From Vescimonas coprocola (lineage in GTDB: Bacteria > Bacillota_I > Bacilli_A > RF39 > UBA660), in the NCBI GenBank assembly GCA_963660615.1, contig CAVKYE010000005.1, positions 3,349 to 67,348 of the forward strand: a stretch of DNA of 64,000 bases, in the 5' to 3' direction. The translations under genes were made by a program, and so were the position numbers. Numbering within the stretch: position 1 is the first letter of the stretch; the number at the start of each line of letters is the position of its first letter. The notes below the pieces were generated by a model. That model searched no databases. It saw only the letters and a list, made by a program, of their open reading frames with translations, and had not been told where the DNA came from. Positions 1-64,000 of this stretch are shown piece after piece.

Positions 1-1
1 T

Positions 2-1903
2 TTGATTGGTGAGTTGTTTGAGAATTATATTAGTCAATTAGGGGAAGAATATGAGGTTTTTACTTCTAAGAAAATAAAGGATACTTCAATTGTTAAGAAT
101 GCTTCTGGTAGTGCGAATTTTTCTATTGGTAAGGATAATATTATGTCTTATGATTTTAAGATAGATGGTGTTGGTGATGATGAATTAATTGATTTATTGA
201 ATTCTTTAAGGACTCATAAGAAGTATTATAGGTTAAAGAATGGTAGTTTGCTTCATTTAAGTGAGAATGAGGATATTGAAAATATATCTAAACTAGCAAA
301 TGATATGGATTTGGCTGGTAGTGAACTTTTAGGGGGAGAGATTCCTAAGTATAAGGCTATATATTATGATAGTTTAAGAAGTGGTAGATATGGTAATATT
401 ATTAAGACTAATAATGCTTTTGATACGCTTGTAAAACGATTTAATTCTTATAAGGATATTGAAATTACTTTACCTGATAGTGAACTTTTAATATTGCGTG
501 ATTATCAAAAAACGGGTGTTAAATGGCTTTATAATATATATAAAAGTGGTTTTGGTGGTATTTTGGCTGATGAAATGGGACTTGGTAAGTCTATTCAGCT
601 TATTTATTTAATTAAGCTTATATTGAAAGATAAGCATGATGCTAAGATTTTAGTTGTGGCTCCTACTTCACTTGTGTATAATTGGAAGAAGGAGTTTGAT
701 AGGTTTGGTAGTGAAATAAATTATAAGGTTTTTGCAGAAAATAAGGAGCAAAGACTTAATAGTTTAAATTTGTCTTCTTCTGTAAATGTTTTTATTACTA
801 CTTATGGCCTTGTTAGGAATGATTGTGAGTTTTATAATAATATGTTCTTTGATTTGGTGGCTATTGATGAGGCTCAAAATATTAAGAATGCGAGTGCTCA
901 GATGTCGAAGATTATTAAGGGCTTAAAATCGGATGTGAAGATTGCTTTGACTGGTACGCCTCTTGAAAATTCGGTTATGGAGTTGTGGAGTATTTTTGAT
1001 TTTATTATGCCTGGTTATTTGGCTAATATGAAGAGGTTTAAATCTTTGTATAATGTTTCTGATATTGATGAGGATAGTATTAGAAAGTTTGATAATTTGA
1101 ATCTTCAAATTGGTTCGTTTATTTTAAGAAGAAAGAAGAAGGATGTTGTGAAGGAACTTCCTGATAAGATAGAAAATAATGTTTATGTTGAAATGGAAGA
1201 TAAACAGAAAAAATTGTATGTGGCGGAGGTTGAAAGGACGAAAAAGGAGATGGATAATCTTGTTTCGACTGAAGGTTTTACTAAGGCTAGGTTTAAGATT
1301 CTGCAGTTGATTACGCGTCTTCGTCAGATTTGCATTGATCCAAATATTGTTTTTGATAATTATAAGGGAAGGTCTAGTAAAATAGATGAGCTTGTTAAGA
1401 TTGCTAGACAGACTAAGGAAAATGGTGAAAAGATGCTTATTTTTACCACTTATAAAACTGCTTTGGATATTGCGATGAATGAGCTTAATAATGCGGGAAT
1501 TTCTTCTTATTATATTGATGGTTCTGTTCCTTCTAAAAAAAGAATGGAACTTGTGGAAAAGTTTAATAGTGATGATACTGATGCATTTTTAATTACTTTA
1601 AAAGCTGGTGGTACTGGTCTTAATTTGACTTCGGCTACTACGGTAATTCATTTGGATTTATGGTGGAATCCTCAGGTGGAAAATCAGGCTACTGATAGGG
1701 CACATCGAATTGGTCAAAAAAATACTGTTTCTGTTATTAGATTGATATCATCTGGAACTATTGAGGAGAGAATATTAAAGTTGCAAGAGAAAAAAAGGAA
1801 GCTTGCGGATGCTTTAATTGAAGGTGATATGAGGGATTCTAATCAATTTTCTACTTTGACTTCTGATGATATTAAAAATCTTTTGGCGATTGATAATGAA
1901 TAA
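2..1903 (+). CDS. SNF2 family helicase (RapA/HepA-like), 5' end outside window
   Basis: ORF open to the window edge. Motif I ADEMGLGKS, motif II AIDEAQNIKN, C-terminal helicase motifs LKAGGTGLNL and QATDRAHRIGQ. Confidence 0.85.
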   Translation: MIGELFENYISQLGEEYEVFTSKKIKDTSIVKNASGSANFSIGKDNIMSYDFKIDGVGDDELIDLLNSLRTHKKYYRLKNGSLLHLSENEDIENISKLANDMDLAGSELLGGEIPKYKAIYYDSLRSGRYGNIIKTNNAFDTLVKRFNSYKDIEITLPDSELLILRDYQKTGVKWLYNIYKSGFGGILADEMGLGKSIQLIYLIKLILKDKHDAKILVVAPTSLVYNWKKEFDRFGSEINYKVFAENKEQRLNSLNLSSSVNVFITTYGLVRNDCEFYNNMFFDLVAIDEAQNIKNASAQMSKIIKGLKSDVKIALTGTPLENSVMELWSIFDFIMPGYLANMKRFKSLYNVSDIDEDSIRKFDNLNLQIGSFILRRKKKDVVKELPDKIENNVYVEMEDKQKKLYVAEVERTKKEMDNLVSTEGFTKARFKILQLITRLRQICIDPNIVFDNYKGRSSKIDELVKIARQTKENGEKMLIFTTYKTALDIAMNELNNAGISSYYIDGSVPSKKRMELVEKFNSDDTDAFLITLKAGGTGLNLTSATTVIHLDLWWNPQVENQATDRAHRIGQKNTVSVIRLISSGTIEERILKLQEKKRKLADALIEGDMRDSNQFSTLTSDDIKNLLAIDNE

Positions 1904-1937
1904 TAGGTACTTTTTTGTGTAAATTAAGTAAAAGTGC

Positions 1938-1966
1938 TTGCAAAAAGGCATATTTATTGATAAAAT
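1938..1966 (+). promoter_or_regulatory. sigma-A type promoter for tRNA-His
   Basis: TTGCAA (1938-1943), 17-nt spacer, TAAAAT (1961-1966), about 18 nt upstream of the tRNA. Confidence 0.4.
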
Positions 1967-1983
1967 AGGTATGTCTTTTATTT

Positions 1984-2060
1984 GGCGGTATTGGTGAAGG
2001 GGTTAACACAGTGGATTGTGGTTCCACCATGCATCGGTTCGAATCCGATATACCGCCCCA
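1984..2060 (+). tRNA. tRNA-His (anticodon GTG) with encoded G-1 and CCA
   Basis: Hand-folded cloverleaf. 8-bp acceptor including G-1:C73, anticodon stem GTGGA/TCCAC with loop TTGTGGT, T arm ATCGG-TTCGAAT-CCGAT, 3' CCA. Confidence 0.9.
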
Positions 2061-2071
2061 GATGAAATTTT

Positions 2072-2106
2072 CGAGTTTGATTCTATAAGAATTGACTCGT
2101 TTTTTG
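2072..2106 (+). terminator. rho-independent terminator after tRNA-His
   Basis: CGAGT...ACTCG hairpin with inner ATTCT/AGAAT pairing, followed by a TTTTT run. Confidence 0.5.
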
Positions 2107-2204
2107 TTTTTTTGATTTTTCTTGTTTTTTATTCTACTTTGTTTGACTTGTTTATCTAGTAGTGATGAAATGGTAGTTTTTACGGAATTTGGAATATCTT
2201 TTGA

Positions 2205-2528
2205 TAGTAATATACACTACACCGTAACATCTAATTTTGGGTATCGTTCTAGTCCTTTGAATACAAAAAAAGAACTTCTACTGGTGAGTCTGTAATGCTT
2301 GAGCATGATATTGTCGGTATAAAATATAGAACAGTTTATTATCATATGTTATCTAATTTGGTAGTTGTAAATACTGGTGATAAAGTAAATGCAGGACAAA
2401 AAATAGGTATAGTTGGGATGACTGGTACACAAGTAACTGGTGTTCATCTCCATTTTGAAGTTAGAGTGTATAATGCAGAAACAAATAACTATGATTATGT
2501 TGACCCTAAATATATATTTGAAAAATAA
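2205..2528 (+). pseudogene. M23 (LytM-type) peptidase remnant
   Basis: Frame A reads ..SNFGYRSSPLNTKK then stops. Frame B (ORF 2295-2528) carries GQKIGIVGMTGTQVTGVHLHFEV. The HxxxD segment and whole N-terminus are missing, and the junction lies at an A7 run. Confidence 0.6.
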
Positions 2529-2616
2529 AATAATTACAATTTGTAAGACAATTGCCTTATACTATTTGCGTAACGAAAAAATAGTGCTATAATGTTTTTA
2601 GGAAGGATGATGTCTT

Positions 2617-3162
2617 GTGAATGAAATTGAAATGAAATTAAAAGTTGATGATTTAAATGCGATAAAAAAAGTATTAGAAAGTAAAGGATGTGTTTTGTCT
2701 GAGACTAAGCATCAAATAGATACAGTATTTTTAGAAAAGAACGCTCAGGATTTTAATATTAAAACAGGAATGATAGTTTTGAGAATTCGTACAATTGGAG
2801 ACAAAAACTTGATTACTCTTAAGCAAAGAAAAGAAAATATTATTGAATCAAAAGAGATTGAGTTCTTTATTAGTGATAGTGCAAAGTGTAAACAACTTTT
2901 TGAAACATTAGGATACAAAGAAATGGTAACTATCGATAAAAAAAGAACAACAACTAAATATAAAAACTTTAATATATGTTTGGACGAGGTTTTGAACCTT
3001 GGTAGCTTTGTAGAAATAGAAATTGTAACGGATGAGGAAAATAAATCAGACTATTATGAAAGTGAAATATTGAAAGTATGTAGTGATTTAGGAATAGATG
3101 TACAGAACAGAATAAACTCTCATTATGATACAATGTTGTATGAATTGAAAAATAATCATTGA
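2617..3162 (+). CDS. CYTH-domain protein (class IV adenylyl cyclase / triphosphatase family)
   Basis: N-terminal EIEMKLKV (ExExK CYTH signature), about 180 aa typical size. GTG start 10 nt after AGGAAGGA; ends in TGA. Confidence 0.7.
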   Translation: MNEIEMKLKVDDLNAIKKVLESKGCVLSETKHQIDTVFLEKNAQDFNIKTGMIVLRIRTIGDKNLITLKQRKENIIESKEIEFFISDSAKCKQLFETLGYKEMVTIDKKRTTTKYKNFNICLDEVLNLGSFVEIEIVTDEENKSDYYESEILKVCSDLGIDVQNRINSHYDTMLYELKNNH

Positions 3163-3189
3163 TTTATTATGGTTATTGTGGTAGTATAT

Positions 3190-3220
3190 AGAACAATAGT
3201 TAGTTTTACTATTGTTCTTT
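3190..3220 (+). terminator. rho-independent terminator
   Basis: Perfect 11-bp stem AGAACAATAGT / ACTATTGTTCT with a 7-nt loop, then TT. A second weaker hairpin follows. Confidence 0.55.
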
Positions 3221-3281
3221 GAAAAGAAACGCTTATTTTTGTTAAATGTGTTTCTTTTTTGCTATTTTTAGGGGGGATTTT

Positions 3282-4790
3282 ATGTCTGAAGGTAAAATTA
3301 TTACTTTGTCAGGGATGTCTGGTGTTGGGAAGTCATTTTTGATAAAGCAACTATTAGAAAGAACACCAAACTTTGAAAAGTTAAAAGCTGTAACTACACG
3401 TGAAAAACGAAAAAATGAAATTGATGGTGTTGATAAGTATTTTGTTTCACTTGAAGATTTTCAAAAAAGTTATGATAACGGAGAATTATGTGTTGTAAAT
3501 GAAGTGTTTGGCAATATGTATGGTTATTATAAAAAAGACTTTGAAAAAACAAAACAAGGAATTAATTTAATTACGGAATTATATTATTCAGAAATTCCTG
3601 AATTTAAACAAAATCATCCAAATACAATAAGCATTTATGTAGTTCCAAGTGATGTTGCAATTACAATTGATAACTTATCAGAAAGAGATACATCGGCTGA
3701 AGAGTTAGAAAAAAGATTGATGGATATTAATCGTGAACTTGATTTTTTTTCTCAATTGGATAAGGAATGTTTTGATTTTATTTTGGTTAATAATTATCGT
3801 GAGGATAGTATTGATTGCTTTAATAAATATTTATCATCACTTATAAACTTTGAATTGAATGAACATCCTGTATCAATACCGATTATTAATCATTTATCAA
3901 GTGATATAAAAAAGATTGTTGATGGTTATGCTTTGGATAAAAACAAAACAGTAGTTTATACATCTTTTGATGGAGACGATATGCATTATTTATCTGATAT
4001 TTGCAAAAATGTTATAGAGCAGGGAAAGATTCCATTAAATCCAGAGGCTGCATTAGGTTATTATGTTTCTACAACTGCACTTGGCGGCACAAAACAGGAA
4101 GTTATGAAAGATTGTTTGACGTTAGAAATGTTGGCAGATGAATTATATGTTTATAGAAATTATGACTATGATATTTCGGAAGGCATTATAGCAGAAATTA
4201 TATTGTGGAATTTAATGAAAAACAATGGATTATCATTTGTTGGCGATGTTAAAAATTTAAAAAACTATGATTTAAAAGGTATTGATGCAAATGGATTAGA
4301 AAAATGGATATCATTGCAAGATGCATTATTAAAAAAAGAATTAAGTTATAATTTGCTTGATGGATATATGAAATCAAAACATAAGTCAAATTATGTAATA
4401 GCAAATTTTAGAAACTTTAAACACATTGATTGGGCAAGGGCTTATAATTATAATAATGGGATTTGTCCTATAAGTCCACAAAATATTTTGCCATATACTT
4501 TATATAATGATGATAATATAGAGTATTTGAAAGCAAGATTAGAATTATTAAGAAGAACTGATGAGGCAACTTTGTTTATAGATAGATTTAATAAAGTGGA
4601 TGAACTTAATGGATTGGATGATTTTTCAAAGGCAGAGTTATATTATTTGAAAATGTATCTTCCTAATAAACCTTTTAAAATAATAGGTTGGGATGAAATT
4701 GGTGTTCCTAAATACGATAAAAATAAAAAATGGTCTTTAACAACGAAAGAAGATTTAGAAACAAGAAGGTTGATAAAGCGTAGAAATTAA
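3282..4790 (+). CDS. guanylate-kinase-like P-loop domain fused to two tandem nucleoside 2-deoxyribosyltransferase-like (DUF4406-like) domains
   Basis: GMSGVGKS P-loop and TTREKRKNEIDGVDKYF (GK signature). The C-terminal ~290 aa are an internal duplication (DGY...G-I-P-x-x-P motifs). The ATG at 3282 follows AGGGGGGA; the longer ORF from 3246 is rejected. Confidence 0.7.
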   Translation: MSEGKIITLSGMSGVGKSFLIKQLLERTPNFEKLKAVTTREKRKNEIDGVDKYFVSLEDFQKSYDNGELCVVNEVFGNMYGYYKKDFEKTKQGINLITELYYSEIPEFKQNHPNTISIYVVPSDVAITIDNLSERDTSAEELEKRLMDINRELDFFSQLDKECFDFILVNNYREDSIDCFNKYLSSLINFELNEHPVSIPIINHLSSDIKKIVDGYALDKNKTVVYTSFDGDDMHYLSDICKNVIEQGKIPLNPEAALGYYVSTTALGGTKQEVMKDCLTLEMLADELYVYRNYDYDISEGIIAEIILWNLMKNNGLSFVGDVKNLKNYDLKGIDANGLEKWISLQDALLKKELSYNLLDGYMKSKHKSNYVIANFRNFKHIDWARAYNYNNGICPISPQNILPYTLYNDDNIEYLKARLELLRRTDEATLFIDRFNKVDELNGLDDFSKAELYYLKMYLPNKPFKIIGWDEIGVPKYDKNKKWSLTTKEDLETRRLIKRRN

Positions 4791-4805
4791 GTTATAATTG
4801 ATGGG

Positions 4806-5585
4806 GTGATAAGATTGATTAGTACACAAGAACAACAAATTGGTGAAATTTTACAAGAATATCTACCAACTATTGAAATAGAAAATAGCATACTTAAAGG
4901 AAATCTTTTGGATGAACCAGTAAAAGAATTTATTGTTGGTAATCCCAATGCTTTTGTAATAGGTCTTATATCAGACCAATCAGTAAAAGCAGAAATTGCG
5001 TGGAGTTTACCATATAGATTATTAGAACGATTAAATACTTTTGATTTTGATTATATTATAAATGAACTTTCTGTTGATTACATAGAGAACGTGATAAAAG
5101 AAAAACCTGCTTTACATAGATATCCTCATAAGATGGCAATATACATATATGAAGCTATGAAAAAAATTATAGAGGAATATAGTGGGGATGCTTTAAATAT
5201 TTGGAATAACCAAAGTGCAGATGTAATCATTGATAGACTTGAAGAATTTAAAGGTATTAGTCATAAAAAGGCATCTTTGGGAACTTTATTATTGATAAGA
5301 GATTTAGGTATGGATATATCAAATAAATCTGCAATAGACATTGCGTATGATGTTCATATTAGAAGAATATTTTTAAGGTTAGGATTAGTTGATAAGGATA
5401 CTATGGAAAATGTTTTACTATCAGCAAGGCGTATTAATCCTGATTTTCCTGGGAACCTTACGACCTCTTTTTGGACTATTGGTAGGAAATATTGTTATGC
5501 AACTGACCCAAATTGTGAAGAATGTCCATTAAAAGAATGTTGTAAAGAACATAAATTAGTTTATAAAAAGAAGGTGGGAGTTTAA
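4806..5585 (+). CDS. HhH-GPD superfamily DNA glycosylase-like protein with EndoIII-type Fe-S cluster loop
   Basis: DVHIRRIFLRLGL (EndoIII-like catalytic Asp context), HhH-like FKGISHKKA, C-terminal C-X6-C-X2-C-X5-C (CYATDPNCEECPLKECC). Confidence 0.65.
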   Translation: MIRLISTQEQQIGEILQEYLPTIEIENSILKGNLLDEPVKEFIVGNPNAFVIGLISDQSVKAEIAWSLPYRLLERLNTFDFDYIINELSVDYIENVIKEKPALHRYPHKMAIYIYEAMKKIIEEYSGDALNIWNNQSADVIIDRLEEFKGISHKKASLGTLLLIRDLGMDISNKSAIDIAYDVHIRRIFLRLGLVDKDTMENVLLSARRINPDFPGNLTTSFWTIGRKYCYATDPNCEECPLKECCKEHKLVYKKKVGV

Positions 5586-6163
5586 TGAAATTTTATTTAG
5601 CATCAACGTCTCAAACAAGACGTGACATTTTAACAAAAGTTGGACTTAATTTTACTGCAATTGCCAGTAATGTTGAGGAAGTGACAAAGGCAGATACAAA
5701 CGAAGAATATTTAATTAACTTATCTAAATTGAAAACTGAAGCAGTGGCAAAAAATCTTTCAAGCGGAATTGTTGTGGGAGCAGATTCTATGATTTGCTTT
5801 AATGGAAAAAGGATTGGCAAACCTAAATCTAAAGATGAGGCAAAAAAGATATTAAGTGAATTATCTGGTAAAACAAATTATGCTTTAACTGGTGTAACGA
5901 TTATAGATTTAAACAAAAATAAAGAAGTTAGTTTCTGCGAAACAACGGAAGTATTATTTGATAATCTTACTGAAGAAGAAATTCAGTGGTATGTAAATCA
6001 TGAGGAACATATTTTAGATAGAGCTGGTTATTCTTTGGCTGGAAAAACTGCTATATTTATTCCACAAATAAAAGGCGATTATTATAATGTTTTGGGAATG
6101 CCTATTTGTAGACTTTATAAAGAAATCAATAAACTAGGATATAAAATATCTGATTTTGAATAG
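5585..6163 (+). CDS. maf: Maf-like nucleoside triphosphate pyrophosphatase
   Basis: MKFYLASTSQTRRDIL N-terminus and ~190 aa length typical of Maf/YhdE. Start overlaps the upstream stop (TAATG). Confidence 0.85.
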   Translation: MKFYLASTSQTRRDILTKVGLNFTAIASNVEEVTKADTNEEYLINLSKLKTEAVAKNLSSGIVVGADSMICFNGKRIGKPKSKDEAKKILSELSGKTNYALTGVTIIDLNKNKEVSFCETTEVLFDNLTEEEIQWYVNHEEHILDRAGYSLAGKTAIFIPQIKGDYYNVLGMPICRLYKEINKLGYKISDFE

Positions 6164-6263
6164 TTAAGTATCATTATTTTATGGTACTTTTTCTTTTATA
6201 AAATAACAAAAAAGTAAGAGGAAAAATTACGATACAAATATTCCTATTGATGTTAGCTTTTAA

Positions 6264-6304
6264 GTGATTTATCGAAAATATTACTTGTCTTTTTTTGATA
6301 AAAT
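6264..6304 (+). promoter_or_regulatory. copy of the shared upstream element (GTGATTTATCGAAAATATTACTTGTC + T7 + GATAAAAT)
   Basis: Near-identical to the elements at 49750, 51269, 52553 and 55262. Lies 30 nt upstream of the LamG gene. Confidence 0.45.
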
Positions 6305-6333
6305 GGGTTTATGATAAAGATGGGTGATAATTT

Positions 6334-7197
6334 ATGCATAGAAGAAAGACAAGAAGGCAAAGAAAAAAGCAGAGAAAAATAATAATTGTATCTTCATTTG
6401 TAATGTTGTTTGCATTAAGTATTGGTTATTCTGCGTTTCAAACAAATATAACCTTAAATGCCAAAGGAAATATAAAGAAATATAAAACAGCCAGCGAACT
6501 AGGATATGTTACAAATGGATTACAAGTAGCATATGACAGTATTGTGGGGTTTAGTGATGATAAAAAATATTGGATAGATATAAGTAATAATAATAGAAAT
6601 GGTAAACTTAAAAACTTTGATAATACAGATATATCAGATGGTTTAAAATTTGATGGTATAGATGATTATGTTTTAATGGATGAAATGAATTATGAAAATG
6701 TAACCATGCAAATAGTTTTAAAATATGATAAGTTTTCAGTAAATGGTTACACTTGTTCATTTAGCAATTTTGAAACTGGTGGATATGGTTTCTCTGTTGA
6801 TAATCAAAATATGCATAACAATTTTGATGTTTTCTTAAAGGATTATGGATATTTACCATCTTCTGAAACAGAAACAGTTTTTTTAGATGAAAATAATAAA
6901 AAAATGGATAATGTTTTAATAGATAAAAAATATTTTTTATCAGGCAGCTATGATAACAATACACTAGTGTTATATGAAAATGATCACAAATATTCAATCG
7001 ATAAAGTTGGAACAATTGGTTATACTCATGACAGCACACATGTTATTTTAGGCGGGAATCCAGCTGGTAGTACATTAACTGGTTCACTCATATTTAGTGG
7101 GAAAATATATTCAGTTAGAATGTATAACAGGGCATTAACCGATAATGAAGTTATTCAAAATTACAACATTGATAAGCAACGATTCAATATAGAATAA
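6334..7197 (+). CDS. membrane-anchored LamG / concanavalin-A-like lectin domain protein
   Basis: Basic N-terminus plus one hydrophobic helix. LKFDGIDDYV and GKIYSVRMYNRALTDNEVIQNY are typical LamG_3 motifs. Confidence 0.65.
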   Translation: MHRRKTRRQRKKQRKIIIVSSFVMLFALSIGYSAFQTNITLNAKGNIKKYKTASELGYVTNGLQVAYDSIVGFSDDKKYWIDISNNNRNGKLKNFDNTDISDGLKFDGIDDYVLMDEMNYENVTMQIVLKYDKFSVNGYTCSFSNFETGGYGFSVDNQNMHNNFDVFLKDYGYLPSSETETVFLDENNKKMDNVLIDKKYFLSGSYDNNTLVLYENDHKYSIDKVGTIGYTHDSTHVILGGNPAGSTLTGSLIFSGKIYSVRMYNRALTDNEVIQNYNIDKQRFNIE

Positions 7198-7794
7198 ATT
7201 TAATTAAAAATAGATAACCATTAATTTTAATTTTTTTATAGAATATAGTATATTTTTATTGATGATAGAAATCACTTTTGATAATGTAAGAGGTATAGAA
7301 TTTGAGTGTCATTAACTGTTAAAATATTTAATTATTCTGGTTTTACCAACAGTTCTATATTAAACAACAATATTAGAGAATAGAGTAATAAATGTTACAA
7401 TAAATTGGTCTGTTATGTATTAGATTTTATTGAATTTGGTATTAAATTAAAAGTTTAGAATGTTATTTGATATGGGTATAATAATCGAAGAATAATAAGA
7501 AAAAAAGAAGAAGGAATTGTTAAATTTATAATAATTATGATTGCTTAAAAGCCTGTTTTTGTACTAACAAATGTGTGTTTAGTATTAAAAACTGGCTTTT
7601 TTGATGGTAATGCTGTTATAACAAAAGTCTTACATTTTATGATATGTATGACATACAAATAGTGATAATTCCCCTTAAAATAAAAGAAAACTCGCCACTG
7701 GTGTGTTGTTGTCATACAGGTTTAACCTGCTTAAAATTTCCACAAGAAAGGAGTATGAAAAACTAATTTTTCTGTATATTGGTACTCTTAATAT

Positions 7795-8019
7795 ATGGGT
7801 ATCTTTTTTAACTATTTTATAAATATGGAGGTGATAATAATAACAAATAATAGTGATACGTTTGTAAAAATAAGACTTGAAAATTCAGTAAGTGATGCAC
7901 TTAAAAAGATAGTTTCTATTAAAGAAACGACTATGCAAAATTATGTATTAGAACTTATAAAAAAGGATATACTTGATAACTTAAGTCTTTTGGTAAAGGG
8001 AAATGTTAATGAAAGATGA
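7795..8019 (+). CDS. small ribbon-helix-helix (CopG-like) protein, start uncertain
   Basis: ..FVKIRLENSVSDALKKIVSIKETTMQNYVLELIKKD resembles an RHH fold. Overlaps the next gene; no clean RBS. Confidence 0.35.
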   Translation: MGIFFNYFINMEVIIITNNSDTFVKIRLENSVSDALKKIVSIKETTMQNYVLELIKKDILDNLSLLVKGNVNER

Positions 8020-8428
8020 TAGAATAACATTTCGATTAACAAAGGAACAAAAAGAGCGACTAGTTTATAATGCCAAAAAGGAAAATATGGGTATTAGTGA
8101 ATATATTATTTCGTGTATTAAAGATAGGAATGAGCTTAATGATTTAAACGATAGCGAGGGTCAGTTTTTGAGACTGTTTGATACTGCATATAATAAAAGT
8201 TCTAGTATTCAAAATAAAAAAACTATGGTCTTATTAAATAAGATTAATTTTAATGTTGAGGTTTTAATAAGGGTTATGAATACGTTTATGAAACAATTAA
8301 AGATACCACAAAATAAGGATGATGTTATTACAACTTTTATCGATTACCCTATTATTACAATATCTGAAGAGCAAGTATTAAAAGAACATAGAAATAAAAA
8401 AGGAACTGATAATAATAGCCACAGCTAA
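8003..8428 (+). CDS. MobC-like mobilisation/RHH protein
   Basis: DDRITFRLTKEQKERLVYNAKKENMGISEYIISCI matches the MobC relaxosome-accessory N-terminal pattern. No relaxase gene follows. Confidence 0.5.
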   Translation: MLMKDDRITFRLTKEQKERLVYNAKKENMGISEYIISCIKDRNELNDLNDSEGQFLRLFDTAYNKSSSIQNKKTMVLLNKINFNVEVLIRVMNTFMKQLKIPQNKDDVITTFIDYPIITISEEQVLKEHRNKKGTDNNSHS

Positions 8429-8730
8429 TATAATTGCGACAGTAGAATATGCGAAAGTAAATAACTTAAAAAAAGGATTATTAAAGTGGGAAAAATACGT
8501 TGCTGATATAAGTAAGTGTGATCCTACAAGTATTGATAATTATGATGTAATAAAAGATAATTATTATTATTCAAGTGATGATTTTATTATTGATGATGGC
8601 GAGAATTTACTTTGGAACAGTTGTGGAGATGTAAATGCAAAAGAAGATATTAAACAAATTGCATCTGTAAATAAATTAACAAAGTGTAGAGTCTTGAGTT
8701 AGTGCAAAAAATAGTGTATATTTATAATGG

Positions 8731-9207
8731 GTGATGAATATGGTGATAACTATTAAAGAGGAAGGCTCAAGATTTGGGGTACGTGTTGGAGCAATTATTT
8801 ATAACGAAGAAAAATCAAAAGTTCTTTTAGAGAATCAAGATAATGGAAGATATATGTTCCCTGGCGGTAGAATTGATGTTCATGAGGATAGTAATACTGC
8901 AATAGTTCGTGAGTTAAAAGAAGAATTAAATTTAGAGACAGAACCGAAGTTAAAGTATATAGTAGAAATGTTTTTAGATTCTTCAAAGACAAAATATCAT
9001 GAAATTGGTTTATATTATTTACTTACTATTTCTGAAGATAAAGTTGCAAATAATTTCCATTCTTTAGATGGTGATAGTATCTTTGAATGGGTTTTGATAT
9101 CAGAACTTAAGAATTATAATATTTTAGCAAAACCACTAAATGATAAGATTGTTTATAATCAAATTGTAGATGATAAGTTAGAACATTTAATTTATAGGGA
9201 ATATTAA
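8731..9207 (+). CDS. NUDIX hydrolase
   Basis: Canonical Nudix box GGRIDVHEDSNTAIVRELKEELNL. Confidence 0.8.
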   Translation: MMNMVITIKEEGSRFGVRVGAIIYNEEKSKVLLENQDNGRYMFPGGRIDVHEDSNTAIVRELKEELNLETEPKLKYIVEMFLDSSKTKYHEIGLYYLLTISEDKVANNFHSLDGDSIFEWVLISELKNYNILAKPLNDKIVYNQIVDDKLEHLIYREY

Positions 9208-9228
9208 TATGAAGGAGATGATTTGTTT

Positions 9229-9651
9229 ATGGATAATGGAAGAATGAATAAACAGGAATTGTTAAATTTAATTTCTAAGCTTGGAATTCAAAAAGAAGAA
9301 TTTTATGTGCTTTCTTCTGGGTCTTTGGTGTTAAGGGATATTATGTTAGATGCTGGTGATTTAGATATTGCGGTTACTAAAACAGGATTACAAAAGTTAA
9401 AGGAACAATATGATTTAGTACAAAAAGAAAATGGGTGGTATATGGTTTCTGATAATATTGAATGTGTTTGTAATGAGAATGATTTTTCTTCACTTAAGCC
9501 TGAGTTTGTTAATGGGTATTATGTTCAAAATATAAATGAATATTTGGATTATTTAGAGAGTAGTGGTAGGGAAAAGGATAAAAAAAGAATTCCTTTAGTT
9601 AAGAAATATATTGAAAAAAAGGATGCTTTATTAAATGGTGCTGATGAATAA
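9229..9651 (+). CDS. hypothetical protein, minimal nucleotidyltransferase-fold candidate
   Basis: SSGS...GDLDIAV resembles the G[SG]-Xn-DxD NTase motif. ATG lies 10 nt after GAAGGAGA. Confidence 0.45.
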   Translation: MDNGRMNKQELLNLISKLGIQKEEFYVLSSGSLVLRDIMLDAGDLDIAVTKTGLQKLKEQYDLVQKENGWYMVSDNIECVCNENDFSSLKPEFVNGYYVQNINEYLDYLESSGREKDKKRIPLVKKYIEKKDALLNGADE

Positions 9652-9723
9652 TATAATTAATCTAAATTTTGTAAAGTCAAAAATTGGCTTTCTTTTTTTA
9701 TGGGTATAATGATTTTTTGATAT

Positions 9724-9749
9724 GAAAAAAAGACTTTTTTGAAAGTCTT
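9724..9749 (-). terminator. rho-independent terminator of the pyrophosphatase gene
   Basis: 8-bp stem AAGACTTT/AAAGTCTT with a T run on the minus strand. Overlaps the stop codon. Confidence 0.5.
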
Positions 9750-11370
9750 ATTTGTTATCTAAGTAGTTCATTAATTTTGGTACTACTTGTTTTTTTCTTG
9801 AAACTAGTCCTTCGAAGAAATGTGCTTCTTCTAGGTCTTCTACTGCGAAAGAGCCTTTAAATATTTCTTGTGCTTCTTCATTATATAGTAAATATGAACC
9901 ATTTTTTAGGATGTCTGTTACGAATAGGGCTACGGCTGTGTAATCTTCGTTTTTAGCTATTTCATTTAGGGTAGATATGAATTCGTCTTTTTTACTCATG
10001 ATTTCTTCAGTTGACATGGTTGATACTTGTCCTACGCCTAGTTTTTGATTATCAATTGTGAAGTTTTTGAAGTCTCCGTGAATTATTTCGGTTATACTTT
10101 TTCCTTCCATTGATGATCCGGCTTTAAACATTTCCATACCATATTTTTCGTAGTCTATTTCGGCTATTTTTGAAAGTTCTATTAGGGCTTTTTTGTCTTT
10201 TTCGGTGGTGGTTGGTGATGTTAGTAATAGGGTGTCTGAGATTATTCCTGATAGCATTAATCCAGCGATGTGTTTTGGTATTTCGATGCCATTTTCTTTA
10301 TACATTAGCCATAGGATTGTTTCGGTACATCCTAGTGGCATGTTTCTAAAGTTTATTGGTGATGATGTTCCGATATTTCCTATTTTATGATGGTCAACTA
10401 TTTCGATTATTTCGGCTTCATCTAGTCCGATTACACTTTGTTCTTTTTCGTTGTGGTCTACTAGGATTACTTTTTTTGGATGTTTGTTATCTGAGATGTT
10501 TGCTCTAAATAATCCTAGGCATTTTCCGTTGTTGTCTAATACTGGATAGTTACTGAATTTCTTTTTGTTTGCCATTTCTAGGACATCATATAGTGAATCG
10601 TTTTCGTTTACTGATATGATTTCTTCTTTTTTTAGTCTATTTTTTATGTAATTACTTAAGACTACTAGGTTGGCGGTTGTGATTCCATCGTGTTTTGTTT
10701 GGATTACGTCGACGTGATTTTTCTTGGCTATTTCTAGATGCTCTTTTTTCATTTCTACGCCATTTGTTAGGATTATTATTGAAGCTGAGTTTTCCACAGC
10801 AAATTCGATTATGCTGTGTCTATCTCCGACTATTAGAACACTATCTTTATCTATTTTTATTTTGTCTTTGAAGGTTGTACTACGGTATGATGGAACGATT
10901 ATGTTTCCTCTGATTTCTTTATCAAATCTTAGTATTTCTTTGGCATCTAGAGCTTCTAGTAAGTTGTCGTATGAGGTGTTTAAAAATCCTAATTTATCGT
11001 TTATTAAGTTACCTAAAGCGTCTTTCATTGATATAGCGCCACAGTAGTTTCCGTTATTATCTATTACAGGTATGGTTCCAATGTGGGTTTCGTTCATGTA
11101 GTTATAGCCTTTGTAGATTGAGTCGTTTTCGTTTAGAAAGCAGTCGGTTACATAGTCTATATCACTTATTTGTAATCTTACGTCGTTTAGGTATTTTGGT
11201 GTTTCTACTTTGAAATAGTCTAGGACGAATTTTGTTTCATTGTTTATGTTTCCAAGTACTCTTGGCTCGGTGTTTTTTCCTAGTTTGTTTTTTAGATATG
11301 ATAGGACAATGGCGGATGTGACACTATCGGTATCTGGTTTTTGGTGTCCAAATATTAATGTTTTTTCCAT
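9748..11370 (-). CDS. ppaC: CBS-domain-containing family II (DHH) inorganic pyrophosphatase
   Basis: LIFGHQKPDTDSV DHH N-terminus, VDHNE, DHHKIG, C-terminal DHHA2-like part. A ~250 aa CBS/DRTGG insert gives 540 aa. Confidence 0.85.
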   Translation of the reverse strand: MEKTLIFGHQKPDTDSVTSAIVLSYLKNKLGKNTEPRVLGNINNETKFVLDYFKVETPKYLNDVRLQISDIDYVTDCFLNENDSIYKGYNYMNETHIGTIPVIDNNGNYCGAISMKDALGNLINDKLGFLNTSYDNLLEALDAKEILRFDKEIRGNIIVPSYRSTTFKDKIKIDKDSVLIVGDRHSIIEFAVENSASIIILTNGVEMKKEHLEIAKKNHVDVIQTKHDGITTANLVVLSNYIKNRLKKEEIISVNENDSLYDVLEMANKKKFSNYPVLDNNGKCLGLFRANISDNKHPKKVILVDHNEKEQSVIGLDEAEIIEIVDHHKIGNIGTSSPINFRNMPLGCTETILWLMYKENGIEIPKHIAGLMLSGIISDTLLLTSPTTTEKDKKALIELSKIAEIDYEKYGMEMFKAGSSMEGKSITEIIHGDFKNFTIDNQKLGVGQVSTMSTEEIMSKKDEFISTLNEIAKNEDYTAVALFVTDILKNGSYLLYNEEAQEIFKGSFAVEDLEEAHFFEGLVSRKKQVVPKLMNYLDNK

Positions 11371-11434
11371 TTGTAATTTCCTCCTTTAAGTTAAACATTT
11401 ATATTATATCATTTTTTTGTTTAAAAAAAAATCC

Positions 11435-12070
11435 CTATTTAAAGAGATATTTGATGGCTAGAAAGATGATGGTTAGGGCAATTGTGAGGGTTATTATGAA
11501 GCTTAGGATGAAGTATGGGAATGTGCTTTTGTTTTTCTTTTTGATTTTTTCTTTTGTTTTTGGTTTGTCTAGGTAGTTTTGTGGTGGGTAGTTTTCTTCG
11601 TTTTTTTCTATAAATATTTCGATGCCTTCTTCGGCTTCTTTGATATTTTCTTTTAAATTTAAGGTTTTTAGTGGTTTTATTTCTTTTAGAATGCATTTGT
11701 AGTTTTTGTTTTTTGAGACTATTTTATCTATGTTGGTTATTAAAAAGGCATATAGGGTATTTAAAGAGTCAAAGCTATATTTTTCTTTTAAATCTTTTAT
11801 TATTGGTTCGTAGTAGTACCATTTTTCATTTGCTTTGAAGGCTAGGGTGAAGTGTGAGTATTTTCCTTTGGTTATGAAGAGTCTTATTACTTCATAATCT
11901 GAGTTTTCTAGGAATAAGGCCATGAATTCCATGCATTCGTTGCTTTTTTCTAGGTTGTATTTTTGATTTTGAAAGGTTACTTCTTTGTTTGTGGTGACAA
12001 AGTTAAAAAGACTTTGTGGTGAGGTTATACCTAGTCCGGCGAAATTGTTTAAAATTTCTGTTTTTTTCAT
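11435..12070 (-). CDS. hypothetical tail-anchored membrane protein
   Basis: 211-aa ORF with a single C-terminal hydrophobic helix (FPYFILSFIITLTIALTIIFLAI). No recognisable family. Confidence 0.5.
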   Translation of the reverse strand: MKKTEILNNFAGLGITSPQSLFNFVTTNKEVTFQNQKYNLEKSNECMEFMALFLENSDYEVIRLFITKGKYSHFTLAFKANEKWYYYEPIIKDLKEKYSFDSLNTLYAFLITNIDKIVSKNKNYKCILKEIKPLKTLNLKENIKEAEEGIEIFIEKNEENYPPQNYLDKPKTKEKIKKKNKSTFPYFILSFIITLTIALTIIFLAIKYLFK

Positions 12071-12194
12071 GTGAAAAGCTCTCCTTTTTATTCTTATATT
12101 TATAATAGCATATTATTTTTGAAAAAGCAAAATTTATTAGTATATTTTTTTCTTTTAATTCACACAATACTTATAGAAAGATGGGTGGGAAAAT

Positions 12195-12713
12195 ATGTCA
12201 GGTATTGTAAGGAGAATTGATGATCTTGGGAGGATTGTTATTCCTAAGGAAATAAGGAAAAGTCTTAGGATTAATAGTGGCGATAATTTGGAGATACATA
12301 CTTGTGATGAGGATATTATTTTGAGGAAGTATAATCATATTGATTGTTTTAAGGATTTGGCTTTGGCACTTGTATCTTCGGTTTTTAAGAATATTAAAAA
12401 AGATGTTATTATTACAAATACTGATAAGGTTATTGCGGTTTGTGGTAAAAAAAAGGATGATTATGTTTCGAAGGGTATTTCTTTAGAACTTTCTGACATT
12501 ATTTTTTCGCGTAAGGAGAAGGTTGGAACTGGTACTATTAGTTTTGTTACTGATGTTGTAGAGGATGTTAGTTATGCGATTTTTCCAATTATTGCTTCTG
12601 GTGATGTGATTGGATCTTTTATTATTTTTGATAATGATGCGGCTCTTGTGGAGGGAGATATTTCTATTGCGAAGATTATTTCGAGCTTTTTGGGGAAACA
12701 TATTGAAGATTAG
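12195..12713 (+). CDS. spoVT: AbrB/SpoVT family transcriptional regulator (SpoVT-like)
   Basis: GIVRRIDDLGRIVIPKEIRKSLRI SpoVT/AbrB swapped-hairpin N-terminus plus a ~120 aa GAF-like C-terminus. 172 aa. Confidence 0.75.
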   Translation: MSGIVRRIDDLGRIVIPKEIRKSLRINSGDNLEIHTCDEDIILRKYNHIDCFKDLALALVSSVFKNIKKDVIITNTDKVIAVCGKKKDDYVSKGISLELSDIIFSRKEKVGTGTISFVTDVVEDVSYAIFPIIASGDVIGSFIIFDNDAALVEGDISIAKIISSFLGKHIED

Positions 12714-12731
12714 GCAGAAATGTGTTATACT
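12703..12731 (+). promoter_or_regulatory. promoter of the T-box leader
   Basis: TTGAAG, 17-nt spacer, TGtTATACT (extended -10). Confidence 0.5.
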
Positions 12732-12737
12732 TTAGTA

Positions 12738-12953
12738 ACTGAAAGGCTTTGATGGAAAGAAGAATAGGTGACTTTATAGAGAGCTTATGGTTGGTGGAAA
12801 TAAGTAAGGTGACTATTTTAAATGGCTCCTTGAGCTTTGTGGCTGATATTTAGGCTATGACGTATGCTGGCGTTAACGCGAATGAGGTAAGTTTATACTT
12901 ATGAATTAAGGTGGTACCACGTTTTATGCGTCCTTATTGTTAGGGGCGTTTTT
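12738..12953 (+). promoter_or_regulatory. T-box riboswitch leader, probable Met specifier
   Basis: GA/K-turn-like TTGATGGAAAGAAG. AGAGAG bulge (12778-12783). Distal hairpin CTTAT-GGTTGGTGGAA-ATAAG. AUG+G in the specifier-loop position (12822-12824). T-box core AAGGTGGTACCACG (12908-12921). Terminator CGTCCT..AGGGGCG plus T5. Confidence 0.8.
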
Positions 12954-12975
12954 GTGTGCTTTTTAAGGAGTTGAT

Positions 12976-13470
12976 ATGATGGCTAGAGGTTTTGAGAAGA
13001 TAACTTTTTTGAGGTTTTGTGAGGATACTTTTTTGGATAAGGATTCTTATGATTCTTATTTGCTTCCAAGAAGAAGTACTAAAAATAGTGCGGGTTATGA
13101 TTTTATGGCACTTTCGGATATTGTTTTAGAACCTTCAAGTACTGTGCTTATTTCAACTGGGGTTAAGGCTTTTATGGAAGATGATGAGGTTCTTATGATT
13201 TTTATTAGGAGTAGTCTTGGGTTTAAGTATAATTTGAGGCTTTGTAATCAGGTTGGCATTATTGATAGCGATTATTATAATAATTCTGGGAATGAAGGTC
13301 ATATTTTTGTGAAGATTAAAAATGAGGGTTCTGAGACTGTTACGATTAAACGTGGTGAGAATGTTGTTCAGGGTATTTTTACAAAGTTTTTAACAGTTAG
13401 TGATGAGGTTACAGTTACTTCTTCTAGGAAGGGTGGCTTTGGTAGTACTGATAAGGAGGAAAATTTATGA
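12976..13470 (+). CDS. dut: dUTP diphosphatase
   Basis: NSAGYDF, GIIDSDYYNNSGNEGHI, RKGGFGSTD motifs of trimeric dUTPases. Confidence 0.8.
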   Translation: MMARGFEKITFLRFCEDTFLDKDSYDSYLLPRRSTKNSAGYDFMALSDIVLEPSSTVLISTGVKAFMEDDEVLMIFIRSSLGFKYNLRLCNQVGIIDSDYYNNSGNEGHIFVKIKNEGSETVTIKRGENVVQGIFTKFLTVSDEVTVTSSRKGGFGSTDKEENL

Positions 13471-14408
13471 TAGATAAGAGTTTATTGCTTATTAGTCATG
13501 TGGCTGATCCTGATGGGATTACACCAGTTATTATGGCTAAGGAGGTATTTAAGAAGGTTGATACGATTTTAATTAATCCTGGTGAGGTTGATAGTAATTT
13601 ACGTGAGAATTTGGATAAGTATGATGTTATTCATATTACTGATTTGAATGTTTCTCCTATGCTTGCGAGTGAGATTGAGGAGAATTCTGAGTATAGAAAT
13701 AAGGTGAGGGTTATTGATCATCATATTAGTGGGATAGAACTTAATAAGTATTCTTTTATTTCGGTTATTGATGAAAGGGATGGTCGTAAAGAGAGTGCGA
13801 CTAGTCTTTATTATGAATATTTGCTTTCTATTTCTTCTAGTGAGGTTTTGAGAAAGGATTCTTTGAAAGGTTTGGTTGAGCAGGTTAGAATTATTGATAC
13901 TTATGATTTTAAGTCTGATTTGGATCAAAAGGCACATAATATTGATGCTTTATTTTCTATTTTGGGTAGGGAAAATTATGTTGATTATTTTACTACTTAT
14001 ATTCATGAAAATGATTGTTTTGAGTATAATTCTTCTATGATGTTTTTGGTTAAGCTTGAGCAGGATAAGATGAAGAATTATTTGGAGCAAAGGGATCAGG
14101 ATTTATCTATTGTTTCTTTGGATGGGCATAGGGCTGGTCTTATTTATGCGGAGAGGTATAGGAGTGATTTAGCACAGTATATGCTTCGTAAGCATGAGGA
14201 TTTGGAAATGATGATTATTATTAGGTTTCCGAAGAATATTAGTTATAGATCAAATGATAAGGTTGATCTTTCGGTATTTTCTAGGAAATATGGTGGAGGG
14301 GGTCATAAGAATGCAGCTGGCAGTCCCCTTTCTAAGGATTTGTTAGAGAAGGTTACTAAGATGATATATCCAGATATTGAGTTTTTGAAAGAGGAGGAAA
14401 ATGAATGA
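13467..14408 (+). CDS. DHH/DHHA1 family phosphoesterase (NrnA-like)
   Basis: HVADPDG, IDHH, GGGGHKNAAG motifs. Start overlaps the dut stop (ATGA). Confidence 0.75.
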   Translation: MIDKSLLLISHVADPDGITPVIMAKEVFKKVDTILINPGEVDSNLRENLDKYDVIHITDLNVSPMLASEIEENSEYRNKVRVIDHHISGIELNKYSFISVIDERDGRKESATSLYYEYLLSISSSEVLRKDSLKGLVEQVRIIDTYDFKSDLDQKAHNIDALFSILGRENYVDYFTTYIHENDCFEYNSSMMFLVKLEQDKMKNYLEQRDQDLSIVSLDGHRAGLIYAERYRSDLAQYMLRKHEDLEMMIIIRFPKNISYRSNDKVDLSVFSRKYGGGGHKNAAGSPLSKDLLEKVTKMIYPDIEFLKEEENE

Positions 14409-15946
14409 AAGATACTTTTTATATAACGACGTCTATTTTTTATGCGTCTGCGAAACCACATATTGGTAATTCTTATGAAGGTGTTTTGACTGATGCGATT
14501 GCGAGATATAAAAGACTTATGGGGTATGATGTTAGGTTTCATACGGGTACTGATGAGCATGGTGAGAAGGTTCAAAATAATGCACTTAAAAATAATCAGG
14601 ACCCTCAGGAGTACGTTGATGAGGTGGCTGCTTCTGTTAAGGAGATTGATGATTTATTAAATATTAGTTATGATAAGTTTGTTAGAACTTCTGATAGTTA
14701 TCATAAGATGATTGTTGGAAAGATTTTTAAGAAACTTTATGATAAGGGGGATATTTATAAGGGCAAGTATGAGGGTCTTTATTGTACGCCTTGCGAGTCT
14801 TTTTTCACTTCTTCACAGCTTGTGGATGGTAAGTGTCCTGATTGTGGGAGAGAGGTTCATGAAGCCAATGAGGAGGCTTATTTCTTAAAACTTAGTAAGT
14901 ATAATGATTGGTTAAGAAAGTATATTGAGGATCATCCTGATTTTATTCAACCTGTTAGTAGAAAAAATGAGATTATGAATAATTTTATTATTCCTGGAGT
15001 TTCTGATTTATGTATTTCTAGGACTACTTTTGATTGGGGTGTGAAGGTTCCTTTTGATTCTAAACATGTTATTTATGTTTGGCTTGATGCACTTGTTAAT
15101 TATATTACTTTCCTTGGATATGATCCTGATAGTGAGAGTGATGAATTTAATAAATATTGGCCTGCAGATGTTCATGTTATTGGTAAGGATATTTTGAGGT
15201 TTCATACTATTTATTGGCCGGTTATTTTGAAGGCTTTGGATTTGCCTCTTCCTAAGAAGATTTTTGGTCACCCTTGGGTTTTGTTTGGCGATGGTGAGAA
15301 GATGAGTAAGTCTAAGGGTAATGTTTTATATGCGGATGATTTGGTTTCTGAGTTTGGAACTGATGCTGTAAGGTATTATTTACTTCACGAAATTCCTTTT
15401 GGACACGATGGTAATATTAGTAAGAATTTGCTTGCTTTGAGGATTAATTCTGATTTGGCTAATACGATGGGTAATCTTGTTAATAGGACGATATCTATGT
15501 CTAAGAAGTATTTTGATGGTGTTGTTTCTAAAACTTGTGTTCATGAAGATATTGATGATGATCTTATAAGTTTGGTTAAGGGTCTTAATGATAGGGTTGC
15601 TTCTTGTATGGATGAGCTTAAGGTGGCTCCAGCTATTGATGAGATTTTTGAAGTTTATAGAAGATGTAATAAGTATATTGATGAGACTATGCCTTGGATT
15701 TTAGCGAAGGATTCTTCTAAGAGTGATAGGCTTAAGACGGTTTTGTATAATTTACTTGAGTCTATTAGGGTGGCTACTGTTTATTTGCAGGCATTTTTGC
15801 CAGAAACTGCGGATAAGATATTTAGTCAATTGAATACTCAAAATAGGAGTGTTTCTTCTACTTCATCATTTGATGGTATGGAAGATGGAATTGTTTTAAA
15901 TGATCCTGAGGTTTTATTTCAAAGGGTTGAAGTTGTTTCTGAGTAA
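14405..15946 (+). CDS. metG: methionine--tRNA ligase (short form)
   Basis: PHIGN (HIGH), KMSKS, zinc knuckle CTPCESF..CPDCGRE. Start overlaps the upstream stop. Confidence 0.92.
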   Translation: MKDTFYITTSIFYASAKPHIGNSYEGVLTDAIARYKRLMGYDVRFHTGTDEHGEKVQNNALKNNQDPQEYVDEVAASVKEIDDLLNISYDKFVRTSDSYHKMIVGKIFKKLYDKGDIYKGKYEGLYCTPCESFFTSSQLVDGKCPDCGREVHEANEEAYFLKLSKYNDWLRKYIEDHPDFIQPVSRKNEIMNNFIIPGVSDLCISRTTFDWGVKVPFDSKHVIYVWLDALVNYITFLGYDPDSESDEFNKYWPADVHVIGKDILRFHTIYWPVILKALDLPLPKKIFGHPWVLFGDGEKMSKSKGNVLYADDLVSEFGTDAVRYYLLHEIPFGHDGNISKNLLALRINSDLANTMGNLVNRTISMSKKYFDGVVSKTCVHEDIDDDLISLVKGLNDRVASCMDELKVAPAIDEIFEVYRRCNKYIDETMPWILAKDSSKSDRLKTVLYNLLESIRVATVYLQAFLPETADKIFSQLNTQNRSVSSTSSFDGMEDGIVLNDPEVLFQRVEVVSE

Positions 15947-16030
15947 GAGGGCGAAAGTCTTCTTTTTTTATGGTGTGTTTACAAAATTTTCTAGCAATGA
16001 TATAATGAGAAAAAATATATAGTAAATTAG

Positions 16031-16508
16031 AAAAAAATGGAATTAAAATATATGTTTATTTTACTTCTAATGGTTCATTGTTAGGTGAAATAGATATTGA
16101 AAAAATCAAAAGGCATCCTACTTGGTTTCAAATTACAATAGATGATATAGGAATAAAGTATGATAATATAAAAAATATTATAGCAAGAAGTATAATTATG
16201 AATTAATTATAACAAATATAAAAAAATTGTTGGATAATGATATTCGTGTAAATATAAGAATAAATTATAATCCTGGTGAAATACAAAACACGAAAAAAGT
16301 AATTGCTAATTTAAATGAAGAATTTAATATTTATTTAGATAAAGGTCTTGTTAATATAACTCCCGCACCTATTTTTAATATGATAAAAACTAATGTGGTT
16401 AAAGTTAGGGAAGGGAGTAATTGTAAATATTCACAATTGTATGAATATTCTGAAAAAAATAATTGTGATAGTATATTATATTTTGATGATGAGATAAATT
16501 TGATATAA
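16031..16508 (+). pseudogene. radical SAM (SPASM-type maturase-like) gene remnant, frameshifted and N-terminally truncated
   Basis: Frame 1 reads ..IYVYFTSNGSLLGEIDIEKIK..WFQITIDDIGIKYDNIK (TNG-LL / SxDG-like pattern), then stops. Frame 2 is ORF 16227-16508 (VNIRINYNPGEIQN..). No CxxxCxxC part is left. Confidence 0.4.
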
Positions 16509-16519
16509 GGTGGTGAAAT

Positions 16520-17017
16520 ATGAGTTATGAGATAAAGATTATTGATACTAATATGGGGATTTGTGAATATCAAATGTATCAAGATATTCCTTCTGTGGAG
16601 TTAGGTTCTAGTAATGAAATTAAGGATAAATCTTTTGAAGAGTATAAGGAAATATTAAAAAAGTATAAAAAGTTTGAGAAGGAATTAGATTTAGAGGTTA
16701 ATTCGACAACTAATAGATATATTTTTTATGTTGATGGTGTGCCGGTTGGTGAGATTGGTATTAGGACGACTATAAATGATTTTTGGTTAAATAGGGGTAG
16801 TCAGATATTTTATAAAATTAGGAAATCTTATAGAAATATGGGATATGGAACGATGATGTTGAAGCTTGGACTTTTAGAGTGTAAAAGAATGGGGATGAAG
16901 TCGGTTTGTTTAAATTGTAATGATAAAAATATTGCTTCTAAGCGAGTGATTTTGAAAAATGGTGGGAAATTATTATTTAATTATGGTGATAGTAGTAGGT
17001 ATGAGATTAATCTTTAA
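16520..17017 (+). CDS. GNAT family N-acetyltransferase
   Basis: RKSYRNMGYGTMMLKLGLLECKRMG (motif A Q/RxxGxG/A) and NIASKRVILKNGGK. Confidence 0.75.
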   Translation: MSYEIKIIDTNMGICEYQMYQDIPSVELGSSNEIKDKSFEEYKEILKKYKKFEKELDLEVNSTTNRYIFYVDGVPVGEIGIRTTINDFWLNRGSQIFYKIRKSYRNMGYGTMMLKLGLLECKRMGMKSVCLNCNDKNIASKRVILKNGGKLLFNYGDSSRYEINL

Positions 17018-17072
17018 GTGTATATAGTTATGCACTTTTTTTCTTTATTTGTGTTATAATGTAGAAAAATGA

Positions 17073-17522
17073 TTGAGGTGTTTTGTGGAAGGGGTTAAAG
17101 AGAAAGTATCTTGTATGACAATAGTTTTTGGGAAGAGTTTTGATGGTTTTAGGGTTCTTGTTTTGAATAATTTTGAATGGTTTTTTTCTAAGGGACATAT
17201 GGAAGGTGATGAGATAGAGGTTCAAACGGCTAAGCGTGAGCTTTCCCTTGAGGCTGGAGTACGGGTTTGTGATGATGAATGTTTTGGTAAGGTTTGTGAG
17301 TATAAGTTTTATTTTGATGGTGAGAAGGCTATTAAGGTAATTAAGGTTTATGGTTTTGTTATTTCTTCTATTTGCGATATTGTTGTTAATAGGGAAGAAG
17401 GGTTTATTTTTGGTAAATGGCTTTTGTTTGCTGAGGCTATGAAGATTCTTTTTCGCGATGATGCTCGTGAGGCTTTAAGTAAGTGTATGGTTAAATTGAA
17501 GGAGCTTGGTATTTATGTATAG
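17073..17522 (+). CDS. Nudix-fold protein (Ap4A-hydrolase-like) with a degenerate Nudix box; start uncertain (TTG 17073 / GTG 17085 / ATG 17115)
   Basis: FFSKGHMEGDEIEVQTAKRELSLEAGV aligns to GX5EX7REUXEEXGU, with the first Glu of the EE pair replaced by Leu. Confidence 0.55.
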   Translation: MRCFVEGVKEKVSCMTIVFGKSFDGFRVLVLNNFEWFFSKGHMEGDEIEVQTAKRELSLEAGVRVCDDECFGKVCEYKFYFDGEKAIKVIKVYGFVISSICDIVVNREEGFIFGKWLLFAEAMKILFRDDAREALSKCMVKLKELGIYV

Positions 17523-18198
17523 TGTGTTTTTTAGTCGAATGGAGATGGGAACTGATAGTGCTTTAGATAGACTTCGGGAGATTATTAAACCTTCTTTTAA
17601 GGTGGCTATTTTTCCTTGGGCTTTTAAGGAGGAGATTAGTGCTTTTGAGTTAGAAAATGATTTTTTTAGGAAAGGTAGTCCTAGATATAATAGATATGTT
17701 TTGGAGCTTAAGAAGACAGGTATTAGTGAAGATAATATTACGGTTTGTAATTGTTATAGTGATTCTTCTTCTAAGCTTAGAGATATAATTAGTTGTAGTG
17801 ATGTTTTGTTACTACCTGGTGGGAATCCAGAAATGTTTTTCAAAAAGGTTGTTTATGATACTGAGATTTTATATGATATTAGGCATTTTAAGGGGATTAT
17901 AATTGGAGAGAGTGCGGGATGTGAGCTTCAATTAACTAGGTATTTTATTACGGCTAAGAATAATTATTATAAGTATTTTGCTTTTTATGATGGTTTTGGG
18001 GTTATAAATAATTCATTTTATATTGATGTGCATACGGTGAATAATAGGAATTATTTAAATAAGTTACAAAAGGTTTCTAATGAGAAAAAAGCAGATATAT
18101 ATGCGATATATGATGATGGTGTGGTTATATATGATAGGTTGAGTGGTGTGTTTGAGGTGTATGGTAATGTTAAACTTTTTAAGCCCATGAGTGATTGA
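17515..18198 (+). CDS. peptidase S51 (dipeptidase E)-like / class I amidotransferase-like protein
   Basis: LLLPGGNPEMFF and IIGESAGCE (nucleophile elbow) motifs. ATG lies 10 nt after AAGGAG. Confidence 0.55.
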   Translation: MYSVFFSRMEMGTDSALDRLREIIKPSFKVAIFPWAFKEEISAFELENDFFRKGSPRYNRYVLELKKTGISEDNITVCNCYSDSSSKLRDIISCSDVLLLPGGNPEMFFKKVVYDTEILYDIRHFKGIIIGESAGCELQLTRYFITAKNNYYKYFAFYDGFGVINNSFYIDVHTVNNRNYLNKLQKVSNEKKADIYAIYDDGVVIYDRLSGVFEVYGNVKLFKPMSD

Positions 18199-18250
18199 TG
18201 TTAAATTTTTAATTATTGTTGTAATTGTTTTAAGCAGAAAATTCTGTTTT

Positions 18251-18306
18251 TTTCTTTATTTTAGTGCATTTTTTTGGTTATCGTGCTATAATTTGGGTGT
18301 AGTATT
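18251..18306 (+). promoter_or_regulatory. promoter element, copy 1 (repeated at 22021-22076)
   Basis: TTTCTTTATTTTAGTGCATTTTTTTGGTTATCGTGCTATAATTTGGGTGTAGTATT with TGcTATAAT (18287-18292 = -10). Confidence 0.55.
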
Positions 18307-18326
18307 ATTGATTTGGGGGGAAGACG

Positions 18327-20171
18327 ATGAATTTAAAAATCAATGAAGAAAAGTTTGAAGAAATTCAAAATAGGAAAAAATTAGAAGGGAATTTAAAAAA
18401 AGTGACGGGTTATCCAGCACTTGATAAACCTTGGGAAAGGTTTTATGACAAATGTGAATTTTATAAGCCTAAGACTTTGAAAACTGTTTATCAAGAGATT
18501 TATGATAATAATGTGGATTATCCAAACGATTTAGCGCTTGAGTATTTTTATGCTCATATAAGTTTTAATAATTTGTTTAAAAATATTGAAAAAACTGCGA
18601 AGTCATTAGAAGAATATGGAATTAAAAGAGGTGATTTTGTAACTATATGTGCGCCTGGTATGCCTGAAACTATTTATAGTTTTTATGCACTTTCAAAATT
18701 AGGTGGGGTTGCAAATATGATGGCACCTTATTTCGATCCAAAAGGTTTGGTAGAAAGAATTAATGAATGTGAAAGTGACTTATTAATTGTAATGGATAGT
18801 TTTTATGGTGTGATTAAGGATGCTATTGATAAATCTAGGATTAAAAATGTGGTTGTTGTTCCTACTTTTAATTCTTCACCACTTGGTATTGTTTTAAAAT
18901 CAAAATATAAATTACAGAAGAATAGTAATGAGATTTTTTGGAAAGAATTTATAAAGGATGGTAAGGGAAGAGAAGGAGTAGATGCATTACCATATGAGAA
19001 AAATAGGCCTCTTGCGATGGTTTATTCTAGTGGTACGACTGGAGCGGCTAAAGGTATATTACTTTCAAATGATAGTTTTCAAAATTCAATTCAATCTTAT
19101 CCAACTTTAGGTATAAATTTATCTAGGGGACAAAAGTTTTATCAAATAATACCTACATGGTATTCTACTGGTCTTAGTACGTCAGTTCATTTACCTTTAT
19201 CATATGGGTCTACTGTATTTATGGATCCGAGGTTTGAAAGGGAGGTTTTTGTTAAGAATGTTATAAAACATAAACCTAATTATGCTGTTGCAGCGACTAG
19301 TATATATGAAGGATTTTTAGATGAAAAACTTGTTGGTAATAGTGATTTGTCACATTTTAATTATCCTTTTGAGGGTGGAGAGCCTTTAAGAAGTGATGTT
19401 GCAGAACAAATTAACGAAGTTTTTAAACAACATGGTAGTGATGCTAAACTTGGGGCTGCTTATGGACAATGTGAGTGTGGTGGAGCAATTACTACACAAA
19501 CGACAGATGATGAACATTCTGCTGGTTCAGTTGGGATACCATTACCAGGGGTAACTTTAAATATTATGAATGATGATAAAGAAATGATGCCTTATAATGA
19601 GCGTGGAGTTATTTATGCTAACACACCATGTAGTATGATTGAGTATTACAAAAACGAGGCTGCTACTAATGAATATTTCTATATAGATGAAAATGGAACT
19701 AAATGGAATAATACTGGTGATATTGGTTATATAGATGAAAATGGAGAATTATATGTGCTTGGTAGAAGTAGTGATTATTCTATTATTGATGGTAAAAAGG
19801 TATATAATTTTGATATTGAGAATGTTATTATGCAATTTGATGAGGTTAGTCTTTGTGATGTTTTAGAAAAGAAAATTGATGATGGTACATCTACTGTGGT
19901 TGCTCATATAATTTTAGATGAAGCAGCTGAACAATTTTTAGGAAAGGATTCAGCTGCATTAAATGCTTTATTTAAAAGGATTCAAGATGCTATATATAGT
20001 GAGTTAAATGATGTTTCATTTGTTCCAACGTTATTTAAAATTAGAAAGGAATTTCCTTGTGCTCCTTCTGGGAAACGAGATGTTAATGGAATGAAAAATG
20101 AAACTGAAGGATTTATTGAAATGCCAAAATATATTTCTAATGATAAAAAAAAGAAATTGTCTTTATATTAA
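18327..20171 (+). CDS. adenylate-forming enzyme (AMP-binding / acyl-CoA synthetase superfamily), paralog 1
   Basis: MVYSSGTTGAAKGILLSN core motif A3, TGDIGYIDENGELYVLGR (A8-like), C-terminal PSGKRD. Confidence 0.85.
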   Translation: MNLKINEEKFEEIQNRKKLEGNLKKVTGYPALDKPWERFYDKCEFYKPKTLKTVYQEIYDNNVDYPNDLALEYFYAHISFNNLFKNIEKTAKSLEEYGIKRGDFVTICAPGMPETIYSFYALSKLGGVANMMAPYFDPKGLVERINECESDLLIVMDSFYGVIKDAIDKSRIKNVVVVPTFNSSPLGIVLKSKYKLQKNSNEIFWKEFIKDGKGREGVDALPYEKNRPLAMVYSSGTTGAAKGILLSNDSFQNSIQSYPTLGINLSRGQKFYQIIPTWYSTGLSTSVHLPLSYGSTVFMDPRFEREVFVKNVIKHKPNYAVAATSIYEGFLDEKLVGNSDLSHFNYPFEGGEPLRSDVAEQINEVFKQHGSDAKLGAAYGQCECGGAITTQTTDDEHSAGSVGIPLPGVTLNIMNDDKEMMPYNERGVIYANTPCSMIEYYKNEAATNEYFYIDENGTKWNNTGDIGYIDENGELYVLGRSSDYSIIDGKKVYNFDIENVIMQFDEVSLCDVLEKKIDDGTSTVVAHIILDEAAEQFLGKDSAALNALFKRIQDAIYSELNDVSFVPTLFKIRKEFPCAPSGKRDVNGMKNETEGFIEMPKYISNDKKKKLSLY

Positions 20172-20185
20172 AAGAATAAAAGGAG

Positions 20186-22003
20186 GTGTTTGCTGTGGTA
20201 GTGACTAATTTAACGATGCTAATTTTATTTAGTATCTTTTACATGTTTGGGGTATTATTTATCTATTTTTCAAAGACGAGATTAAAAAGTGAGGAAACGA
20301 AGATTTATTCTTTATTGATAATTTCTAATATAATTGGTTTATTTTTGCAATTATTATGTGATTTTGTTTCGTTTAAGTATGATGAATTATCTCCTATATT
20401 TTGTGATTTGATTTTTAGACTTTATTTAATATATTTTGTTGTTTGGACAACCTTGATTTTTATATATTTGATTGAAATTTCATTTAAGAATAAGAAAAAA
20501 ATTGTTAAATTAGCTATATTTGGGGCGATTATAGTAGCGGCAGGAGCACTTTTATTACCTTATGATTTGTATAGAAATATGGTAGATAAAATATATTATA
20601 CTTACAATGGTGCGGTTACTTTAGTATTTGCTTATGCTGGAATAATTGGTATGTTTATGTTTGCTATATTAATATTTAAGAGAAAAAATATAAGTAAGAG
20701 GAAGGCAATTCCGTTATGGATATTTATAATTTCTAGTTTGTTATTAACATATATACAGATGAATAGGCCAGAATTTGTAGTAATGGCGGCGATGGAAAGT
20801 TTTATTTGTTGTATGATGTATTTTACTATTGAAAATCCTGATGTGCAGATGATTAATGAACTTTATAAGAATAAAAAATTAATTGAGAAATCTAATGAGG
20901 ATACTTCTAGGTTTTTGTTTAGGATTACTCAGGATATTAGGAGGCCAGTAGAGGAAATTAGTGATATTAGTAATGATATGAAAACTTTGAATACTAAGGA
21001 AGAATTTATAGAGGCTAGTAAATATATTAATAATTATAGTAATCAAGTTGATTATTTGATTAATAAGGCTTTAAATATTTCTAATATGGATACACAAACT
21101 ATTAAGATTTTTGAGAACAAATATAACCCTCGTAATTTGTTTAAGGAAGTTAGTTTTAGGGCTTTGGAGAATAAGAATGACAATATTAAATTTAGTTACC
21201 AGTTAAGTAATAGTCTTCCTAATTATTTATATGGAGATTCTATTAAGCTTAAACAGACTTTATCCTCTATTATTAATATTGCTTATAGTTATACTAGTTC
21301 TGGTTTTGTTAATATGGATGTGAGTACGATTATTAAGTATGGTATTTGTAGACTTGTTATTACAATTGAGGATTCTGGACGTGGTATTAGTATTGATAGG
21401 ATAAATGAGATTCTTAGTATGACTGGTAGTGATTTAAAGAGTGTTAATATTTCTAATAATGATAATTGTTATTTGGATATTATTTCGGTTAAGAAGCTTG
21501 TTAATATGCTTGGTGGTTCACTTATGATTAAGAGTGAAGAAAATAAGGGTACTGTTGTTACGATTACTTTGGATCAAAGGATTGTTAAGGATAAGAGTAC
21601 TGAGTTATCTAAGAAATTAGAAAGGTATGAGCAGTCTTTGTATGGGGATAAAAAAGCTCTTGTTATTGATTCTGATGAGAAGGAACTTGTTTTGATTTCT
21701 GATGTTTTACAGAAAAGTGGTATAACGGTTTCATCTTCGGTTTATGCGAAGGATTGTATAGAAAATATTAGAAGTAAGATGAAATATGATTTTATTATTT
21801 TGGATGATGTTTTATCTGATAGTAGTGCTTATGATGTTTTAAAGGAAATATCAAAGAATAAAAATTTTAAGATTCCAGTTATTGTTATGATTAGTGATAA
21901 TAAGGAAGGAATAAAACTTCATTACATGAAGGATGGATTTTTTGATTGTATTATGAAATCTAAATTAGATTCAGAGCTTGAGAGAATTCTTAAGAGATTT
22001 TAA
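20186..22003 (+). CDS. 7TM hybrid histidine-kinase-like receptor (H-box His replaced by Gln), paralog 1; start may be GTG 20195
   Basis: Seven hydrophobic helices in the first ~210 aa. RFLFRITQDIRRPV in the H-box position. HATPase_c N box (IINIAYSYT), DSGRGI, LGGSL. C-terminal receiver (ALVIDSDE, FIILDD, VIVMISD, IMKS). Confidence 0.8.
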   Translation: MFAVVVTNLTMLILFSIFYMFGVLFIYFSKTRLKSEETKIYSLLIISNIIGLFLQLLCDFVSFKYDELSPIFCDLIFRLYLIYFVVWTTLIFIYLIEISFKNKKKIVKLAIFGAIIVAAGALLLPYDLYRNMVDKIYYTYNGAVTLVFAYAGIIGMFMFAILIFKRKNISKRKAIPLWIFIISSLLLTYIQMNRPEFVVMAAMESFICCMMYFTIENPDVQMINELYKNKKLIEKSNEDTSRFLFRITQDIRRPVEEISDISNDMKTLNTKEEFIEASKYINNYSNQVDYLINKALNISNMDTQTIKIFENKYNPRNLFKEVSFRALENKNDNIKFSYQLSNSLPNYLYGDSIKLKQTLSSIINIAYSYTSSGFVNMDVSTIIKYGICRLVITIEDSGRGISIDRINEILSMTGSDLKSVNISNNDNCYLDIISVKKLVNMLGGSLMIKSEENKGTVVTITLDQRIVKDKSTELSKKLERYEQSLYGDKKALVIDSDEKELVLISDVLQKSGITVSSSVYAKDCIENIRSKMKYDFIILDDVLSDSSAYDVLKEISKNKNFKIPVIVMISDNKEGIKLHYMKDGFFDCIMKSKLDSELERILKRF

Positions 22004-22026
22004 AGCCTATTTTGGCTTTTTTTCTT
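20816..22026. repeat. ~1.2 kb near-identical repeat, copy A (cytoplasmic half of kinase 1 plus terminator)
   Basis: Constant offset of 3916 nt to copy B and identical translation. Differences seen: GAA/GAG at 20833, stop TAA/TAG, one base in the terminator. Confidence 0.9.
22002..22024 (+). terminator. rho-independent terminator
   Basis: AAAGCC-TATTTT-GGCTTT followed by a T run. Confidence 0.6.
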
Positions 22027-22076
22027 TATTTTAGTGCATTTTTTTGGTTATCGTGTTATAATTTGTGTGTAGTATT
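22021..22076 (+). promoter_or_regulatory. promoter element, copy 2
   Basis: Same 56 nt as 18251-18306 with 2 mismatches. TGtTATAAT, -10 at 22057-22062. Confidence 0.55.
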
Positions 22077-22097
22077 TAGTTAGATTGGGGGGAAATA

Positions 22098-24002
22098 ATG
22101 ACTAAAACACAAATTAAGCCTTATGAAAAGGCTAATCAAACTGTATATGACTATATATATAATGAAAATAGTCATAGACTAGAGCTTCCAGCTATTAATT
22201 ATTTTGATAATAGGATTTCTTATCGAGATTTCTTACATAATAGTATGGTTGTTGCTAAGGCGCTTGATGATTATGGAATTAAAAGGGGAGATTTTGTTAC
22301 TGTAGTAGCACCTAGTTTGCCTGAGACGTATTATATTCTTTTGGCGGCTAGTAAGATTGGTGCAGTTGCTAATTTTGTTGATCCTAGATATGGTGAAAAG
22401 GCGATTGAACACAAGATAAATGCAGCAGGTTCTGAACTTGTAATTGCATTTGATGGTGCTGTTAAAACGGTTAATTCAAAAACTGGTGAGGCAAAACCTG
22501 TTCATGTTTTGGACAAGGTTGGAAATGTTTTGGATAACACTAGTGCTAAAACGGTTATTGGACTTCCAGCTAGTAATTCTATTGCTTTAAGGTCTATTAT
22601 TAAAAATGATATAATAAGGGCTGCTATGTTTGATAAACAGGTTAGTGATTTTAAAAATTATTATTCTTGGAAGGAGTTTTTTAAGACTGGTGTTAAGGGA
22701 CTTTCTTTTGGAAAGATTGATGCTGTTTTACCAGAGTCAGAGTTTTATAAAGATTCTCCAGTTGCAGTTGTGTCTACTGGTGGAACTACTGGTATGCCAA
22801 AGAGTGCTTTGTTTTCTAATGAAAATATTATAAGTGCGACTTTACAATGCCGTGAGACGGGAATATTTCCTGAAGAGGCAAGATGGTATGACATTATGCC
22901 TCCTTCAATTGCTTATGGTCTTGCTGATGGTTCTATTTTGCCTTTTTCTCTTGGTAATGAGGTTAAATTAAATCCAGATCCAACTTCTATGAGTTTAAAG
23001 AATCCAAAACAGTTACATATGGTTGAAGATTTTGTAAGATTTGATCCACATACTATTGCTTGTGCTCCTAATCATGTTTTTGCTATTTTGGATAGTAAAG
23101 AATGGCAAAATAATTCACATAGTCTTATCAATTTTATTGTTGGTGGTGATTCTTTAAATAAAGAACAACTTAGAAGGGCTAATGAAAAGCTTAAATTTGT
23201 AAAAAGACCACGAAAATTTGACAAAGAAAAATTACTAGGTGATAGAGAAGATATTTTGAAGATAAATACTGGTTGGGGTTCAACTGAAACTACGGCAGCG
23301 GCTAGTGTTGCTCGTGGTAGTGAAAATGTTAAAGATAATGCGGTTGGACAAGTATTACCTAATGAAATTGTTAGAGCTTTTAGGAAAAATGATTCTGGTG
23401 ATTATGAAGAATTGCCTACTATTAAATCATCTGATGTAGATAATGTTTCTGAAAATCAAATTGGTGAATTATGTGTGGCTGGTCCAAATGTATTTTTAGG
23501 TTATTTAAATAATCAGGAAGAAACTGATAAGACTATTATAACTCATGATGGAGAAAGATGGGCTCATCAAGGTGATTTGGGTTTTGTTGAGGAGACTTCA
23601 AATGGTGATGAATACGTTCATTTTATTGATAGAGAAAAATATGTGTGTGTCAGATATGATGGTTTTAAGGTTACTCCAGTAGAAATTGAGAATGTTATTT
23701 TGAAAGATGATAATATTGATGGATGTAAAGCTGTGGTATTTGATGATTTAAATCATGAAAAAGGTAGTGTTATAAAAGTTTATTATACATTGAAGAAAGA
23801 TCGTGTTGTGGATATTGAAGCACTAGAGGAACGTATTAGTTTAATGTGTGAGACTGAACTTGCTGATTATAAGTGTCCTACTGCTTATGAGTGTTTGGAG
23901 GTTTTACCACTTACTGGTTCTGGTAAGATAGATGTTATGACTTTGAAAAAAGATGCTTTAGAAAAGGCTAAATTGTCTATTAAATCTAAGACTTTAGATT
24001 AA
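22098..24002 (+). CDS. adenylate-forming enzyme (AMP-binding superfamily), paralog 2
   Basis: VVSTGGTTGMPKSALFSN, GWGSTET, HQGDLGFVEE.., C-terminal GSGKID. Confidence 0.85.
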   Translation: MTKTQIKPYEKANQTVYDYIYNENSHRLELPAINYFDNRISYRDFLHNSMVVAKALDDYGIKRGDFVTVVAPSLPETYYILLAASKIGAVANFVDPRYGEKAIEHKINAAGSELVIAFDGAVKTVNSKTGEAKPVHVLDKVGNVLDNTSAKTVIGLPASNSIALRSIIKNDIIRAAMFDKQVSDFKNYYSWKEFFKTGVKGLSFGKIDAVLPESEFYKDSPVAVVSTGGTTGMPKSALFSNENIISATLQCRETGIFPEEARWYDIMPPSIAYGLADGSILPFSLGNEVKLNPDPTSMSLKNPKQLHMVEDFVRFDPHTIACAPNHVFAILDSKEWQNNSHSLINFIVGGDSLNKEQLRRANEKLKFVKRPRKFDKEKLLGDREDILKINTGWGSTETTAAASVARGSENVKDNAVGQVLPNEIVRAFRKNDSGDYEELPTIKSSDVDNVSENQIGELCVAGPNVFLGYLNNQEETDKTIITHDGERWAHQGDLGFVEETSNGDEYVHFIDREKYVCVRYDGFKVTPVEIENVILKDDNIDGCKAVVFDDLNHEKGSVIKVYYTLKKDRVVDIEALEERISLMCETELADYKCPTAYECLEVLPLTGSGKIDVMTLKKDALEKAKLSIKSKTLD

Positions 24003-24083
24003 TGACAATATGTCTTTTTTTGTAAAAAAATTTACTTTTTTGTTCTTTTAATGTTATAATGGAGATAATATAAGGAGGTTTTT

Positions 24084-25919
24084 ATGGTTATAGGTGTATC
24101 TGTTATTAGTTGTTGTTTGATTTATAGTATTTTGCTTATGATAATTTATTTTTCTAAGCAAAGATTAGATAACATGGAAAATAAGGTTTATGGTGTTATG
24201 GTTATAATAAATATTTTTGGCCTTATTTTGGAACTTTTGTGTTGCTATTTTACTTATAAAAATGGTGATAGTTCTATCAATTCTTTGCTTTGTTCTATTT
24301 GTAATAGGTTATTTATTATATATATGCTTACTTGGCTTTTTCTGTTTACTTTTTATATATTTTATATTACTTTTAGTAAGCAGGTTAGTATTAAGAAAGA
24401 GCTTGATAGATATAAACAGTTATTTTTGAAAGTGGCAACTTTTATATATGTTATTTTGTTTTTATTAGCGATGATTTTACCTATTTATTACTTTAATGAC
24501 GGAACGTATGTATATAGTTATGGGCCAGCGACATCTTTGCTTGTTGTTTTTGGTGGCACTTCAATTTTATTTGATATATTTTGTGTTGTTAAAAATAGAA
24601 AAAATATTAGATCTAAACAGTATTATCCACTTTTTGTATTTATTTTACTTATGATTGTTGTTTTAATAATTAGAAATATAAATCCTGGAATAATACTTAT
24701 TAATTCAACTTTTGCATTTATAACTATGATTATGTATTTTACTATTGAGAATCCTGATGTGCAGATGATTAATGAACTTTATAAGAATAAAAAATTAATT
24801 GAGAAATCTAATGAGGATACTTCTAGGTTTTTGTTTAGGATTACTCAGGATATTAGGAGGCCAGTAGAGGAAATTAGTGATATTAGTAATGATATGAAAA
24901 CTTTGAATACTAAGGAAGAATTTATAGAGGCTAGTAAATATATTAATAATTATAGTAATCAAGTTGATTATTTGATTAATAAGGCTTTAAATATTTCTAA
25001 TATGGATACACAAACTATTAAGATTTTTGAGAACAAATATAACCCTCGTAATTTGTTTAAGGAAGTTAGTTTTAGGGCTTTGGAGAATAAGAATGACAAT
25101 ATTAAATTTAGTTACCAGTTAAGTAATAGTCTTCCTAATTATTTATATGGAGATTCTATTAAGCTTAAACAGACTTTATCCTCTATTATTAATATTGCTT
25201 ATAGTTATACTAGTTCTGGTTTTGTTAATATGGATGTGAGTACGATTATTAAGTATGGTATTTGTAGACTTGTTATTACAATTGAGGATTCTGGACGTGG
25301 TATTAGTATTGATAGGATAAATGAGATTCTTAGTATGACTGGTAGTGATTTAAAGAGTGTTAATATTTCTAATAATGATAATTGTTATTTGGATATTATT
25401 TCGGTTAAGAAGCTTGTTAATATGCTTGGTGGTTCACTTATGATTAAGAGTGAAGAAAATAAGGGTACTGTTGTTACGATTACTTTGGATCAAAGGATTG
25501 TTAAGGATAAGAGTACTGAGTTATCTAAGAAATTAGAAAGGTATGAGCAGTCTTTGTATGGGGATAAAAAAGCTCTTGTTATTGATTCTGATGAGAAGGA
25601 ACTTGTTTTGATTTCTGATGTTTTACAGAAAAGTGGTATAACGGTTTCATCTTCGGTTTATGCGAAGGATTGTATAGAAAATATTAGAAGTAAGATGAAA
25701 TATGATTTTATTATTTTGGATGATGTTTTATCTGATAGTAGTGCTTATGATGTTTTAAAGGAAATATCAAAGAATAAAAATTTTAAGATTCCAGTTATTG
25801 TTATGATTAGTGATAATAAGGAAGGAATAAAACTTCATTACATGAAGGATGGATTTTTTGATTGTATTATGAAATCTAAATTAGATTCAGAGCTTGAGAG
25901 AATTCTTAAGAGATTTTAG
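24084..25919 (+). CDS. 7TM hybrid histidine-kinase-like receptor, paralog 2
   Basis: Diverged multi-pass N-terminus. The C-terminal ~395 aa are identical to 20186-22003. Confidence 0.8.
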   Translation: MVIGVSVISCCLIYSILLMIIYFSKQRLDNMENKVYGVMVIINIFGLILELLCCYFTYKNGDSSINSLLCSICNRLFIIYMLTWLFLFTFYIFYITFSKQVSIKKELDRYKQLFLKVATFIYVILFLLAMILPIYYFNDGTYVYSYGPATSLLVVFGGTSILFDIFCVVKNRKNIRSKQYYPLFVFILLMIVVLIIRNINPGIILINSTFAFITMIMYFTIENPDVQMINELYKNKKLIEKSNEDTSRFLFRITQDIRRPVEEISDISNDMKTLNTKEEFIEASKYINNYSNQVDYLINKALNISNMDTQTIKIFENKYNPRNLFKEVSFRALENKNDNIKFSYQLSNSLPNYLYGDSIKLKQTLSSIINIAYSYTSSGFVNMDVSTIIKYGICRLVITIEDSGRGISIDRINEILSMTGSDLKSVNISNNDNCYLDIISVKKLVNMLGGSLMIKSEENKGTVVTITLDQRIVKDKSTELSKKLERYEQSLYGDKKALVIDSDEKELVLISDVLQKSGITVSSSVYAKDCIENIRSKMKYDFIILDDVLSDSSAYDVLKEISKNKNFKIPVIVMISDNKEGIKLHYMKDGFFDCIMKSKLDSELERILKRF

Positions 25920-25942
25920 AGCTTATTTTGGCTTTTTTTCTT
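24732..25942. repeat. ~1.2 kb near-identical repeat, copy B
   Basis: See copy A. Confidence 0.9.
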
Positions 25943-26047
25943 TGATTTTACATAAAAACTGTAAAATGTAGTATTTTGTCGGGTTTTTATAATTGAATTT
26001 TCTTGTTATTGGTGGTATATTTGATTTATGGAATAGAGGGAGATTTT

Positions 26048-26212
26048 ATGCATACGAAAGATAAACAAAATTTTGTTGTAGGCTTTTCTTTTGTTGTAAT
26101 TATTTGTTTTTTAGTAGCAAATTTGATGACTAAATTTGTGGTTTTGGATTTGGTTTATTTGTTATTTATGGTTGGGTGTTTTATAAGGTTTATCTATATT
26201 AAAATTCATTAG
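26048..26212 (+). CDS. small hypothetical membrane protein (54 aa)
   Basis: ATG after AGAGGGAG; two hydrophobic helices. Flanked by a 19-bp direct repeat. Confidence 0.35.
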   Translation: MHTKDKQNFVVGFSFVVIICFLVANLMTKFVVLDLVYLLFMVGCFIRFIYIKIH

Positions 26213-26364
26213 ATTTTGGTATGGGTATTTTTTTTACATTTTTTTACATTTTAGCTTTTTTTCTTTGATTTTGATAAAATATTACTTTTTTTATTGTTTA
26301 TAATATTTATTTTTATGAAATTATTTTAAAATATGCTATAATTTTTTTGATTGGAGTGATTTTT

Positions 26365-27123
26365 ATGATGATTGATACTCATTGTCATTTGTTTAAGGAG
26401 GATTATCCTGATTTAGATGCCGTCATAAAAAATATGGATGGGAATATAATGATAGTAAGTAGTGCAGGTCCTTCTGATATTGATGAGGTTATGGATTTGA
26501 TTGATAAGTATGATAATATTTATGGTACTATTGGTATTCATCCTGAGTATGCGGATACTTATACTATTGATGATTTGAATAAGGTGGAGGCTTGTTTATC
26601 TCATCCTAAGGTTGTGGGCGTTGGGGAGATTGGGCTTGATTACCATTATACGTCTTTAAATAAGGAGGCTCAAAAGGAGTTATTTATTAAGCAGATTAAG
26701 CTTGCTAATAAATATGGGAAGACGATTGTTATTCATACTCGTGATGCTATGCGTGATACTTATGATATTTTGAAGGAATATAAAGATAAAGATTTGAAGT
26801 GTAATCTGCACTGCTATGGTGGTAGTTTAGAGATGGCTTATGAATTTATCAAGTTAAATTGTACTTTTGGTATTGGTGGAGTTCTTACTTTTAAGAATGA
26901 GAAGAAACTTAAGGAAATTGTTAAAAGGCTTGATATTTCTAATTTTGTTTTAGAGACTGACTCTCCATACCTTACTCCTTCGCCTTTTAGGGGAAAGAGA
27001 AATGAACCTAAAAATATATATTATGTGGCTTTATGTATTGCGGATTTAAGAGGTATGGAGTTGGATGATGTTTTGGCTATTACAAGTTCTACTGCTATGC
27101 GTCAATTTGACATAAATATTTAG
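26365..27123 (+). CDS. tatD: TatD family metal-dependent hydrolase/DNase
   Basis: MIDTHCHL, GEIGLDYHY, VIHTRDA, ETDSPYL motifs. Matches metG-yabD synteny of Bacillota. Confidence 0.88.
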   Translation: MMIDTHCHLFKEDYPDLDAVIKNMDGNIMIVSSAGPSDIDEVMDLIDKYDNIYGTIGIHPEYADTYTIDDLNKVEACLSHPKVVGVGEIGLDYHYTSLNKEAQKELFIKQIKLANKYGKTIVIHTRDAMRDTYDILKEYKDKDLKCNLHCYGGSLEMAYEFIKLNCTFGIGGVLTFKNEKKLKEIVKRLDISNFVLETDSPYLTPSPFRGKRNEPKNIYYVALCIADLRGMELDDVLAITSSTAMRQFDINI

Positions 27124-27168
27124 GTATGGTATACTCGGTAAGGTTTCAATTTTGAAATGGAGGAATTT

Positions 27169-27876
27169 ATGAATACTTATTTGCTGGGGCTGATAGCAAA
27201 ATGGGCAGGAATTTTATGCCTTTCAGTTTCAGGACTATTTAATTCTGGATCACTATTTTCAGAGGAGAAAATCGAAGTAGATAATGTAAATCAAACTAAA
27301 AACTCGGCAGCTGGTGTTACAGAGGTTGCCTATAATACAGAGAAAACTTACAATAGTAAGCTTCCTTCTAACATAACCATTACTAAAGTTAAGGGTCAAA
27401 ATGGCCTTGCTTATACTGACAGTTCAAATAATACTGTGGAAACATTGACAGAACCTGTTGATGAAGTCTTAGAAATTGGAACCGGAGATTATGGTGAATA
27501 TGTTGGAAAGATGACTGGATATGGTGCGGATTGCGATGGTTGTAGTTCTACTGGCACTTTGTCTTGTCAGACTAGGGAAGGAGAATCTTGGAGTTTAGTA
27601 AATGATGGTGAATTTTATAATGATAGTGAATATGGTAGTGTCCGTATTTTAGCGGCGGCTTTGGATAAGTTTCCATGTGGTACTATTATTAAGGTTCAAA
27701 ATACTGGACTTGGAGATTTTACGGCTATTGTAATGGATACTGGTAGTGCGATGAGAAATGCTTGGTCTAATGGGACTATTCTTATGGATCTTGCTTTTAA
27801 GTCGGAATCTTCTGATGGAGTTCATAATGCTACTGGTAGTAACATTAAATACAGCGTTCAAAGATGGGGATGGTAA
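27169..27876 (+). CDS. 3D-domain (YabE/YuiC-like) cell-wall-associated protein
   Basis: N-terminal hydrophobic helix, then MTGYGADCDGCSSTG...AIVMDTGSA, typical of 3D / RlpA-like double-psi barrel proteins. Synteny after tatD. Confidence 0.65.
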   Translation: MNTYLLGLIAKWAGILCLSVSGLFNSGSLFSEEKIEVDNVNQTKNSAAGVTEVAYNTEKTYNSKLPSNITITKVKGQNGLAYTDSSNNTVETLTEPVDEVLEIGTGDYGEYVGKMTGYGADCDGCSSTGTLSCQTREGESWSLVNDGEFYNDSEYGSVRILAAALDKFPCGTIIKVQNTGLGDFTAIVMDTGSAMRNAWSNGTILMDLAFKSESSDGVHNATGSNIKYSVQRWGW

Positions 27877-27931
27877 AACATCCTTGTTTTTGTGTCTTTT
27901 TTTTTGTATAATTTATTTGGAGGGATACTTT

Positions 27932-28756
27932 ATGGAATATTCACCTAATAAACTTAAAAGGGTTATTGATGATAATAATTTTAATTTTAAGAAAAAATTT
28001 GGTCAAAATTTTATTGTGGATGAAAATATTATTGATGCGATTGTTAGGAAGTCTTTGGTTGATAAGGATACTTTGGTTATTGAGATTGGACCTGGTGCTG
28101 GTAGTTTGACTAGTAAGCTTGGAACTATAGCTCGTAATGTTGTTGCTTATGAGATTGATGAATCTTTGAAACCTATTTTAGAGAATAATATTTGTGATAA
28201 TACAAAGATTATTTATGGTGATTTTTTGAAGGCTTCGATACTTTTTGATATTAAGGATTATGACTATAAAAAGTTGTATGTGGTTGCGAATTTACCTTAT
28301 TATATTACGACGCCTATTATTATTAAGCTTATAGAAGATAAGATTCCTGTGGATAAGATTGTGGTTATGGTTCAAAAGGAGGTTGGTGATAGGTTTAGGG
28401 CTGTTCCTAATACAAAGGATTATAATTCGCTTTCTATTTTTTTGAATTATTATTTTAAGGTTTCTAAGCTTATGGATGTTAGTCGTAATGTTTTTGTTCC
28501 TAGGCCTAATGTTGATAGTATTGTTGTTTGTTTTGAAAAGAGATCTGATAGGTATTTTTTGAAGGATGAGGATGTATTTTTTAAGTTGATTAGGGATAGT
28601 TTTAAACAAAAGAGGAAGACGCTTAGGAATAATTTGAAGGGTTATGATTTGGATAAAGTTTTATCTGTTCTTAATGAATATGGTTTAGATTTGTCGGTTA
28701 GGGCTGAAGCCCTTTCTATTGAAATTTTTGTTAAAATAGCGAATGCGTTATCCTAA
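27932..28756 (+). CDS. rsmA: 16S rRNA (adenine1518/1519-N6)-dimethyltransferase
   Basis: KKKFGQNFIVDENII, EIGPGAGSLT, VANLPYYITTPII. ATG after GGAGGGA; the upstream extension from 27758 is rejected. Confidence 0.9.
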   Translation: MEYSPNKLKRVIDDNNFNFKKKFGQNFIVDENIIDAIVRKSLVDKDTLVIEIGPGAGSLTSKLGTIARNVVAYEIDESLKPILENNICDNTKIIYGDFLKASILFDIKDYDYKKLYVVANLPYYITTPIIIKLIEDKIPVDKIVVMVQKEVGDRFRAVPNTKDYNSLSIFLNYYFKVSKLMDVSRNVFVPRPNVDSIVVCFEKRSDRYFLKDEDVFFKLIRDSFKQKRKTLRNNLKGYDLDKVLSVLNEYGLDLSVRAEALSIEIFVKIANALS

Positions 28757-28797
28757 ATATGGTCACTAAGGCATAAAATGTTTTGGTGATTTTTTAT

Positions 28798-30063
28798 ATG
28801 CTTGAATGTGTTAAGGCGGTTATGTGGGCTATTTTGACTGTGGTTATGGTGTTTTTGAGTTTGCGTTTTACTTTTTTACTTAGGGCTTTACAGTTTAATT
28901 TTGTTAATATTTTTAGGGCTTTAAGTTTTAAGGTGGATTATGGTATTACTCCTATTAAGACTTTGTTTTTGACGCTTGCTGGTAGGATTGGTGTTGGTAG
29001 TATTGCGGGTGTGGCTTTGGCTATTTATGTTGGTGGGGCTGGATGTATTTTTTGGATGTGGGTTATTGCTTTGCTTTCTTCTATTTTGGCTTATGTGGAG
29101 ACATTTCTTGCGGTTAGATTTAAGGATAGGGTGAATAATATTGGCGGACCTTCTTTTTATTTGAAGCGTATAAGTGTTATTTTGGCTTTTTGTTATTCTT
29201 TTTTGGTGATTGTTGCTTATTTATTTGGGTTTATTCCGATTCAGGCAAATACGATTGTCCGTTCTTTGGGGGACGGAGTTAATGAATGGTTTGTTGGTTT
29301 TTTGCTTGCTTTGGTTACGTTTTTGGTTGTAAGGGGTGGTATTTCGAAGATTTCTTCTTTTGTTTCTGGGCTTGTTCCTTTTATGATGGTTTTGTATGTT
29401 TTGATGACTTTGGTGGTTCTTTTTCTTAATTTTTCTAAGATACCTTCTATTATTTCGTTGATTTTTTCTTCGGCTTTTTCTTTTAAACCGTTTATTTCTT
29501 CTTTTATTCCGATGGTTTTGACGGGATTTAGTAGGGCTATTTTTTCTAATGAGTCTGGTATTGGTTTGGGTGGTATTGCGTCTTCTGCTTCTTGTTGTAA
29601 TGATGGAAGGGTTAGTGGTTATATTCAGGTTTTGGGGGTGTATATTACTAGTATTATTATTTGTACAGCTACGGCTTTTATGATTCTTGCTTATGATTAT
29701 AGTAGTCTTTCTCTGGTGAATCCTAATGGAATTGAGCTTACTTTGGCAGCTTTTTGTCATCATTTTGGGGTGTGTGGTAAATTTCTTTTGGTTTTGTGTA
29801 TTTTGATGTTTTCGTTTTCTACTATTTTGACGGGTCATTATTATTGTGAATCTAGTATGCGTTTTTTAATGGAGTTTAATGTTTCTTTTATTTTTGTTAT
29901 TTTAACTCCTCTTAGTGTTTTTTTGGGTTCTATTATGTCTTCTTCACTTATTTGGTGTGTTATTGATATTTTGGTGGCTATTTTGGCTTTTATTAATTTG
30001 TATGGGCTTTTTAGGCTTTCTTCTTTGGTGGTTGACTATCATAAAAATTGTGATAGAATATAA
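28798..30063 (+). CDS. alanine/glycine:cation symporter (AGCS) family transporter; start uncertain (28783/28798)
   Basis: Multi-pass membrane protein with GRIGVGSIAGVALAIYVGGAGCIFWMW, the AGCS signature region. Confidence 0.75.
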   Translation: MLECVKAVMWAILTVVMVFLSLRFTFLLRALQFNFVNIFRALSFKVDYGITPIKTLFLTLAGRIGVGSIAGVALAIYVGGAGCIFWMWVIALLSSILAYVETFLAVRFKDRVNNIGGPSFYLKRISVILAFCYSFLVIVAYLFGFIPIQANTIVRSLGDGVNEWFVGFLLALVTFLVVRGGISKISSFVSGLVPFMMVLYVLMTLVVLFLNFSKIPSIISLIFSSAFSFKPFISSFIPMVLTGFSRAIFSNESGIGLGGIASSASCCNDGRVSGYIQVLGVYITSIIICTATAFMILAYDYSSLSLVNPNGIELTLAAFCHHFGVCGKFLLVLCILMFSFSTILTGHYYCESSMRFLMEFNVSFIFVILTPLSVFLGSIMSSSLIWCVIDILVAILAFINLYGLFRLSSLVVDYHKNCDRI

Positions 30064-30078
30064 GCAGGAAGTGATTTA

Positions 30079-30744
30079 GTGATTAATAAGAAATGGGATA
30101 TTGTTTTAAAAGATGAGTTGAATAAGCCTTATTTTCGTGATTTGGGGATTTTTGTTAAGGATGAATATAAGCATAAGGTTATTTACCCAGAGTATCAAAA
30201 TATTTTTAATGCTCTTAGATATACTGATTATGATGAAGTTAAGGTGGTTATTTTAGGACAAGATCCTTATCATGGTGAGCATGAGGCTCATGGCCTTTCT
30301 TTTTCTGTTTTGGATGGGGTTAGAAGGCCTCCTTCTTTGGATAATATTTTTAAGGAGTTATATAGTGATTTACATATTACTAGAAGGTCTAATGATTTGA
30401 CTGACCTCGCTAGGCAAGGTGTTTTTTTGCTTAATTCTATTATGACGGTTGTGAAGGATAGTCCGCTTTCTCATAAGGGAAAAGGCTGGGAGATTTTTAC
30501 AGATAATTTGATTAGACTTTTAAATGATAGAAAAGAACCGATTGTTTTTATTTTTTGGGGTGCTTATGCAAGAAGTAAGAAGGCTTTGATTACTAATAGT
30601 AGGCATCTTGTTATTGAAAGTGTGCATCCTTCTCCTTTGTCTGCGCATCGTGGTTTTTTTGGTAGTCGTCCTTTTTCACGTGCGAATAATTTTTTGGTAA
30701 GTCATGGTATTAAACCGATTGAATGGGGTGATTATGATGAATGA
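30079..30744 (+). CDS. ung: uracil-DNA glycosylase
   Basis: VVILGQDPYHG and HPSPLSA motifs; GTG start. Confidence 0.92.
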   Translation: MINKKWDIVLKDELNKPYFRDLGIFVKDEYKHKVIYPEYQNIFNALRYTDYDEVKVVILGQDPYHGEHEAHGLSFSVLDGVRRPPSLDNIFKELYSDLHITRRSNDLTDLARQGVFLLNSIMTVVKDSPLSHKGKGWEIFTDNLIRLLNDRKEPIVFIFWGAYARSKKALITNSRHLVIESVHPSPLSAHRGFFGSRPFSRANNFLVSHGIKPIEWGDYDE

Positions 30745-32053
30745 GGCTCTTATGATGATGAGAAATCATTTTAGATTTGGTGATTGTGTTGTGGTGGCAA
30801 CTAGCGGTGGTCCTGATTCGATGGCTTTGCTTCATCTTGTGCTTTCTTTGCGTGATGAACTAGGTCTTGATGTTGTGTGTGCACATGTTAATCATAAACT
30901 TAGATTAGAGAGTGATGATGAGGAGTCTATGGTTATGAATTTTTGTGATTCAAATGGATTATCTTGCGAGGTTTTTACCATTGATGGTTATAATAATGGG
31001 AATGTTGAATGTGATGCTCGTAATCAAAGATATGCTTTTTTTGAAAGAATTGTAAATAAGTGTAAAGCTGGGTGGCTACTTACGGCTCATCATGGTGATG
31101 ATTTGATGGAGACTATTCTTATGCGTCTTACTCGCGGTTCTTCTTTTTTGGGATATGCGGGTTTTCGTGAGATTACTTGTAAGGATGGTTATAAAATTAT
31201 GAGACCACTTATTTTTTATACGAAGGATTTTATTTTGGATTATGTTCTTAAGAATAATATTCCTTATGCGGTTGATGAAACTAATTTGAGTGATGATTAT
31301 ACGAGAAATAGGATTAGAAATCATGTTTTACCACTTCTTAAACGGGAAAATAAGAATGTTCATAGGAAGTTTTATGATTTTAGTTTGTCTTTGTTTATGA
31401 ATGGCGAATATATTTCTAAGCAGGTCAATAAGTATATGGATTTGGTTTATGTAGATGGTGTTTTGAGGGTTTCTTCTTTTTTGAAACTTGATAAGGCGAT
31501 TCAAGTTGGGATTATGAATTCTATTTTGGATTTGGTTTATGGTGATGATATTACTTTGATTAATCGTAAGCATACTACTCAAATCTTTGATATTTTAAAT
31601 TCGTCTGTTTCTAATAAGCGGATTTCTTTGCCTTTAGGTAAGGAGGCTAGACGTTCTTATGATTCTTTTGTTATTAGGGATAAGGTTTTGAATAATGATT
31701 ATAGGTTTGTTTTTGATGATTATTTGAAACTTGCTTCTGGGCATTTTTTGGAGCGTGTTTCTTCGTCTTCGGATACATCTAATTATGTGACACGTATTTC
31801 TTCTTCGGAGGTTTCTTTACCGCTTTATGTTCGTAATAGGAGAAAAGGTGATGTTATATGTGTGAAGGGACTTAAAGGGTCTAAAAAACTTAAGGATGTG
31901 TTTATTGATTCTAAGGTTCCGCTTGCTTTAAGGGATGTTATTCCAGTGGTTGTTGACAGTAAAGATGAGATTATTTGGCTACCTGGGATTAAAAAAACTA
32001 AATTTGATAAGCAAAAGAATGAAAACTATGATATAATAATTAGGTATTATTAA
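30734..32053 (+). CDS. tilS: tRNA(Ile)-lysidine synthetase
   Basis: VATSGGPDSMALL PP-loop, AHVNHKLR, TAHHGDDLMET. Start overlaps the ung stop. Confidence 0.88.
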   Translation: MMNEALMMMRNHFRFGDCVVVATSGGPDSMALLHLVLSLRDELGLDVVCAHVNHKLRLESDDEESMVMNFCDSNGLSCEVFTIDGYNNGNVECDARNQRYAFFERIVNKCKAGWLLTAHHGDDLMETILMRLTRGSSFLGYAGFREITCKDGYKIMRPLIFYTKDFILDYVLKNNIPYAVDETNLSDDYTRNRIRNHVLPLLKRENKNVHRKFYDFSLSLFMNGEYISKQVNKYMDLVYVDGVLRVSSFLKLDKAIQVGIMNSILDLVYGDDITLINRKHTTQIFDILNSSVSNKRISLPLGKEARRSYDSFVIRDKVLNNDYRFVFDDYLKLASGHFLERVSSSSDTSNYVTRISSSEVSLPLYVRNRRKGDVICVKGLKGSKKLKDVFIDSKVPLALRDVIPVVVDSKDEIIWLPGIKKTKFDKQKNENYDIIIRYY

Positions 32054-32070
32054 AGAAAGGGAGTTTTGTA

Positions 32071-34059
32071 ATGAATAAAAAAACTATAAAACGCGGGCTT
32101 ATGCCTTATGTATTTTTGTTTATTTTCTTATTTGGTATTATGCTTATTTTTAGTACTTTAAATAGGGAAGTACATCAAATTACTTATGGGGAGTTTACTG
32201 AAAAGCTTGCTAATAAGGAAGTTAAGGAGATTAATGTTACTCCTAGATCTCGTGCTAGTGTATATACTATTACTGGTAAGCTTAAGGGTTATAAGTCAAA
32301 TGAAACTTTTAGTTTTGATATGCCACTTACTAATGAGACAATGGTTAAGTTACTTGATGCGGAAGATGCTAATGGTTTTAAGATGACGACGACTACTGAT
32401 CCTGAGTCTAGTACGTTACTATTATTTTTGATTAATGTGCTTCCAATGATTTTATTGATTGGTCTTGCATTTTACTTTATTACTCGTCAAATGGGTGGTG
32501 GAAGTAAATCTATGGATTTTGGTAAGAGTAAGGCTAGACTTACAACTGGTGAAGGAAAGGTTACTTTTAAGGATGTAGCTGGTCTTTCTGAAGAGAAGGA
32601 AGAGGTTGCTGAACTTATTGATTTCCTTAAAAATCCTAAGAAGTTCCAGAAGATGGGTGCTAGAATACCTAAGGGTGTTTTGTTAGTGGGCCCTCCTGGT
32701 ACTGGTAAGACTTTACTTGCTAAGGCGGTAGCTGGCGAGGCTAATGTTCCATTTTATTTTATAAGTGGTTCTGAGTTTGTTGAGCTATTTGTTGGTGTTG
32801 GTGCTTCTAGAGTTAGAGACATGTTTAAACAGGCTAAACAGAGTGCTCCTTGTTTGATTTTCATTGATGAAATTGATGCTGTTGGTAGACAAAGGGGTGC
32901 TGGTCTTGGTGGCGGTCATGATGAAAGGGAACAAACTTTGAATCAATTGCTTACTGAGATGGATGGTTTTGGTGCTAATGAAGGTATTATCATTATTGCA
33001 GCTACTAATAGACCTGATGTTTTGGATCCTGCGCTTTTAAGACCTGGTAGGTTTGATAGACAGGTTACTGTTAATCTTCCTGATGCTAAGGGCAGAGAGG
33101 AGATTTTAGGTGTTCATGCTATTGGTAAGACTTTTGAGGATGGTATTACTATGAGTAATATTGCTAAGAGAACTGTTGGCTTTAGTGGTGCTGATTTGGA
33201 AAATTTACTTAATGAGGCTGCTTTGCTTGCGGTTAGACGTAATAAGTCTAAGATTAGTATGAATGAGATTGATGAGGCTCATGATAGGGTTCTTATGGGA
33301 CCTGCTAAGAAGAGTAAGAAGTATACTGATAGAGAAAAGAAGACTGTTGCTTATCACGAGGCTGGTCATGCGGTTGTTGGTCTTAAACTTGAAGGGGCTA
33401 ATGACGTTCAAAAGATTACAATTATTCCAAGAGGTTCTGCTGGAGGATACAATTTGATGCTTCCTAAAGAGGAAACTTATTTGGAAACTAAGACTGAACT
33501 TTTACAGACTATTAGTGGACTTTTAGCTGGTAGGGTTGCTGAGGAAATTATGTTTAATGAAATTACTACTGGTGCTTCTAATGATTTCCAAAAGGCAACT
33601 AAGATAGCAAGAGCTATGGTTACTGAATATGGTATGAGTGATTTAGGCCCTGTTCAATTTGAACATCAAAGTTCAAGTGTTTTCTTGGGTAGAGATTATA
33701 ATAAGCAACAGAATTTCTCTGTTAAGGTTGCTGATCAAATTGATGAGGAAGTTAGAAAGATTATTGAAGAGCAATATGCAATTACTAAACGTATTATTAG
33801 TGAGAATATGGATTTGCTTCATTTAATTGCTAAGACTTTATTAGAATATGAGACTATTACTAAGGAACAAATTGATTACTTGGTTGAAAATGGTCATATG
33901 CCAAAGGAAGCTGAAAAGGAACTTGTTTCTTCTGATGTTAAAGAGGTTTCTTTGGAGGATTTAACTTTGGATGAACTTAAGGACCTTGCTAAGGAAAAAG
34001 GTATTAAGGGTTATTCTAAGATGAATAAGTCTGAACTTATTGATAAATTGAAAGATTAA
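32071..34059 (+). CDS. ftsH: ATP-dependent zinc metalloprotease FtsH with C-terminal Rho_N/SAP-like tail
   Basis: [34 protein letters not shown] zinc site. The last ~37 aa read [31 protein letters not shown]. Confidence 0.93.
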
Positions 34060-34075
34060 TTTCTTTCTTTTTTTG

Positions 34076-34099
34076 TGTGGATAAGTATGGTTATCCACA
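34076..34099. other. inverted pair of perfect DnaA-box 9-mers (TGTGGATAA N6 TTATCCACA)
   Basis: Direct reading; it also forms a 9-bp hairpin 16 nt after the ftsH stop. Confidence 0.5.
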
Positions 34100-34121
34100 G
34101 GAATGTTATTTTGGATTATAA

Positions 34122-34157
34122 AAAATACTGTGGAAAGGACTTTTTCTACAGTATTTT
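34122..34157 (+). terminator. probable ftsH terminator
   Basis: 10-bp stem AAAATACTGT / ACAGTATTTT with further inner pairing; T-rich 3' side. Confidence 0.45.
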
Positions 34158-34337
34158 CATTTTATAAAAGTTGTTACTGATATTAGAAGATGTGGGAAAT
34201 CAACATTATTTGAATTATATAAAGATTATTTATTAAATAGTGGAGTTCAAAATTTACAAATAATTAGTTTGAATTTTGAAAATCCAAGTGATATGAAATT
34301 TGAAAATTGGAGAGAGCTATATGATTATAGATGGTAA
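34158..34337 (+). pseudogene. fragment of an AAA_14/DUF4143-type ATPase gene
   Basis: Open frame VVTDIRRCGKSTLFELYKDYLLNSGVQNLQIISLNFENPSD.. (Walker A context typical of that family). It has no start and stops after ~55 codons. Confidence 0.45.
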
Positions 34338-34492
34338 AATGGATTATATATGATACAGGTGTTGGATAAGTTTGAGAAGGCTGTTGATGGTTTGTTATAC
34401 AGAATATGGCATTGATTTTATGTCGTTTTCAAATCTGAAATTTTTTTGAAAAAAATGTAAATTCTGTGCATTTTGTACATTTTTTTTGTACT

Positions 34493-34515
34493 AAAAAAGT
34501 TTAGTTTGTCTAAAC
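34493..34515 (-). terminator. gpsA terminator
   Basis: GTTTAG-loop-CTAAAC followed by T6 on the minus strand. Confidence 0.55.
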
Positions 34516-34520
34516 CTTTG

Positions 34521-35489
34521 TTATTTTTGAATTAGAAATTTTATTAGGTCTTCTTTTGTTTTGTCTTTATATATTATTTCGTCTATTAAGTCAATTATTT
34601 TCATTTCTACGTTTTTTTCTGTTATTAATTGTTTGATTGATTTTAGGGTATATAGTCCTTCTATGGTTGTGTTTTCTATATAGGTGTTTATTTCTTCTTT
34701 TGAAGCGCCTTCTCCTATTAATTTACCAAATGAATAGTTACGGCTTTTTGGACTTGTGGCGGTTAGGATTAGATCTCCTATTCCAGCATATGATAGAACT
34801 GTGTTTTCGTCCGCTTTTAGGTCTTTTATTAGTTTTTTTATGTCATGTATCGATTCGGTTAGGAACATGGCTTTGGTGCTTTCTTCCATTTTCATGCCAT
34901 CTAACATGCCTGAGGCGATGGCGATTACGTTTTTTATGGCGCCACATATTTCTATACCGATTACATCTTTACATGTTCTTAGTTTGAAGTGGTTATTTTG
35001 AAAGGCTTTTTTTACTAGGTCTGTTGTTTTTTTGTTTTGACTTGCAAGGGTTAGGGCGACGGGAATTTTATTTGCGACGTCTATGGCAAATGATGGGCCT
35101 GATATTGCGGCTATGTTATCTGTATTTAGTATGTTGTTTACTATTTCTGAGATAAATAGGCAACTTTTTTGCTCTATTCCTTTTGATGCAATGATGATTG
35201 GTTTGTCTTTTATATATTCTTTGGCATCTTCTAGGGTTTTACTTACGAAGGCTGTTGGTATTGCAATTAAGATAAAGTCTGAATCTTGGCTTGCTTCTTC
35301 TAGGTCTGTTGTTATTTTTATTTCTCGGGGTATTTTTATGCCTGGGAGTTTTGGAGTTATTCTCTTTTTGTTTAATATGTTTTTTTCTTCTTCGAATGCT
35401 GTCCACATTGTTACTTCATTTTTATTTTCATTTAAGATTGTTGATAGTGCGGTTCCATATGCTCCGCATCCTAATACACATATTTTCAT
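34521..35489 (-). CDS. gpsA: NAD(P)H-dependent glycerol-3-phosphate dehydrogenase
   Basis: MKICVLGCGAYGTAL Rossmann N-terminus, GAIKNVIAIASG. Start taken at the ATG of MKICVLG. Confidence 0.88.
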   Translation of the reverse strand: MKICVLGCGAYGTALSTILNENKNEVTMWTAFEEEKNILNKKRITPKLPGIKIPREIKITTDLEEASQDSDFILIAIPTAFVSKTLEDAKEYIKDKPIIIASKGIEQKSCLFISEIVNNILNTDNIAAISGPSFAIDVANKIPVALTLASQNKKTTDLVKKAFQNNHFKLRTCKDVIGIEICGAIKNVIAIASGMLDGMKMEESTKAMFLTESIHDIKKLIKDLKADENTVLSYAGIGDLILTATSPKSRNYSFGKLIGEGASKEEINTYIENTTIEGLYTLKSIKQLITEKNVEMKIIDLIDEIIYKDKTKEDLIKFLIQK

Positions 35490-35609
35490 TTTTATCACCA
35501 TTTATAATTATATATTATTCTTTTGATTAAATCAATGTTTATTTGTGTATGCAGTTTTTGCTTTGTAAAAAATATGTCATTTTTTTGTAAAAAATGTGAT
35601 AAAAAGGCT

Positions 35610-35638
35610 TGAAATTCATACGATTTTATTGTATACTG
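35610..35638 (+). promoter_or_regulatory. S10 operon promoter
   Basis: TTGAAA, 17-nt spacer, TATACT. Confidence 0.6.
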
Positions 35639-35772
35639 TTGAATGTGTGGCATGCAATGATGTGTGAGGTTGCTGAGATGCCAGGTTAAGTTGTAAACAT
35701 TTACAATGGCATACTTAGGTTTTTTACACGGAGCAAGTCTATACTGAGATATAGGCGAAAGGAGGATACAAT
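35639..35772 (+). promoter_or_regulatory. structured S10-operon 5' leader
   Basis: ATGCC(A) at 35678-35683 can pair with either GGCAT (35649-35653) or TGGCAT (35707-35712). The latter hairpin is followed a few nt later by T6. Confidence 0.4.
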
Positions 35773-36081
35773 ATGTCTAAGACAAAGGTTCGTATCAGAC
35801 TTAAGGCGTTTGAACACAAGAATTTAGATAAGGCTTGTGGTAAAATAATTGAGACTGTTAAGAGAACTGGTGGTGAAGTAAGTGGACCAATTCCGCTACC
35901 AACTGAGGTTGAAAAAATCACTATTTTGAGAGCTGTTCACAAGTATAAAGATTCACGTGAACAATTTGAAAAAAGAACACACAAAAGACTTATTGATGTC
36001 AATAATCCAAGCAAGGAGACTATTGATGCATTATCGCATTTAGAAATCCCAAGTGGTGTTGATATTCAAATTAAATTATAG
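35773..36081 (+). CDS. rpsJ: 30S ribosomal protein S10
   Basis: Conserved S10 sequence ([12 protein letters not shown]..); AGGAGG RBS; first gene of the operon. Confidence 0.96.
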
Positions 36082-36093
36082 GAGGAATGAACG

Positions 36094-36804
36094 ATGAAAG
36101 GAATCTTAGGTCGTAAAATTGGAATGACTCAAGTTTTCGACAAGGAAGGTAAATTAACCCCTGTAACTGCTGTTTTGGTTACTCCTAATGTAGTAACTCA
36201 AATCAAAACTGTGGAAAACGATGGTTACGAGGCTATTCAACTTGCTTTTGAAGACAAGAGGGAAAAGTTAGCGACAAAAGCTTCTGCTGGACATACTAGC
36301 AAAGCAAACACTACACCTAAGCGCTTCTTTAAAGAAATTAGAGGTGTTGATGTCAATGAATATACTTTAGGGCAAGAAATCACTGCTGATATTTTTGCTA
36401 GAGGAGAAGTAATTGATGTTACTGGAACTTCAAAAGGTAAAGGGTTCCAAGGTGTTATTAAAAGACATGGTCAACACAGAGGCCCTATGGGACATGGTTC
36501 ACATTATCATAGAAGACCAGGTTCAATGGGAACAATGAGACCAATGCGTGTATTTAAAGGTAAAAAATTACCAGGTCATATGGGAGTTGAAACTGTTACA
36601 ATTCAAAATCTTGAAGTTGTTTCAGTAGATGCTGAAAATAATGTAATTTTAGTTAAGGGAAATATTCCTGGACCTAAAAAAGGATTAGTTATCATTAAAA
36701 GTGCTGTTAAAAACCCTAATAAGATATATGAAAGACCAGAATTAAATTCTTGGACTAAAGAGGTAACTCCTTTAGATACTGAAACTACTAAGGAAGAAAA
36801 GTAG
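36094..36804 (+). CDS. rplC: 50S ribosomal protein L3 (with ~25-aa C-terminal extension)
   Basis: [15 protein letters not shown].., FQGVIKRHG; operon order. Confidence 0.95.
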
Positions 36805-36815
36805 GAGGATAAAAC

Positions 36816-37439
36816 ATGAAAAAGAATTCTGTAATAAATATTAAGGGTGAAAAAGTTAAAGACATCACTTTAAACGAAAAAGTTTGGGGAATTGAACCAA
36901 ATGATTCAGTTTTATATGATGCTATTACATTAGCTAGAGCTTCTATGAGGCAAGGTACTCATAGTACTAAAACACGCAGTGAAGTAAGTGGTGGCGGAAA
37001 GAAACCATGGAGACAAAAAGGCACTGGTCATGCTAGACAAGGTAGTACAAGAAGTCCACAATGGCCAGGCGGAGGAATTGTATTCGGTCCTAAGCCAAGA
37101 ACTTATAACAAAAAACAAAATAGAAAAGAGAGAGTGCTTGCACTTAAGTCTGCTCTTTCATACAAAGTTTTGGATAAGGAAATTATTATTTTAGATAGTT
37201 TAATGCCTGAAACTGGTAAAACAAAAGAGATGGTTAAAATTTTAGATGCTATTAAGGCTTCAAAAAACATTTTAATCGTTGTTGATGAACTTACTGATAA
37301 CGTTATTTTAGGTACAAGAAATATTCCAAATTTAGTGTTACTTAAAAATGATGAAATTAGTACTCTTGATGTAATTGCTGCTGATACTTTAGTAATTACT
37401 GAAAATGCTGTTAAAGCTATTGAGGAGGTGCTTGCATAA
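36816..37439 (+). CDS. rplD: 50S ribosomal protein L4
   Basis: [19 protein letters not shown] motif; operon order. Confidence 0.95.
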
Positions 37440-37711
37440 TGGATCCTAGAGATATTATAAAAGCCCCAATTATAACTGAAAAGACATCAGATTTAAAAGC
37501 TAATAATACAGTTGTGTTTAGTGTTGATGTTCGTGCTAACAAAACACAAATCAAACAAGCAGTTGAGCAAATCTGGGGTGTTAAAGTAGAAAGCGTAAAT
37601 ACTATTAACGTAAAACCTAAGACTAAAAGGGTTGGACGTTACGCTGGAAAAACTAATAGAGTGAAAAAAGCAATTGTTAAATTAAAAGAAGGAAGTTCTA
37701 TTGAACTTTAA
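37439..37711 (+). CDS. rplW: 50S ribosomal protein L23
   Basis: PIITEKTS.., KKAIVKL; TAATG overlap with rplD. Confidence 0.95.
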
Positions 37712-37728
37712 ACTTAAGGAGGATACAT

Positions 37729-38559
37729 ATGGCGATCAAATCATATAAGTCAATTACTAATGGTACTCGTGGAATGACTACTTTAGTTAATGAAGAAATT
37801 ACTAAAAAGAAACCTGAAAAATCATTAGTAACTACAATTAAAAAATCAGGTGGTCGTAATAATCAAGGTAAGATTACTGTAAGACATCATGGCGGTGGCG
37901 CTAAGAGAAAATATCGTATTATTGATTTTAGAAGAGTTAAGGACGGTATTATTGGTACTGTTGCTGCTATTGAGTACGACCCAAATAGAAGTGCTAACAT
38001 TGCTTTAATTAATTATGCTGATGGAGAAAAAGCTTATATTCTTGCTCCAAAAGGCTTAAAAGTTGGAATGAAGATTGAAAGTGGAGAAAATGCTGATATT
38101 AAAGTTGGTAATGCTTTACCACTTGCAAATATTCCTGAAGGAACTCTAGTTCATAATGTTGAATTAAAACCTGGTAAAGGTGGACAGATGGCAAGAAGTG
38201 CTGGAACTAGTGTTCAAATCTTGGGACGTGAAGGAAATTATACTTTACTTCGTTTGGGAAGTGGAGAAGTTCGTAAGGTCTTAAGCGTATGCCGTGCGAC
38301 AATCGGTGAGGTTGGTAATGCTGATTATGAACTTGTTAATTTAGGTAAAGCTGGAAGAAAAAGACATATGGGTATTAGACCAACTGTTCGTGGTTCTGTT
38401 ATGAACCCTAATGATCACCCACATGGTGGTGGTGAAGGACGTGCGCCAATCGGACGTAAAGGTCCTATGACTCCTTGGGGTAAACCAGCCCTTGGATATA
38501 AGACACGTAACAACAAAAAAGCTTCAAGCAAACTAATTGTTCGTCGTCGTAAAAAATAA
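37729..38559 (+). CDS. rplB: 50S ribosomal protein L2
   Basis: [25 protein letters not shown] motifs. Confidence 0.96.
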
Positions 38560-38576
38560 GAAAGGATGATTTATAG

Positions 38577-38849
38577 ATGGCTAGAAGTTTAAAAAAAGGC
38601 CCTTATGTCTTTCCAAAACTTTTAAAGAGGGTCAGAGAATTAAACGAATCTGGAAAAAAAGAAGTAATTAAAACTTGGTCACGCCGTTCTACAATTTTTC
38701 CTGAATTTATTGGGCACACTTTTGCTGTACATAATGGTAAAGAATTCATCCCAGTTTATGTTACTGAAGATATGGTAGGACATAAATTAGGTGAGTTCTC
38801 ACCAACCCGTAAATTTGGCGGACACGGTGACGACAAGAAGAAAAAATAA
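38577..38849 (+). CDS. rpsS: 30S ribosomal protein S19
   Basis: [11 protein letters not shown].., [11 protein letters not shown]. Confidence 0.96.
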
Positions 38850-38870
38850 AACCAGGAAAGGATGAGGTAA

Positions 38871-39206
38871 ATGGAAGCTAAAGCAATCGCTAAGGGCGTA
38901 AGAATTGCACCAAGAAAAGCTCGTCTTGTAATCGATTTGATTCGTGGTAAGGACGTAAGCGAAGCGGATAAAATTTTAGCAAACCTTAATAAAGAAGCTT
39001 CAAGATTAATACGTAAAGTCTTAACCTCAGCAGTCGCAAACGCTGAAAACAACTTAGAACTTGACAAAGCAAACCTTTATGTTAAAGAAGCATATATAAA
39101 TGAAGGTAAAACAATGAAAAGAGGTAGAGCTGGTGCTAAAGGTAGACCAGACCCTATCCTAAAAAGAACAAGCCACATAACTGTTGTGGTTGCCGAAAAA
39201 AATTAA
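38871..39206 (+). CDS. rplV: 50S ribosomal protein L22
   Basis: [17 protein letters not shown]. Confidence 0.95.
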
Positions 39207-39224
39207 GCGAAGGAGGAAAAGCTG

Positions 39225-39905
39225 ATGGGTCAAAAAGTTAGTCCAGTCGGACTTAGAATCGGAATCAATAAAACTTGGGAATCATCATGGTATGCTGAAG
39301 GCAAGGATTTTGCTAAATACTTAAATAATGATTACAAGATCCGTAAATATTTAGAGAAAAAATTAACTGGCGCAGCAGTAGCAAATATTCTTATTCAAAG
39401 AAGTAATGCTAAGACCGAAATTATCATTAACACCGCTAAGCCTGGTGTTGTAATCGGTCATGGTGGGGATGAGATTGAAAAGATTAGAAAAGAATTATCT
39501 AAGTTAGTTTCTGAAGATATTCATATTTCTATTAAAGAAATCAAAAATCCTAATATGTTAGCAGCACTTGTTGCTGAAAATATTGCTCACCAAATTGAAA
39601 ATCGTGTATCATTTAGAGTTGCTCAAAAGAAAGCAATTAGAAATGTTATGAAATCAGGAGCAAAAGGAGTTAAAACTTTAGTATCAGGACGTTTGAATGG
39701 CGCTGAAATCGCTAGAAGCGAGGGCTATACTGAAGGTACTATTCCACTTCATACTTTAAGAGCTGATGTTGATTATGCTCATAAAGAAGCTAATACTGTT
39801 TATGGTAAGATTGGTGTAAAAGTATGGATTTATAAAGGAGAAATTCTTCCTGAAAAGAAAAATAAGGGAGGCGTTAAGAATGGCAGTTATTCCAAAAAGA
39901 ACTAA
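39225..39905 (+). CDS. rpsC: 30S ribosomal protein S3
   Basis: [13 protein letters not shown].., KH domain GVVIGHGG. Confidence 0.96.
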
Positions 39906-40311
39906 ATATCGCCGTCCACATCGTCTAAGATATGACGGTGTAACTAGAGGAAATAAAGAGGTCCATTTTGGGGACTATGGTTTAATGGCTATGGAAGGTG
40001 CTTGGATTACTCAAAGGCAGATCGAAGCAGCCAGAGTTGCTATGACTCGTTATATGAAACGTGGAGGTAAAGTTTGGATAAACATTTTCCCTCATTTATC
40101 ATTAACTAAAAAGCCACTTGAAACCAGACAAGGTAAAGGTAAAGGTGCTCCAGAAGAGTGGGTAGCAGTAGTTAAAAAAGGTAAAGTTATGTTTGAAATA
40201 GCTGGTGTAAGTGAAGAAGTAGCTCGTGAAGCTTTACGTCTAGCAATGCATAAGCTTCCTATTAAATGTAAGTTCGTTAAGAAAGAAAGTGGTGAAGGAA
40301 ATGAAAATTAA
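39880..40311 (+). CDS. rplP: 50S ribosomal protein L16
   Basis: [11 protein letters not shown].., [18 protein letters not shown] inside the rpsC 3' end. Confidence 0.94.
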
Positions 40312-40495
40312 TGAAATCAGAGAATTAAGCGTTGAAGAAATTAATGCAAAGATTGCTGAATGCAAAGAAGAATTATTTAATTTACGTTTCGCATCAGCTG
40401 CTGGAACTCTTGAAAAGCCATCAAGGATTAGAGAACTTAGAAAGGATATCGCGAAGATGAAAACTATCTTACGTGAACGCGAATTACAAAAATAG
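40301..40495 (+). CDS. rpmC: 50S ribosomal protein L29
   Basis: [33 protein letters not shown] at 40301 overlaps the rplP end. Confidence 0.93.
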
Positions 40496-40504
40496 GAGGG
40501 TATT

Positions 40505-40759
40505 ATGGAAAAGAAACGTGAACTAATTGGAAAAGTTGTTAGTGCTGCTAACGACAAAACTATTACTGTTTTGGTAGAAACTTATACTAAAGACAAACTT
40601 TACAAAAAAAGAGTAAAATACTCTAAAAAATATGCTGCTCATGATGAAAAAAATGAAGCGAAACCAGGCGACACTGTCAGAATTGCCGAAACAAGACCAC
40701 TTTCAAAGACTAAGCATTATCGTTTAGTTGAAGTAGTAGAAAAAGCAGTTGTACTATAA
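40505..40759 (+). CDS. rpsQ: 30S ribosomal protein S17
   Basis: [17 protein letters not shown].., operon order. Confidence 0.95.
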
Positions 40760-40782
40760 CTGCGGGTAAGGAGGATTAATAT

Positions 40783-41151
40783 ATGATTCAAGCAGAAACC
40801 CGTTTAAAAGTAGCTGACAACTCTGGTGCTCGTGAACTATTAGTAATTGGAGTATTAGGTGGCAGCAAAGTCAAAACCGGGAATATAGGAGATATTGTTG
40901 TCGGAACTGTTAAAAAGGCAACACCAAACGGTACTGTTGGCAAAGGAAAAGTTGTTAAAGCAGTTATCGTTAGAACTAAACAGGGTCTAAGAAGAGAAGA
41001 TGGTTCTTATATTAAATTTGATGATAATGCTTGTATTATTATCAAGGATGATAAGACACCAGTTGGTACTCGTGTATTTGGACCTATTGCACGTGAATTA
41101 CGTGACAAAGATTTTATGAAAATAGTATCACTTGCGAAAGAAGTACTATAA
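40783..41151 (+). CDS. rplN: 50S ribosomal protein L14
   Basis: [18 protein letters not shown]. Confidence 0.97.
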
Positions 41152-41168
41152 TCGTTTGGAGGAATAAT

Positions 41169-41477
41169 ATGAAACTAAAACAAGGAGATAAAGTAGTTGT
41201 CATTGCTGGAAAAGATAAAGGCAAAGAAGGCAAAATTATTAAAACCCTTAGAGCCGATGATAAAGTCATCGTTGAAGGTGTTAATATCGCCCATAAGCAT
41301 GTTAAACCAAACGGTGGACAAAATGGTGAAATTATCGAAATCGAAAGACCAATTCATGTATCTAACGTTATGATAATCGATCCAAAGACTAAGAAAGCAA
41401 CAAGAATCGGACATACAACTACAAAAGAAGGTAAAAAGATTAGAGTGTCAAGAAAATCAAATGAAAAACTTGACTAA
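41169..41477 (+). CDS. rplX: 50S ribosomal protein L24
   Basis: [20 protein letters not shown] (KOW motif). Confidence 0.95.
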
Positions 41478-41497
41478 ACCTGAAAGGAGGGTATTAC

Positions 41498-42037
41498 ATG
41501 AACCGCCTAAAAGAAAAATATAATAAAGAAATCGTGCCTAATTTAAGAGAAAAATATAATTATAAAAGTGTAATGGAATTACCTAAGTTAGATAAAATTG
41601 TTGTAAACATGGGTGTTGGAGATGCGACTGGAAATTCTAAGTTATTAGATGCTGCGGTAGCTGATTTGGAAATTATTACAGGTCAAAAACCAGTTGTTAC
41701 TCGTGCTAAGAAGGCTATTGCTGGATTTAAGGTTAGACAAGGTCAAGCAATTGGTTGTAAGGTTACTCTAAGAGGGGAAAATATGTATAACTTCTTAGAT
41801 AAATTAATTAGTATAACATTACCACGTGTTAGAGACTTTAGAGGTATTAGTACTAAGTCATTTGATGGTAGAGGTAACTATACTTTAGGTCTTAATGAAC
41901 AATTAATTTTCTCAGAAATCGAATATGATAACGTTGTTAAAGTGCGCGGAATGGATATTGTATTTGTTACAACTGCAAAATCTAATGAAGAAGCTTTAGA
42001 TTTGCTAAAAGGTTTCGGTATGCCATTTAAAAAATAA
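41498..42037 (+). CDS. rplE: 50S ribosomal protein L5
   Basis: [14 protein letters not shown].., LPRVRDFRG. Confidence 0.96.
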
Positions 42038-42054
42038 CAAATTAGGAGGAAATT

Positions 42055-42240
42055 ATGGCTAGAAAAAGTATGATTGTAAAAGCTAATAGGAAGCCAAAGT
42101 ATAAGGTTCGTGCTTACACAAGATGTCAAATCTGTGGTAGACCACATTCTGTACTTAGAAAATATGGTATATGCCGTATTTGCTTTCGAAATTTAGCTTA
42201 TAAAGGACAAATACCAGGTGTTAGAAAATCAAGTTGGTAA
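42055..42240 (+). CDS. rpsN: 30S ribosomal protein S14, zinc-binding type Z (61 aa)
   Basis: [20 protein letters not shown]. Confidence 0.95.
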
Positions 42241-42267
42241 AACACTGGTTAAGAAGGGAGGATATAT

Positions 42268-42663
42268 ATGGTAACAGATCCAATCGCCGATATGCTTACG
42301 AGAATTCGTAATGCTAATCAAATGCGATATACAGAAGCCCAAGTACCCGCTTCTAAAATTAAGATGGATATTGCTAGAATTTTAAAAGAAGAAGGCTATA
42401 TTAAAGATTATAAGATAGCTAAAGGTGATGTTCAAGATAATATTGTTTTATCTCTTAAATATGGAGATAAGAAACAACGTGTAATTACTGGTCTTAAAAG
42501 AATTTCAAAACCAGGATTGCGTGTTTATGCGAAAGCTGATGAAATTCCACAAGTGCTTAATGGTTTAGGTATTGCTATTGTGTCTACATCTCAAGGTGTT
42601 ATGACTGGTAAGGATGCTAAGGCTAAGTCACTTGGTGGTGAAGTGTTAGCTTATGTTTGGTAG
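42268..42663 (+). CDS. rpsH: 30S ribosomal protein S8
   Basis: [13 protein letters not shown]. Confidence 0.96.
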
Positions 42664-42680
42664 AAAGTGAGGATATGAAG

Positions 42681-43211
42681 ATGAGTCGAATTGGAAATAG
42701 AGTATTAGAATTACCTGATAATGTTACAGTTACTATTTCAGGAAATATCGTTACTGTTAAAGGCCCTAAGGGTGAACTTTCTACTGAAATTAATAAAAAT
42801 ATTACTGTTAAGGTAGAAGGAAATGAACTAAAGGTCGAAAGAAAAAGCGATGCATTTAAAAATTTCCATGGAACAGCTAATGCCAATATCAAGAATATGA
42901 TTATTGGTGTCACTGATGGATTTGAAAAACAGCTAGAGTCTGTTGGTGTCGGATATCGTTTTGCCGTTAAGGGTAATGAAGTAGTTGTTACTGCTGGTTA
43001 TTCTCATCCAGTTAATGTTAAGATTCCTGAAGGTATTACTGTGGAATCTCCAAGTAATACTGAACTTACTATTAAGGGTTCTGATAAACAACTTGTTGGT
43101 GAGTTTGCGGCAAACATCAGAAAGATAAGGGAACCTGAACCTTATAAGGGTAAAGGTATTCGTTATAAGGATGAACATATTATCCGTAAAGTTGGTAAGA
43201 AAGCTGCTTAA
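42681..43211 (+). CDS. rplF: 50S ribosomal protein L6 (start ATG 42681 or 42675)
   Basis: [12 protein letters not shown].., [10 protein letters not shown]. Confidence 0.93.
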
Positions 43212-43234
43212 AATTAAATAAAGGAGAAGATATT

Positions 43235-43597
43235 ATGATAAAAAAAGAAAATCGTAATAAAGTGCGCCAGGCTAGACACACTAGAGTTAGAAATAAAGTT
43301 TCTGGTACTAAGGAAACTCCAAGACTAAATGTGTTTAGATCTAATAGTAACATCTTCGCCCAAATCATTGATGATAGTGAAGGTAAAACTTTAGTTAGTG
43401 CTTCTTCAATTGATAAAGAGTTGAAACTAGAGAATGGTGGAAACGTGGAAGCAGCTAGTAAAGTTGGCGAATTGATTGCTAAAAGAGCGAAAGAACAAAA
43501 AATTACCAAAGTCGTATTCGACAGAGGTGGATATCTATATCACGGACGTGTAAAGGCTTTGGCTGAAGCTGCTCGTGAGAATGGATTAGAATTCTAA
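43235..43597 (+). CDS. rplR: 50S ribosomal protein L18
   Basis: [18 protein letters not shown].., [16 protein letters not shown]. Confidence 0.95.
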
Positions 43598-43609
43598 GGA
43601 GGGAAACAA

Positions 43610-44116
43610 GTGGAAACTAGAAGAAGAGAACCTCGTCCAAAATTGTATGACGAAGAAGTTATTAATATTGGAAGAGTTACAAAAGTAACCAAAGGTGGTC
43701 GTCAATTACGTTTCGCTGCTACTGTTGTTGTTGGGGACAGAAAAGGTAAAGTCGGAATTGGTTCCGGTAAAGCTCAAGAAGTTCCTGATGCTATTAAGAA
43801 AGCAGTTGCTGCTGCTACTAAGAATATAACTAAAGTAGCGCTTGTTGATGAGCACACAATCCCACATGAAGCTATTGGTGTAAGAGGAGCTAGTAAAGTT
43901 ATGCTTAAGCCTGCTTCTAAAGGTACCGGAGTTAAAGCCGGAGGTCCAGTTAGAGCTGTATTGGAGCTTGCTGGGGTTAAAGATATTTTATCAAAATCAC
44001 TTGGATCAAATACGAAAGTTAATATGGCATATGCAACGTTAAATGCACTTAAGATGCAAAGAACTGCTGAGGAAGTTGCTAAGTTACGTGGTAAAAAAGT
44101 GGAGGAGATTTTATAA
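43610..44116 (+). CDS. rpsE: 30S ribosomal protein S5 (GTG start)
   Basis: [16 protein letters not shown].., GTGVKAGG. Confidence 0.95.
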
Positions 44117-44559
44117 TGAAGTTACATACAGTAAAACCTAATCCATATGCTACTAAAAATAGAAAGAGAGTTGGACGTGGACCTGGAAGTGGTACTGGTA
44201 AGACTGCTGGACGTGGTGAAAACGGACAAAATTCTAGAAGTGGCGGAGGAGTTAGAATTGGATTTGAAGGTGGTCAAACTCCTTTATTCAGAAGACTTCC
44301 AAAAAGAGGCTTCACTAATGCTAAATTTAAAAAGGTATATGCTACAATTAATTTAAGTGATTTGAATAGATTTGAGGATGGAGCTGAAGTTTCTCCTGAA
44401 ATCTTAAAAGATATGGGATTAATAAAGAACATGAAAGATGGTTTAAAAATCTTAGGTAATGGTAAGTTAGAGAAGAAGTTAACTGTTAAGGCTAATAAAT
44501 TTTCTTTAACTGCTAAAGAAGCTATAGAAAAAACAGGTGGAAAAGCTGAGGTGATCTAA
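44116..44559 (+). CDS. rplO: 50S ribosomal protein L15
   Basis: [31 protein letters not shown] overlaps the rpsE stop (TAATG), so there is no room for rpmD. Confidence 0.95.
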
Positions 44560-45825
44560 TTGTTTAATAAATTTAAACAAATTTTTAGCCCAGCTAATAA
44601 AGATTTACGAAAAAAAATATGGTTTACTTTATTTTGCTTATTTATATTTAAGTTAGGTACGGCTGTTGTTGTGCCTGGTGTGGATAATGAAAACTTGAAT
44701 GTTGGTTTTCTTAAATTGCTTGATATGATGGGCGGAGGTGCAATGCAGAACTTTTCTATATTTGCACTTGGTGTAATGCCATATATTACGGCATCTATTG
44801 TGATGCAATTATTGCAAATGGATATTATACCGTATTTTACTGAACTTGCTAAGCAAGGTCAAACTGGTAGAAATAAGATTAATCAAATTACGAGGATTTT
44901 AGGTATTATTCTTGCTTTTATTCAGGGATATATGTTCTCGTTTGCGTTTATGCCAAATGGTGATGTTATGGATTATATGATGGTATCACTTGTGCTTACT
45001 GCGGGAACGGCCTTTCTTCTTTGGATGGGTGATCAGATTACTACTAAGGGAATTGGAAATGGAATATCTATGATTATTATGGCTGGTATTTTGGCTAGTA
45101 CTCCACATATGTTTACGGAAGCATGGGGTGCTTTAGTTGATACTGCTAGTACACAAACTATTTTCTTAGGTGTTTTATCTTTCTGTGTGTTTGTTCTTGT
45201 ATATGTTGCTGTTATTTTAGGTGTATTATATGTACAACTTGCAGAAAGAAGAATTCCAGTTCAATATGCTAATAAGACTAATAGTACTAGAGGTGCTAGC
45301 CAGACTTATATGCCGTTTAAATTAAATTCGGCTGGTGTTATTCCGGTAATCTTTGCTTCAGCTTTGATTTCGGTTCCAGCTTTGATTGCTCAGTTTGCTA
45401 AGAATGATGGATGGATGGCTTTTGTTAATAAATGGCTAAGTTTATCTTCTGTTACTGGATTTATTCTATTTATTGTATTTATTGTTTTGTTCTCATATTT
45501 CTATACGTTTATTACAATTAAACCTAAAGAATTATCTGAGAATTTAAATAAGAATGGTGGATATATCCCTGGGGTTAGACCTGGAGAGGAAACTGAGAAA
45601 TATGTTAGTAAGGTTTTAATTAGAATTACGGTAGTCGGCTCTATATTTTTAGCCGGTATTGCTGGTCTTCCATATATCTTTGGTTGGTTTTCTACACTTC
45701 CAACTGAGGTGTCTATTGGAGGAACTGGTTTAATCATCGTTGTTGGTGTTGTTCTTGAGGCTTATAAACAACTTGAGAGTAACTTGATTAGTCGTACTTA
45801 TAAGCAAAGAAGGAGAACTAGATAG
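44560..45825 (+). CDS. secY: preprotein translocase subunit SecY (TTG start)
   Basis: 10-TM protein, GVMPYITASIVMQLL, GDQITTKGIGNGISMII. Confidence 0.95.
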   Translation: MFNKFKQIFSPANKDLRKKIWFTLFCLFIFKLGTAVVVPGVDNENLNVGFLKLLDMMGGGAMQNFSIFALGVMPYITASIVMQLLQMDIIPYFTELAKQGQTGRNKINQITRILGIILAFIQGYMFSFAFMPNGDVMDYMMVSLVLTAGTAFLLWMGDQITTKGIGNGISMIIMAGILASTPHMFTEAWGALVDTASTQTIFLGVLSFCVFVLVYVAVILGVLYVQLAERRIPVQYANKTNSTRGASQTYMPFKLNSAGVIPVIFASALISVPALIAQFAKNDGWMAFVNKWLSLSSVTGFILFIVFIVLFSYFYTFITIKPKELSENLNKNGGYIPGVRPGEETEKYVSKVLIRITVVGSIFLAGIAGLPYIFGWFSTLPTEVSIGGTGLIIVVGVVLEAYKQLESNLISRTYKQRRRTR

Positions 45826-46469
45826 TGAATATTACCTTTTTAGCTCCTCCTGCTGCTGGTAAGGGGACTCAGTCGGCTAAGCTTAGTGAGAAGTATGGGA
45901 TACCTCATATTTCTACTGGTGATTTGCTTAGAGAATCTGATGATGAAGATGTTAAAGAAAAATTAAAAAGTGGGCTTTTTGTAAGTGATGAGCTTGTTAC
46001 TAAACTTTTGGAGGAAAGACTTAGAAAAGATGATTGCAAGAATGGTTTTATCTTGGATGGTTATCCTAGAAATGTTAGTCAGGCTTCTGCTTATGAATTG
46101 TTGTTACGTAAACTTGGGAAAAAAGGTATTGTTATTGTTTTAGATTTGGATGAGGCTACAGCATGTAGTAGAATTGTTGGTAGGCTTGTTTGTAAGAATT
46201 GTGGTGGAGTTTTTAATGACGAGATTGCTGAAGATATGCCTTTAGAATCTGGTGTTTGTGATTTTTGTCATCATTCTCTTACTAGACGTTCTGATGATAC
46301 TAAGGAAATTTTTTCTAATAGATTTCATATTTATGAGAAAGAGACAAAGCCTTTGATTACGTATTTTGAAGATAAGGGTATGGTTTACCACGTTGATAGT
46401 AGTAAACATACTAATGAAGTTTTTGAAGAAATTTTAAATATTATAGGAGGACTTTATGATAAGCATTAA
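45825..46469 (+). CDS. adk: adenylate kinase with zinc-lid
   Basis: [29 protein letters not shown] lid cysteines; GTG start. Confidence 0.94.
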
Positions 46470-47202
46470 GACTCCAAGAGAGGTAGAGTTGCTTAGAGTT
46501 GCGGGTGAGATTACGGGTAGTACTCATAATTATTTGAAGCCGTTTATTAAGCCTGGAATTACAACTAAGGAACTTGATAAGTTAGCTTATGATTATATCA
46601 TAAGCAGAGGTGCAACTCCATCTTTTAAAGGTTATGATGGTTTTCCAGGAACTATTTGTGCTTCTGTTAATGAAGAAGTTGTTCATGGAATTCCTAGTAA
46701 TCGTAAATTGAAAGAGGGGGATATAATCTCTGTTGATATAGGTGCATGTTATAAAGGTTATCACGGTGATTCTGCATGGACCTATCCAGTTGGAAAGATT
46801 TCCAAGGAAAAGGAATATTTACTTACACATACTGAGAAATCACTTTTTGAAGGATTATCTGTTATTAAGGATGGTATTCATGTTGGTGATATTGGATATG
46901 CGGTTAGTAAGTATGCTGAAAGTCATAAATTAGGTGTTGTTAGGGAACTTGTTGGACATGGTGTTGGTACGGATGTCCATGAGGAACCTGATGTTCCAAA
47001 TTATGGTGATAAGGGCAAGGGCCCTATGCTTCGTGAAGGTATGGTTATTGCTGTTGAACCTATGCTTAATTTAGGGACTAGAAATATATTCATTTTGGAT
47101 GATGATTGGACTATTGTTACGGCTGATGATAGACCGTCAGCGCATTTTGAACATACGGTTCTCATTACTAAAGATGGATATGAAATATTAACCAGGAGGT
47201 GA
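46456..47202 (+). CDS. map: type I methionine aminopeptidase
   Basis: [28 protein letters not shown].. metal ligand pattern. Confidence 0.94.
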
Positions 47203-47206
47203 TAAG

Positions 47207-47464
47207 ATGGCTAGAAAACAAAATGGTAAGTTTAAGAATACTGAAAAGAAAGCCAAAGAAGATGTTATCGAAGTTGAAGGATTAGTAACCGAGGTTATTC
47301 CAGGTGGGGATTTTATTATCAATCTCGAAAACAACCATGTTATCAAAGCTCGCGTTTCTGGTAAAATGCGTTTAAATCATATTCGTATTTTAAAAGGTGA
47401 CAAAGTAACAGTGGAATTATCACCTTACGATTTAACACGCGGGCGCATAACCTATAGAAAATAA
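47207..47464 (+). CDS. infA: translation initiation factor IF-1 (with ~13-aa N-terminal extension)
   Basis: VIEVEG.V.E..PGG.F...LENNH.I.A..SGKMR...[23 protein letters not shown] pattern. Confidence 0.92.
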
Positions 47465-47478
47465 TAGGAGGTATATTT

Positions 47479-47592
47479 ATGAAGGTAAGACCATCAGTTA
47501 AAAAAATGTGCGACAAGTGCAAAATCATTAGAAGAAAAGGGAAAGTATTAGTTATTTGTGAAAACCCTAAACATAAACAAAGACAAGGTTAA
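47479..47592 (+). CDS. rpmJ: 50S ribosomal protein L36
   Basis: Not in the ORF track (37 aa). Hand translation: [46 protein letters not shown]. Confidence 0.93.
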
Positions 47593-47604
47593 GGAGGCGA
47601 AGAT

Positions 47605-47970
47605 ATGGCACGTATAAAAGGTGTAGATGTACCAAATAATAAAAGATCTGAAATCGCTTTAACATATATTTATGGAATTGGTAGAAGTTTGTCTAATAAA
47701 ATTCTAGAGTGTGCTAAGGTTGATAAAAATAAGAAGGCTGGAGATTTATCTAATGATGAATTAGCTAGAATTCGTGACGAAGTAAATAAATATGCTGTTG
47801 AAGGTGATTTACGTCGTGAAGTTAATATGAATATAAAAACAAAAATGGAAATTAATTCTTATCAAGGTACAAGACATAAAAGAGGATTACCTGTTAGAGG
47901 ACAAAGTACTAGAAGAAATGCTCGTACTCGTAAGGGTAAACCTGTTACTATCGCAAATAAGAAAAAATAA
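47605..47970 (+). CDS. rpsM: 30S ribosomal protein S13
   Basis: [14 protein letters not shown].., [15 protein letters not shown]. Confidence 0.96.
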
Positions 47971-47988
47971 TAAAGGAGGTTATGCCAA

Positions 47989-48372
47989 ATGGCTTATAAA
48001 GCAAGAAAACGTAAAGTTAAGAAAAATGTACCAGAGGGTAAAGCATTTATTCATTCTACCTTCAATAACACTATCGTAACTCTTACTGATAAAGAAGGTA
48101 ACGCGATTAGCTGGGCCTCAGCTGGAACATTAGGATTTAAAGGAAGCAAAAAATCAACTCCATTTGCGGCAGGTATGGCGGCTGAAGCTGCTGGTAAGGC
48201 TGCTGCTGAGATGGGTATGAAAAAGGTTGAGGTATTTGCTAAAGGTTTAGGTTCTGGACGTGAAACTGCTATTCGTTCTTTACAAACTGCAGGTTTAGAG
48301 ATTGCTTCAATTTCTGATACAACACCTATTCCACATAATGGATGTCGTCCACCAAAAAGACCACGTGGATAA
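47989..48372 (+). CDS. rpsK: 30S ribosomal protein S11
   Basis: [14 protein letters not shown].., [14 protein letters not shown]. Confidence 0.96.
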
Positions 48373-48390
48373 TAAGGAAAGGAGCCCTTT

Positions 48391-49338
48391 ATGAACTTTG
48401 AAAAACCAGAATATAAAATAACAGAGTATGTTGAAAATAATAATTATGGAAAATTCGAATTAGAGCCTTTGGAAAGAGGTTTCGGAAGAACATTAGGTAA
48501 TGCCTTAAGACGCGTTATGTTGTCTTCAATGCCTGGTAGTGCAATTGTTGCTGTTAAAATTGACGGTGTTATGCATGAGTTTCAAACTATGGAAGGTGTA
48601 GTTGAAGATGTTACTGCTATTATCTTGAATCTAAAAGGAATTGTTATTAAAAATAATTCTAAGGAGATTAAGAAGGCTCGTTTATCTGTTCACGATGAGA
48701 GAGTGGTTACTGCTGCTGATATTGAATGTGATTCAGATGTTGAAATTATTAATCCTGATAAGGTAATAGCTACGCTTGCTAAAGGCGGAAAATTAGATAT
48801 GGAATTTATCATTGCTAATGGACGCGGAGCAGTTCTTTCAAATGAGAATAAGAAATATATTAAAGATGAGGCTATTGGGTATATTGCTATTGATGCTTTA
48901 TATTCACCTATTGAAAGAATCAATTATTATATTGATAATGCTCGTGTTGGACAGGATGCTTCATTTGATAAATTAATTATGGAAGTGGAAACAAATGGTT
49001 CAATTAGACCTGAAGAGGCTATGGCATTAGGTGCTAAAATTTTAATTGAACACTTGAATATTGTCACTAACTTGAGTGAAATTGCTGATATCACTGGTAT
49101 TATGAATGCTAAGCAAGAGGATAGTAAGCTTAAGAAACTTGAGACGTCTATTGATGATTTAGATTTCTCTGTTAGAGCTTATAATTGTCTTAAAAGAGCA
49201 AATATTAATACTTTAGGTGATTTGACTGAAAAATCAGAATTAGAAATGATGAAAATACGTAATTTAGGTAAAAAATCTTTAAAAGAAGTTATGGATAAAA
49301 TTAAAGATATGGGGCTTAAATTCCGTGATGAAGATTAA
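48391..49338 (+). CDS. rpoA: DNA-directed RNA polymerase subunit alpha
   Basis: GFGRTLGNALRRVMLSS.., C-terminal domain LDFSVRAYNCLKRANI. Confidence 0.95.
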   Translation: MNFEKPEYKITEYVENNNYGKFELEPLERGFGRTLGNALRRVMLSSMPGSAIVAVKIDGVMHEFQTMEGVVEDVTAIILNLKGIVIKNNSKEIKKARLSVHDERVVTAADIECDSDVEIINPDKVIATLAKGGKLDMEFIIANGRGAVLSNENKKYIKDEAIGYIAIDALYSPIERINYYIDNARVGQDASFDKLIMEVETNGSIRPEEAMALGAKILIEHLNIVTNLSEIADITGIMNAKQEDSKLKKLETSIDDLDFSVRAYNCLKRANINTLGDLTEKSELEMMKIRNLGKKSLKEVMDKIKDMGLKFRDED

Positions 49339-49357
49339 TTAGTTAGGAGGAATATTA

Positions 49358-49714
49358 ATGGCTTATAGAAAATTAGGACGCGATAATAAACATAGAAGAA
49401 GTATGCTAGCTAATTTAACTAAGGATATCATTAATAATGAGAAAGTGATTACTACTGAAACTAGAGCTAAAGAGGCTCGTAAGTTTGTTGATAAGATGAT
49501 TTCTTATGGTAAGGATGGATCATTAGTTGCTAGAAGAAAAGCATTAGCATTCTTACAAAATGATAAAGCGACTGTTAAAAAAGTATTTGATGACTTAGCT
49601 GTTCGTTATGCTACTAGAAATGGTGGTTATACTAGAATTTTGAAATTAGACGAACGTAGAGGCGATGATGCTTTAATGGTTCAAATTGAATTAGTTGAAG
49701 GAGATACTAAATAG
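49358..49714 (+). CDS. rplQ: 50S ribosomal protein L17
   Basis: [15 protein letters not shown].., [13 protein letters not shown]. Confidence 0.95.
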
Positions 49715-49724
49715 TATCTTTTTT
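49703..49724 (+). terminator. rplQ terminator
   Basis: GATACT-AAAT-AGTATC plus T6; includes the rplQ stop codon. Duplicated at 51222-51243. Confidence 0.6.
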
Positions 49725-49749
49725 CTTTACGTAAAGTGTGTTTTTTATA

Positions 49750-49798
49750 ATGATTTATGGAAAATATTACTTGTTTTTTTTTTTTTTTTTGATATCCT
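49750..49798 (+). promoter_or_regulatory. shared upstream element with T17 tract (TTGTTT -35-like, 16-nt spacer, TGaTATCCT)
   Basis: ATGATTTATGGAAAATATTACTTG + T17 (49774-49790) + GATATCCT. Confidence 0.5.
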
Positions 49799-49889
49799 TT
49801 AAAAGGAAGGACTAGATATTTAAAAATAAGAAGCAAATAAAATATGAATAAATATATAGTCATGTAAAAAGAAATGGAGTGATTAAATA

Positions 49890-50873
49890 ATGGAAGTGGT
49901 TAATGCGACTTCAGAAGACGGTTTTGGAGTGCTTAAAAGTTTGAGTGATAGTGAAACTGAAAAATTTACAGATAAATTTATATCTGATTTGAAAGCTTTG
50001 ATAAGTGTAGAGACAGATAATTCAATCGATGAAGAGGAAAGAAAAGAGGCAATAGAAGAAATAAATATTAATTTAGGTGTTATGTTTGAATATGAACGAG
50101 AAAGAGATATTTTTATTCGAAAATTAAAGGATGGATTTTCTGACTGGATGCAAAGGTTTTCTACTTATTATTGGGATGGTTGTAAGTTTATATCAGGTAA
50201 TCTTTCATCACCAGAAATATTATTTGGTATAAGAAAACTTTTAGAAAATAATAAAAGTGATTTTGCGAATGCTATTAGAGAGGCTGGAATAGAATTGGCT
50301 CAAGAAGAACTAAAGGCCTCTAAATCTGCTGAAATAATGACCATCATTGGTAACGACGATGAAGCAAAATTGCAGAACGAAATAAATCAGTTAAACTTAC
50401 AAAATGCAATAGTTCAGACGAGGTTTGAAAACTCAGAATCGAAAGAAAATGAACTATTTAAATTACAAGATCAGTTTAGAAAGAAAGAAATAAGCCCTGT
50501 AGAGTATTCTAAGCAAAAACAAATAATTGAATTAAATATTGAAGCTGACAATTTAAGGCGGGAACTACAAGATGCCAAGTACTTATGGAAATGGGGAGAG
50601 AAAGAAGCACAATTAGCATCACAAGATGTAACTGAAGAGTGTGTAGAAGCAAAAAGCACATACATATTAAAAAATTTAGAAATTGAGAAAATACATGCTC
50701 AACTGGCTTTCTTAAATGGTGAAATTTCTCCTCAGGAGTATAGTGAAGAACTACGCGGAATAGACAAAAGAATAGAAAATCATCTTCGCATTAATGCCAT
50801 GAATAATTATTTTCCACAAGAAAATACATTTTATGATGATCAAACAGTAAGCAAAGGTGGAAGGGGTAGATAG
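49890..50873 (+). CDS. hypothetical acidic coiled-coil protein, paralog A
   Basis: RBS GGAGTGA. No signal peptide. E/K/Q-rich heptad-like middle. N-terminal 146 aa identical to paralog B and related C-terminal tail (FPQE..YDDQT.SKG). Confidence 0.75.
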   Translation: MEVVNATSEDGFGVLKSLSDSETEKFTDKFISDLKALISVETDNSIDEEERKEAIEEININLGVMFEYERERDIFIRKLKDGFSDWMQRFSTYYWDGCKFISGNLSSPEILFGIRKLLENNKSDFANAIREAGIELAQEELKASKSAEIMTIIGNDDEAKLQNEINQLNLQNAIVQTRFENSESKENELFKLQDQFRKKEISPVEYSKQKQIIELNIEADNLRRELQDAKYLWKWGEKEAQLASQDVTEECVEAKSTYILKNLEIEKIHAQLAFLNGEISPQEYSEELRGIDKRIENHLRINAMNNYFPQENTFYDDQTVSKGGRGR

Positions 50874-50934
50874 AATTAAAAGCTAATCACTTAGTAGCCA
50901 AGTTCAATATGTTGTCGTTCTAGTACAAATAAAA

Positions 50935-51233
50935 TAAATGATAAATCATTGAAAAAAGTTATAAATAAAATCATAGATTGTGATTTAAATTTTGTGATGA
51001 AGATTAATAGTTATGATGGAAATAAATAGTGTATAGAAAATTAGGATGCTAGAAGAAAAGCATTAGCATTCTTACAAAATGATAAAGCGACTGTTAAAAA
51101 AGTATTTGATGACTTAGCTGTTCGTTATGCTACTAGAAATGGTGGTTATACTAGAATTTTGAAATTAGACGAACGTAGAGGCGATGATGCTTTAATGGTT
51201 CAAATTGAATTAGTTGAAGGAGATACTAAATAG
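50935..51233 (+). pseudogene. decayed rpoA 3' end plus internally deleted rplQ copy
   Basis: 50940-51046 is a diverged copy of 49270-49378 (RBS AGGAGG to ATGATGG, ATG GCT to ATA GTG). It is joined to an exact copy of rplQ nt 49528-49714. A 149-bp deletion lies between ATTAG microhomologies. Confidence 0.8.
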
Positions 51234-51847
51234 TATCTTTTTTCTTTACGTAAAGTGTGTTTTTTATAATGATTTATGGAAAATATTACTTGTTTTTTTT
51301 TTTTTTTTTGATATCCTTTAAAAGGAAGGACTAGATATTTAAAAATAAGAAGCAAATAAAATATGAATAAATATATAGTCATGTAAAAAGAAATGGAGTG
51401 ATTAAATAATGGAAGTGGTTAATGCGACTTCAGAAGACGGTTTTGGAGTGCTTAAAAGTTTGAGTGATAGTGAAACTGAAAAATTTACAGATAAATTTAT
51501 ATCTGATTTGAAAGCTTTGATAAGTGTAGAGACAGATAATTCAATCGATGAAGAGGAAAGAAAAGAGGCAATAGAAGAAATAAATATTAATTTAGGTGTT
51601 ATGTTTGAATATGAACGAGAAAGAGATATTTTTATTCGAAAATTAAAGGATGGATTTTCTGACTGGATGCAAAGGTTTTCTACTTATTATTGGGATGGTT
51701 GTAAGTTTATATCAGGTAATCTTTCATCACCAGAAATATTATTTGGTATAAGAAAACTTTTAGAAAATAATAAAAGTGATTTTGCGAATGCTATTAGAGA
51801 GGCTGGAATAGAATTGGCTCAAGAAGAACTAAAGGCCTCTAAATCTG
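51047..51847. repeat. 801-bp tandem-duplication block, copy B
   Basis: See copy A. Confidence 0.9.
51269..51317 (+). promoter_or_regulatory. shared upstream element with T17 tract (copy of 49750-49798)
   Basis: T17 at 51293-51309. Confidence 0.5.
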
Positions 51848-52410
51848 ATGAGGTTAATGCTTATATTGGTGATAATAAAGAAAGCAAATTACAAAATGAA
51901 ATAAACCAACTATTATTACAAAATGATATAGCACAGATGCAAATTGAAATTCGAAAAATGAACTTATTTGACCAATCACACCAATTAATTATTCAAAGGA
52001 AAAGTGAAAAAATAAAAACTTTGGAATATTCAAAACAACAAAAATTAATTGATTTAAAAATAGAAGGTTGTATTTTGGAACAGGAAGCACGAAATTATTT
52101 TACAGAATATCATATATATGCAAAACGAATTCAATTAGGAGATATTGAAGTGCATCTTGGTAGGAAATTAGCCGCTGAAAATAGGCACGATTACAAATTA
52201 AGAAGTTTAGAAAAGGAACAAATAGAAGTACAAGAAATTTATCTAAGTGGAGGTTGTTCTATTCAGGACTATCAAGAGGACATAAGAGAAATAGATAAAA
52301 AAATAGAAATAGAAAATAATAGGCATGCCAATTTTATGCAAACATTTTTTCCACAAGAACAACCTATTTATGATGATCAAACAGCAAGCAAAGGTGAAAG
52401 ACATAGATAG
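51409..52410 (+). CDS. hypothetical acidic coiled-coil protein, paralog B
   Basis: See paralog A. The middle ~150 aa have diverged. Confidence 0.75.
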   Translation: MEVVNATSEDGFGVLKSLSDSETEKFTDKFISDLKALISVETDNSIDEEERKEAIEEININLGVMFEYERERDIFIRKLKDGFSDWMQRFSTYYWDGCKFISGNLSSPEILFGIRKLLENNKSDFANAIREAGIELAQEELKASKSDEVNAYIGDNKESKLQNEINQLLLQNDIAQMQIEIRKMNLFDQSHQLIIQRKSEKIKTLEYSKQQKLIDLKIEGCILEQEARNYFTEYHIYAKRIQLGDIEVHLGRKLAAENRHDYKLRSLEKEQIEVQEIYLSGGCSIQDYQEDIREIDKKIEIENNRHANFMQTFFPQEQPIYDDQTASKGERHR

Positions 52411-52482
52411 TATTAAAATATATTTAATGAAATTTATAATATTAATTAAAAATAAATATATTTCAAAAGTGTTATAAAGAGG

Positions 52483-52520
52483 CTAAGTAGAAATAAATGG
52501 TTTCTATTTAGTCTTTTTTT
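52483..52520 (+). terminator. rho-independent terminator
   Basis: CTAAGTAGAAA-loop-TTTCTATTTAG (one G:T pair), then TCTTTTTTT. Confidence 0.6.
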
Positions 52521-52552
52521 ACTACCCATTTACTAAGTTTTACACACAATAC

Positions 52553-52602
52553 ATGATTTATGGAAAATATTACTTGTTTTTTTTTTTTTTTTTTGATATA
52601 GT
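52553..52602 (+). promoter_or_regulatory. shared upstream element with T18 tract forming a near-optimal promoter
   Basis: TTGTTT (52574-52579), 17-nt spacer made of T15+GA, TGaTATAGT (-10 at 52597-52602). T18 spans 52577-52594. Confidence 0.6.
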
Positions 52603-52629
52603 GGTGATGTGGATGAAAGGAGAGATTTG

Positions 52630-53250
52630 ATGGCTAAGTTTTTTGAAAGGTTTGGTTCTTTGGTTCCAGGACACAAAAAAAGAAATTTTTTAAAGGTAAT
52701 TGATGCTTATAATTCTGGACTTATTTCTTATAAGGTGCTTTTTGATAATGTTGAGAATATGCCTAAGGGATTAGAAAATGATAAGGATATTGCTTTAAAA
52801 TTACTAAGTACTTCTGGAGAATTTTATGGTATGTTTTCTAAAAAGGTTAGAAATAATCCGAAAGTTATTATGGCAGCGGTTTCTAGTTATGGTGATAATT
52901 TGAGGAATGTCCCTTTAAAATATAGGAATAATAAAGATGTTGTTCTTGCGGCTATGTCTAATAATGTTTTAGCTTATGAGTTTGCTAGTGATGAAGTTAA
53001 AAAAGATGCTGCTGTTAGAAATTATGCTAAAAATCATAGGAGAGAAGCTATTGCTAATATGAAAACTTTACGGGTTGAAGAAGATGATAAATCTAATTCT
53101 AACAAAGGTGTTTCTAAGGTAGATCGTTTTGATGATGTATTTGTTTCTGATTTTTCAAAGACTCCTGTTATTCTTGATGAGATGATGGTTGAAACTGATA
53201 ATTTTACTTTGAATTCTTCTGATTCAAGTAAAAGTTTTAAATCTAGATAA
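52630..53250 (+). CDS. DUF4116-like repeat protein
   Basis: ATG after AAAGGAGAG. Repeats of the type D.DI.LKLL.., NPKVIMAAVSSYGDNLRNVP, NKDVVLAAMSNNVLAYEFAS. Confidence 0.65.
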   Translation: MAKFFERFGSLVPGHKKRNFLKVIDAYNSGLISYKVLFDNVENMPKGLENDKDIALKLLSTSGEFYGMFSKKVRNNPKVIMAAVSSYGDNLRNVPLKYRNNKDVVLAAMSNNVLAYEFASDEVKKDAAVRNYAKNHRREAIANMKTLRVEEDDKSNSNKGVSKVDRFDDVFVSDFSKTPVILDEMMVETDNFTLNSSDSSKSFKSR

Positions 53251-53273
53251 ATTATTTTTATTATTTAAATATT

Positions 53274-53294
53274 GATACTTTTGTATCTTTTTTT
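53274..53294 (+). terminator. rho-independent terminator
   Basis: GATAC-TTTT-GTATC plus T7. The same hairpin recurs at 55223. Confidence 0.55.
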
Positions 53295-53312
53295 GTATAA
53301 AATGTTTTTGTT

Positions 53313-53366
53313 ATGATTTATGAGATATAATTTTAACTTGCATTATTTTTTATTGTGTGATATAGT
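53313..53366 (+). promoter_or_regulatory. diverged copy of the shared upstream element; good sigma-A promoter
   Basis: ATGATTTATGAGATATAA.., TTGCAT (53338-53343), 17-nt spacer with an interrupted T tract, TGaTATAGT (53361-53366). Confidence 0.55.
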
Positions 53367-53393
53367 ATTTGCGTGTTTTTTGGGGGGATATAT

Positions 53394-55220
53394 ATGGATG
53401 AGAAAACTTATGGAGAGTTAATTGGGGCTGATGAGGATAAGGTTATTTCTGATTTTATGCGGTTAATGGATCTTGGGCTGGTACAGGAATTTGATGGTAA
53501 ACGATGTGTTTTTGAAACTATGTCAAATGGTGTTTTAAGATCTATTAATGATCTTAAGGAAATAGAACTTGCTTTAAAAGTTGCTGATGAAGTCTTTTCT
53601 CAAAAGAACGATGAGGCTGATAGAATTTTATATGCTATTATGAAAACTCAAGATAAGTATAATGAAAAGGAACATTTGTCTTTTAATGCAGAGGCTATTT
53701 TTAATTGTTTTCGTGAAATTAAAAATGGTATTATGTTTGTTACTCGTAATGGTGATGCTAGAGAAATTGTTTCCAATGTTATTAACAAAAACTTATATGA
53801 TTTGGATTTTGAGGAGCGTGTTCGAACTAAGGCTAAGGTTTTTTTAACAGAACGTAGTTTTAAAGATAGGGTAGACAAGGATTGGAGGCCTACTTGGCGT
53901 TTTGCGTGTATTTCACTGGAAGATATTGGCTTTTTAATAGATGTTGTTCATTTAAATTATAAAATGATTGTTGAACTTGATAAAAGTATTGATTTATTTA
54001 AAGAAAAACCGATAAATAGAAATAATTTTAATTATTTTCCTAAAGTTTCATTAATATATGCTATATCATGTATGGAACAGTTTATATCGGATAAGAGAAA
54101 GTTAGAAAATTTATCACCTAGTTCACTTTTTCATAAGAATTTAGATGAACTTAAGGAAATTGCTTATAACCTTCGTACTTATGTAGAATCTGTAGGTAAA
54201 TTACCTGTGTTAAAAAAAGATGCTAATAATAAATTTAGTAATCTTATTGAGAAAGATTATTTACGTGTAAGGGCATTTGATAATGACTTATCAAAAGTTA
54301 ATGAGACAGTTTTTGAAGATATGAATTTTAATAATTCTAGTGTTAATGGGCAAGGTGCTAATTCTATGAGTTCTTTTGGACGTGAAGAAAATCCTATTCT
54401 TGATAGTGCTTCTTTTGGTGGTAATGCTGTTAATAAAGGTTCTTATAATGATGATTGTGTAATTACTGCGGAACATCCTTCTTTGAATGGCGTTAAGCTT
54501 TTGGTCGTTGCTGATGGTGTTGGTGGTAGTGAAAATGGTTATCTTGCGTCTACTTTATTTTCTGTTGATATGCATAATTGGTTTAATAATTTGACTGTTT
54601 CTGATTTACAGAATAATGATGTTAGTGTTCTTTTGACGAATGCTATTAAGGCATCGGATAGGCATATTGCAGATGTTTATTCTAATATGCGTCCTAGTCC
54701 TTGTACTGTTGCTTCTTGCATTTTAATAACTAATGATAATACTTATGTTAGTAGTGTTGGTGATACTAGGGTTTATTTGGAGAAAAGTGGACAGTTAAAT
54801 CCTATTAAGAGGTGTGAAAATCATTTGGATAAGGCTAATAAATTAGGTGTGGATATTTTGTTTGATGATGTTGAGACAGCAAGTAGGGCACCAGAGGGTT
54901 ATATTGGTTATGGATCTTCTAAGTGGTATTATTGTGATCCTATGGTTGATGTGATACCGACTGCTAGTTATGATGGTATTTTGGCGGTTACTGATGGTGT
55001 TTATAAGGATGTTGATGATACTAATTTGAATGCAATATTTGAGGGATGTTATTCTGATGATGTTGCTGAAAGTATTTGTGCTTTGGCTCATCATGGTGAG
55101 ATTTCTCCTATTTATGATAATATTGGTTATCATAAGACTGATGCTGGACTTAGGTTACATGATGATGCTTCTGTGGCTGTTTATAAGAAATATGCTAAGG
55201 TTAGAACTTATGAGTACTAA
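53394..55220 (+). CDS. PP2C-family Ser/Thr phosphatase domain with ~370-aa unknown N-terminal region
   Basis: VVADGVGGSENGYLAS, SVGDTRVY, LAVTDGVY and C-terminal DDASV motifs in PP2C order. ATG after TGGGGGGA. Confidence 0.7.
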   Translation: MDEKTYGELIGADEDKVISDFMRLMDLGLVQEFDGKRCVFETMSNGVLRSINDLKEIELALKVADEVFSQKNDEADRILYAIMKTQDKYNEKEHLSFNAEAIFNCFREIKNGIMFVTRNGDAREIVSNVINKNLYDLDFEERVRTKAKVFLTERSFKDRVDKDWRPTWRFACISLEDIGFLIDVVHLNYKMIVELDKSIDLFKEKPINRNNFNYFPKVSLIYAISCMEQFISDKRKLENLSPSSLFHKNLDELKEIAYNLRTYVESVGKLPVLKKDANNKFSNLIEKDYLRVRAFDNDLSKVNETVFEDMNFNNSSVNGQGANSMSSFGREENPILDSASFGGNAVNKGSYNDDCVITAEHPSLNGVKLLVVADGVGGSENGYLASTLFSVDMHNWFNNLTVSDLQNNDVSVLLTNAIKASDRHIADVYSNMRPSPCTVASCILITNDNTYVSSVGDTRVYLEKSGQLNPIKRCENHLDKANKLGVDILFDDVETASRAPEGYIGYGSSKWYYCDPMVDVIPTASYDGILAVTDGVYKDVDDTNLNAIFEGCYSDDVAESICALAHHGEISPIYDNIGYHKTDAGLRLHDDASVAVYKKYAKVRTYEY

Positions 55221-55222
55221 TG

Positions 55223-55243
55223 GATACTTTTGTATCTTTTTTT
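55223..55243 (+). terminator. rho-independent terminator
   Basis: GATAC-TTTT-GTATC plus T7. Confidence 0.55.
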
Positions 55244-55261
55244 AGTAAAATGTTTTTTGTT

Positions 55262-55318
55262 ATGATTTATGGAAAATATTACTTGTTTTATTTTTTGTTA
55301 TGTGGTACTCTATATACT
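55262..55318 (+). promoter_or_regulatory. shared upstream element, T tract interrupted
   Basis: ATGATTTATGGAAAATATTACTTGT + TTTATTTTTTGTT.., TATATACT further downstream. The geometry is unclear. Confidence 0.35.
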
Positions 55319-55331
55319 CGAGGTGATTTTT

Positions 55332-56558
55332 ATGCAAAAAAATCAAAAATATTGGTACGAGTTTATTTATAATGGTGGTAGTCTTTGGGTTGTTCCAGAG
55401 AGTTTTGTTACTCAGAAAATGCGATCTTTTTATTTTAAAAACTGTCATTTGTCTAAAGTTTATGCGGAATGTTTTGAATCAAATAGATTTGATATGTTTT
55501 CGGAGACTCAAAGGGAACAAATGATGAGTGAGGAATATTTTTTTAAGACTGGTGATTTAACTTTAATTCCTTCTAAATGTGTGACTGAAAAGATGGCTAA
55601 CAGTTTTATAAATAATGGTGGGGATATTTCTTTGGTTCCTTTAGATGTGTTATCTTTTGATATGTGCCTTAAGTATGTATCTATGGGGGGTAATATAAAT
55701 AATGTTCCATCTAAGTTTAGAACTCGGAAATTATATGATTTGTGTTTTTCTAAGTTGAGGAATATTTCTTTGATTCCAGATAAATATAAAACTCCTTCTA
55801 TGGAGAAGACTGTTTCTTTAGCTAGGGGTAAAATGGGGAGGTTATATAGTCTTTTATATGATGATTTAATTAATCTTTCTGATGGTGAAATGAAATTGGA
55901 TGATTTTTGTGATAAGTTTAATTTTACTGATTCTGAAATGAGAAGACTTATTGAATTAATTGGTAAGGTTGATATTGATTTATATGAAAAAATAAATGGT
56001 TTATTTTTAAAGAAACAAGAAGATTATGATGCTATTATGATGGAAAAGGCTAAGGGTATTGAAAGTATGGTGGAAAAGTTTAATCTTGATGATTTTAATG
56101 TAATTTCTTCTTCACAGAAAATTGAGTTTGCTTATGAATTTTATGCTAAGGCGCCATTTTGTTCTATTGATGAGATGTGGAATTTTTTGAATGTTCATTT
56201 TGATGAAAGTAATTTGGCTGTTTTGTTTTTTAGAAGAACTCTTAAGTTTGGACAACAGGTTCAGCCTTTAAAGTGGTTAGAGGAATATAATTTGTGTGAG
56301 AGTATGGGACCTAGCGAAAGACCTGGTGTTTTAAAGTTCTTGGCGGAAACTGGTGATATTAGAACTGTAACTAGAACTGAGGTTGATTTTCTTTTGGATG
56401 TGCTTGATTCTTTTGAGGTTCCACTTAAAAATTGTATTGTTAAAGAGGCTATAAGGCAGTATGCTGTTGGTGATTTGGATAAATTTTTGGATGATTTAAA
56501 AGGGAATGATGATTTTGAAAATGTGTCTAATTCTGTTTTTTCTAAGAATATTAAATGA
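55332..56558 (+). CDS. hypothetical repeat protein
   Basis: ATG after GAGGTGA. Five ~23-aa repeats of the type (N)GG.h..hP..hhT.KM (NGGSLWVVPESFVTQKM, KTGDLTLIPSKCVTEKM, NGGDISLVPLDVLSFDM, MGGNINNVPSKFRTRKL, LRNISLIPDKYKTPSM). Confidence 0.65.
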   Translation: MQKNQKYWYEFIYNGGSLWVVPESFVTQKMRSFYFKNCHLSKVYAECFESNRFDMFSETQREQMMSEEYFFKTGDLTLIPSKCVTEKMANSFINNGGDISLVPLDVLSFDMCLKYVSMGGNINNVPSKFRTRKLYDLCFSKLRNISLIPDKYKTPSMEKTVSLARGKMGRLYSLLYDDLINLSDGEMKLDDFCDKFNFTDSEMRRLIELIGKVDIDLYEKINGLFLKKQEDYDAIMMEKAKGIESMVEKFNLDDFNVISSSQKIEFAYEFYAKAPFCSIDEMWNFLNVHFDESNLAVLFFRRTLKFGQQVQPLKWLEEYNLCESMGPSERPGVLKFLAETGDIRTVTRTEVDFLLDVLDSFEVPLKNCIVKEAIRQYAVGDLDKFLDDLKGNDDFENVSNSVFSKNIK

Positions 56559-56644
56559 TATTCTTTTTTATTTACGTAAAGTTTGTTATTTTTTAAATAT
56601 ATTACCAAAAAACATTGTTTTTTTGTTTTTGACTGATTTTTTGT

Positions 56645-56675
56645 TTAAAAAAAGAATTACTAACTCGTAATTCTT
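56645..56675 (-). terminator. terminator of the arylsulfotransferase gene (bidirectional-looking hairpin)
   Basis: AAGAATTAC-TAACTC-GTAATTCTT with T7 on the minus strand. Confidence 0.6.
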
Positions 56676-58629
56676 AAAATTTTACAGTTTTATTTGTTTT
56701 ATATATTTTATTATTTATTTCGATGTAGATGGTGTATTTTCCTTTTAAGCCTTCACTATTTATGTATTTGTTTATGGTGATTCCTTCTTTGGTTTCTTTT
56801 TCAGTGAATACATCTACACATAAGGCGGTGTATGGGTGTTTGCTTACTCTAACGTTGTAGACTAGTGATGTCATATTTTTGTATAGTAGTATGTTTACGT
56901 TGGCTCCTTTTTTGAAGGTTCCTTCTAGGACTAGTCTATCTTCTTCTTTGGTTAATTTTATTTTATGTTTTTTATAATTTTTATCTATTTGTTTTGCTGA
57001 TAGGATAAATCCGTTTCTTTTGTCATTGTATTCTGTTTGTCCTAGGGTTCCTAGTTTTTTGGCTTTTTTGAAGGTTCTTTTTTTATCTGCTTTTGTGTAG
57101 AGACTCATTTTTTCTACTCGGTAGTTATTGGTGTTTAGTTTTAGTTCGAAAACTTTTTTATCATTTATTAGTTCTACGGTGTCACTTAATAGTTCGTCTG
57201 AACCGGCTATTCCAGCGGGTTGATTTTGTATTTTTCCATCTTTATATGATATTCCACCTGAATGGATTATGTAATGATTTTTTTCTATGTAGTCTACATC
57301 TGATATATATGGAGAGTAGAATTTACTTCCTCTTTCTTTTCCATATTGCCATATTTGGGTTGCGGTCATATTTTTGGTGTTTATTTTATACATTACACCT
57401 CTACTATAGCTATTTTCGGCTGGTGTGTATTCTTCTTTGTTTTTTGATTTATTGTTTCCGTTATCAAATAGGAATAGGTATCCTTCTTTGGTTATCATTG
57501 CGGCGTGTTGGGACCATTGAAATTCGGTTTTTTTATTGCCTTTTTTTAAAAAGTATTTTTGGTATTTTTTGTTCCAGTTTGTACTGTCACCTAGAATCCA
57601 ATTTAGTTTTCCACTGGTGTAGTCTATGTTGATGACGGCGTCTTGATGACGTCCTGATAGGGTTATGGAGTTTGTTTTTTTGTCATACCATACGGAGTTG
57701 TTGTGGAACCAATCGTATTCGCTCCAGTTTTCGCTTTTGCCATCTTCCATGTTTAGGATTTTTTTCAGGTCAATTTTTTTGACTATTTTACCGGTTTTTC
57801 TATCTAGTTCTACGATGTAATCTTCTACTGTTCCATATTCATTGTTGAAGTCGTCTGAAGCTATTAATAGGTTGCCATTTTCCATTTCGTAGTAGTCGTG
57901 ATGATATCCACCTTTTAGACTATATTCTGCATATATTTTTCCCATTAGGTCCATTTCATATAGGCCTGTCATATAATATGGAGTGTTTATTAGTCTTTCG
58001 GTACTTAGTAATAAGTGTCCATTTTTTAGTCTTGTATTTTGCCATAGGGCTTCGTTTGTTAAGTACCATCTGACATCACCGTTTATGTCGTAAGCACAGG
58101 TATATCCTTTGCTTGATGGGGTGAAGAAATATAAATCGTTTGTTAGTTTGTCTTCGTCTTTATAAACGTCTTTTACGGTTACAAAGTCATCTGGTAGTTT
58201 GTCTGTTTTGATTTTTATTTCTTTTTTTGTTTTTCCATATTCTATGATAATGGTGTTTTCTTTGTCTGGGTAAAGTCCATAAATATTTAAATAGTGTTTT
58301 TTGCTTTTTTCAGCGGTGTATGTAAAGGTTGTTTTTTCACTTTTTCCTTTTATGGTTACTTTTGGACTTACTTTATTTTTGGTTTCAAACATTATTAGGG
58401 CGGTTAGTGGTGAGTTGCCGTATGGATTTAATATTACGTTTGGTCTATTTATGGTGTATCCTTCGGTTTTAAATTTTTTTTCTATTTTTTCTTGTTTTGT
58501 TATTAGGGATTCTTTTGTTTTTAATTCTTTTCCGTTATTTGAAATTTGGTTTAGGGTTATTATGGTGATGAGGGCTATTGCTAGTACGATTAATAATGTT
58601 ATTACGATTATTTTTATCTTTTTTTTCAT
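56674..58629 (-). CDS. arylsulfotransferase (ASST) family protein, membrane-anchored/secreted
   Basis: N-terminal signal-anchor. WFHNNSVWYD.., LSGRHQDAVINIDYTSGKLNWILG, typical of the ASST beta-propeller. Confidence 0.75.
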   Translation of the reverse strand: MKKKIKIIVITLLIVLAIALITIITLNQISNNGKELKTKESLITKQEKIEKKFKTEGYTINRPNVILNPYGNSPLTALIMFETKNKVSPKVTIKGKSEKTTFTYTAEKSKKHYLNIYGLYPDKENTIIIEYGKTKKEIKIKTDKLPDDFVTVKDVYKDEDKLTNDLYFFTPSSKGYTCAYDINGDVRWYLTNEALWQNTRLKNGHLLLSTERLINTPYYMTGLYEMDLMGKIYAEYSLKGGYHHDYYEMENGNLLIASDDFNNEYGTVEDYIVELDRKTGKIVKKIDLKKILNMEDGKSENWSEYDWFHNNSVWYDKKTNSITLSGRHQDAVINIDYTSGKLNWILGDSTNWNKKYQKYFLKKGNKKTEFQWSQHAAMITKEGYLFLFDNGNNKSKNKEEYTPAENSYSRGVMYKINTKNMTATQIWQYGKERGSKFYSPYISDVDYIEKNHYIIHSGGISYKDGKIQNQPAGIAGSDELLSDTVELINDKKVFELKLNTNNYRVEKMSLYTKADKKRTFKKAKKLGTLGQTEYNDKRNGFILSAKQIDKNYKKHKIKLTKEEDRLVLEGTFKKGANVNILLYKNMTSLVYNVRVSKHPYTALCVDVFTEKETKEGITINKYINSEGLKGKYTIYIEINNKIYKTNKTVKF

Positions 58630-58757
58630 CTTTTTACCTCCTACATTTTTTATTTTACTTGATTATTTTTTTAAATACAATAAAGTAAAGGTAGAAGTTT
58701 ACTAAACTTTTGGTTGAGTTATGGTTTTGTTTTATTTGAAATATTTTGTGATTTTTC

Positions 58758-58788
58758 TTGACTTAGAGTTAGCTCTAGGTGTTATAAT
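58758..58788 (+). promoter_or_regulatory. MerR-type promoter with 19-nt spacer and dyad operator
   Basis: TTGACT, 19 nt (TAGAGTTAGCTCTAGGTGT containing the TAGAG..CTCTA dyad), TATAAT. Confidence 0.65.
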
Positions 58789-58807
58789 TTTGTTGTAGGA
58801 GGGTTAT

Positions 58808-59164
58808 ATGACGATTGGGGATATAAGTAAAAAGTATGATTTATCTTGTGATACGTTGAGGTATTATGAAAAAATTGGCCTTCTTAGGAATGTTAAAAGA
58901 GTTAATGGTAAGAGGGATTATTCTTCTTTGAATGAGAAGGATTTGAATTTTATTCTTTGTATGAAAAATGCGGGTTTTGATTTGGAAAGTATTATTAAGT
59001 TTTTGAATCTTTATGAGTTGGGTGATGATACTTTGGACGAGAGAATTTCTATGCTTTTTAGGCAAAGGGAAAAGCTTGTGGATAAAATTAAAGAAAAGGA
59101 AAAAATTATGGAATTTTTGAATTATAAAATTAATTATTATGAGGGAAAGAGGAATGTTAAATGA
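58808..59164 (+). CDS. MerR family transcriptional regulator
   Basis: MTIGDISKKYDLSCDTLRYYEKIGLL HTH. Confidence 0.85.
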   Translation: MTIGDISKKYDLSCDTLRYYEKIGLLRNVKRVNGKRDYSSLNEKDLNFILCMKNAGFDLESIIKFLNLYELGDDTLDERISMLFRQREKLVDKIKEKEKIMEFLNYKINYYEGKRNVK

Positions 59165-59610
59165 AAGTGATTGTATATTATTCTTATAGTGGAAATACTA
59201 GGAGAATTGCGAATAAATTAAAGGATAGATTAGGCTGTGATATTTTTGAAATTACACCTTTAAAGCCTTATACTAATGATTATAATAAGCTTGTGGAAGA
59301 GGCAAAGGGGTATGCTTTGGATAATGCGATGCCTCTTATTAATGAGGTAAATTTGGATAAGTATGATGAGATTGTTTTACTTACGCCTGTTTGGTGGTAC
59401 ACGTATGCTTCGCCTATAAATACGTTTTTAAATTCTTATGATTTTAGTGATAAGGTTTTTTACGCTATTGCTACTAATGCGGGGTGGCTTGGTCATACTT
59501 TTGAGGATATTGAAAAGATAGTATGTGTTAGAAAAACTTTGAATTTGGTTTTTGATAATGGTGTTTTAAAAAATGAAGATGATTTTGATAATTGGGTGTG
59601 TAATTTATAA
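59161..59610 (+). CDS. flavodoxin-like protein
   Basis: MKVIVYYSYSGNTRRIA N-terminus; ATGA overlap with the merR-like gene. Confidence 0.75.
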   Translation: MKVIVYYSYSGNTRRIANKLKDRLGCDIFEITPLKPYTNDYNKLVEEAKGYALDNAMPLINEVNLDKYDEIVLLTPVWWYTYASPINTFLNSYDFSDKVFYAIATNAGWLGHTFEDIEKIVCVRKTLNLVFDNGVLKNEDDFDNWVCNL

Positions 59611-59629
59611 TGGAAAGTTGGTGTAATAT

Positions 59630-60364
59630 ATGATAAAACAAACTGCAGGAAGAGATACTTTGGGGGAATTTGCGCCTAAGTTCGCACATTATAATGATGA
59701 TATTTTATTTGGAGAGAATTGGAATGATAGTTCTATTGATTTAAAAACTAGATGTATGATTACGGTTGTTTCATTAATGTCTAGTGGGATTACAGATAAT
59801 TCTTTAAGGTATCATTTGGAAAATGCGAGAAAAAATGGTGTTACTTGTGAGGAGATGGCTGGAATTATAACTCATACGGCGTTTTATGCTGGATGGCCTA
59901 AGGCTTTTGCGACTTTTAATTTGGCTAAGGAGGTATATGCTTCTGATTTGAAAACTGTAAATCATGGTGGCTTTTTTGGTTTAGGGGATTTTAATGATGC
60001 TTATGCTGATTATTTTTCTGGTAGATCTTATTTGAATCCGCTTGTAAAGACGGATGATGTGTTTTTGGCTAATGTGACTTTTGAACCTGGGTGCCGTAAT
60101 AACTGGCATATTCATCATGCTAAATCTGGTGGGGGACAGATTTTAATTTGTGTTGATGGAGATGGTTTTTATCAGGAAGAAGGAAAAGAGGTTAGAAGAT
60201 TACATGTTGGTGATGTTGTTGTTATTCCTGCTAATGTGAAACATTGGCATGGTGCTACTCATGATTCTTGGTTTAGTCATATTGTGGTGGAGGTAGTAGG
60301 AGATGAGAGGTCTAATGAATGGTGTGAGCCTGTTAGTGATACTTGGTATGATAAAATTTTGTAA
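59630..60364 (+). CDS. carboxymuconolactone decarboxylase (CMD)-family domain fused to cupin domain
   Basis: LDLKTRCMITVV..HTAFYAGWPKA (CMD), then NNWHIHHA..GDVVVIPANVKHWHGA (cupin). Confidence 0.7.
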   Translation: MIKQTAGRDTLGEFAPKFAHYNDDILFGENWNDSSIDLKTRCMITVVSLMSSGITDNSLRYHLENARKNGVTCEEMAGIITHTAFYAGWPKAFATFNLAKEVYASDLKTVNHGGFFGLGDFNDAYADYFSGRSYLNPLVKTDDVFLANVTFEPGCRNNWHIHHAKSGGGQILICVDGDGFYQEEGKEVRRLHVGDVVVIPANVKHWHGATHDSWFSHIVVEVVGDERSNEWCEPVSDTWYDKIL

Positions 60365-60366
60365 TA

Positions 60367-61269
60367 ATGGAAAGGAAGATGTTTGTGGAAAAATCTAAGG
60401 TGTATTTTATTAAAGGTGTTACTGAAGAAAATTTGGTAAAGGTTTATGATGCTTTGGGGATTGATTTAAAAGGTAAGACTGCGGTTAAACTTCATTCTGG
60501 AGAGGATGGTAATCAGAATTATGTAAGGCCTTTGTTTGTGAAATCATTAATTGATAAGGTTTCTGGTACTGTTGCTGAGTGTAATACGGCTTATAGTGGG
60601 GCTAGAAATTCTACTAGCAAGCATGAGAAACTTATGGAGAAACATGGTTGGACTAAATATTTTGATGTTGATATTTTAGATAGTGAGGGTCCTGATTTGG
60701 TTTTGGATATTCCTTTTGGTCATGTTATTAAGAAAGATTATGTTGGAGGAAATATTAAAAATTATGATAGTATGCTTGTTTTGTCTCATTTTAAGGGTCA
60801 TCCAATGGGAGGCTATGGCGGTGCTTTGAAACAATTATCTATTGGTGTGGCTTCTTCAAGGGGAAAGGCTTGGATTCATTCTGCTGGCAGGATAACAGAT
60901 CAAAGTAAATTATGGGATAATTTGCCTTCACAAGATATGTTTTTAGAGTCTATGGCTGATGCGGCTTTTGCGGTTCATAGGGAATTTGAAGGTAATATTG
61001 CTTATGTAAATATTATGTGTAATATGTCTGTCGATTGTGATTGTTGTGCGGTGGCTGAAGACCCTTGTATGAAGGATATTGGTATTTTGGCTAGTGCTGA
61101 TCCTATTGCTATTGATCAGGCATGTATTGATATTGTTTATAATTCTGATGATGAGGGTAAAAGTCATTTGATTGAAAGGATTGAATCAAGAAATGGTATT
61201 CATACTATTGAGGCTGCTAGTGAGCTTGGTTTTGGTAGTAGGGAATATGAACTTATTACTATTGAGTAG
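60367..61269 (+). CDS. DUF362 domain protein (start 60367 or 60379)
   Basis: SKVYF.., VKLHSGEDGNQNYVRP, LSHFKGHPMGGYGGALKQLS pattern of DUF362. Confidence 0.7.
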   Translation: MERKMFVEKSKVYFIKGVTEENLVKVYDALGIDLKGKTAVKLHSGEDGNQNYVRPLFVKSLIDKVSGTVAECNTAYSGARNSTSKHEKLMEKHGWTKYFDVDILDSEGPDLVLDIPFGHVIKKDYVGGNIKNYDSMLVLSHFKGHPMGGYGGALKQLSIGVASSRGKAWIHSAGRITDQSKLWDNLPSQDMFLESMADAAFAVHREFEGNIAYVNIMCNMSVDCDCCAVAEDPCMKDIGILASADPIAIDQACIDIVYNSDDEGKSHLIERIESRNGIHTIEAASELGFGSREYELITIE

Positions 61270-61497
61270 AGCTTTTTTACAGTTTTAAGTTATTATGTAC
61301 CAAAAAGGAAACATTTTAATTACTTTACGTAAATTTATTTTGATGAATTATCTTCTTTAAATATTACTTTTGGCTATAAAAAAATATAATGATTATTTTA
61401 AAACACTGTGTGTAGTTATTCACAGTTTTTTTGGCTATTAAAACTTAGGACACATATTTATGTTAGTTAAATAAGATATATTTAGGAGAGGATTTTA

Positions 61498-61770
61498 ATG
61501 AAAAATATTTCCCCACAACTTTATACTTTAAGTGCGGTAGCAGTAGGATTTATTTTGACTGAAGATAATAATGCTGATAGGCAAAATGCGATTGGTAACT
61601 GGCTTATGCTTGTGTCTCAGCTTATTTGCACTAATGCTTATTTTGTGGCTTTTCGTGATTCTAATAAATCTTCTTTTAATGGTGTTAGTGATGATGATAC
61701 TATTGATATGCTTTATAAGATGAAGGATGCTTTGGAAAAGGAGATAGATGAACTTAAAAAGAAAATGTAA
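61498..61770 (+). CDS. hypothetical small protein
   Basis: RBS AGGAGAGG; 90 aa with one or two hydrophobic segments. Confidence 0.45.
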   Translation: MKNISPQLYTLSAVAVGFILTEDNNADRQNAIGNWLMLVSQLICTNAYFVAFRDSNKSSFNGVSDDDTIDMLYKMKDALEKEIDELKKKM

Positions 61771-61840
61771 AATGTGTGGAATTTCATTTACAAAATTATG
61801 TGTCTATTATATAATAAGTAATTAGAAATGGGGAATTGTT

Positions 61841-62590
61841 ATGAAGGCATTAATTACGGGGGCGAGTTCTGGTCTTGGTGCGGATATGGCTAGGGTTTTA
61901 GTGAGTGAAGGTTATGAGGTTGTTTTGGTGGCTAGAAGAAAGACTAGGCTTGAGAAGCTTGCTAAAGAGCTTGGTGATAAGGCTAGTGTTATGGTGATGG
62001 ATGTTTCTAGTACTTATAATTGTATGGAGCTTTATAGGAAACTTAAGAAGGAAAATATTGACATTTTGATTAATAATGCGGGTTTTGGTTTATGTGGTGA
62101 GTTTTCGGATACTAAGCTTGATAAGGAACTTGATATGATTGATTTGAATGTGAAGACGGTGCATACTTTGACTAAGCTTTTTTTGGAGGATTTTAAAAAG
62201 AAAGATAAGGGTTATATTTTAAATGTGGCGTCTTCGGCTTCTTTTATGCCTGGGCCTTTAATGAGTACTTATTATGCTTCTAAGAGTTATGTTTATAATC
62301 TTTCAATGGCTATTTATGAGGAGTTAAGGCGTGATAATAGTAATGTTTCTATTAGTGTTTTATGTCCTGGACCTGTGGATACTGAGTTTAATAGGGTGGC
62401 TAATGTGAAGTTTGGTATTAAGGGTTTAGATAGTATGGATGTGGCAAGGTATGCTGTTAAGAATATGTTTAATGAGAAACTTATTATTATTCCTAGTGTT
62501 AGGATGAAAGTTTTAGTATTTTTGACTAGGTTTGTACCTAGAAAATTATTACTTAAGATTGTTTATGGTATTCAAAGTAAAAAGAGATAA
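61841..62590 (+). CDS. SDR family oxidoreductase
   Basis: ALITGASSGLG, NNAG, YYASKSY catalytic motif. Confidence 0.85.
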   Translation: MKALITGASSGLGADMARVLVSEGYEVVLVARRKTRLEKLAKELGDKASVMVMDVSSTYNCMELYRKLKKENIDILINNAGFGLCGEFSDTKLDKELDMIDLNVKTVHTLTKLFLEDFKKKDKGYILNVASSASFMPGPLMSTYYASKSYVYNLSMAIYEELRRDNSNVSISVLCPGPVDTEFNRVANVKFGIKGLDSMDVARYAVKNMFNEKLIIIPSVRMKVLVFLTRFVPRKLLLKIVYGIQSKKR

Positions 62591-62669
62591 TGATAGGACC
62601 ATTTGTTGATGGTTTTATTTGTTGAAAAAGTGGGTAATTTATATTATAATAATGTAAGTGGTGATATAA

Positions 62670-63479
62670 GTGAATAATATTGTGGAAATTAAGGATTTGA
62701 ATTTTTCTTATGGTGATGTTAAGGTTTTTGAAAATTTAAATTTGAAGATTGAATCTGGAACTTTTACGACTATTATTGGTCCTAATTCTTCTGGTAAGAG
62801 TACACTTCTTAAGCTTATTATTGGAACTTTATTTGGTGATAGTTTTGTTCATACATGTTCTTTAAGTGTTACTAAGGAAAATTTAACTGATGTTAGAAGA
62901 AATGTTTCGGTTGTTTTTTCTAATCCTGATGATTTTTTTGTAGCTGAAACGGTTATGGATGAAATTGCTTTTTCTTTGGAAAATATGAGGTATGATAAGG
63001 CTTCTATTCAAAGTAGGGTAGAGAGAATTGCTTATTTATTTGGTATAACTGGTATTTTGAATGAAAATCCTAGAAGTCTTGATGTTAATGCTAAGGCTTT
63101 GGTTTCATTTGCTTCTTCACTTGTTATTTCACCTAAGCTTATTGTGATTGATGGTGGTTTTAATTATTTGGATGCTGATTCTTTTTCTAAGGTTATGAAA
63201 ATCCTTAAGGATTTAAATAAGAATGATGGGTTAACTATTATTAATATTACAAATAATCCTGAGGATATTTTATATGGTGATAGGGTTATACTTTTAGATA
63301 AAGGTAAGGTTATTTTTAATACTGATTTATCTACTGCTTTAGATAGGGAAGATGATTTTATTTCTGCTAGACTTGATTTACCTTTTATGGTTAGTCTTTC
63401 TAATAAACTTAAGTTTTATAATCTTGTGCATGAGGTGGAAACTGATCCGGAAAAGTTGGTGGATGATTTATGGAAATAA
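62670..63479 (+). CDS. ecfA1: ECF transporter ATPase subunit EcfA1-like, with degenerate catalytic motifs
   Basis: Walker A GPNSSGKST retained. Q-loop VFSNPDD, signature position LDVNAKA, Walker B IVIDGG, H-loop ITNNP. Its position after rplQ matches Bacillota synteny. Confidence 0.75.
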   Translation: MNNIVEIKDLNFSYGDVKVFENLNLKIESGTFTTIIGPNSSGKSTLLKLIIGTLFGDSFVHTCSLSVTKENLTDVRRNVSVVFSNPDDFFVAETVMDEIAFSLENMRYDKASIQSRVERIAYLFGITGILNENPRSLDVNAKALVSFASSLVISPKLIVIDGGFNYLDADSFSKVMKILKDLNKNDGLTIINITNNPEDILYGDRVILLDKGKVIFNTDLSTALDREDDFISARLDLPFMVSLSNKLKFYNLVHEVETDPEKLVDDLWK

Positions 63480-64000
63480 AGGTAGAGAATGTTGATTATT
63501 TTGTAAATAGATATACTGATATGCAAAGGAAGGTTGTTTCTAATCTTAATATGACTATTTATGGTAATAAGATTACGGCGATTATTGGAGGTCCTGGGTC
63601 TTCTAAATCTACCATTTTAAATTTGCTTGGTGGAATTATTAAACCTTCTTGTGGTAGTATTTCTATTTGTAATGGTAAGACTACTATGGATATTGGTAGT
63701 TATAAGACACGTGTTGGTATTGTTTGTCAAGATCTTGAAAATTTGTTTTTTTGTGATACTGTGGAAAAGGAAATTGAGTTTGCTCTTAGGGGATTAAGTT
63801 TTGGTGATACTCCTTTAAAGAAAAGGGTTAGTGACTCTTTGAAAATGGTTGGTCTTGATGATTCTTATTTGAAAAGAAATCCTAAAAATCTTAGTAGTGG
63901 TGAGCAAAAGAGGCTGGGTCTTGCTACGGTTTTGGCTTTTAATCCGAAGGTGATTATTTTGGATGAGGTTAGTCTTGATTTGGATTCGGCTGGTCGAAAG
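63470..64000 (+). CDS. ecfA2: ECF transporter ATPase subunit EcfA2-like, 3' end outside window
   Basis: Hand translation: MEIKVENVDYF.., GGPGSSKST, VCQDLEN, LSSGEQKR, VIILDEVS. ATG overlaps the ecfA1 end. The frame stays open to the window edge. Confidence 0.75.
   Translation, partial: MEIKVENVDYFVNRYTDMQRKVVSNLNMTIYGNKITAIIGGPGSSKSTILNLLGGIIKPSCGSISICNGKTTMDIGSYKTRVGIVCQDLENLFFCDTVEKEIEFALRGLSFGDTPLKKRVSDSLKMVGLDDSYLKRNPKNLSSGEQKRLGLATVLAFNPKVIILDEVSLDLDSAGRK

Follow-up and report, generated by a model that had tools for sequence, protein, structure and literature searches.

The 64,000-nucleotide stretch of DNA analysed here (the window) was found to carry, on one strand and in the order given by the sequence-only reading, genes for a CYTH protein, a 502-aa fusion protein, an EndoIII-like protein and a Maf protein (Table 1). 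Gaps of 119 nt and 15 nt separate the first three genes, and the stop of the third overlaps the maf start by 1 nt. The CYTH protein scored 79.9 bits against TIGR00318, above the cut-off of 57.95. Folded whole, the 83-nt intergenic stretch between the CYTH and fusion genes gave a minimum free energy of -13.9 kcal/mol (z = -1.7) and includes the 11-bp stem of a hairpin followed by only 2-3 U; this hairpin was not called in a scan for consensus terminators and is possibly a weak terminator or attenuator. The ATG at 3282 has the Shine-Dalgarno sequence AGGGGGGA 5 nt before it, and the 502-aa reading of the fusion gene is therefore correct.

Table 1 Genes, domains and intergenic feature of the locus (positions are those of the window).
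Feature	Position	Strand	Details
CYTH / CyaB-like triphosphate-tunnel enzyme	2617..3162	+	181 aa, N-terminal EIEMK motif; Pfam CYTH 2.7e-21
AT-rich hairpin, 11-bp perfect stem	3190..3222	+	Between the CYTH gene and the 502-aa fusion gene
502-aa fusion: GK-like kinase with tandem NDT/DrHyd-like domains d1 and d2 (together DD)	3282..4790	+
Guanylate-kinase-like (GK) domain, residues 5-185	3294..3836	+	Pfam PF00625, 76.1 bits, 3.7e-21
Domain d1, residues 217-334, NDT/DNPH1-like	3930..4283	+	AF2 and Foldseek vs PDB
Domain d2, residues 359-496, diverged d1 duplicate	4356..4769	+	hhalign and two-domain model
EndoIII-like HhH-GPD protein, [4Fe-4S] loop	4806..5585	+	259 aa; TIGR03252 2.6e-21; Pfam HhH-GPD 1.8e-4
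Maf nucleotide pyrophosphatase	5585..6163	+	192 aa; Pfam Maf 6.1e-48; TIGR00172 156 bits

Domains of the core proteins

The P-loop and guanylate-kinase signature claimed for the N-terminal part of the fusion protein were both located within its Pfam Guanylate_kin match, with GMSGVGKS at residues 11-18 (G11-S18) and the motif TTREKR at residues 38-43. The domain has the full GK fold, the P-loop and the NMP-phosphate and lid arginines in common with guanylate kinase (Gmk) and other GK-fold enzymes (PhnN, T4-type dNMP kinases), and column statistics over 56 family sequences showed the P-loop, R40, R43 and the lid arginines to be invariant. It scored 101.8 against TIGR03263, for which the equivalog cut-off is 160.45, and fell under every Gmk equivalog cut-off. 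Guanine is contacted in mouse GK by S37, E72, T83 and D103; upon alignment to PDB guanylate kinases these guanine-specifying Ser, Glu, Thr and Asp were found to be replaced by A36, V71, Y82 and Y101. The replacements are family-wide (A/S, V/T/I, Y and Y/F in the 56 sequences), and a further canonical Tyr is Lys (K52 here) in 55 of them. As the phosphoryl-transfer residues are kept and the guanine contacts are replaced, the domain is predicted to be a phosphotransferase for a substrate other than GMP, with a pocket that by alignment is now hydrophobic and aromatic.

The two units of about 130 aa described as mutually similar in the sequence-only reading were insignificantly alike by pairwise BLAST (E 0.37), but their family profiles aligned with a probability of 82% and an E-value of 1e-5 over 96 columns (hhalign), which shows d1 and d2 to be homologous, and a two-domain AF2 model (pLDDT 91.9) displayed two alpha/beta units of identical topology and matching secondary-structure order. 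The motifs quoted for them were found at residues 226-232 (YTSFDGD) and 299-305 (SEGIIAE) of d1, and at 374-386 (ANFRNFKHIDWAR) and 445-455 (LDDFSKAELYY) of d2. Invariant features of d1 are the YTSFDGD loop after strand 1, NPE..LGYY, K..VM.DC and the helix start E300-G301-x3-E305; the glycine and second Glu of this EGxxxE pattern are unchanged in 47 close and 71 distant relatives. In d2, ANFxNxKHIDWAR, CPxSPQN, LDxxSxxE(452)L and a C-terminal W..VPKY..WALT tail are conserved.

The AF2 model of d1 (pLDDT 84.7) had its best PDB matches in DNPH1, MilB, BcmB and NDTs (Foldseek probability up to 1.00, and 0.99-1.0 for DNPH1, MilB and NDT; TM-score 0.5-0.62, with modest E-values of about 6e-3), the TIR domains of ThsB, TLR1 and MyD88 ranking after these NDT-type structures. 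The two-domain model matched phage 'nucleoside 2-deoxyribosyltransferase' proteins in BFVD with a probability of about 1.0, and the proposed deoxyribosyltransferase-like fold is thus supported structurally. At the sequence level no homology of the window protein to NDT or DNPH1 was detectable: the 502-aa protein matched neither of the Pfam NDT families PF05014 and PF24963, the former having been suggested as a test, and comparison of the profile with the DNPH1 sequence detected nothing. Relatives matched PF24963 (DUF7768) in both halves, 12 of 47 family members matched it, and PF05014 was matched weakly by a single relative (0.0048); PHROG_355 NDT gave a weak match of 0.0055. Because the Pfam NDT match is absent, the Foldseek E-values are modest and the profile comparison with DNPH1 was empty, DD can be placed in the NDT/DNPH1-like group no more closely than by superfamily or fold.

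Structurally, d1 was matched best by DNPH1/Rcl (8rpt, probability 1.0), a 2'-deoxynucleoside 5'-phosphate N-hydrolase or hmdUMP hydrolase, named '5-hydroxymethyl-dUMP N-hydrolase' in PDB. In both, a Glu stands where the helix following strand 4 starts ('SLGVGYELG' in DNPH1, 'SEGIIAEII' here), and the invariant E305 occupies the DNPH1/NDT nucleophile position. However, DNPH1 is a homodimer with a phosphate-binding SIRGG loop after strand 1, whereas d1 and d2 appear to form a tandem pseudo-dimer, carry an acidic FDGD loop at that point and are fused to a kinase or to a glycosylase. The CMP and hydroxymethyl-CMP N-glycosidases MilB, BcmB (from Clostridium) and BlsM share the fold (4jem, 4jel, 4jen) and likewise work beside methyltransferases and kinases on modified pyrimidine NMPs, but they are single-domain enzymes of pathways with a hydroxymethylase and without a DNA glycosylase, and such a biosynthetic core is not conserved here. 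NDTs (PF05014; PTD/NDT) were also matched (7o62, 1s2l, 1s2d); what sets the DD family apart from NDT and DUF7768 proteins is its tandem architecture, its C-terminal VPKY..WALT tail and its partner genes.

The HhH-GPD protein scored below the Pfam gathering score and matched EndoIII in PDB (6.8e-6) in an alignment that covers the catalytic Asp and the Cys-X6-Cys-X2-Cys-X5-Cys cluster and pairs 'AYDVHIRR' with 'AVDTHVER'. Its HhH motif spans G150-A156 with K154/K155, D182 is at the catalytic position, and C230, C237, C240 and C246 form the putative cluster. These elements are common to endonuclease III (Nth) and MutY, from which the protein differs as a separate rare subfamily (223 clusters at 90% identity in 5.8 billion non-redundant proteins) whose N-terminal half resembles TIGR03252 and which occurs together with the tandem domain, as a separate partner or as a fusion. 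In some MAGs it is named 'endonuclease III' by NCBI annotators.

Distribution, fusions and gene neighbours

A search of the same 5.8 billion proteins disclosed 132 homologues of the fusion protein (clusters at 90% identity) in three architectures, and the DD family is very rare, with 172 clusters in 1.84 billion representative proteins. Of 32 species-level loci (about 30 species), nearly all have GK, DD and HhH side by side, in three collinear fission/fusion states: GK and DD fused with HhH separate, all three separate, and GK separate with DD and HhH fused in proteins of about 579 aa. Carriers belong to the Bacilli, the Clostridia and one Opitutaceae, and the module is conserved among uncultured gut bacteria. 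The co-localisation of GK, DD and HhH is far beyond chance; the alternative, raised in the sequence-only reading, that the genes never occur together elsewhere is clearly contradicted by this conserved adjacency and by the gene fusions. No published description of a GK–DD–HhH module or of the DD family was found in the literature.

The proposed association with Maf and CYTH also holds. Maf adjoins the module in about 22 of the 32 species loci (about two thirds), lying downstream on its strand or else divergently upstream of it. CYTH does so in five loci, with a position directly upstream in L012, L013, L015 and L033, and P0123 joins it to the tandem domain in one protein. NUDIX adjoins the module in L006 and L040 and is fused in P0252. 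As Maf, NUDIX, CYTH and Ppx/GppA substitute for one another, nucleotide dephosphorylation would be part of the pathway. A SAM methyltransferase with weak TehB and TPMT-type matches is conserved after DD+HhH; it adjoins the module in L005, L007, L035 and L036, and P0158 is a fusion with it. In L006 and L040 d2 carries a fused radical SAM domain, and these loci also encode an amino-acid:carrier-protein ligase and a carrier protein; some variants have a glycosyltransferase neighbour, and gene order is altered in L042.

Flanks are variable, and eroded or partial copies exist (HhH alone, truncated DD). Many loci lie among housekeeping genes (uvrB, mraY/ftsW, tyrS, secA), and several adjoin recombinases, restriction-modification (RM), AIPR, Cas9, MADS or multiubiquitin/E1 genes. 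A distant DD branch forms a three-gene AAA+–DD–Ppx/GppA cassette on mobile islands, with Ppx/GppA adjoining DD in four of four loci (fused in P0219) and integrases, PIN, AbiEii, Fic and ArdC adjoining the cassette in all four contigs; as it is without GK and HhH, this branch may act otherwise. The locus is a conserved, horizontally mobile operon.

Candidate functions of the module

The earlier idea of a sanitising or conflict system is kept, tentatively, as the best reading: a clean-up or innate-defence module for one non-canonical base, acting on the nucleotide pool and on DNA. Maf, possibly CYTH, and in variants NUDIX or Ppx/GppA, would bring an aberrant (d)NTP down to the level of NDP or NMP. 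The GK-like domain would handle the aberrant NMP/NDP, probably equilibrating the two and passing the NMP directly to the next, fused domain. There the tandem domains would act as an intramolecular pseudo-dimer, E305 of d1 cleaving the N-glycosidic bond to give the free base and (deoxy)ribose 5-phosphate, and d2 with the conserved C-terminal tail completing the active site. The Fe-S HhH-GPD glycosylase would excise the same base from DNA, and in some variants a small-molecule SAM methyltransferase may inactivate the released base. The domain assignments and folds, residue conservation, linkage and fusions, rarity and patchy occurrence are established observations; the reactions themselves, the way the flux runs and which base is handled are inferred.

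Precedents for such a division of labour are DNPH1 with SMUG1 for hmdU and MutT with MutM and MutY for 8-oxoG; Brig1 reportedly is a DNA-glycosylase phage defence (PMC11078745), and glycosylases can be stand-alone antiviral proteins. As with DNPH1 and SMUG1, the nucleotide pool would be cleared by an NMP N-glycosidase and DNA by a glycosylase directed at the same base; the feature in common with the MutT–MutM–MutY 'GO' system and Maf/RdgB house-cleaning is an NTP pyrophosphatase with a DNA glycosylase for one aberrant base. Unlike in GO, Maf/RdgB and Brig1, the components here share one operon or one polypeptide, and an NMP-level N-glycosidase-like enzyme and a kinase are added.

Clean-up is favoured by the best PDB matches of d1, which besides NDTs are nucleoside 5'-monophosphate N-glycosidases (DNPH1, MilB, BcmB), by the phage NDT-like matches, the invariant EGxxxE residues, the altered GK pocket, the EndoIII residues kept in HhH, the gene linkage, the interchangeable phosphohydrolases and the methyltransferase, and by the accessory behaviour of the module (rarity, variable flanks, eroded copies, defence and recombinase neighbours). 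Against it, a forward-running NMP kinase opposes sanitation, which calls for the reverse direction, substrate channelling or another role; an NMP substrate of d1 is not assured because the FDGD loop is acidic; sequence homology of the window protein to NDT or DNPH1 is not detectable; the radical-SAM, ligase, methyltransferase and glycosyltransferase genes next to some variants would suit biosynthesis better than degradation; many loci have housekeeping surroundings; and the distant branch has neither GK nor HhH.

The forward-running kinase with a re-tuned base pocket would fit naturally in a biosynthetic or pre-replicative modification pathway, which is nonetheless considered unlikely. In it the pyrophosphatase would convert NTP to NMP, the NDT-like tandem would exchange the base or release it for tailoring by a methyltransferase, radical SAM enzyme or aminoacyl-carrier system, and the GK-like kinase would phosphorylate the modified NMP again, on the way to an NTP that can be incorporated, while HhH-GPD would remove the unmodified base, insert the modified one or give self-resistance. 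Phage pre-replicative DNA modification is known to combine an NTP pyrophosphatase, an NMP-modifying enzyme and an NMP kinase in this way, as in T4 gp56/gp42/gp1 and MazZ/PurZ; NDT enzymes are transferases; and MilB and BcmB release bases in nucleoside-antibiotic pathways that use methyltransferases and kinases. The conserved and once fused methyltransferase, together with the ligase, carrier and radical SAM–d2 fusion of two loci, points the same way. Yet the core has no conserved base-synthesising or hydroxymethylase-type enzyme, the window locus and most others consist of GK, DD, HhH and Maf only, with no tailoring enzyme, and a genome whose DNA relied on the pathway should hardly tolerate eroded or partial copies. 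With its EndoIII-type Asp and Fe-S loop intact, HhH-GPD is more likely to excise a base than to insert one.

Anti-phage immunity of the signalling or depletion type is likewise rather improbable. Here a TIR/DrHyd-like tandem would deplete an essential nucleotide such as NAD+, ATP or a dNMP, or make a nucleotide-derived second messenger, which the kinase, CYTH, NUDIX, Maf and Ppx/GppA would build, trim or quench, with HhH-GPD, or the AAA+ protein of the distant branch, as effector or regulator. NDT-like effectors occur in association with retron defence, and DD shares the Rossmannoid fold class of the TIR/DrHyd effectors of Thoeris, retron and other conflict systems, with ThsB, TLR1 and MyD88 among the d1 matches and the distant branch likewise on mobile islands with an AAA+ partner. 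The TIR-DrHyd-SLOG clade is a widespread NADase or signal generator in conflict systems (PMC9503650). The CYTH protein exceeds the cut-off of the class IV adenylate-cyclase model, the distant cassette keeps its mobile-island neighbours, and module loci adjoin a DpnII RM system with AIPR, Cas9, MADS, PDC matches and multiubiquitin with E1. Nevertheless, the GK–DD–HhH branch contains no recognisable sensor or regulator, PADLOC matched none of the core proteins, few clearly defence-type proteins were present among 150 distinct neighbours, so that defence enrichment is modest, and a DNA glycosylase fused to a supposed signal generator is without precedent. An NADase or ATPase effector lacking regulation should be toxic, which sits badly with the many copies found among housekeeping genes.

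A housekeeping guanylate kinase with an unrelated C-terminal extension, neighbouring nth and maf by chance, would agree with the Pfam and NCBIfam calls for the N-terminus, the 'endonuclease III' label and the housekeeping flanks of some loci, but is effectively refuted by the conserved linkage (cross-phylum adjacency, three fusion states, changed order in L042) and the rewired pocket, with a GK domain beneath the Gmk cut-offs and guanine-binding residues replaced, an HhH protein about as rare as DD (223 and 132 clusters) when true nth is near-universal, and a second Guanylate_kin gene of ordinary length 4 kb away in L047.

As a clean-up or innate-defence module acting on the nucleotide pool and on DNA, the operon could serve in house-cleaning, in antimetabolite resistance or in innate defence against phage-modified nucleotides or DNA.

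Genes at 2617-6163 and their surroundings

The four co-directional genes at 2617-6163 (see the table) are separated by 119 nt and 15 nt and then overlap by 1 nt, in agreement with the same-strand run with short gaps described in the sequence-only reading, whose quoted motifs were all present in the window sequence. The first product is predicted to be a CYTH (class IV adenylate cyclase-like) protein, with profile matches above the cut-offs and an ExExK motif (EIEMK, residues 3-7), while the last is Maf, matched over its full length and above the cut-off. A strong Shine-Dalgarno sequence, AGGGGGGA, upstream of the ATG at 3282 confirmed the 502-aa reading of the second gene. The 119-nt gap between it and the CYTH gene contains an 11-bp perfect AT-rich hairpin, and therefore CYTH may be partly insulated in transcription from the genes 3' of the hairpin. 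The guanylate-kinase-like domain (GK) and the tandem of two domains, d1 and d2, that follows it in the fusion protein (DD), together with the HhH-GPD protein and often Maf, are referred to here as the module.

Coordinates of the module genes, of neighbouring features in the window and of related loci in other genomes (L handles)
Feature	Sequence	Positions	Strand	Evidence
CYTH protein	window	2617-3162	+	Pfam PF01928 2.7e-21, 76.6 bits; TIGR00318 79.9 > 57.95
502-aa fusion protein (GK and DD)	window	3282-4790	+	ORF with Shine-Dalgarno sequence
HhH-GPD protein	window	4806-5585	+	endonuclease III alignment; TIGR03252 match
Maf	window	5585-6163	+	PF02545 6.1e-48, 163.4 bits; TIGR00172 156.1 > 117.15
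C-terminal M23 peptidase fragment	window	2295-2528		Pfam 1.5e-13
287-aa protein, Laminin_G_3 / concanavalin-like domain	window	6334-7197		Pfam 2.9e-5, under gathering score
Small ORF overlapping NikA-like gene	window	7795-8019
NikA-like mobilisation protein	window	8003-8428		Pfam 2.7e-7
NUDIX hydrolase	window	8731-9207		Pfam 8.2e-12
142-aa ORF	window	9223-9651
Cas9-like gene	L033	994-3957		989-aa ORF
Multiubiquitin and ThiF/E1-like adenylyltransferase	L042	4257-6834
Stretch with UvrB-related ORFs beside the module	L013	~5400-11372
Variant module with a radical SAM domain fused to d2	L006	6227-9964
HhH-GPD protein alone	L047	5001-5774
d2-only DD beside Maf and HhH-GPD	L049 (= L038)	4408-5762
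AAA+–DD–Ppx/GppA cassette	L043	3959-8019
AAA+–DD–Ppx/GppA cassette	L044	3922-7937
AAA+–DD–Ppx/GppA cassette	L045	3875-7781
AAA+–DD–Ppx/GppA cassette	L046	4038-7979

Just upstream of CYTH lies a 77-aa fragment of an M23 peptidase, similar to a 66-aa fragment upstream of the module at another locus (L005), which may be the remnant of a mobile element. The gene downstream of Maf encodes a protein with a basic, hydrophobic segment at its N-terminus and a Laminin_G_3-like domain. Some 2 kb beyond Maf, the gene for a NikA-like relaxosome accessory (mobilisation) protein and the small ORF overlapping it hint at the remnant of a mobilisable element; they are followed by a NUDIX hydrolase gene, another nucleotide pyrophosphatase less than 3 kb from the module, and by a 142-aa ORF. 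From the strongly positive GC skew in all 2-kb bins of 1-64000 (0.18-0.56, at a GC content of 25-37%), the window seems to belong to a single replichore throughout, its coding strands being G-rich.

Residues 5-185 of the fusion protein have the guanylate kinase fold already proposed for its N-terminal part (PF00625, 76.1 bits against a cut-off of 25.2), and PDB guanylate kinases were matched at up to 8e-21. Across 56 family sequences the GxSGxGKS P-loop, both TTRxxR arginines and two lid arginines are invariant, while the guanine-reading positions are Ala/Ser, Val/Thr/Ile, Tyr and Tyr/Phe; in the canonical yeast and mouse enzymes the same four positions hold Ser, Glu, Thr/Ser and Asp. Lys stands in place of a conserved Tyr in 55 of the 56 sequences. 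Neither the canonical guanine-recognition residues, sought in these 56 sequences, nor a Gmk equivalog score was found, TIGR03263 giving 101.8 (under 160.45) and every Gmk equivalog cut-off being missed. Judged from its sequence, the domain belongs to the guanylate kinase fold, is not filed as Gmk, and is predicted to be competent in phosphoryl transfer, with a base pocket that is hydrophobic and aromatic. A PhnN-like ribose-1,5-bisphosphate kinase was rejected on account of a weak match (5.6e-7) and of TTRxxR and E..G.D motifs that are GK-like, not PhnN-like.

The HhH-GPD protein, previously read as a member of the EndoIII-like Fe-S glycosylases, aligned to endonuclease III at 6.8e-6 (1p59/1orn). 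D182 pairs with the catalytic Asp of EndoIII ('AYDVHIRR' against 'AVDTHVER'), and the C-X6-C-X2-C-X5-C loop of the [4Fe-4S] cluster is kept, its four Cys matching those of EndoIII; 'GISHKKA' is presumably the counterpart of the HhH motif 'GVGRKTA' of E. coli Nth. The protein thus carries the HhH motif, the Asp at the catalytic position and the Cys4 loop of Fe-S glycosylases. It scored 22.2 with Pfam HhH-GPD, under the threshold of 26.2 that DD-fused relatives exceed (36.5 bits), and 23.5 bits with the Nth equivalog TIGR01083, against a cut-off of 211.7. The best HhH model was TIGR03252 (76.1 < 136.5), with the resemblance in the N-terminal half. These features argue for a distinct EndoIII-like subfamily, which is small (223 clusters) and roughly equals DD in extent. 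The aGPT-Pplase of thymidine hypermodification was ruled out, as its Pfam match is absent and the EndoIII catalytic residues are intact.

Fold of the tandem domain

The C-terminal 300 residues of the fusion protein form an independent unit. A database search gave 132 relatives at 90% clustering, in which DD occurs fused to GK (~500 aa), alone (~311 aa) or N-terminal to HhH-GPD (~579 aa). The two mutually similar units seen by eye in the sequence-only reading were not recovered by pairwise BLAST of d1 against d2 (E 0.37), but the family profiles could be aligned over 96 columns (probability 82%, E 1e-5), and an AF2 model of residues 200-502 (pLDDT 91.9) displays a pair of alpha/beta units whose elements follow one another in the same order. 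The profile alignment and the equal element order indicate that the internal duplication is real.

The deoxyribosyltransferase-like assignment of these units held for the fold but not for the sequence of the window protein, whose C-terminal 300 residues and isolated halves had no Pfam match with the limit relaxed to E<=10. Profile searches with d1 and with d2 gave only chance matches against all PDB sequences and no signal against the DNPH1 sequence (hhalign); weak hits were PF05014, matched by 1 of 47 relatives at 0.0048, and PHROG_355, at 0.0055. Thus membership of a nucleoside 2-deoxyribosyltransferase (NDT) or DrHyd sequence family was found neither by Pfam on the window halves nor by profiles against PDB sequences and DNPH1. 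DUF7768 (PF24963, gathering score 26 bits), which has no match in the window protein, is matched by 12 of the 47 close relatives and by 4 of the 71 distant ones (best E-value 1.3e-16), and two stand-alone relatives, P0059 and P0060, score 28-29.6 bits, in either half.

As for structure, a Foldseek search of the PDB with the two-domain model yielded nothing above noise, and NDT-family matches emerged after d1 had been split out. Against a viral library, the same two-domain model matched many single-domain phage proteins annotated as nucleoside 2-deoxyribosyltransferase (probability ~1.0, TM 0.56-0.62 on target). The separate d1 model (pLDDT 84.7) has as its best PDB matches human DNPH1, the CMP N-glycosidases MilB and BcmB, bacterial NDT/PTD and a putative Parabacteroides NDT, with TIR domains interleaved among them; the matches to DNPH1, MilB, NDT and BcmB have probabilities of 0.6-1.0, TM 0.43-0.62 and E 6e-3 or weaker. 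At the level of the predicted structure, d1 has the NDT-type flavodoxin-like alpha/beta fold. Because structural matches were positive and sequence comparisons negative, DD is filed, on its models, under the NDT/DrHyd–TIR fold class and in no sequence family.

At the start of the helix after the fourth d1 strand there is an E-G-x3-E motif (E300, G301, E305), whose glycine and second Glu are invariant in the 47 close and 71 distant relatives; d2 likewise has an invariant Glu, E452, at the start of its corresponding helix, and this residue aligns with E305 in the profile alignment. Judged by the order of secondary-structure elements, the motif would occupy the place of the DNPH1/NDT nucleophile ('SLGVGYELG'), the DNPH1 residue being marked in the PDB by an E-to-Q crystallographic mutant.

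Distribution and variants of the module

A linkage scan of 185,579 species genomes, whose locus ORFs were then searched with the window proteins, found 32 loci, all in uncultured MAGs. The carriers are gut Bacilli/Erysipelotrichaceae, Clostridia/Lachnospiraceae, one Chloroflexia and one Opitutaceae. GK, DD and HhH occur together in almost all 32 loci, so the neighbourhood proposed from the window does recur in other genomes, and their order is collinear over three fusion states, with a rearranged DD–HhH–GK in the Opitutaceae. Maf adjoins the module in ~22 loci: in Bacilli it follows the module on the same strand, whereas in Clostridia it lies on the upstream side in divergent orientation. In five loci CYTH is upstream.

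The flanks vary between genomes (uvrB, PBP2B-mraY-ftsW, tyrS, secA, IS110, serine recombinases), and eroded copies retain HhH alone, as after ftsW in two relatives of Candidatus Faecisoma (L047, L048), or a DD truncated to d2, beside Maf and HhH and with no GK (L049). Given the differing flanks and the eroded copies, the module behaves as an accessory unit. Other loci show variants: in L005, L035, L036 and L007 a DD–HhH fusion is followed by a small-molecule SAM methyltransferase, while in L006 and L040 a radical SAM (SPASM/MoaA-like) domain replaces d1 in a fusion with d2. The genes ahead of this fusion encode an amino-acid:carrier-protein ligase, an ACP-like carrier protein and a NUDIX hydrolase, and HhH comes after it. 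Downstream of the module, L006 also has a DpnII-type RM system and an AIPR protein. A Maf–d2 chimera (P0119) was set aside as a probable assembly or frameshift artefact.

PADLOC on 150 distinct module neighbours gave Cas9, MADS, RM and PDC candidates at some loci, the rest being ordinary genes. A putative Cas9-like gene of L033 is three genes upstream of the module, and its ORF is the likely source of the PADLOC match. On the Opitutaceae chromosome (L042), genes for multiubiquitin and a ThiF/E1-like adenylyltransferase, JAB-like at its N-terminus by eye only, are directly upstream of DD–HhH–GK, and an AAA_28 kinase-like ATPase is downstream. In several Bacilli MAGs (L013, L014, L022, L023) short ORFs of 93-103 aa clustering with UvrB are just upstream of the module, and a full-length uvrB is downstream of Maf in L013, L024 and L025; these may be the trace of an insertion beside uvrB.

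The DD family is rare: among 1.84 billion representative proteins searched exhaustively with HMMER there were only 172 clusters, nearly all two-domain. Distant members include fusions to CYTH (P0123), a methyltransferase (P0158) and NUDIX (P0252), and a single d1 with the C-terminal tail fused to Ppx/GppA (P0219). All 4 distant members on long contigs, on four unrelated contigs, are in a cassette of an AAA+ ATPase (~660-690 aa), DD (~330 aa) and a Ppx/GppA phosphatase (~300 aa), with integrase, PIN, AbiEii, Fic, ArdC and RadC genes as neighbours. With PADLOC v2, CYTH, HhH, Maf, stand-alone DD, DD–HhH and Ppx had no matches and the fusion protein gave weak P-loop noise only; in the distant cassette, the AAA+ ATPase has generic similarity to IetA and TRIP13, and DD and Ppx have no model. 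The cassette is a candidate for an undescribed defence system.

Proposed function and alternatives

Maf, NUDIX, CYTH and Ppx/GppA are enzymes that strip 5'-polyphosphates from nucleotides, and all four are recurrent partners of DD, mutually substituting and sometimes fused to it. Further partners are the NMP-kinase-fold enzyme with an altered base pocket and the EndoIII-type glycosylase, and the enzymes structurally nearest to DD are ones that cleave modified pyrimidine NMPs. As judged from these partners and relatives, the most economical reading is a funnel in which an aberrant NTP would be taken through NDP and NMP to the free base, a route coupled to the removal of this base from DNA. The module would then clean up one aberrant base in both the nucleotide pool and DNA, a reading we hold tentatively, at somewhat less than even chances. 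Its logic would parallel that of DNPH1 with SMUG1 and of MutT with MutM and MutY. By analogy, it is compatible with innate defence against phage DNA or nucleotide modifications, and equally with resistance to base-analogue toxins; Brig1 is a precedent for such defence (PMC11078745).

The clean-up reading has weak points, namely a kinase role that is hard to place in a degradative route, an acidic loop after strand 1 of d1 and biosynthetic-looking accessories in some module variants, and these keep alive a modification or biosynthesis pathway, which we nonetheless consider improbable. A signalling or depletion immune system is kept alive by the TIR-like fold of DD and the mobile-island cassette; this too is unlikely. 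Queuosine salvage of the Qng1 type was rejected, with no tgt or queuosine-transport genes among the neighbours examined. A purely housekeeping set of genes in a coincidental arrangement is effectively excluded.

Searches of the literature and of defence databases gave no description of DD as a family, of its tandem architecture or of this combination of genes, which bears out the earlier remark that no described equivalent was known. No description of the system came up in the literature searched on DUF7768, on Ppx-GppA in anti-phage contexts, or on guanylate kinase-like proteins with glycosylases, and the module is not mentioned in a metagenomic defence-selection preprint; a review of the TIR-DrHyd-SLOG clade mentions no more than occasional phage fusions of SLOG to guanylate kinase (PMC9503650). 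The constituent parts come from known superfamilies, and we count the module among nucleotide-centred house-cleaning or conflict systems.

A more far-reaching form of the clean-up reading, possible but doubtful, is that the GK–tandem-DrHyd–HhH-GPD module, together with the sister cassette AAA+–DD–Ppx/GppA, would constitute an unrecognised innate immune or resistance family against one modified nucleobase, for instance a pyrimidine or purine hypermodified by a phage, or a base-analogue toxin of microbial origin, which would be removed at the NTP/NDP, NMP and DNA levels in one coupled machine with the rewired GK pocket as specificity filter. If true, this would be a compact, transferable system coupling nucleotide-pool cleaning to DNA base excision for a single aberrant base, and a new defence against modified-DNA phages, or a resistance to base-analogue antimetabolites, in the gut microbiome. 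Its enzymes would be an NMP kinase whose pocket is not of the guanine type, an N-glycosidase that is DNPH1-like and tandem, and an Fe-S glycosylase of a new subfamily, specificities relevant to nucleotide biotechnology and DNA-modification mapping, and the system would give a function to DUF7768-type domains. That a sister cassette lies on mobile islands points to conflict systems of a wider family, as yet unexplored.

Follow-up and report, generated by a model that had tools for sequence, protein, structure and literature searches.

Tandem receptors with divergent ligase and 7TM sensor segments and near-identical cytoplasmic halves that meet at the TM7/DHp hinge

Organization of the locus

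The window (i.e. the whole 64-kb stretch of DNA that was analysed) contains two receptor units in tandem, each made up of a promoter, an ANL ligase gene, the 7TM sensor half and the cytoplasmic half of a receptor, and a terminator. All the features described here are on the + strand. The first unit opens with a 60-nt sequence (18247..18306) located 5′ of the gene for ligase A, which recurs with 97% identity 5′ of the gene for ligase C (22017..22076); this second repeat is absent from an earlier note on this DNA. We read it as the promoter region of each unit. The first copy has an extended -10 element (TGCTATAAT) and begins inside the T-run of the preceding terminator. Alignment finds the identical sequence in another strain of the same species (L003), where it lies 5′ of a different ligase gene.

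Ligase A (L1; 18327..20171) is an adenylate-forming enzyme of the ANL superfamily, 614 aa in length (Pfam AMP-binding, 2e-54), and belongs to cassette type A. It is followed by receptor R1, for which a start at either 20186 or 20195 is possible. The type A sensor half of R1 (20195..20812) has seven predicted TM helices, and its cytoplasmic half (20813..22003) comprises a DHp-like helix, a HATPase_c domain and a receiver. This half is the first copy of a long repeat running on to 22027, and thus through the intrinsic terminator of the unit (AAAGCCTATTTTGGCTTT followed by a T-run; 22002..22027), located by a terminator scan and by alignment. The T-run overlaps the start of the second promoter copy, forming the junction between the units.

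The second unit contains ligase C (L2; 22098..24002), an ANL adenylate-forming enzyme of 634 aa and cassette type C that matches both AMP-binding and AMP-binding_C in Pfam. Sequence comparison places the sensor half of receptor R2 (24084..24728) in type C. Its cytoplasmic half (24729..25919), recognized by sequence identity and Pfam, is the second copy of the long repeat, running to 25943. The terminator (25918..25943) is the stem-loop of unit 1 with one base changed (T at 25923), and on alignment the sequence 3′ of it is unique, with no promoter copy. The gaps between ligase and receptor genes (14-80 nt) leave no room for a precursor peptide gene, and no partner kinase, Hpt, other receiver-domain protein or response regulator is encoded within the window.

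The repeat has abrupt edges

Ungapped comparison of 20813-22027 with 24729-25943, at an offset of 3916, gave three mismatches in ~1212 nt, with the repeat starting at 20813/20816 and 24729/24732. They are A20833 against G24749 (GAA/GAG, synonymous), A22003 against G25919 (stop TAA/TAG), and C22007 against T25923 in the terminator stem, which are exactly the three differences that the earlier note had reported. The translations of R1 and R2 are identical over 395 aa from MYFTIENPDVQ onward, again as had been claimed at this constant offset. Identity of 99.75% over 1212 nt cannot be chance.

Both edges of the repeat are abrupt. In 30-nt bins the match is 30/30 across the repeat, 11-15/30 upstream and 5-10/30 downstream, and identity in the flanks is ~45% within a few bases of either edge. 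The pairwise alignment proposed as a check therefore gives a sharp stop rather than a gradual decay. The N-terminal 7TM halves of R1 and R2 are only 30% identical in amino acid sequence and ligases A and C 28%, in keeping with the strong divergence that had been noted for these regions.

Architecture of the receptors

AlphaFold models of the receptors have seven TM helices; in R1 a beta hairpin separates TM4 from TM5. The N-terminus is predicted to be outside and the C-terminus inside, with the seven-helix bundle joined directly to the transmitter. TM7 comprises residues 197-211 in the models and the DHp helix starts at residue 215, so that the boundary of identity (M207/M208) falls at the TM7/DHp hinge. 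This agrees with its earlier placement at the end of the last TM helix. The sensor halves have no match among the Pfam 7TM families. The predicted bundle is best matched structurally by the 7TM domains found in class C and adhesion GPCRs, with query-normalised TM-scores of 0.55-0.67 and E-values of ~1e-3. Fusion of a seven-helix bundle directly to a signalling domain is a feature in common with 7TMR-DISM-type receptors and the GPCR 7TM fold, and the likeness to GPCRs, as seen in the models, is one of shared topology rather than demonstrated homology.

Pfam finds HATPase_c and Response_reg in the receptors, and no match to HisKA. The phospho-acceptor His is replaced by Gln (FLFRITQDIRRP aligned to RetS FLAKISHEIRTP). 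Among relatives this position is mostly Q, A, G or E; a minority have a canonical HisKA, some of these carrying Hpt, and only eight loci keep SHEIRTP. The HATPase_c match scores 43 bits compared with 85-99 bits in the His-containing relatives, and the fold is confirmed structurally. Its G1 box (DSGRG) is present, but as read from the sequence it has no G2 box, with NCYLDIISVKKLV standing in the place of an expected GxGLGL. Because the phospho-acceptor is Gln, the transmitter is judged by its sequence not to be a working kinase. The receiver domain is intact: it matches Response_reg, and the residues for its acidic pocket, phospho-acceptor Asp and conserved Lys (D492, D537/D538 and K588/K590) show no variation among 67 relatives. 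The earlier description of two sensors on one shared output module thus stands as regards the identical cytoplasmic halves, but these do not look like a working kinase, and a common output is something that we infer.

The best match of the cytoplasmic half among solved structures is RetS of Pseudomonas aeruginosa (6dk8/6dk7, E-value 6e-12), which is also in the Foldseek list. RetS is likewise a hybrid protein that combines DHp, CA and receiver domains and in which no G2 box can be recognised. It works by binding the DHp of GacS and draining phosphate, not through kinase activity of its own (PMC8498467). By contrast with the present receptors, RetS retains the His, its sensor domain is periplasmic, and it has two receivers; the sequence identity is only ~20%. 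We consider that the likeness, argued from the best structural match, the missing His and the intact receiver, is in the way of working and not one of membership.

The partner enzymes and the wider family

Each ligase has the features that define the ANL superfamily, i.e. an AMP-binding domain (for ligase C the E-value is 2e-45) together with the A3 (T/S-G-T-T-G-x-x-K) and A10 (G-K) motifs. In the translations these read SSGTTGAAKG and TGGTTGMPKS for A3, and PSGKRD and GSGKID for A10. No NCBIfam model reaches its cut-off for either ligase; the best matches of ligase A, all under cut-off, are to long-chain-fatty-acid--CoA ligase models. Its relatives in the PDB are 4-coumarate-CoA ligase, FadD-1 and luciferase.

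A ligase gene lies directly upstream of the receptor in ~75 of 87 loci. Nine other upstream partners were checked, seven being PlsC-type acyltransferases and two having no Pfam match. No third gene is conserved across the 80 loci compared. The family numbers at least 587 loci among species-representative genomes, nearly all from uncultured gut Bacilli or 'Tenericutes'. Judged from the sequences, these 7TM receptors form a large uncharacterised family. Most of them have no phospho-acceptor His, and they are strictly paired with an enzyme, either an acyl-activating ligase or an acyltransferase of the PlsC type.

Exchange of ligase and sensor cassettes

L003, the strain of the window species mentioned above, is 99.2-99.4% identical to the window in the flanks. 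At the same locus it has a single unit with a third cassette (type B). Comparison with the window reveals that the two sequences cease to match at the ligase start codon and match again from the TM7/DHp hinge, and L003 carries the cytoplasmic half of the species under this cassette. The number and order of units differ between strains. A second species (L007), whose housekeeping proteins are 51-73% identical to those of the window, has two tandem units on a 75-kb contig. The internal repeat there is 1217 nt long, 99.5% identical, and starts ~16 nt before the MYFTIENPD motif, an independent occurrence of the mosaic seen in the window. All that L043 and L045 share within 21 kb is a cytoplasmic half (1208 nt, 93.5%) plus the promoter region, with the breakpoint as in the window. 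The hinge is thus a recurrent breakpoint in L003, L007 and L043/L045, bearing out what the earlier note had suggested should be looked for in other strains and species.

Ligase and 7TM types co-vary on sequence comparison. Types of ligase plus 7TM half are common to several species, whereas the cytoplasmic half follows the genome. Across species the ligases of type A are 83-87% identical and the 7TM halves 72-83%; the corresponding values are 68% and 80% for type B, and 73% and 71% for type C. In the same comparisons the cytoplasmic halves are 53-63%, housekeeping proteins 51-73% and a SpoVT/AbrB-type protein 39-40% identical. The window contributes two of these types. Ligase A shares 83-87% identity with its counterparts in L004 and L007a, and the R1 sensor half is 83% identical to that of L004 and 72% to that of L007a; ligase C is 73% identical to the L011 ligase, and the R2 sensor half 71% to that of the L011 receptor. 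Ligase A of the window is closer to that of L004 (87%) than the L004 ligase is to that of L007 (83%), although L004 and L007 are the closer species (MetRS 89% compared with 66%). Ligase identity follows that of the 7TM half better than that of the cytoplasmic half (Mantel r 0.37 compared with 0.22). The two are uncoupled in some pairs; the R2 and L013 7TM halves are 73% identical, and the ligases 37%.

Four-fold sites are saturated in every between-species comparison, so the sharing of cassettes across species may be ancient. It could represent ancient trans-species polymorphism under strong constraint, and not lateral transfer. The cytoplasmic half of L007 is only 54% identical to that of the window, from which it follows that this half evolves faster than a sensor half of the same type.

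This arrangement recalls the agr (AgrB-AgrD-AgrC) and ComQXP (ComQ-ComX-ComP) loci. Tortosa et al. in 2001 reportedly found that the variable segment in loci of this kind extends over the enzyme gene and the membrane sensor half. The segment that differs between the window (types A and C) and L003 (type B) has this extent. In both cases a hypervariable partner-enzyme gene and receptor sensor half are combined with a conserved transmitter half and promoter, and there are discrete types within one species, some of them common to several species. There are also differences. Here an ANL ligase or PlsC-type acyltransferase takes the place of a peptide-processing enzyme, and neither a gene for a peptide precursor nor an adjacent response regulator is present. 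The receptor is of hybrid type and lacks the phospho-acceptor His, and one genome has two types in tandem with homogenised constant halves. The polymorphism of the ComQXPA and agr loci has been described (PMC4408185, PMC8768832, PMC8919982).

The resemblance raises the possibility that the ligase makes, or helps to make, a secreted acylated signal for its cognate 7TM half, so that the cassettes would be pherotypes rather than sensor-enzyme pairs for exogenous fatty acids or membrane lipids. The shared layout and the occurrence of several types within one species are what this would predict, yet an exporter is absent as well as the precursor gene and adjacent response regulator, and two types in one genome would be unusual for a pherotype locus. 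Moreover, generic acyl-activating ligases and PlsC-type acyltransferases are equally suited to lipid scavenging in gut Bacilli with small genomes. We regard a pherotype function as possible, and somewhat unlikely.

Homogenization of the cytoplasmic halves

The R1 and R2 copies of the repeat differ at three sites, compared with 6-16 for copies taken from different genomes, including copies of the same type. Compared with copies of their own type in other strains, the window copies have 6-12 differences. R1 and R2 are alike at all 18 of the sites segregating from 20834 to 22002, and homogenisation in the window would therefore be recent. In the population the polymorphisms of this half are shuffled among copies irrespective of cassette type, and two 3′ markers go with position in the array in the haplotype comparison. 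Within-genome copies are thus more alike than between-genome copies, silent sites and the terminator included, and the same is true of L007. Homogenisation is not general in the family, since the cytoplasmic halves of other tandem pairs are 95, 83, 80, 57, 55 and 48% identical.

The tuf genes and rRNA operons of bacteria are examples of concerted evolution by gene conversion or unequal crossing-over. The present locus resembles them in having paralogues within a genome that are closer than orthologues between strains, sharp tract edges, and identity that extends to synonymous and non-coding positions. It differs in that only half of a gene is homogenised, with the edge at a protein-domain hinge; the remaining half, like the gene upstream, persists in types that have diverged deeply. 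We read the near-identity of the cytoplasmic halves in the window as being kept by recombination at the TM7/DHp hinge, where cassette exchange would act together with gene conversion or unequal crossing-over within the genome. The present data fit gene conversion and a recent unequal crossover between allelic units equally well. Gene conversion, recombination restricted to the signalling half, or module swapping had been suggested from the window; the evidence at the DNA level from L003, L007 and the haplotypes supports this.

A recent tandem duplication of a whole unit, followed by replacement of the ligase and 7TM half of one copy by a foreign cassette, would also leave two similar cytoplasmic halves, as young duplicates without ongoing conversion. 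The boundary between the units, with its promoter copy and T-run junction, does resemble that of a tandem duplication, cassettes are clearly replaceable (L003), and unit number and order vary between strains. However, the near-identity recurs in L007, the L036 pair is in an intermediate state (88.7% nucleotide identity), and the polymorphisms are shuffled among copies. Repeated exchange fits these three observations better than a single duplication, which we consider unlikely. We note that the two overlap, each being recombination between units.

It is most improbable that the two genes owe their matching halves to assembly or polishing, with one real cytoplasmic half copied or collapsed onto both. 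Short-read MAG assemblies do break at this repeat (the contigs of L001 and L002 stop ~57 nt into it), and one 1309-nt contig (P0006) contains only the constant half. But the junction of the R1 sensor half with the constant half was assembled independently in L001 and L002, and that of the R2 sensor half in L091, both receptor reading frames are intact, and another species has the architecture within its 75-kb contig. Among the three differences that separate the copies are the position-specific 3′ markers, which recur in other samples. An artefact is thus largely refuted.

Purifying selection does act on the cytoplasmic half, given 16 synonymous compared with 3 non-synonymous variable codons, but selection on the protein alone (e.g. 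for fit to one partner) is refuted as the cause of the identity, since the near-identity takes in the non-coding terminator and, but for GAA/GAG at 20833, all synonymous sites, and between species the half is only 54% identical.

A model for the receptor array

We think it probable that the locus is a tandem array of exchangeable ligase plus 7TM cassettes with homogenised cytoplasmic halves, placing two sensors on one transmitter. The variable cassette would be the ligase gene and the 7TM half of the receptor, existing as old, discrete types. These would be swapped between strains, and over longer times between species, by homologous recombination anchored upstream in the conserved promoter region and downstream in the cytoplasmic half, with the crossover confined to the invariant MYFTIENPD hinge that leads from TM7 to the DHp helix. 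Where units lie in tandem, gene conversion or unequal crossing-over would homogenise the 1.2-kb cytoplasmic halves.

Each 7TM half may bind a distinct small hydrophobic ligand, chemically akin to the carboxylate or acyl compound that its own ligase takes as substrate or releases as product. The two sensors would drive one transmitter, in which a DHp-like domain that lacks the phospho-acceptor His is combined with an ATPase domain that is degenerate and a receiver that is intact. With identical dimerisation helices R1 and R2 would not be insulated from each other, so they could heterodimerise and address a common partner. In the manner of RetS, the receptors would probably act on a canonical kinase or phosphorelay, by modulating or draining it, rather than autophosphorylate. 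It is a speculation, and an improbable one, that each cassette represents a recognition type in a new signalling system based on acyl groups or lipids instead of peptides, either from cell to cell or responding to host lipids, in which a GPCR-like 7TM sensor on a His-less transmitter modulates a separate phosphorelay in uncultured gut Bacilli of small genome. Types stacked on one homogenised transmitter would pass several signals through one channel, and strains would diversify by cassette swaps at the fixed hinge.

The locus provides a clean natural case of domain-level modularity in bacterial receptors, in which recombination in several species has repeatedly used one breakpoint, the hinge that joins membrane sensor to transmitter. 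Sensor and enzyme act together as old exchangeable types, and the transmitter half is uniform within the genome. Paralogous two-component proteins normally evolve away from cross-talk; by contrast, here two sensors are carried on one identical transmitter. The family suggests that signalling is linked to lipid or acyl metabolism in these bacteria, which cannot yet be grown, and the TM7/DHp hinge could be a ready splice point for engineered chimeric receptors.

A small open reading frame of ~53 aa with two predicted TM segments (26051..26212) lies 3′ of the receptor array. It has no Pfam match, and may be associated with the receptor system. Its motif, D-x-x-YLLF-x-x-GCF-x-R-x-IYI, is kept in the window, L003, L004-6/9, L007 and L088/89, and the downstream context varies.

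Organization of the locus

The locus contains four co-directional genes on the + strand, as seen by ORF listing and repeat finding: the ligase L1 (18327-20171), the 7TM receptor R1 (20186/20195-22003), a second ligase L2 (22098-24002) and a second receptor R2 (24084-25919). The constant, cytoplasmic half of the receptors is a nucleotide-level repeat, 20813/20816-22027 and 24729/24732-25943 differing at just three bases on ungapped comparison at an offset of 3916. The mismatches are at 20833 (A/G; GAA/GAG, synonymous), 22003 (A/G; stop codon TAA/TAG) and 22007 (C/T, in the terminator stem). The edges are sharp; in 30-nt bins all 30 positions match within the repeat, against 11-15 of 30 immediately upstream and 5-10 of 30 immediately downstream. 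Thus the 395 C-terminal residues of R1 and R2 are identical, whereas their N-terminal halves are 30% identical and L1 and L2 28%. The earlier note had described this repeat with its offset, three mismatches and diverged 7TM halves and ligases, and was accurate in every detail.

A second repeat, absent from that note, lies ahead of each ligase gene (18247-18306 and 22017-22076; 60 nt, 97% identical). It includes an extended -10 element (TGCTATAAT), from which we assign it as a putative promoter, and starts within the T-run of the preceding terminator. A promoter scan found no more sites than in shuffled sequence, and did not call the repeated promoter. Since the 60-nt repeat precedes each ligase gene, the locus consists of two tandem units, each comprising promoter, ligase, sensor half, constant half and terminator. 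An apparent third copy of repeat D2 at 26358-26399 is only 71% identical, and is a chance match. No RNA elements were found inside the locus using Rfam.

Structure of the receptors

AlphaFold models were calculated for the full-length receptor (pLDDT 80) and, separately, for the sensor half (pLDDT 87, pTM 0.84). Both have seven TM helices, of which TM4 and TM5 flank a beta hairpin, with the DHp helix beginning at residue 215. The models place the identity boundary (M207/M208 of MYFTIENPD) at the TM7/DHp hinge. Foldseek with the full-length model returned cytoplasmic kinase matches only, and a TM-only model was therefore built and searched. This matched only the 7TM domains of eukaryotic GPCRs (CaSR, GABA-B and adhesion GPCRs), with query-normalised TM-scores of 0.55-0.67 and E-values of about 1e-3. 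We treat this resemblance as shared topology, not homology.

R1 and R2 match HATPase_c and Response_reg, but not HisKA, in Pfam. Among solved structures the constant half best matches RetS, in its kinase region (E 6e-12), and in that alignment a Gln (FLFRITQDIRRP; Gln246 of R1, 20930-20932 (+), and 24846-24848 (+) in R2) lies opposite the phospho-accepting His of RetS. By eye, no G2 box can be made out in the ATPase domain. The receiver domain keeps its Asp and Lys in all of 67 relatives. Eight loci have retained a canonical H-box with HisKA, some of them together with Hpt, whereas most of the family, including the receptors of the window, have Q, A, G or E at the position of the H-box His. 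R1 and R2 are thus derived, His-less members of a 7TM hybrid-kinase family that, from these sequences, may hold both working kinases and His-less modulators. No other receiver or kinase proteins were found in the 64-kb window.

The family is large, with 1588 proteins below 1e-5 and at least 587 receptor loci in a collection with one genome per species, and its hosts are nearly all uncultured gut 'Bacilli', 'Tenericutes' or 'Mycoplasmatota' MAGs. We found no description in the literature of the family, its arrangement, or a ligase-plus-hybrid-kinase system.

The partner enzymes

L1 and L2 are adenylate-forming enzymes of the ANL superfamily (Pfam AMP-binding, 2e-54 and 2e-45), and their A3 and A10 motifs, read from the translations, are intact. 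The closest NCBIfam models are long-chain-fatty-acid--CoA ligases, although the cut-off was reached by none, and among solved structures 4-coumarate-CoA ligase, FadD-1 and luciferases come nearest. A third type of ligase, type B, is longer (~914 aa; L003 2891-5635 and L007 11890-14637, two related loci in other assemblies), with an extra ~350 aa at the N-terminus. An Aas-like acyltransferase domain was considered for this extension and rejected, there being no similarity to stand-alone acyltransferases; Pfam finds a second, partial AMP-binding stretch, and the extension resembles a degenerate second AMP-binding domain.

Of 87 surveyed loci, about 75 have an ANL ligase gene immediately upstream of the receptor gene. 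In the others a PlsC-type acyltransferase (PF01553) usually takes this place, as in seven of nine such partners checked; the other two have no Pfam match. In ten further loci a PlsC-type acyltransferase lies near the ligase and receptor genes. These partners point to acyl-lipid metabolism as the theme of the receptor family. Acyltransferases upstream of or near the receptor occur in loci L057, L058, L065, L068, L047, L046, L085 and L043, and some loci hold all three genes, for acyltransferase, ligase and receptor. When the surroundings of 80 loci were searched for a third conserved gene, only generic neighbours and more PlsC acyltransferases emerged, none consistently linked.

Probable exchange of cassettes at the hinge

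A ligase gene and its 7TM half form a cassette, of which types A (L1/R1), B and C (L2/R2) recur in other species. Window L1/R1 is 83-87% (ligase) and 72-83% (7TM) identical to L004 and L007a; the type B cassettes of L003 and L007b are 68 and 80% identical, and L2/R2 is 73 and 71% identical to L011. The constant halves in these comparisons are only 53-63% identical. The history of the cassettes departs from that of the species, since ligase A is 87% and MetRS 66% identical between the window and L004, compared with 83 and 89% for the closer pair L004 and L007. Four-fold sites are saturated throughout the between-species comparisons, so that this reflects either lateral exchange long ago or old types that persisted and were sorted differently between lineages, rather than recent transfer. 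In a set of 70 pairs, ligase identity correlates with that of the sensor half (Mantel r 0.37) better than with that of the constant half (0.22), with exceptions such as R2 and L013.

Both sensor-constant junctions are present in independent assemblies. Two NCBI MAGs of the window species (L001 and L002) contain L1-R1-L2 and run on into R2, stopping about 57 nt into the repeat, as is usual for a repeat-induced break, and a Logan contig (L091) contains L2-R2 with the junction between N2 and the constant half intact. A metagenome scan with the constant half gave three loci, none from the window species, and so no added strain haplotypes.

The same breakpoint is seen elsewhere. The L003 strain has flanks 99.2-99.4% identical to the window, yet a single unit, with a 914-aa ligase, a sensor half 25% identical to R1 and 35% to R2, and a constant half that is 99.5% identical; identity ends at the ligase start codon and returns at the hinge. 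L007 is from a different species, with housekeeping proteins 51-70% identical to those of the window and a SpoVT/AbrB-type protein 39%. It too has two tandem units, whose receptors share a 1217-nt, 99.5% repeat starting about 16 nt before the hinge motif, while the sensor halves are 26% and the ligases 29% identical. In L043 and L045, from different species-level genomes, nothing within 21 kb can be aligned beyond the constant halves (1208 nt, 93.5%) and some 190 nt of the promoter region, again with the breakpoint at the hinge.

In other tandem pairs the constant halves are 95, 83, 80, 57, 55 and 48% identical, the sensor halves (23-38%) being lower in every pair. Given this spread, homogenisation is episodic and not universal. 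We note that the tandem receptors of L036 (9977-15475) are 88.7% identical over 1422 nt, starting some 230 nt ahead of the hinge motif, and seem to represent an older homogenisation tract with different bounds.

Probable homogenisation within the genome

Haplotypes were compared for six constant-half copies from four samples, giving 21 variable sites. Three of these separate the two window copies, R1 and R2, whereas between-genome pairs differ at 6-16 each, including pairs of the same type (A and A, 10 and 12 sites; C and C, seven sites). Between 20834 and 22002, 18 sites segregate in the population, and R1 equals R2 at all of them. Copies share blocks of polymorphism irrespective of their cassette type. 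The 3' markers at 22003 and 22007 track position in the array, being AC if a promoter copy follows and GT in the last unit. In L091 promoter-type sequence follows the C-type unit, so the order or number of units varies between strains.

The variable codons of the constant half comprise 16 synonymous and three non-synonymous. This half is functional and under selection, but selection cannot account for identity at silent and terminator sites. An explanation at the DNA level, by cassette exchange with recent conversion or unequal crossing-over, is well supported. Cassettes would be exchanged by recombination anchored on the promoter and the constant half, with crossovers falling only at the invariant hinge, and the tandem constant halves would in addition have undergone recent gene conversion or unequal crossing-over. 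Conversion and unequal crossover between allelic units are inseparable with these data. The recombination or module swapping proposed in the earlier note is thus supported and extended by L003, L007, L043/L045 and the haplotypes, and the TM/output boundary, suggested there as a possible recurrent breakpoint, is indeed the same hinge in those loci.

Possible function of the receptors

One His-less transmitter, identical in both receptors and retaining a phosphorylatable receiver domain, would be fed by two distinct 7TM sensors, each inherited together with an acyl-activating enzyme of its own. Because the DHp helices of R1 and R2 are identical, they should form heterodimers and have any partner in common. 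By analogy with RetS (PMC8498467), R1 and R2 may modulate or drain a canonical kinase. Given the nature of the partner enzymes (ligase and PlsC acyltransferase) and the scarcity of loops in the 7TM bundle, the ligand may be a hydrophobic acyl or lipid compound, either a self-made signal or a nutrient or membrane lipid that is taken up; we keep both readings.

In agr and ComQXP loci variation in the partner enzyme gene goes with variation in the sensor half, while the transmitter half is constant. The agr specificity groups and ComQXP pherotypes are the closest analogues in layout (PMC8768832, PMC8919982, PMC4408185). Unlike these, the window locus has neither a precursor peptide nor an adjacent regulator, and it goes beyond them in that types are stacked in tandem and the constant half is homogenised. 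Pherotype-like cassette polymorphism and concerted evolution are each known, and are here combined in an uncharacterised receptor family.

Surroundings of the locus

A small ORF (26051-26212 (+)) lies just after the receptor array, and does so in every close relative irrespective of differences in the remaining downstream context (L003 ~7550-7710, L004 11932-12105, L007 16587-16760, L088 and L089). The protein is about 53-57 aa, with two predicted TM segments, no Pfam match and a conserved C-terminal motif D-x-x-YLLF-x-x-GCF-x-R-x-IYI-K-x-H.

Upstream, a T-box leader (Rfam RF00230, 109.5 bits) at 12740-12938 (+) lies ahead of a dUTPase-DHH-MetRS gene run, and presumably regulates this methionyl-tRNA synthetase operon, the receptor locus lying a short way downstream. 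Four small genes (16227-18198 (+)) separate metS from the receptor array, encoding a 93-aa protein of unknown function, a GNAT acetyltransferase, a NUDIX hydrolase and a weak peptidase S51 match. They are absent from L004 and L007, where the ligase directly follows metS, and are filler at this shared insertion point that is specific to the strain or species. A ribosomal protein cluster is preceded by an S10 ribosomal-protein leader at 35649-35758 (+) (RF03136, slightly above cut-off), and the window has one tRNA gene (1985-2057 (+)).

Follow-up and report, generated by a model that had tools for sequence, protein, structure and literature searches.

Two receptor genes, each preceded by a gene for an adenylate-forming (ANL) ligase, are located in the 64,000-nucleotide window that was analysed (Table 1). 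As judged from their sequences, the receptors are hybrid histidine pseudokinases, a kind known from PsmA and DivL, here in a new form which is coupled to a ligase and swaps its cassette, and for which a mechanism is proposed below. In both receptors, the phospho-acceptor His of the H box is replaced by Gln. The receptor gene was shown to be under purifying selection, with the kinase fold being kept and the loss of the His being ancient and family-wide. The reading that we prefer, with a probability of about one half, is that of a pseudokinase free of phosphotransfer, the seven-helix membrane domain (7TM) of which would sense a lipophilic carboxylate linked to the ligase, with a swappable cassette placed on a constant core. 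An earlier note on this DNA had already pointed to the pseudokinase character of the receptors, and missed three parts of the context: the family-wide radiation from canonical tripartite kinases, the tie to the upstream ligase, and the variation of the ligase and 7TM cassette between strains.

The locus and its receptors

For ligase 1, the best NCBIfam and PDB matches were identified as fatty-acyl-CoA and 4-coumarate ligases. It is 31% identical to the third ligase of the genome, which is encoded between two PlsC-like genes. The conserved stretch upstream of unit 1 lies inside the constant left flank, which is 99.5% shared with strain L037 up to position 18320. Both upstream stretches may function as promoters, as is suggested by the duplicated TGnTATAAT stretch; in a generic promoter scan of the locus, sites were no more numerous than in shuffled sequence. 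The true start of receptor 1 is likely the GTG at 20195, 8 nt after GGAGG, resulting in a protein of 602 aa; both this ribosome binding site and the existence of 602-aa proteins in the databases point to it.

The AlphaFold2 model of receptor 1, with a mean pLDDT of 80, consists of seven TM helices followed by the DHp hairpin. With this model, Foldseek gave DivL, YycG, ShkA, HK853 and RetS as top matches (E about 1e-10 for DivL, YycG, HK853 and RetS). Together with a Pfam HATPase_c match of 43 bits (cut-off 26.4 bits), this revealed that the DHp-CA fold is retained in the receptor. For the N-terminal domain, no significant Pfam match was obtained (7TMR-DISM_7TM, E 3.4).

The constant module starts at about FTIENPD, with DNA identity between the two receptor copies beginning at 20834. 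Over their last 1170 nt, the two receptor genes are identical in the assembly apart from the third base of the stop (TAA versus TAG), and therefore the Gln in the two copies is not independent evidence. A collapse of the assembly was considered as the source of this identity and rejected, since the same constant module was identified, with 98-99.5% identity, on a different cassette in a second strain; the constant module is therefore real.

Table 1. Features of the two ligase and receptor units, in positions of the window
Feature	Position	Strand	Remarks
Conserved 60-nt upstream stretch, unit 1	18247..18306	+	Contains TGCTATAAT (extended -10-like); 97% identical to 22017-22076
ANL (adenylate-forming) ligase 1, 614 aa	18327..20171	+	Pfam AMP-binding, E 2.2e-54
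Predicted hybrid histidine pseudokinase 1	20186..22003	+	7TM, DHp, degenerate CA and receiver
FTIENPD junction motif, TM7-DHp helix	20822..20842	+	Invariant in 114 family members; present in canonical paralogues
Degenerate H box SRFLFRITQDIRRPVE	20906..20953	+	Gln249 in His column; Arg at H+4, the phosphatase T/N position
Degenerate N box KLKQTLSSIINIAYSYTS	21245..21298	+	Ile365 in catalytic Asn column; aligned to RxKQxxxNLLTNAxKYT of canonical paralogues
Intact G1 box (IEDSGRGIS)	21365..21391	+	D396 and G400 invariant; G398 in 112/114 members
Site of lost G2 box / ATP lid	21458..21481	+	NDNCYLDI versus canonical IEGTGLGL
Receiver domain	21650..22000	+	D495-S496-D497, D540, I569/S570, K591-S592; Pfam Response_reg 38.8 bits (cut-off 30.2)
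Terminator-like hairpin and T run after unit 1	22002..22029	+	6-bp stem with 3 GC pairs, then TTTTCTTTAT; consensus match only
Second copy of conserved upstream stretch (TGTTATAAT)	22017..22076	+	
ANL ligase 2, 634 aa	22098..24002	+	Just 27% identical to ligase 1
Predicted hybrid histidine pseudokinase 2, 611 aa	24084..25919	+	7TM 33% identical to copy 1; cytoplasmic 391 aa 100% identical

The His column and the catalytic motifs

In receptor 1, the segment 20909-20950 is translated to RFLFRITQDIRRPV, with the Gln codon CAG at 20930-20932; the residue is Q249 of the 605-aa open reading frame, or Q246 when the GTG start is used. In receptor 2, the corresponding residue is Q255, encoded by CAG at 24846-24848. 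In phmmer comparisons with solved kinases, the receptor segment FLFRITQDIRRP was paired with FLAKISHEIRTP of RetS and FIANISHELRAP of HK853. When 43 family members were aligned to nine canonical paralogues by hhalign, the Gln was placed opposite the invariant H249 of the paralogues (probability 100%, E 2e-118). Thus, phmmer, MAFFT and hhalign concur that Gln occupies the phospho-acceptor column in both receptors, which confirms what the earlier note had claimed. The comparisons with solved kinases and with canonical paralogues, the latter matching Pfam HisKA (PF00512), took the place of an alignment to PF00512 itself: the full receptor protein gave no HisKA match at E <= 1, and the isolated DHp piece gave none at E <= 10, even after the Gln had been replaced by His in silico. 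A genome-wide HisKA scan recovered four other kinases and neither of the two receptor genes. It had also been noted that no other His is obvious near the H box, and this proved to be correct, since the DHp domain contains no His at all and the only His of each protein (H579 and H585, respectively) lies within the receiver. The E/DxxT/N phosphatase motif is absent; the receptor reads QDIRR, and members of the family contain K, R or N at H+4.

Of the ATP-binding boxes N, G1 and G2, all previously described as intact, this holds for G1, where both receptors have DxGxG in the form DSGRG, and not for the other two. In the N box, the column of the Mg-binding Asn is occupied by I365, the same column containing the Asn of NLLTNA, of the Asp-Asn-Ala (DNA) of RetS and of the NNA of a kinase from the same genome. 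N364, next to it, is shifted by one helical position relative to the anchors on either side. Among the 114 family members, this column was found to contain Asn in 55, Ile in 48 and Leu in 3. In the G2 box, the GTGLGL column reads NCYLDI, and the F box is missing along with the G2 lid. A segment LGGSL, which resembles a G box, aligns with the HGG motif that follows G2 in canonical kinases. With G1 as the sole box left, after the loss of the Asn of the N box, of the F box and of G2, the designation of the receptors as ATP-binding was not upheld. Some nucleotide binding may be conceivable in view of the DxGxG of G1 and the adenine-binding Asp, which are kept almost everywhere.

For the receiver, the acceptor Asp D540 and the Lys K591 are invariant in the 114 homologues, as is D495, with D496 and D497 being nearly so. 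An intact receiver had been described on the basis of its Asp, Ser and Lys; the Asp and the Lys are indeed present, and the conserved Ser is not. The Thr/Ser switch column contains I569 (MIS versus canonical LTA), with S570 being one residue off, and the K-P motif reads K591-S592, with Ser in place of Pro. The first acidic pair was correctly noted as DS rather than DD: it is D495-S496 in both receptors versus DD in 104 of the 114 family members, and the additional D497 might compensate. Many members of the wider His-less clade have lost the acidic pair, and some the acceptor Asp as well.

The genome encodes four canonical HisKA kinases and one LytS-type kinase; one of the HisKA kinases, encoded on contig C9, has no adjacent regulator. 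No Hpt domain was identified in the genome above the cut-off (best match E 0.09), and neither a canonical hybrid kinase nor a canonical paralogue of the receptor family is present. The orphan multi-TM kinase on C9 (H box FRITHEIKNPI) was considered as a paralogue or partner of the receptors and rejected as a specific partner: BLASTP gave a match of only 74 residues in the CA domain, with 29% identity, and its gene is surrounded by sporulation genes. Because the His is absent, its loss is conserved and the genome is devoid of Hpt, the proposal of a pseudokinase outside the canonical His-Asp relay is well supported. Judged from these motifs, the receptors have probably lost their kinase activity.

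The family, its ligases and the strain-variable cassette

The His-less state is common to hundreds of relatives from independent assemblies. In the 114 close homologues, which are 54-100% identical, the column contains Gln in 92, Ala in 15 and Gly in 7 sequences, and never His. Among 150 representatives of 50%-identity clusters, Gln was identified in 88, His in 19, Asn in 14 and Glu in 10, with other residues in the remainder, so that the His-less form outnumbers the His-bearing form about 6 to 1 among these nearest representatives. At the level of species, 80 loci comprise 48 with Gln, 8 with His and 24 with another residue. The Gln is encoded by CAA in 42 of the 48 loci and by CAG in 6; both codons are used, and therefore it is the residue that is kept and not the codon. 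On a tree of 154 sequences, built with the His column masked, the distribution of His and non-His required 3 changes, compared to 22.6 with shuffled labels.

The other catalytic motifs follow the same division. GTGLGL is kept in all 8 His-bearing loci and in none of the 72 His-less ones, and the same counts were obtained for loci in which GTGLGL, NxxxNA, T-A and K-P are all kept. In the set of 150 representatives, the ten proteins longer than 720 aa are all His-bearing, and in the one long paralogue that was scanned with Pfam, the extra C-terminal part is an Hpt domain. Intermediate forms exist, in which the His is kept and G2 is lost, or in which the His is lost and all else is kept. When receptor 1 was compared with the canonical paralogue of a relative (L024), no match versus 67.7 bits was obtained for HisKA, 43 versus 95 bits for HATPase_c and 38.8 versus 89.6 bits for Response_reg, with Hpt being absent versus present. 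Canonical paralogues of this type, with the domain order 7TM-HisKA-HATPase_c-REC-Hpt, were identified in the same bacterial family (for example L024, L028 and L034), and their profile could be aligned to that of the receptors over 603 columns. They share with the receptors the 7TM, the FTIENPD junction, the order of the domains and often also the upstream ligase. In contrast to the receptors, they keep SHEIRTPL, NLLTNA, GTGLGL, DDN, LTA and KP, and about half of them contain an Hpt domain.

Signs of selection on the receptor genes are intact open reading frames, a mean column identity of 62%, and a DHp helix 1 and a C-terminal tail which are almost invariant. Of 151 genomes sampled from an order of gut bacteria with very small genomes, 124 contain the family, with 1-8 copies per genome of roughly 1 Mb in these uncultured gut Bacilli.

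In 70 of 77 GTDB loci, the gene directly upstream of the receptor gene, on the same strand, is a ligase gene, and this also holds for 22 of 30 genome loci; the neighbourhoods of the loci differ. In partial Mantel tests on 65 pairs, the ligase was correlated with the TM domain when the cytoplasmic part was controlled for (r = 0.66, p = 0.001), and hardly with the cytoplasmic part when the TM domain was controlled for (r = 0.09); the correlation with the TM domain could simply reflect that the two are neighbours in the DNA, both lying to one side of a recombination break point. In another strain, the flanks of which are 99.5% identical, the same constant core is combined with a different ligase and with a 7TM variant that is neither of the two above, with the break points of the cassette at 18320 and 24717. 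The locus varies among strains both in copy number and in cassette type. As in pherotype loci, the enzyme and the sensor half co-vary, and the cytoplasmic half and the flanks are constant. In the genome, neither a ketoacyl synthase nor DegV/FakB was found, and therefore acyl chains must be scavenged; three ANL ligases are present in total.

Proposed mechanism, alternatives and related systems

In each receptor, a seven-helix membrane sensor is joined to a DHp-CA-receiver core, which is derived from canonical tripartite sensor kinases of the ArcB/BarA type. Gln has taken the place of the phospho-acceptor His in this core, and the Thr/Asn of the phosphatase motif, the Asn of the N box, the ATP lid of G2 and the switch residues of the receiver are lost as well. 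The chemistry that His autophosphorylation requires is missing. In the proposed mechanism, the receptor would signal without phosphoryl transfer. The matching 7TM domain would sense a lipophilic carboxylate that is the substrate or the product of the presumably co-transcribed ligase. The resulting conformational change would reach the CA-receiver scaffold via the invariant DHp helix, and this scaffold may act by protein contacts, either on the ligase itself or on another partner. Ligase and 7TM would together form a swappable specificity cassette, and the dead core the constant module, which may be kept uniform by recombination. As a tentative idea, with the odds against it, the locus might serve pherotype-like cell-cell or nutrient signalling, in which the ligase would make or consume a lipid-like molecule, the co-varying 7TM would recognise it and the phosphotransfer-free core would relay the signal.

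Several other explanations were considered. With a dead transmitter, D540 might receive its phosphate from a different cellular kinase or from acetyl phosphate, and DHp-CA would then read or relay this state, with signalling reversed as in DivL, or the protein would act as a phosphate sink. The invariant D495, D540 and K591, with D496 and D497 nearly so, are in line with such a receiver, as are the five kinases of the genome, including the one on C9 without an adjacent regulator, and the position of DivL as top Foldseek match. To this extent, the idea of a receiver fed by another kinase, already raised in the earlier note, has a basis in the conserved Asp pocket of the close subfamily. It is somewhat unlikely, however, given the exchange of the second metal-binding Asp (D496S) in both receptors, the Ile in the switch column, K-S for K-P, a Response_reg score far below that of the canonical paralogue, the lack of an Hpt as phosphate shuttle, and a wider His-less clade which often lacks the acidic pair and sometimes the acceptor Asp. 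A role in uptake and activation is unlikely; here, the 7TM would be a membrane dock or channel passing exogenous fatty acids to the ligase (vectorial acylation), and the core a non-signalling scaffold for dimerisation or docking. It would suit a genome that has to scavenge acyl chains with three ANL ligases, and a ligase 1 that is a paralogue of the ligase between the two PlsC-like acyltransferase genes. Yet that housekeeping ligase is already present in the phospholipid operon, a central nutritional pathway would not normally vary among strains in copy number and cassette type, the ancestral forms are complete, Hpt-containing signalling kinases, and strong conservation spans the whole cytoplasmic core, beyond any docking surface.

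Heterodimerisation of the DHp domain with a true kinase, which would be blocked or drained as described for RetS, is quite improbable. In its favour, no solved structure matched the receptor sequence better than RetS (E 1.1e-11), conservation in the protein is highest in the DHp helix, and many relatives contain canonical paralogues of the same architecture beside His-less copies. On the other hand, the genome under study and a number of its relatives contain His-less copies only, its four HisKA kinases belong to other subfamilies, with the multi-TM kinase on C9 sharing just a short CA stretch, and the ligase partner would be left unexplained. That the core is still an enzyme, binding ATP via G1 and phosphorylating another residue, the receiver or the ligase, can hardly be believed, despite the conservation of G1 with its Asp and an N-box Asn kept in about half of the close family: both receptors have Ile at this Asn, the G2 lid and the F box are missing in all His-less members, and the DHp domain is without any His. 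Equally hard to believe is the variant in which an error of sequencing or assembly would have introduced the Gln into a true kinase: the Gln occurs in both copies and was recovered from independent assemblies (P0005-P0010, L037), and at the level of species, 48 of the 80 loci have it, with CAA and CAG both in use.

Among known systems, PsmA from Streptomyces has been described as a hybrid histidine pseudokinase, in which the H-box His is replaced by Glu, Asp, Gln, Val or Tyr in orthologues, the CA domain has decayed ATP motifs, no D/ExxT/N phosphatase motif is left and the residues just past the His column are conserved; autokinase activity was not detected in vitro, and the cytoplasmic, polarisome-associated protein is a DivIVA partner restricted to Streptomycetaceae (PMC12963549). 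Like the receptors, PsmA combines DHp-CA with a receiver, a replaced His and decayed ATP and phosphatase motifs. However, a 7TM sensor, a ligase partner and cassette polymorphism are all missing from PsmA, and the likeness is known at the superfamily level only. DivL from Caulobacter is a pseudo-histidine kinase with Tyr in place of His (PMC4211667, PDB 4q20), which senses whether DivK is phosphorylated and regulates CckA, and is found in Alphaproteobacteria only. DivL, the best Foldseek match to the model, shares with the receptors a kinase fold without the His and serves as sensor or scaffold rather than as phosphodonor, as is proposed for them, but has PAS sensor domains and no fused receiver.

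RetS from Pseudomonas aeruginosa (PDB 6dk7/6dk8) is, like the receptors, a multi-TM hybrid sensor. Unlike them, it still has the phospho-acceptor His (ISHEIRTP) and the Asn of the N box (DNA), and contains two receivers and a periplasmic sensor domain. RetS acts mainly via contact of its DHp domain with another kinase, GacS, and less by its own autophosphorylation; an equivalent of such a partner is absent from the genome under study. In agr, with AgrB, AgrD and the sensor AgrC, and in comQXP, the signal-making gene and the membrane half of the sensor co-vary between strains, and the cytoplasmic half and the flanks are constant. This covariation of enzyme and sensor half over a constant remainder is shared by the receptor locus. 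The agr and comQXP receptors are active kinases which respond to modified peptides and feed a response regulator, whereas the locus described here has a dead kinase, no linked regulator and an ANL ligase as neighbour. RpfC, in the DSF system with RpfF and RpfB, and CqsS, with CqsA, are multi-TM hybrid kinases that lack a large extracellular domain and respond to fatty-acid-like signals, encoded beside acyl-metabolising enzymes, and RpfC regulates RpfF by direct contact of its receiver domain. Both differ from the receptors in being active His kinases of Proteobacteria, and the likeness of the sensor domains is one of description only. A literature search revealed no relevant work on ligase-linked hybrid pseudokinases or on kinases from genomes of the RF39 type.

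The receptors represent a large, undescribed family of "dead" kinases from small-genome gut bacteria. Few histidine pseudokinases are known, DivL and PsmA among them, and in the receptor family the dead form is the majority. The living ancestors persist in sister genomes, and therefore the individual steps that led from kinase to pseudokinase can be followed. The pairing with a ligase and the swappable ligase and sensor cassette suggest an undescribed coupling of lipid-like ligands to signalling, in organisms which have no fatty-acid synthesis and are not yet culturable. If the proposed mechanism is true, a phosphorylation-independent, pherotype-like form of signalling would have radiated through uncultured gut Bacilli.

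Glutamine in the phospho-acceptor column

Two units on the same strand were found in the window, each consisting of an AMP-binding (ANL) ligase followed by a membrane protein of about 600 aa. The H-box segment of copy 1 encodes RFLFRITQDIRRPV, and the earlier note had read its Gln, and that of copy 2, as a replacement of the phospho-acceptor His. Three alignments agree with this reading. In a phmmer search against solved structures, FLFRITQDIRRP was aligned to FLAKISHEIRTP of RetS and FIANISHELRAP of HK853; with MAFFT, the Gln fell under the His of the genome's own kinases and of relatives; and in hhalign of 43 family members against nine canonical paralogues it was paired with their invariant H249 (probability 100%, E 2e-118, 603 columns). 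One of the nine, L024, was scanned with Pfam and gave HisKA at 67.7 bits. In the membrane proteins of the window, Pfam identified HATPase_c (43 bits) and Response_reg (38.8 bits) and no HisKA, and the DHp piece stayed without a HisKA match after an in-silico change of Gln to His. A genuine His elsewhere in the helix is absent, since the sole His of each protein (H579 in copy 1, H585 in copy 2) lies in the receiver. The column holds Gln in 92, Ala in 15 and Gly in 7 of 114 homologues (54-100% identity), and His in none. The replacement is real, conserved and meaningful.

The two copies do not count as separate evidence for the Gln. Their final 1170 nt differ at a single base, the third of the stop codon, and identity decays about 24 nt downstream of the stops, so that the conversion tract ends just beyond the genes. 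For copy 1, the position of the GGAGG site and the 602-aa database proteins beginning MVVTNL indicate that the next GTG, rather than the annotated start, is probably the true start; the residue would thus be Gln246.

Coordinates of the loci and features (window positions unless a locus or contig is named)
Feature	Position	Detail
Unit 1, ANL ligase	18327-20171	
Unit 1, membrane protein (copy 1)	20186-22003	605-aa ORF
Ribosome-binding site and start region, copy 1	20182-20197	GGAGG, ending at 20186
First GTG of the ORF, copy 1	20186	overlaps the ribosome-binding site
Next GTG, copy 1	20195	8-nt spacing
H-box segment, copy 1	20909-20950	
Gln codon, copy 1	20930-20932	CAG, Gln249
Stop codon, copy 1	22001-22003	TAA
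Unit 2, ANL ligase	22098-24002	
Unit 2, membrane protein (copy 2)	24084-25919	611 aa
Gln codon, copy 2	24846-24848	CAG, Gln255
Stop codon, copy 2	25917-25919	TAG
Break points against the second strain (L037)	18320; 24717	ligase start; TM/DHp junction
Ligase of the second strain	L037:2891-5635 (+)	914 aa
His-bearing degenerate relative	L011:1456-3270 (+)	
Region of the orphan kinase, outside the window	C9:19023-23721	418 aa
Region of the third ANL ligase, outside the window	C11:19439-22360	589 aa

Fold, motifs and descent

An AlphaFold2 model (mean pLDDT 80) predicted seven TM helices, a DHp hairpin of two helices (220-265 and 271-297), an alpha/beta CA domain and a receiver, with DivL, YycG, ShkA, HK853 and RetS as the closest structural matches. 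The ATP-binding boxes and the receiver had been described as intact. For the ATP site this is wrong, as only the G1 box stood; in the receiver, the acceptor Asp and the Lys were confirmed and the Ser position was not, and the DS pair had been recognized correctly. At the level of aligned motifs, the proteins lack the residues that His autophosphorylation, phosphatase action and binding of Mg-ATP require: the audit implies loss of the kinase acceptor, of the phosphatase motif and of most of the ATP site, leaving a receiver without switch residues. The window receptors are very probably unable to autophosphorylate on His. Two candidate boxes were rejected: N364 as the N-box Asn is shifted by one position relative to the anchors on either side, and LGGSL as a G box aligns to the HGG motif that comes after G2 in canonical kinases.

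Motif state of the window proteins
Motif	Canonical	Window proteins	State
N box	KQiilNLLTNAxKYT	KQTLSSIINIAYSYT	Ile365 in the Mg-binding Asn column
G1 box	DxGxG	DSGRG	intact
G2 box	GTGLGL	NCYLDI	lost
H+4 phosphatase residue	Thr/Asn	Arg	lost
Receiver acidic pair	DD	D495-S496	partly kept
Receiver acceptor Asp	D	D540	kept
Receiver Thr/Ser column	LTA	MIS (I569; S570 one off)	lost
Receiver K-P	KP	K591-S592	Lys kept, Pro lost

Selection has preserved the kinase fold. In the 114 homologues, invariance extends to the FTIENPD junction, the C-terminal tail, much of the first DHp helix and many positions in the CA and receiver domains. When 1.84 billion cluster representatives were searched exhaustively, 669 proteins reached E <= 1e-30; in the top 150 of these, two rows of which are without the His column, it reads Q88, H19, N14, E10, D6, T4, A4, S3 and K2. 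Within the same order, surveyed with one genome of about 1 Mb per species, the family was found in 124 of 151 genomes and 66 of 86 genera, with 1-8 full-length members each. Of 80 named GTDB loci, 48 have Gln in the column and 8 have His; the remaining ones have G, N, E, A, M, T, D, S or I. The loci come from gut MAGs of human, rabbit, goat, chicken and mouse and go under the labels Bacilli, 'Tenericutes', Candidatus Coprosoma, CAG:822 or CAG:472. Since both Gln codons are in use (CAA 42, CAG 6), the amino acid is what is kept. NxxxNA, GTGLGL, DDN, T-A and K-P are all kept in each of the 8 His-bearing loci, and in none of the 72 His-less ones.

The 7TM domain and junction of the His-less family recur in the His-bearing relatives, some of which carry a C-terminal extension, identified by Pfam as an Hpt domain in L024; the His is present in all ten representatives that exceed 720 aa. 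The His/non-His state requires only 3 changes on a tree of 154 cytoplasmic parts built with the His column masked (22.6 with shuffled labels). This means that the His was lost once, long ago, in a lineage that then radiated widely, with two informative exceptions: in P0264, Gln stands in a kinase that is otherwise perfect, and P0149/L011 kept His in an otherwise degenerate protein. P0264, a cluster representative of 606 aa inside the canonical clade, reads FLSSMSQEIRTPL, with Gln for His, yet its N box, G1, GTGLGL, DDN, T-A and K-P are intact. Judged by its sequence, P0264 seems to have lost the His independently and recently, and it could show the first step of decay. The opposite intermediate is represented by L011 and P0149, in which His is kept (LLFELSHEVREPL), the G2 box and the receiver acidic pair (GDK) are lost and the acceptor Asp column holds F.

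Obligatory ligase partnership and swappable specificity half

In 70 of 77 evaluable GTDB loci and 22 of 30 genome loci, the gene directly preceding the family member on its strand codes for a ligase. The surroundings of the two genes vary (metG...tatD; FTHFS...murD), hence the ligase-receptor pair itself is the conserved unit, and the partnership is obligatory. Between the two window units, identity is 27% for the ligases, 33% for the 7TM domains, 100% for the cytoplasmic 391 aa and 97% for a 60-nt upstream stretch with an extended -10-like TGnTATAAT. In L037, whose flanks are 99.5% identical to those of the window, the same place is occupied by one unit only, in which another ligase and a third 7TM variant accompany the same core: the specificity half is swappable. 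The L037 ligase has an N-terminal extension of ~370 aa and two AMP-binding stretches (Pfam), which may reflect a partial internal duplication. Over 65 pairs, ligase divergence follows 7TM divergence (r = 0.70; partial r 0.66 with the cytoplasmic part controlled, permutation p = 0.001), to which linkage of the adjacent DNA could contribute; for ligase and cytoplasmic part the partial r is 0.09.

Neither a ketoacyl synthase (PF00109) nor DegV/FakB was found in the genome, so that acyl chains must be scavenged and activated by ANL ligases, of which there are only three. The third is 31% identical to ligase 1 and has a PlsC-like acyltransferase gene on either side; this makes the locus ligases accessory paralogues of a lipid-activating enzyme, and their substrates may be fatty-acid-like. 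The flanking PlsC-like genes carry HxxxxD and FPEGT motifs, and a pgsA-like gene is nearby.

Known pseudokinases and possible mode of action

Histidine pseudokinases are an established kind. DivL has Tyr in place of His (PMC4211667). In PsmA of Streptomyces, a hybrid kinase-like protein, the His position is taken by Glu, Asp, Gln, Val or Tyr, the ATP motifs are degenerate, the D/ExxT/N motif is missing and autokinase activity was not detected in vitro (PMC12963549). By analogy, the window family would work like both, yet it is a member of neither, differing in its 7TM sensor, lineage and partner. The layout of enzyme and multi-TM hybrid kinase recalls RpfC/RpfF/RpfB and CqsS/CqsA, and the cassette pattern resembles the agr and comQXP pherotype loci. 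No description of a ligase-linked hybrid pseudokinase was found in a literature search.

Canonical family members occur in 96 of the 151 sampled genomes of the order and none was found in the window's genome, which weakens a RetS-like inhibition of a true kinase and leaves it quite improbable. Phosphorylation of the receiver from elsewhere is unlikely; no other hybrid kinase or Hpt was found in the genome, which holds four ordinary HisKA kinases that have the His, a LytS-type kinase and five further receivers. One orphan multi-TM HisKA kinase (H box FRITHEIKNPI) adjoins genes resembling a germination protease (gpr) and spoIIP, suggesting a sporulation kinase in this 1.26-Mb genome. A pure uptake or docking role in fatty-acid activation is rather improbable, and residual enzymatic activity or a sequencing artefact is hardly to be expected.

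The preferred reading, a dead core combined with ligand sensing by the 7TM domain and output by protein contact, is given a probability of about 0.5 as a whole. The ligand of the 7TM domain would be a lipophilic carboxylate connected with the ligase reaction, the conformational change would be carried by the invariant DHp helix to the CA-receiver scaffold, and the output would be protein contact with the ligase or another partner, in place of phosphoryl transfer.
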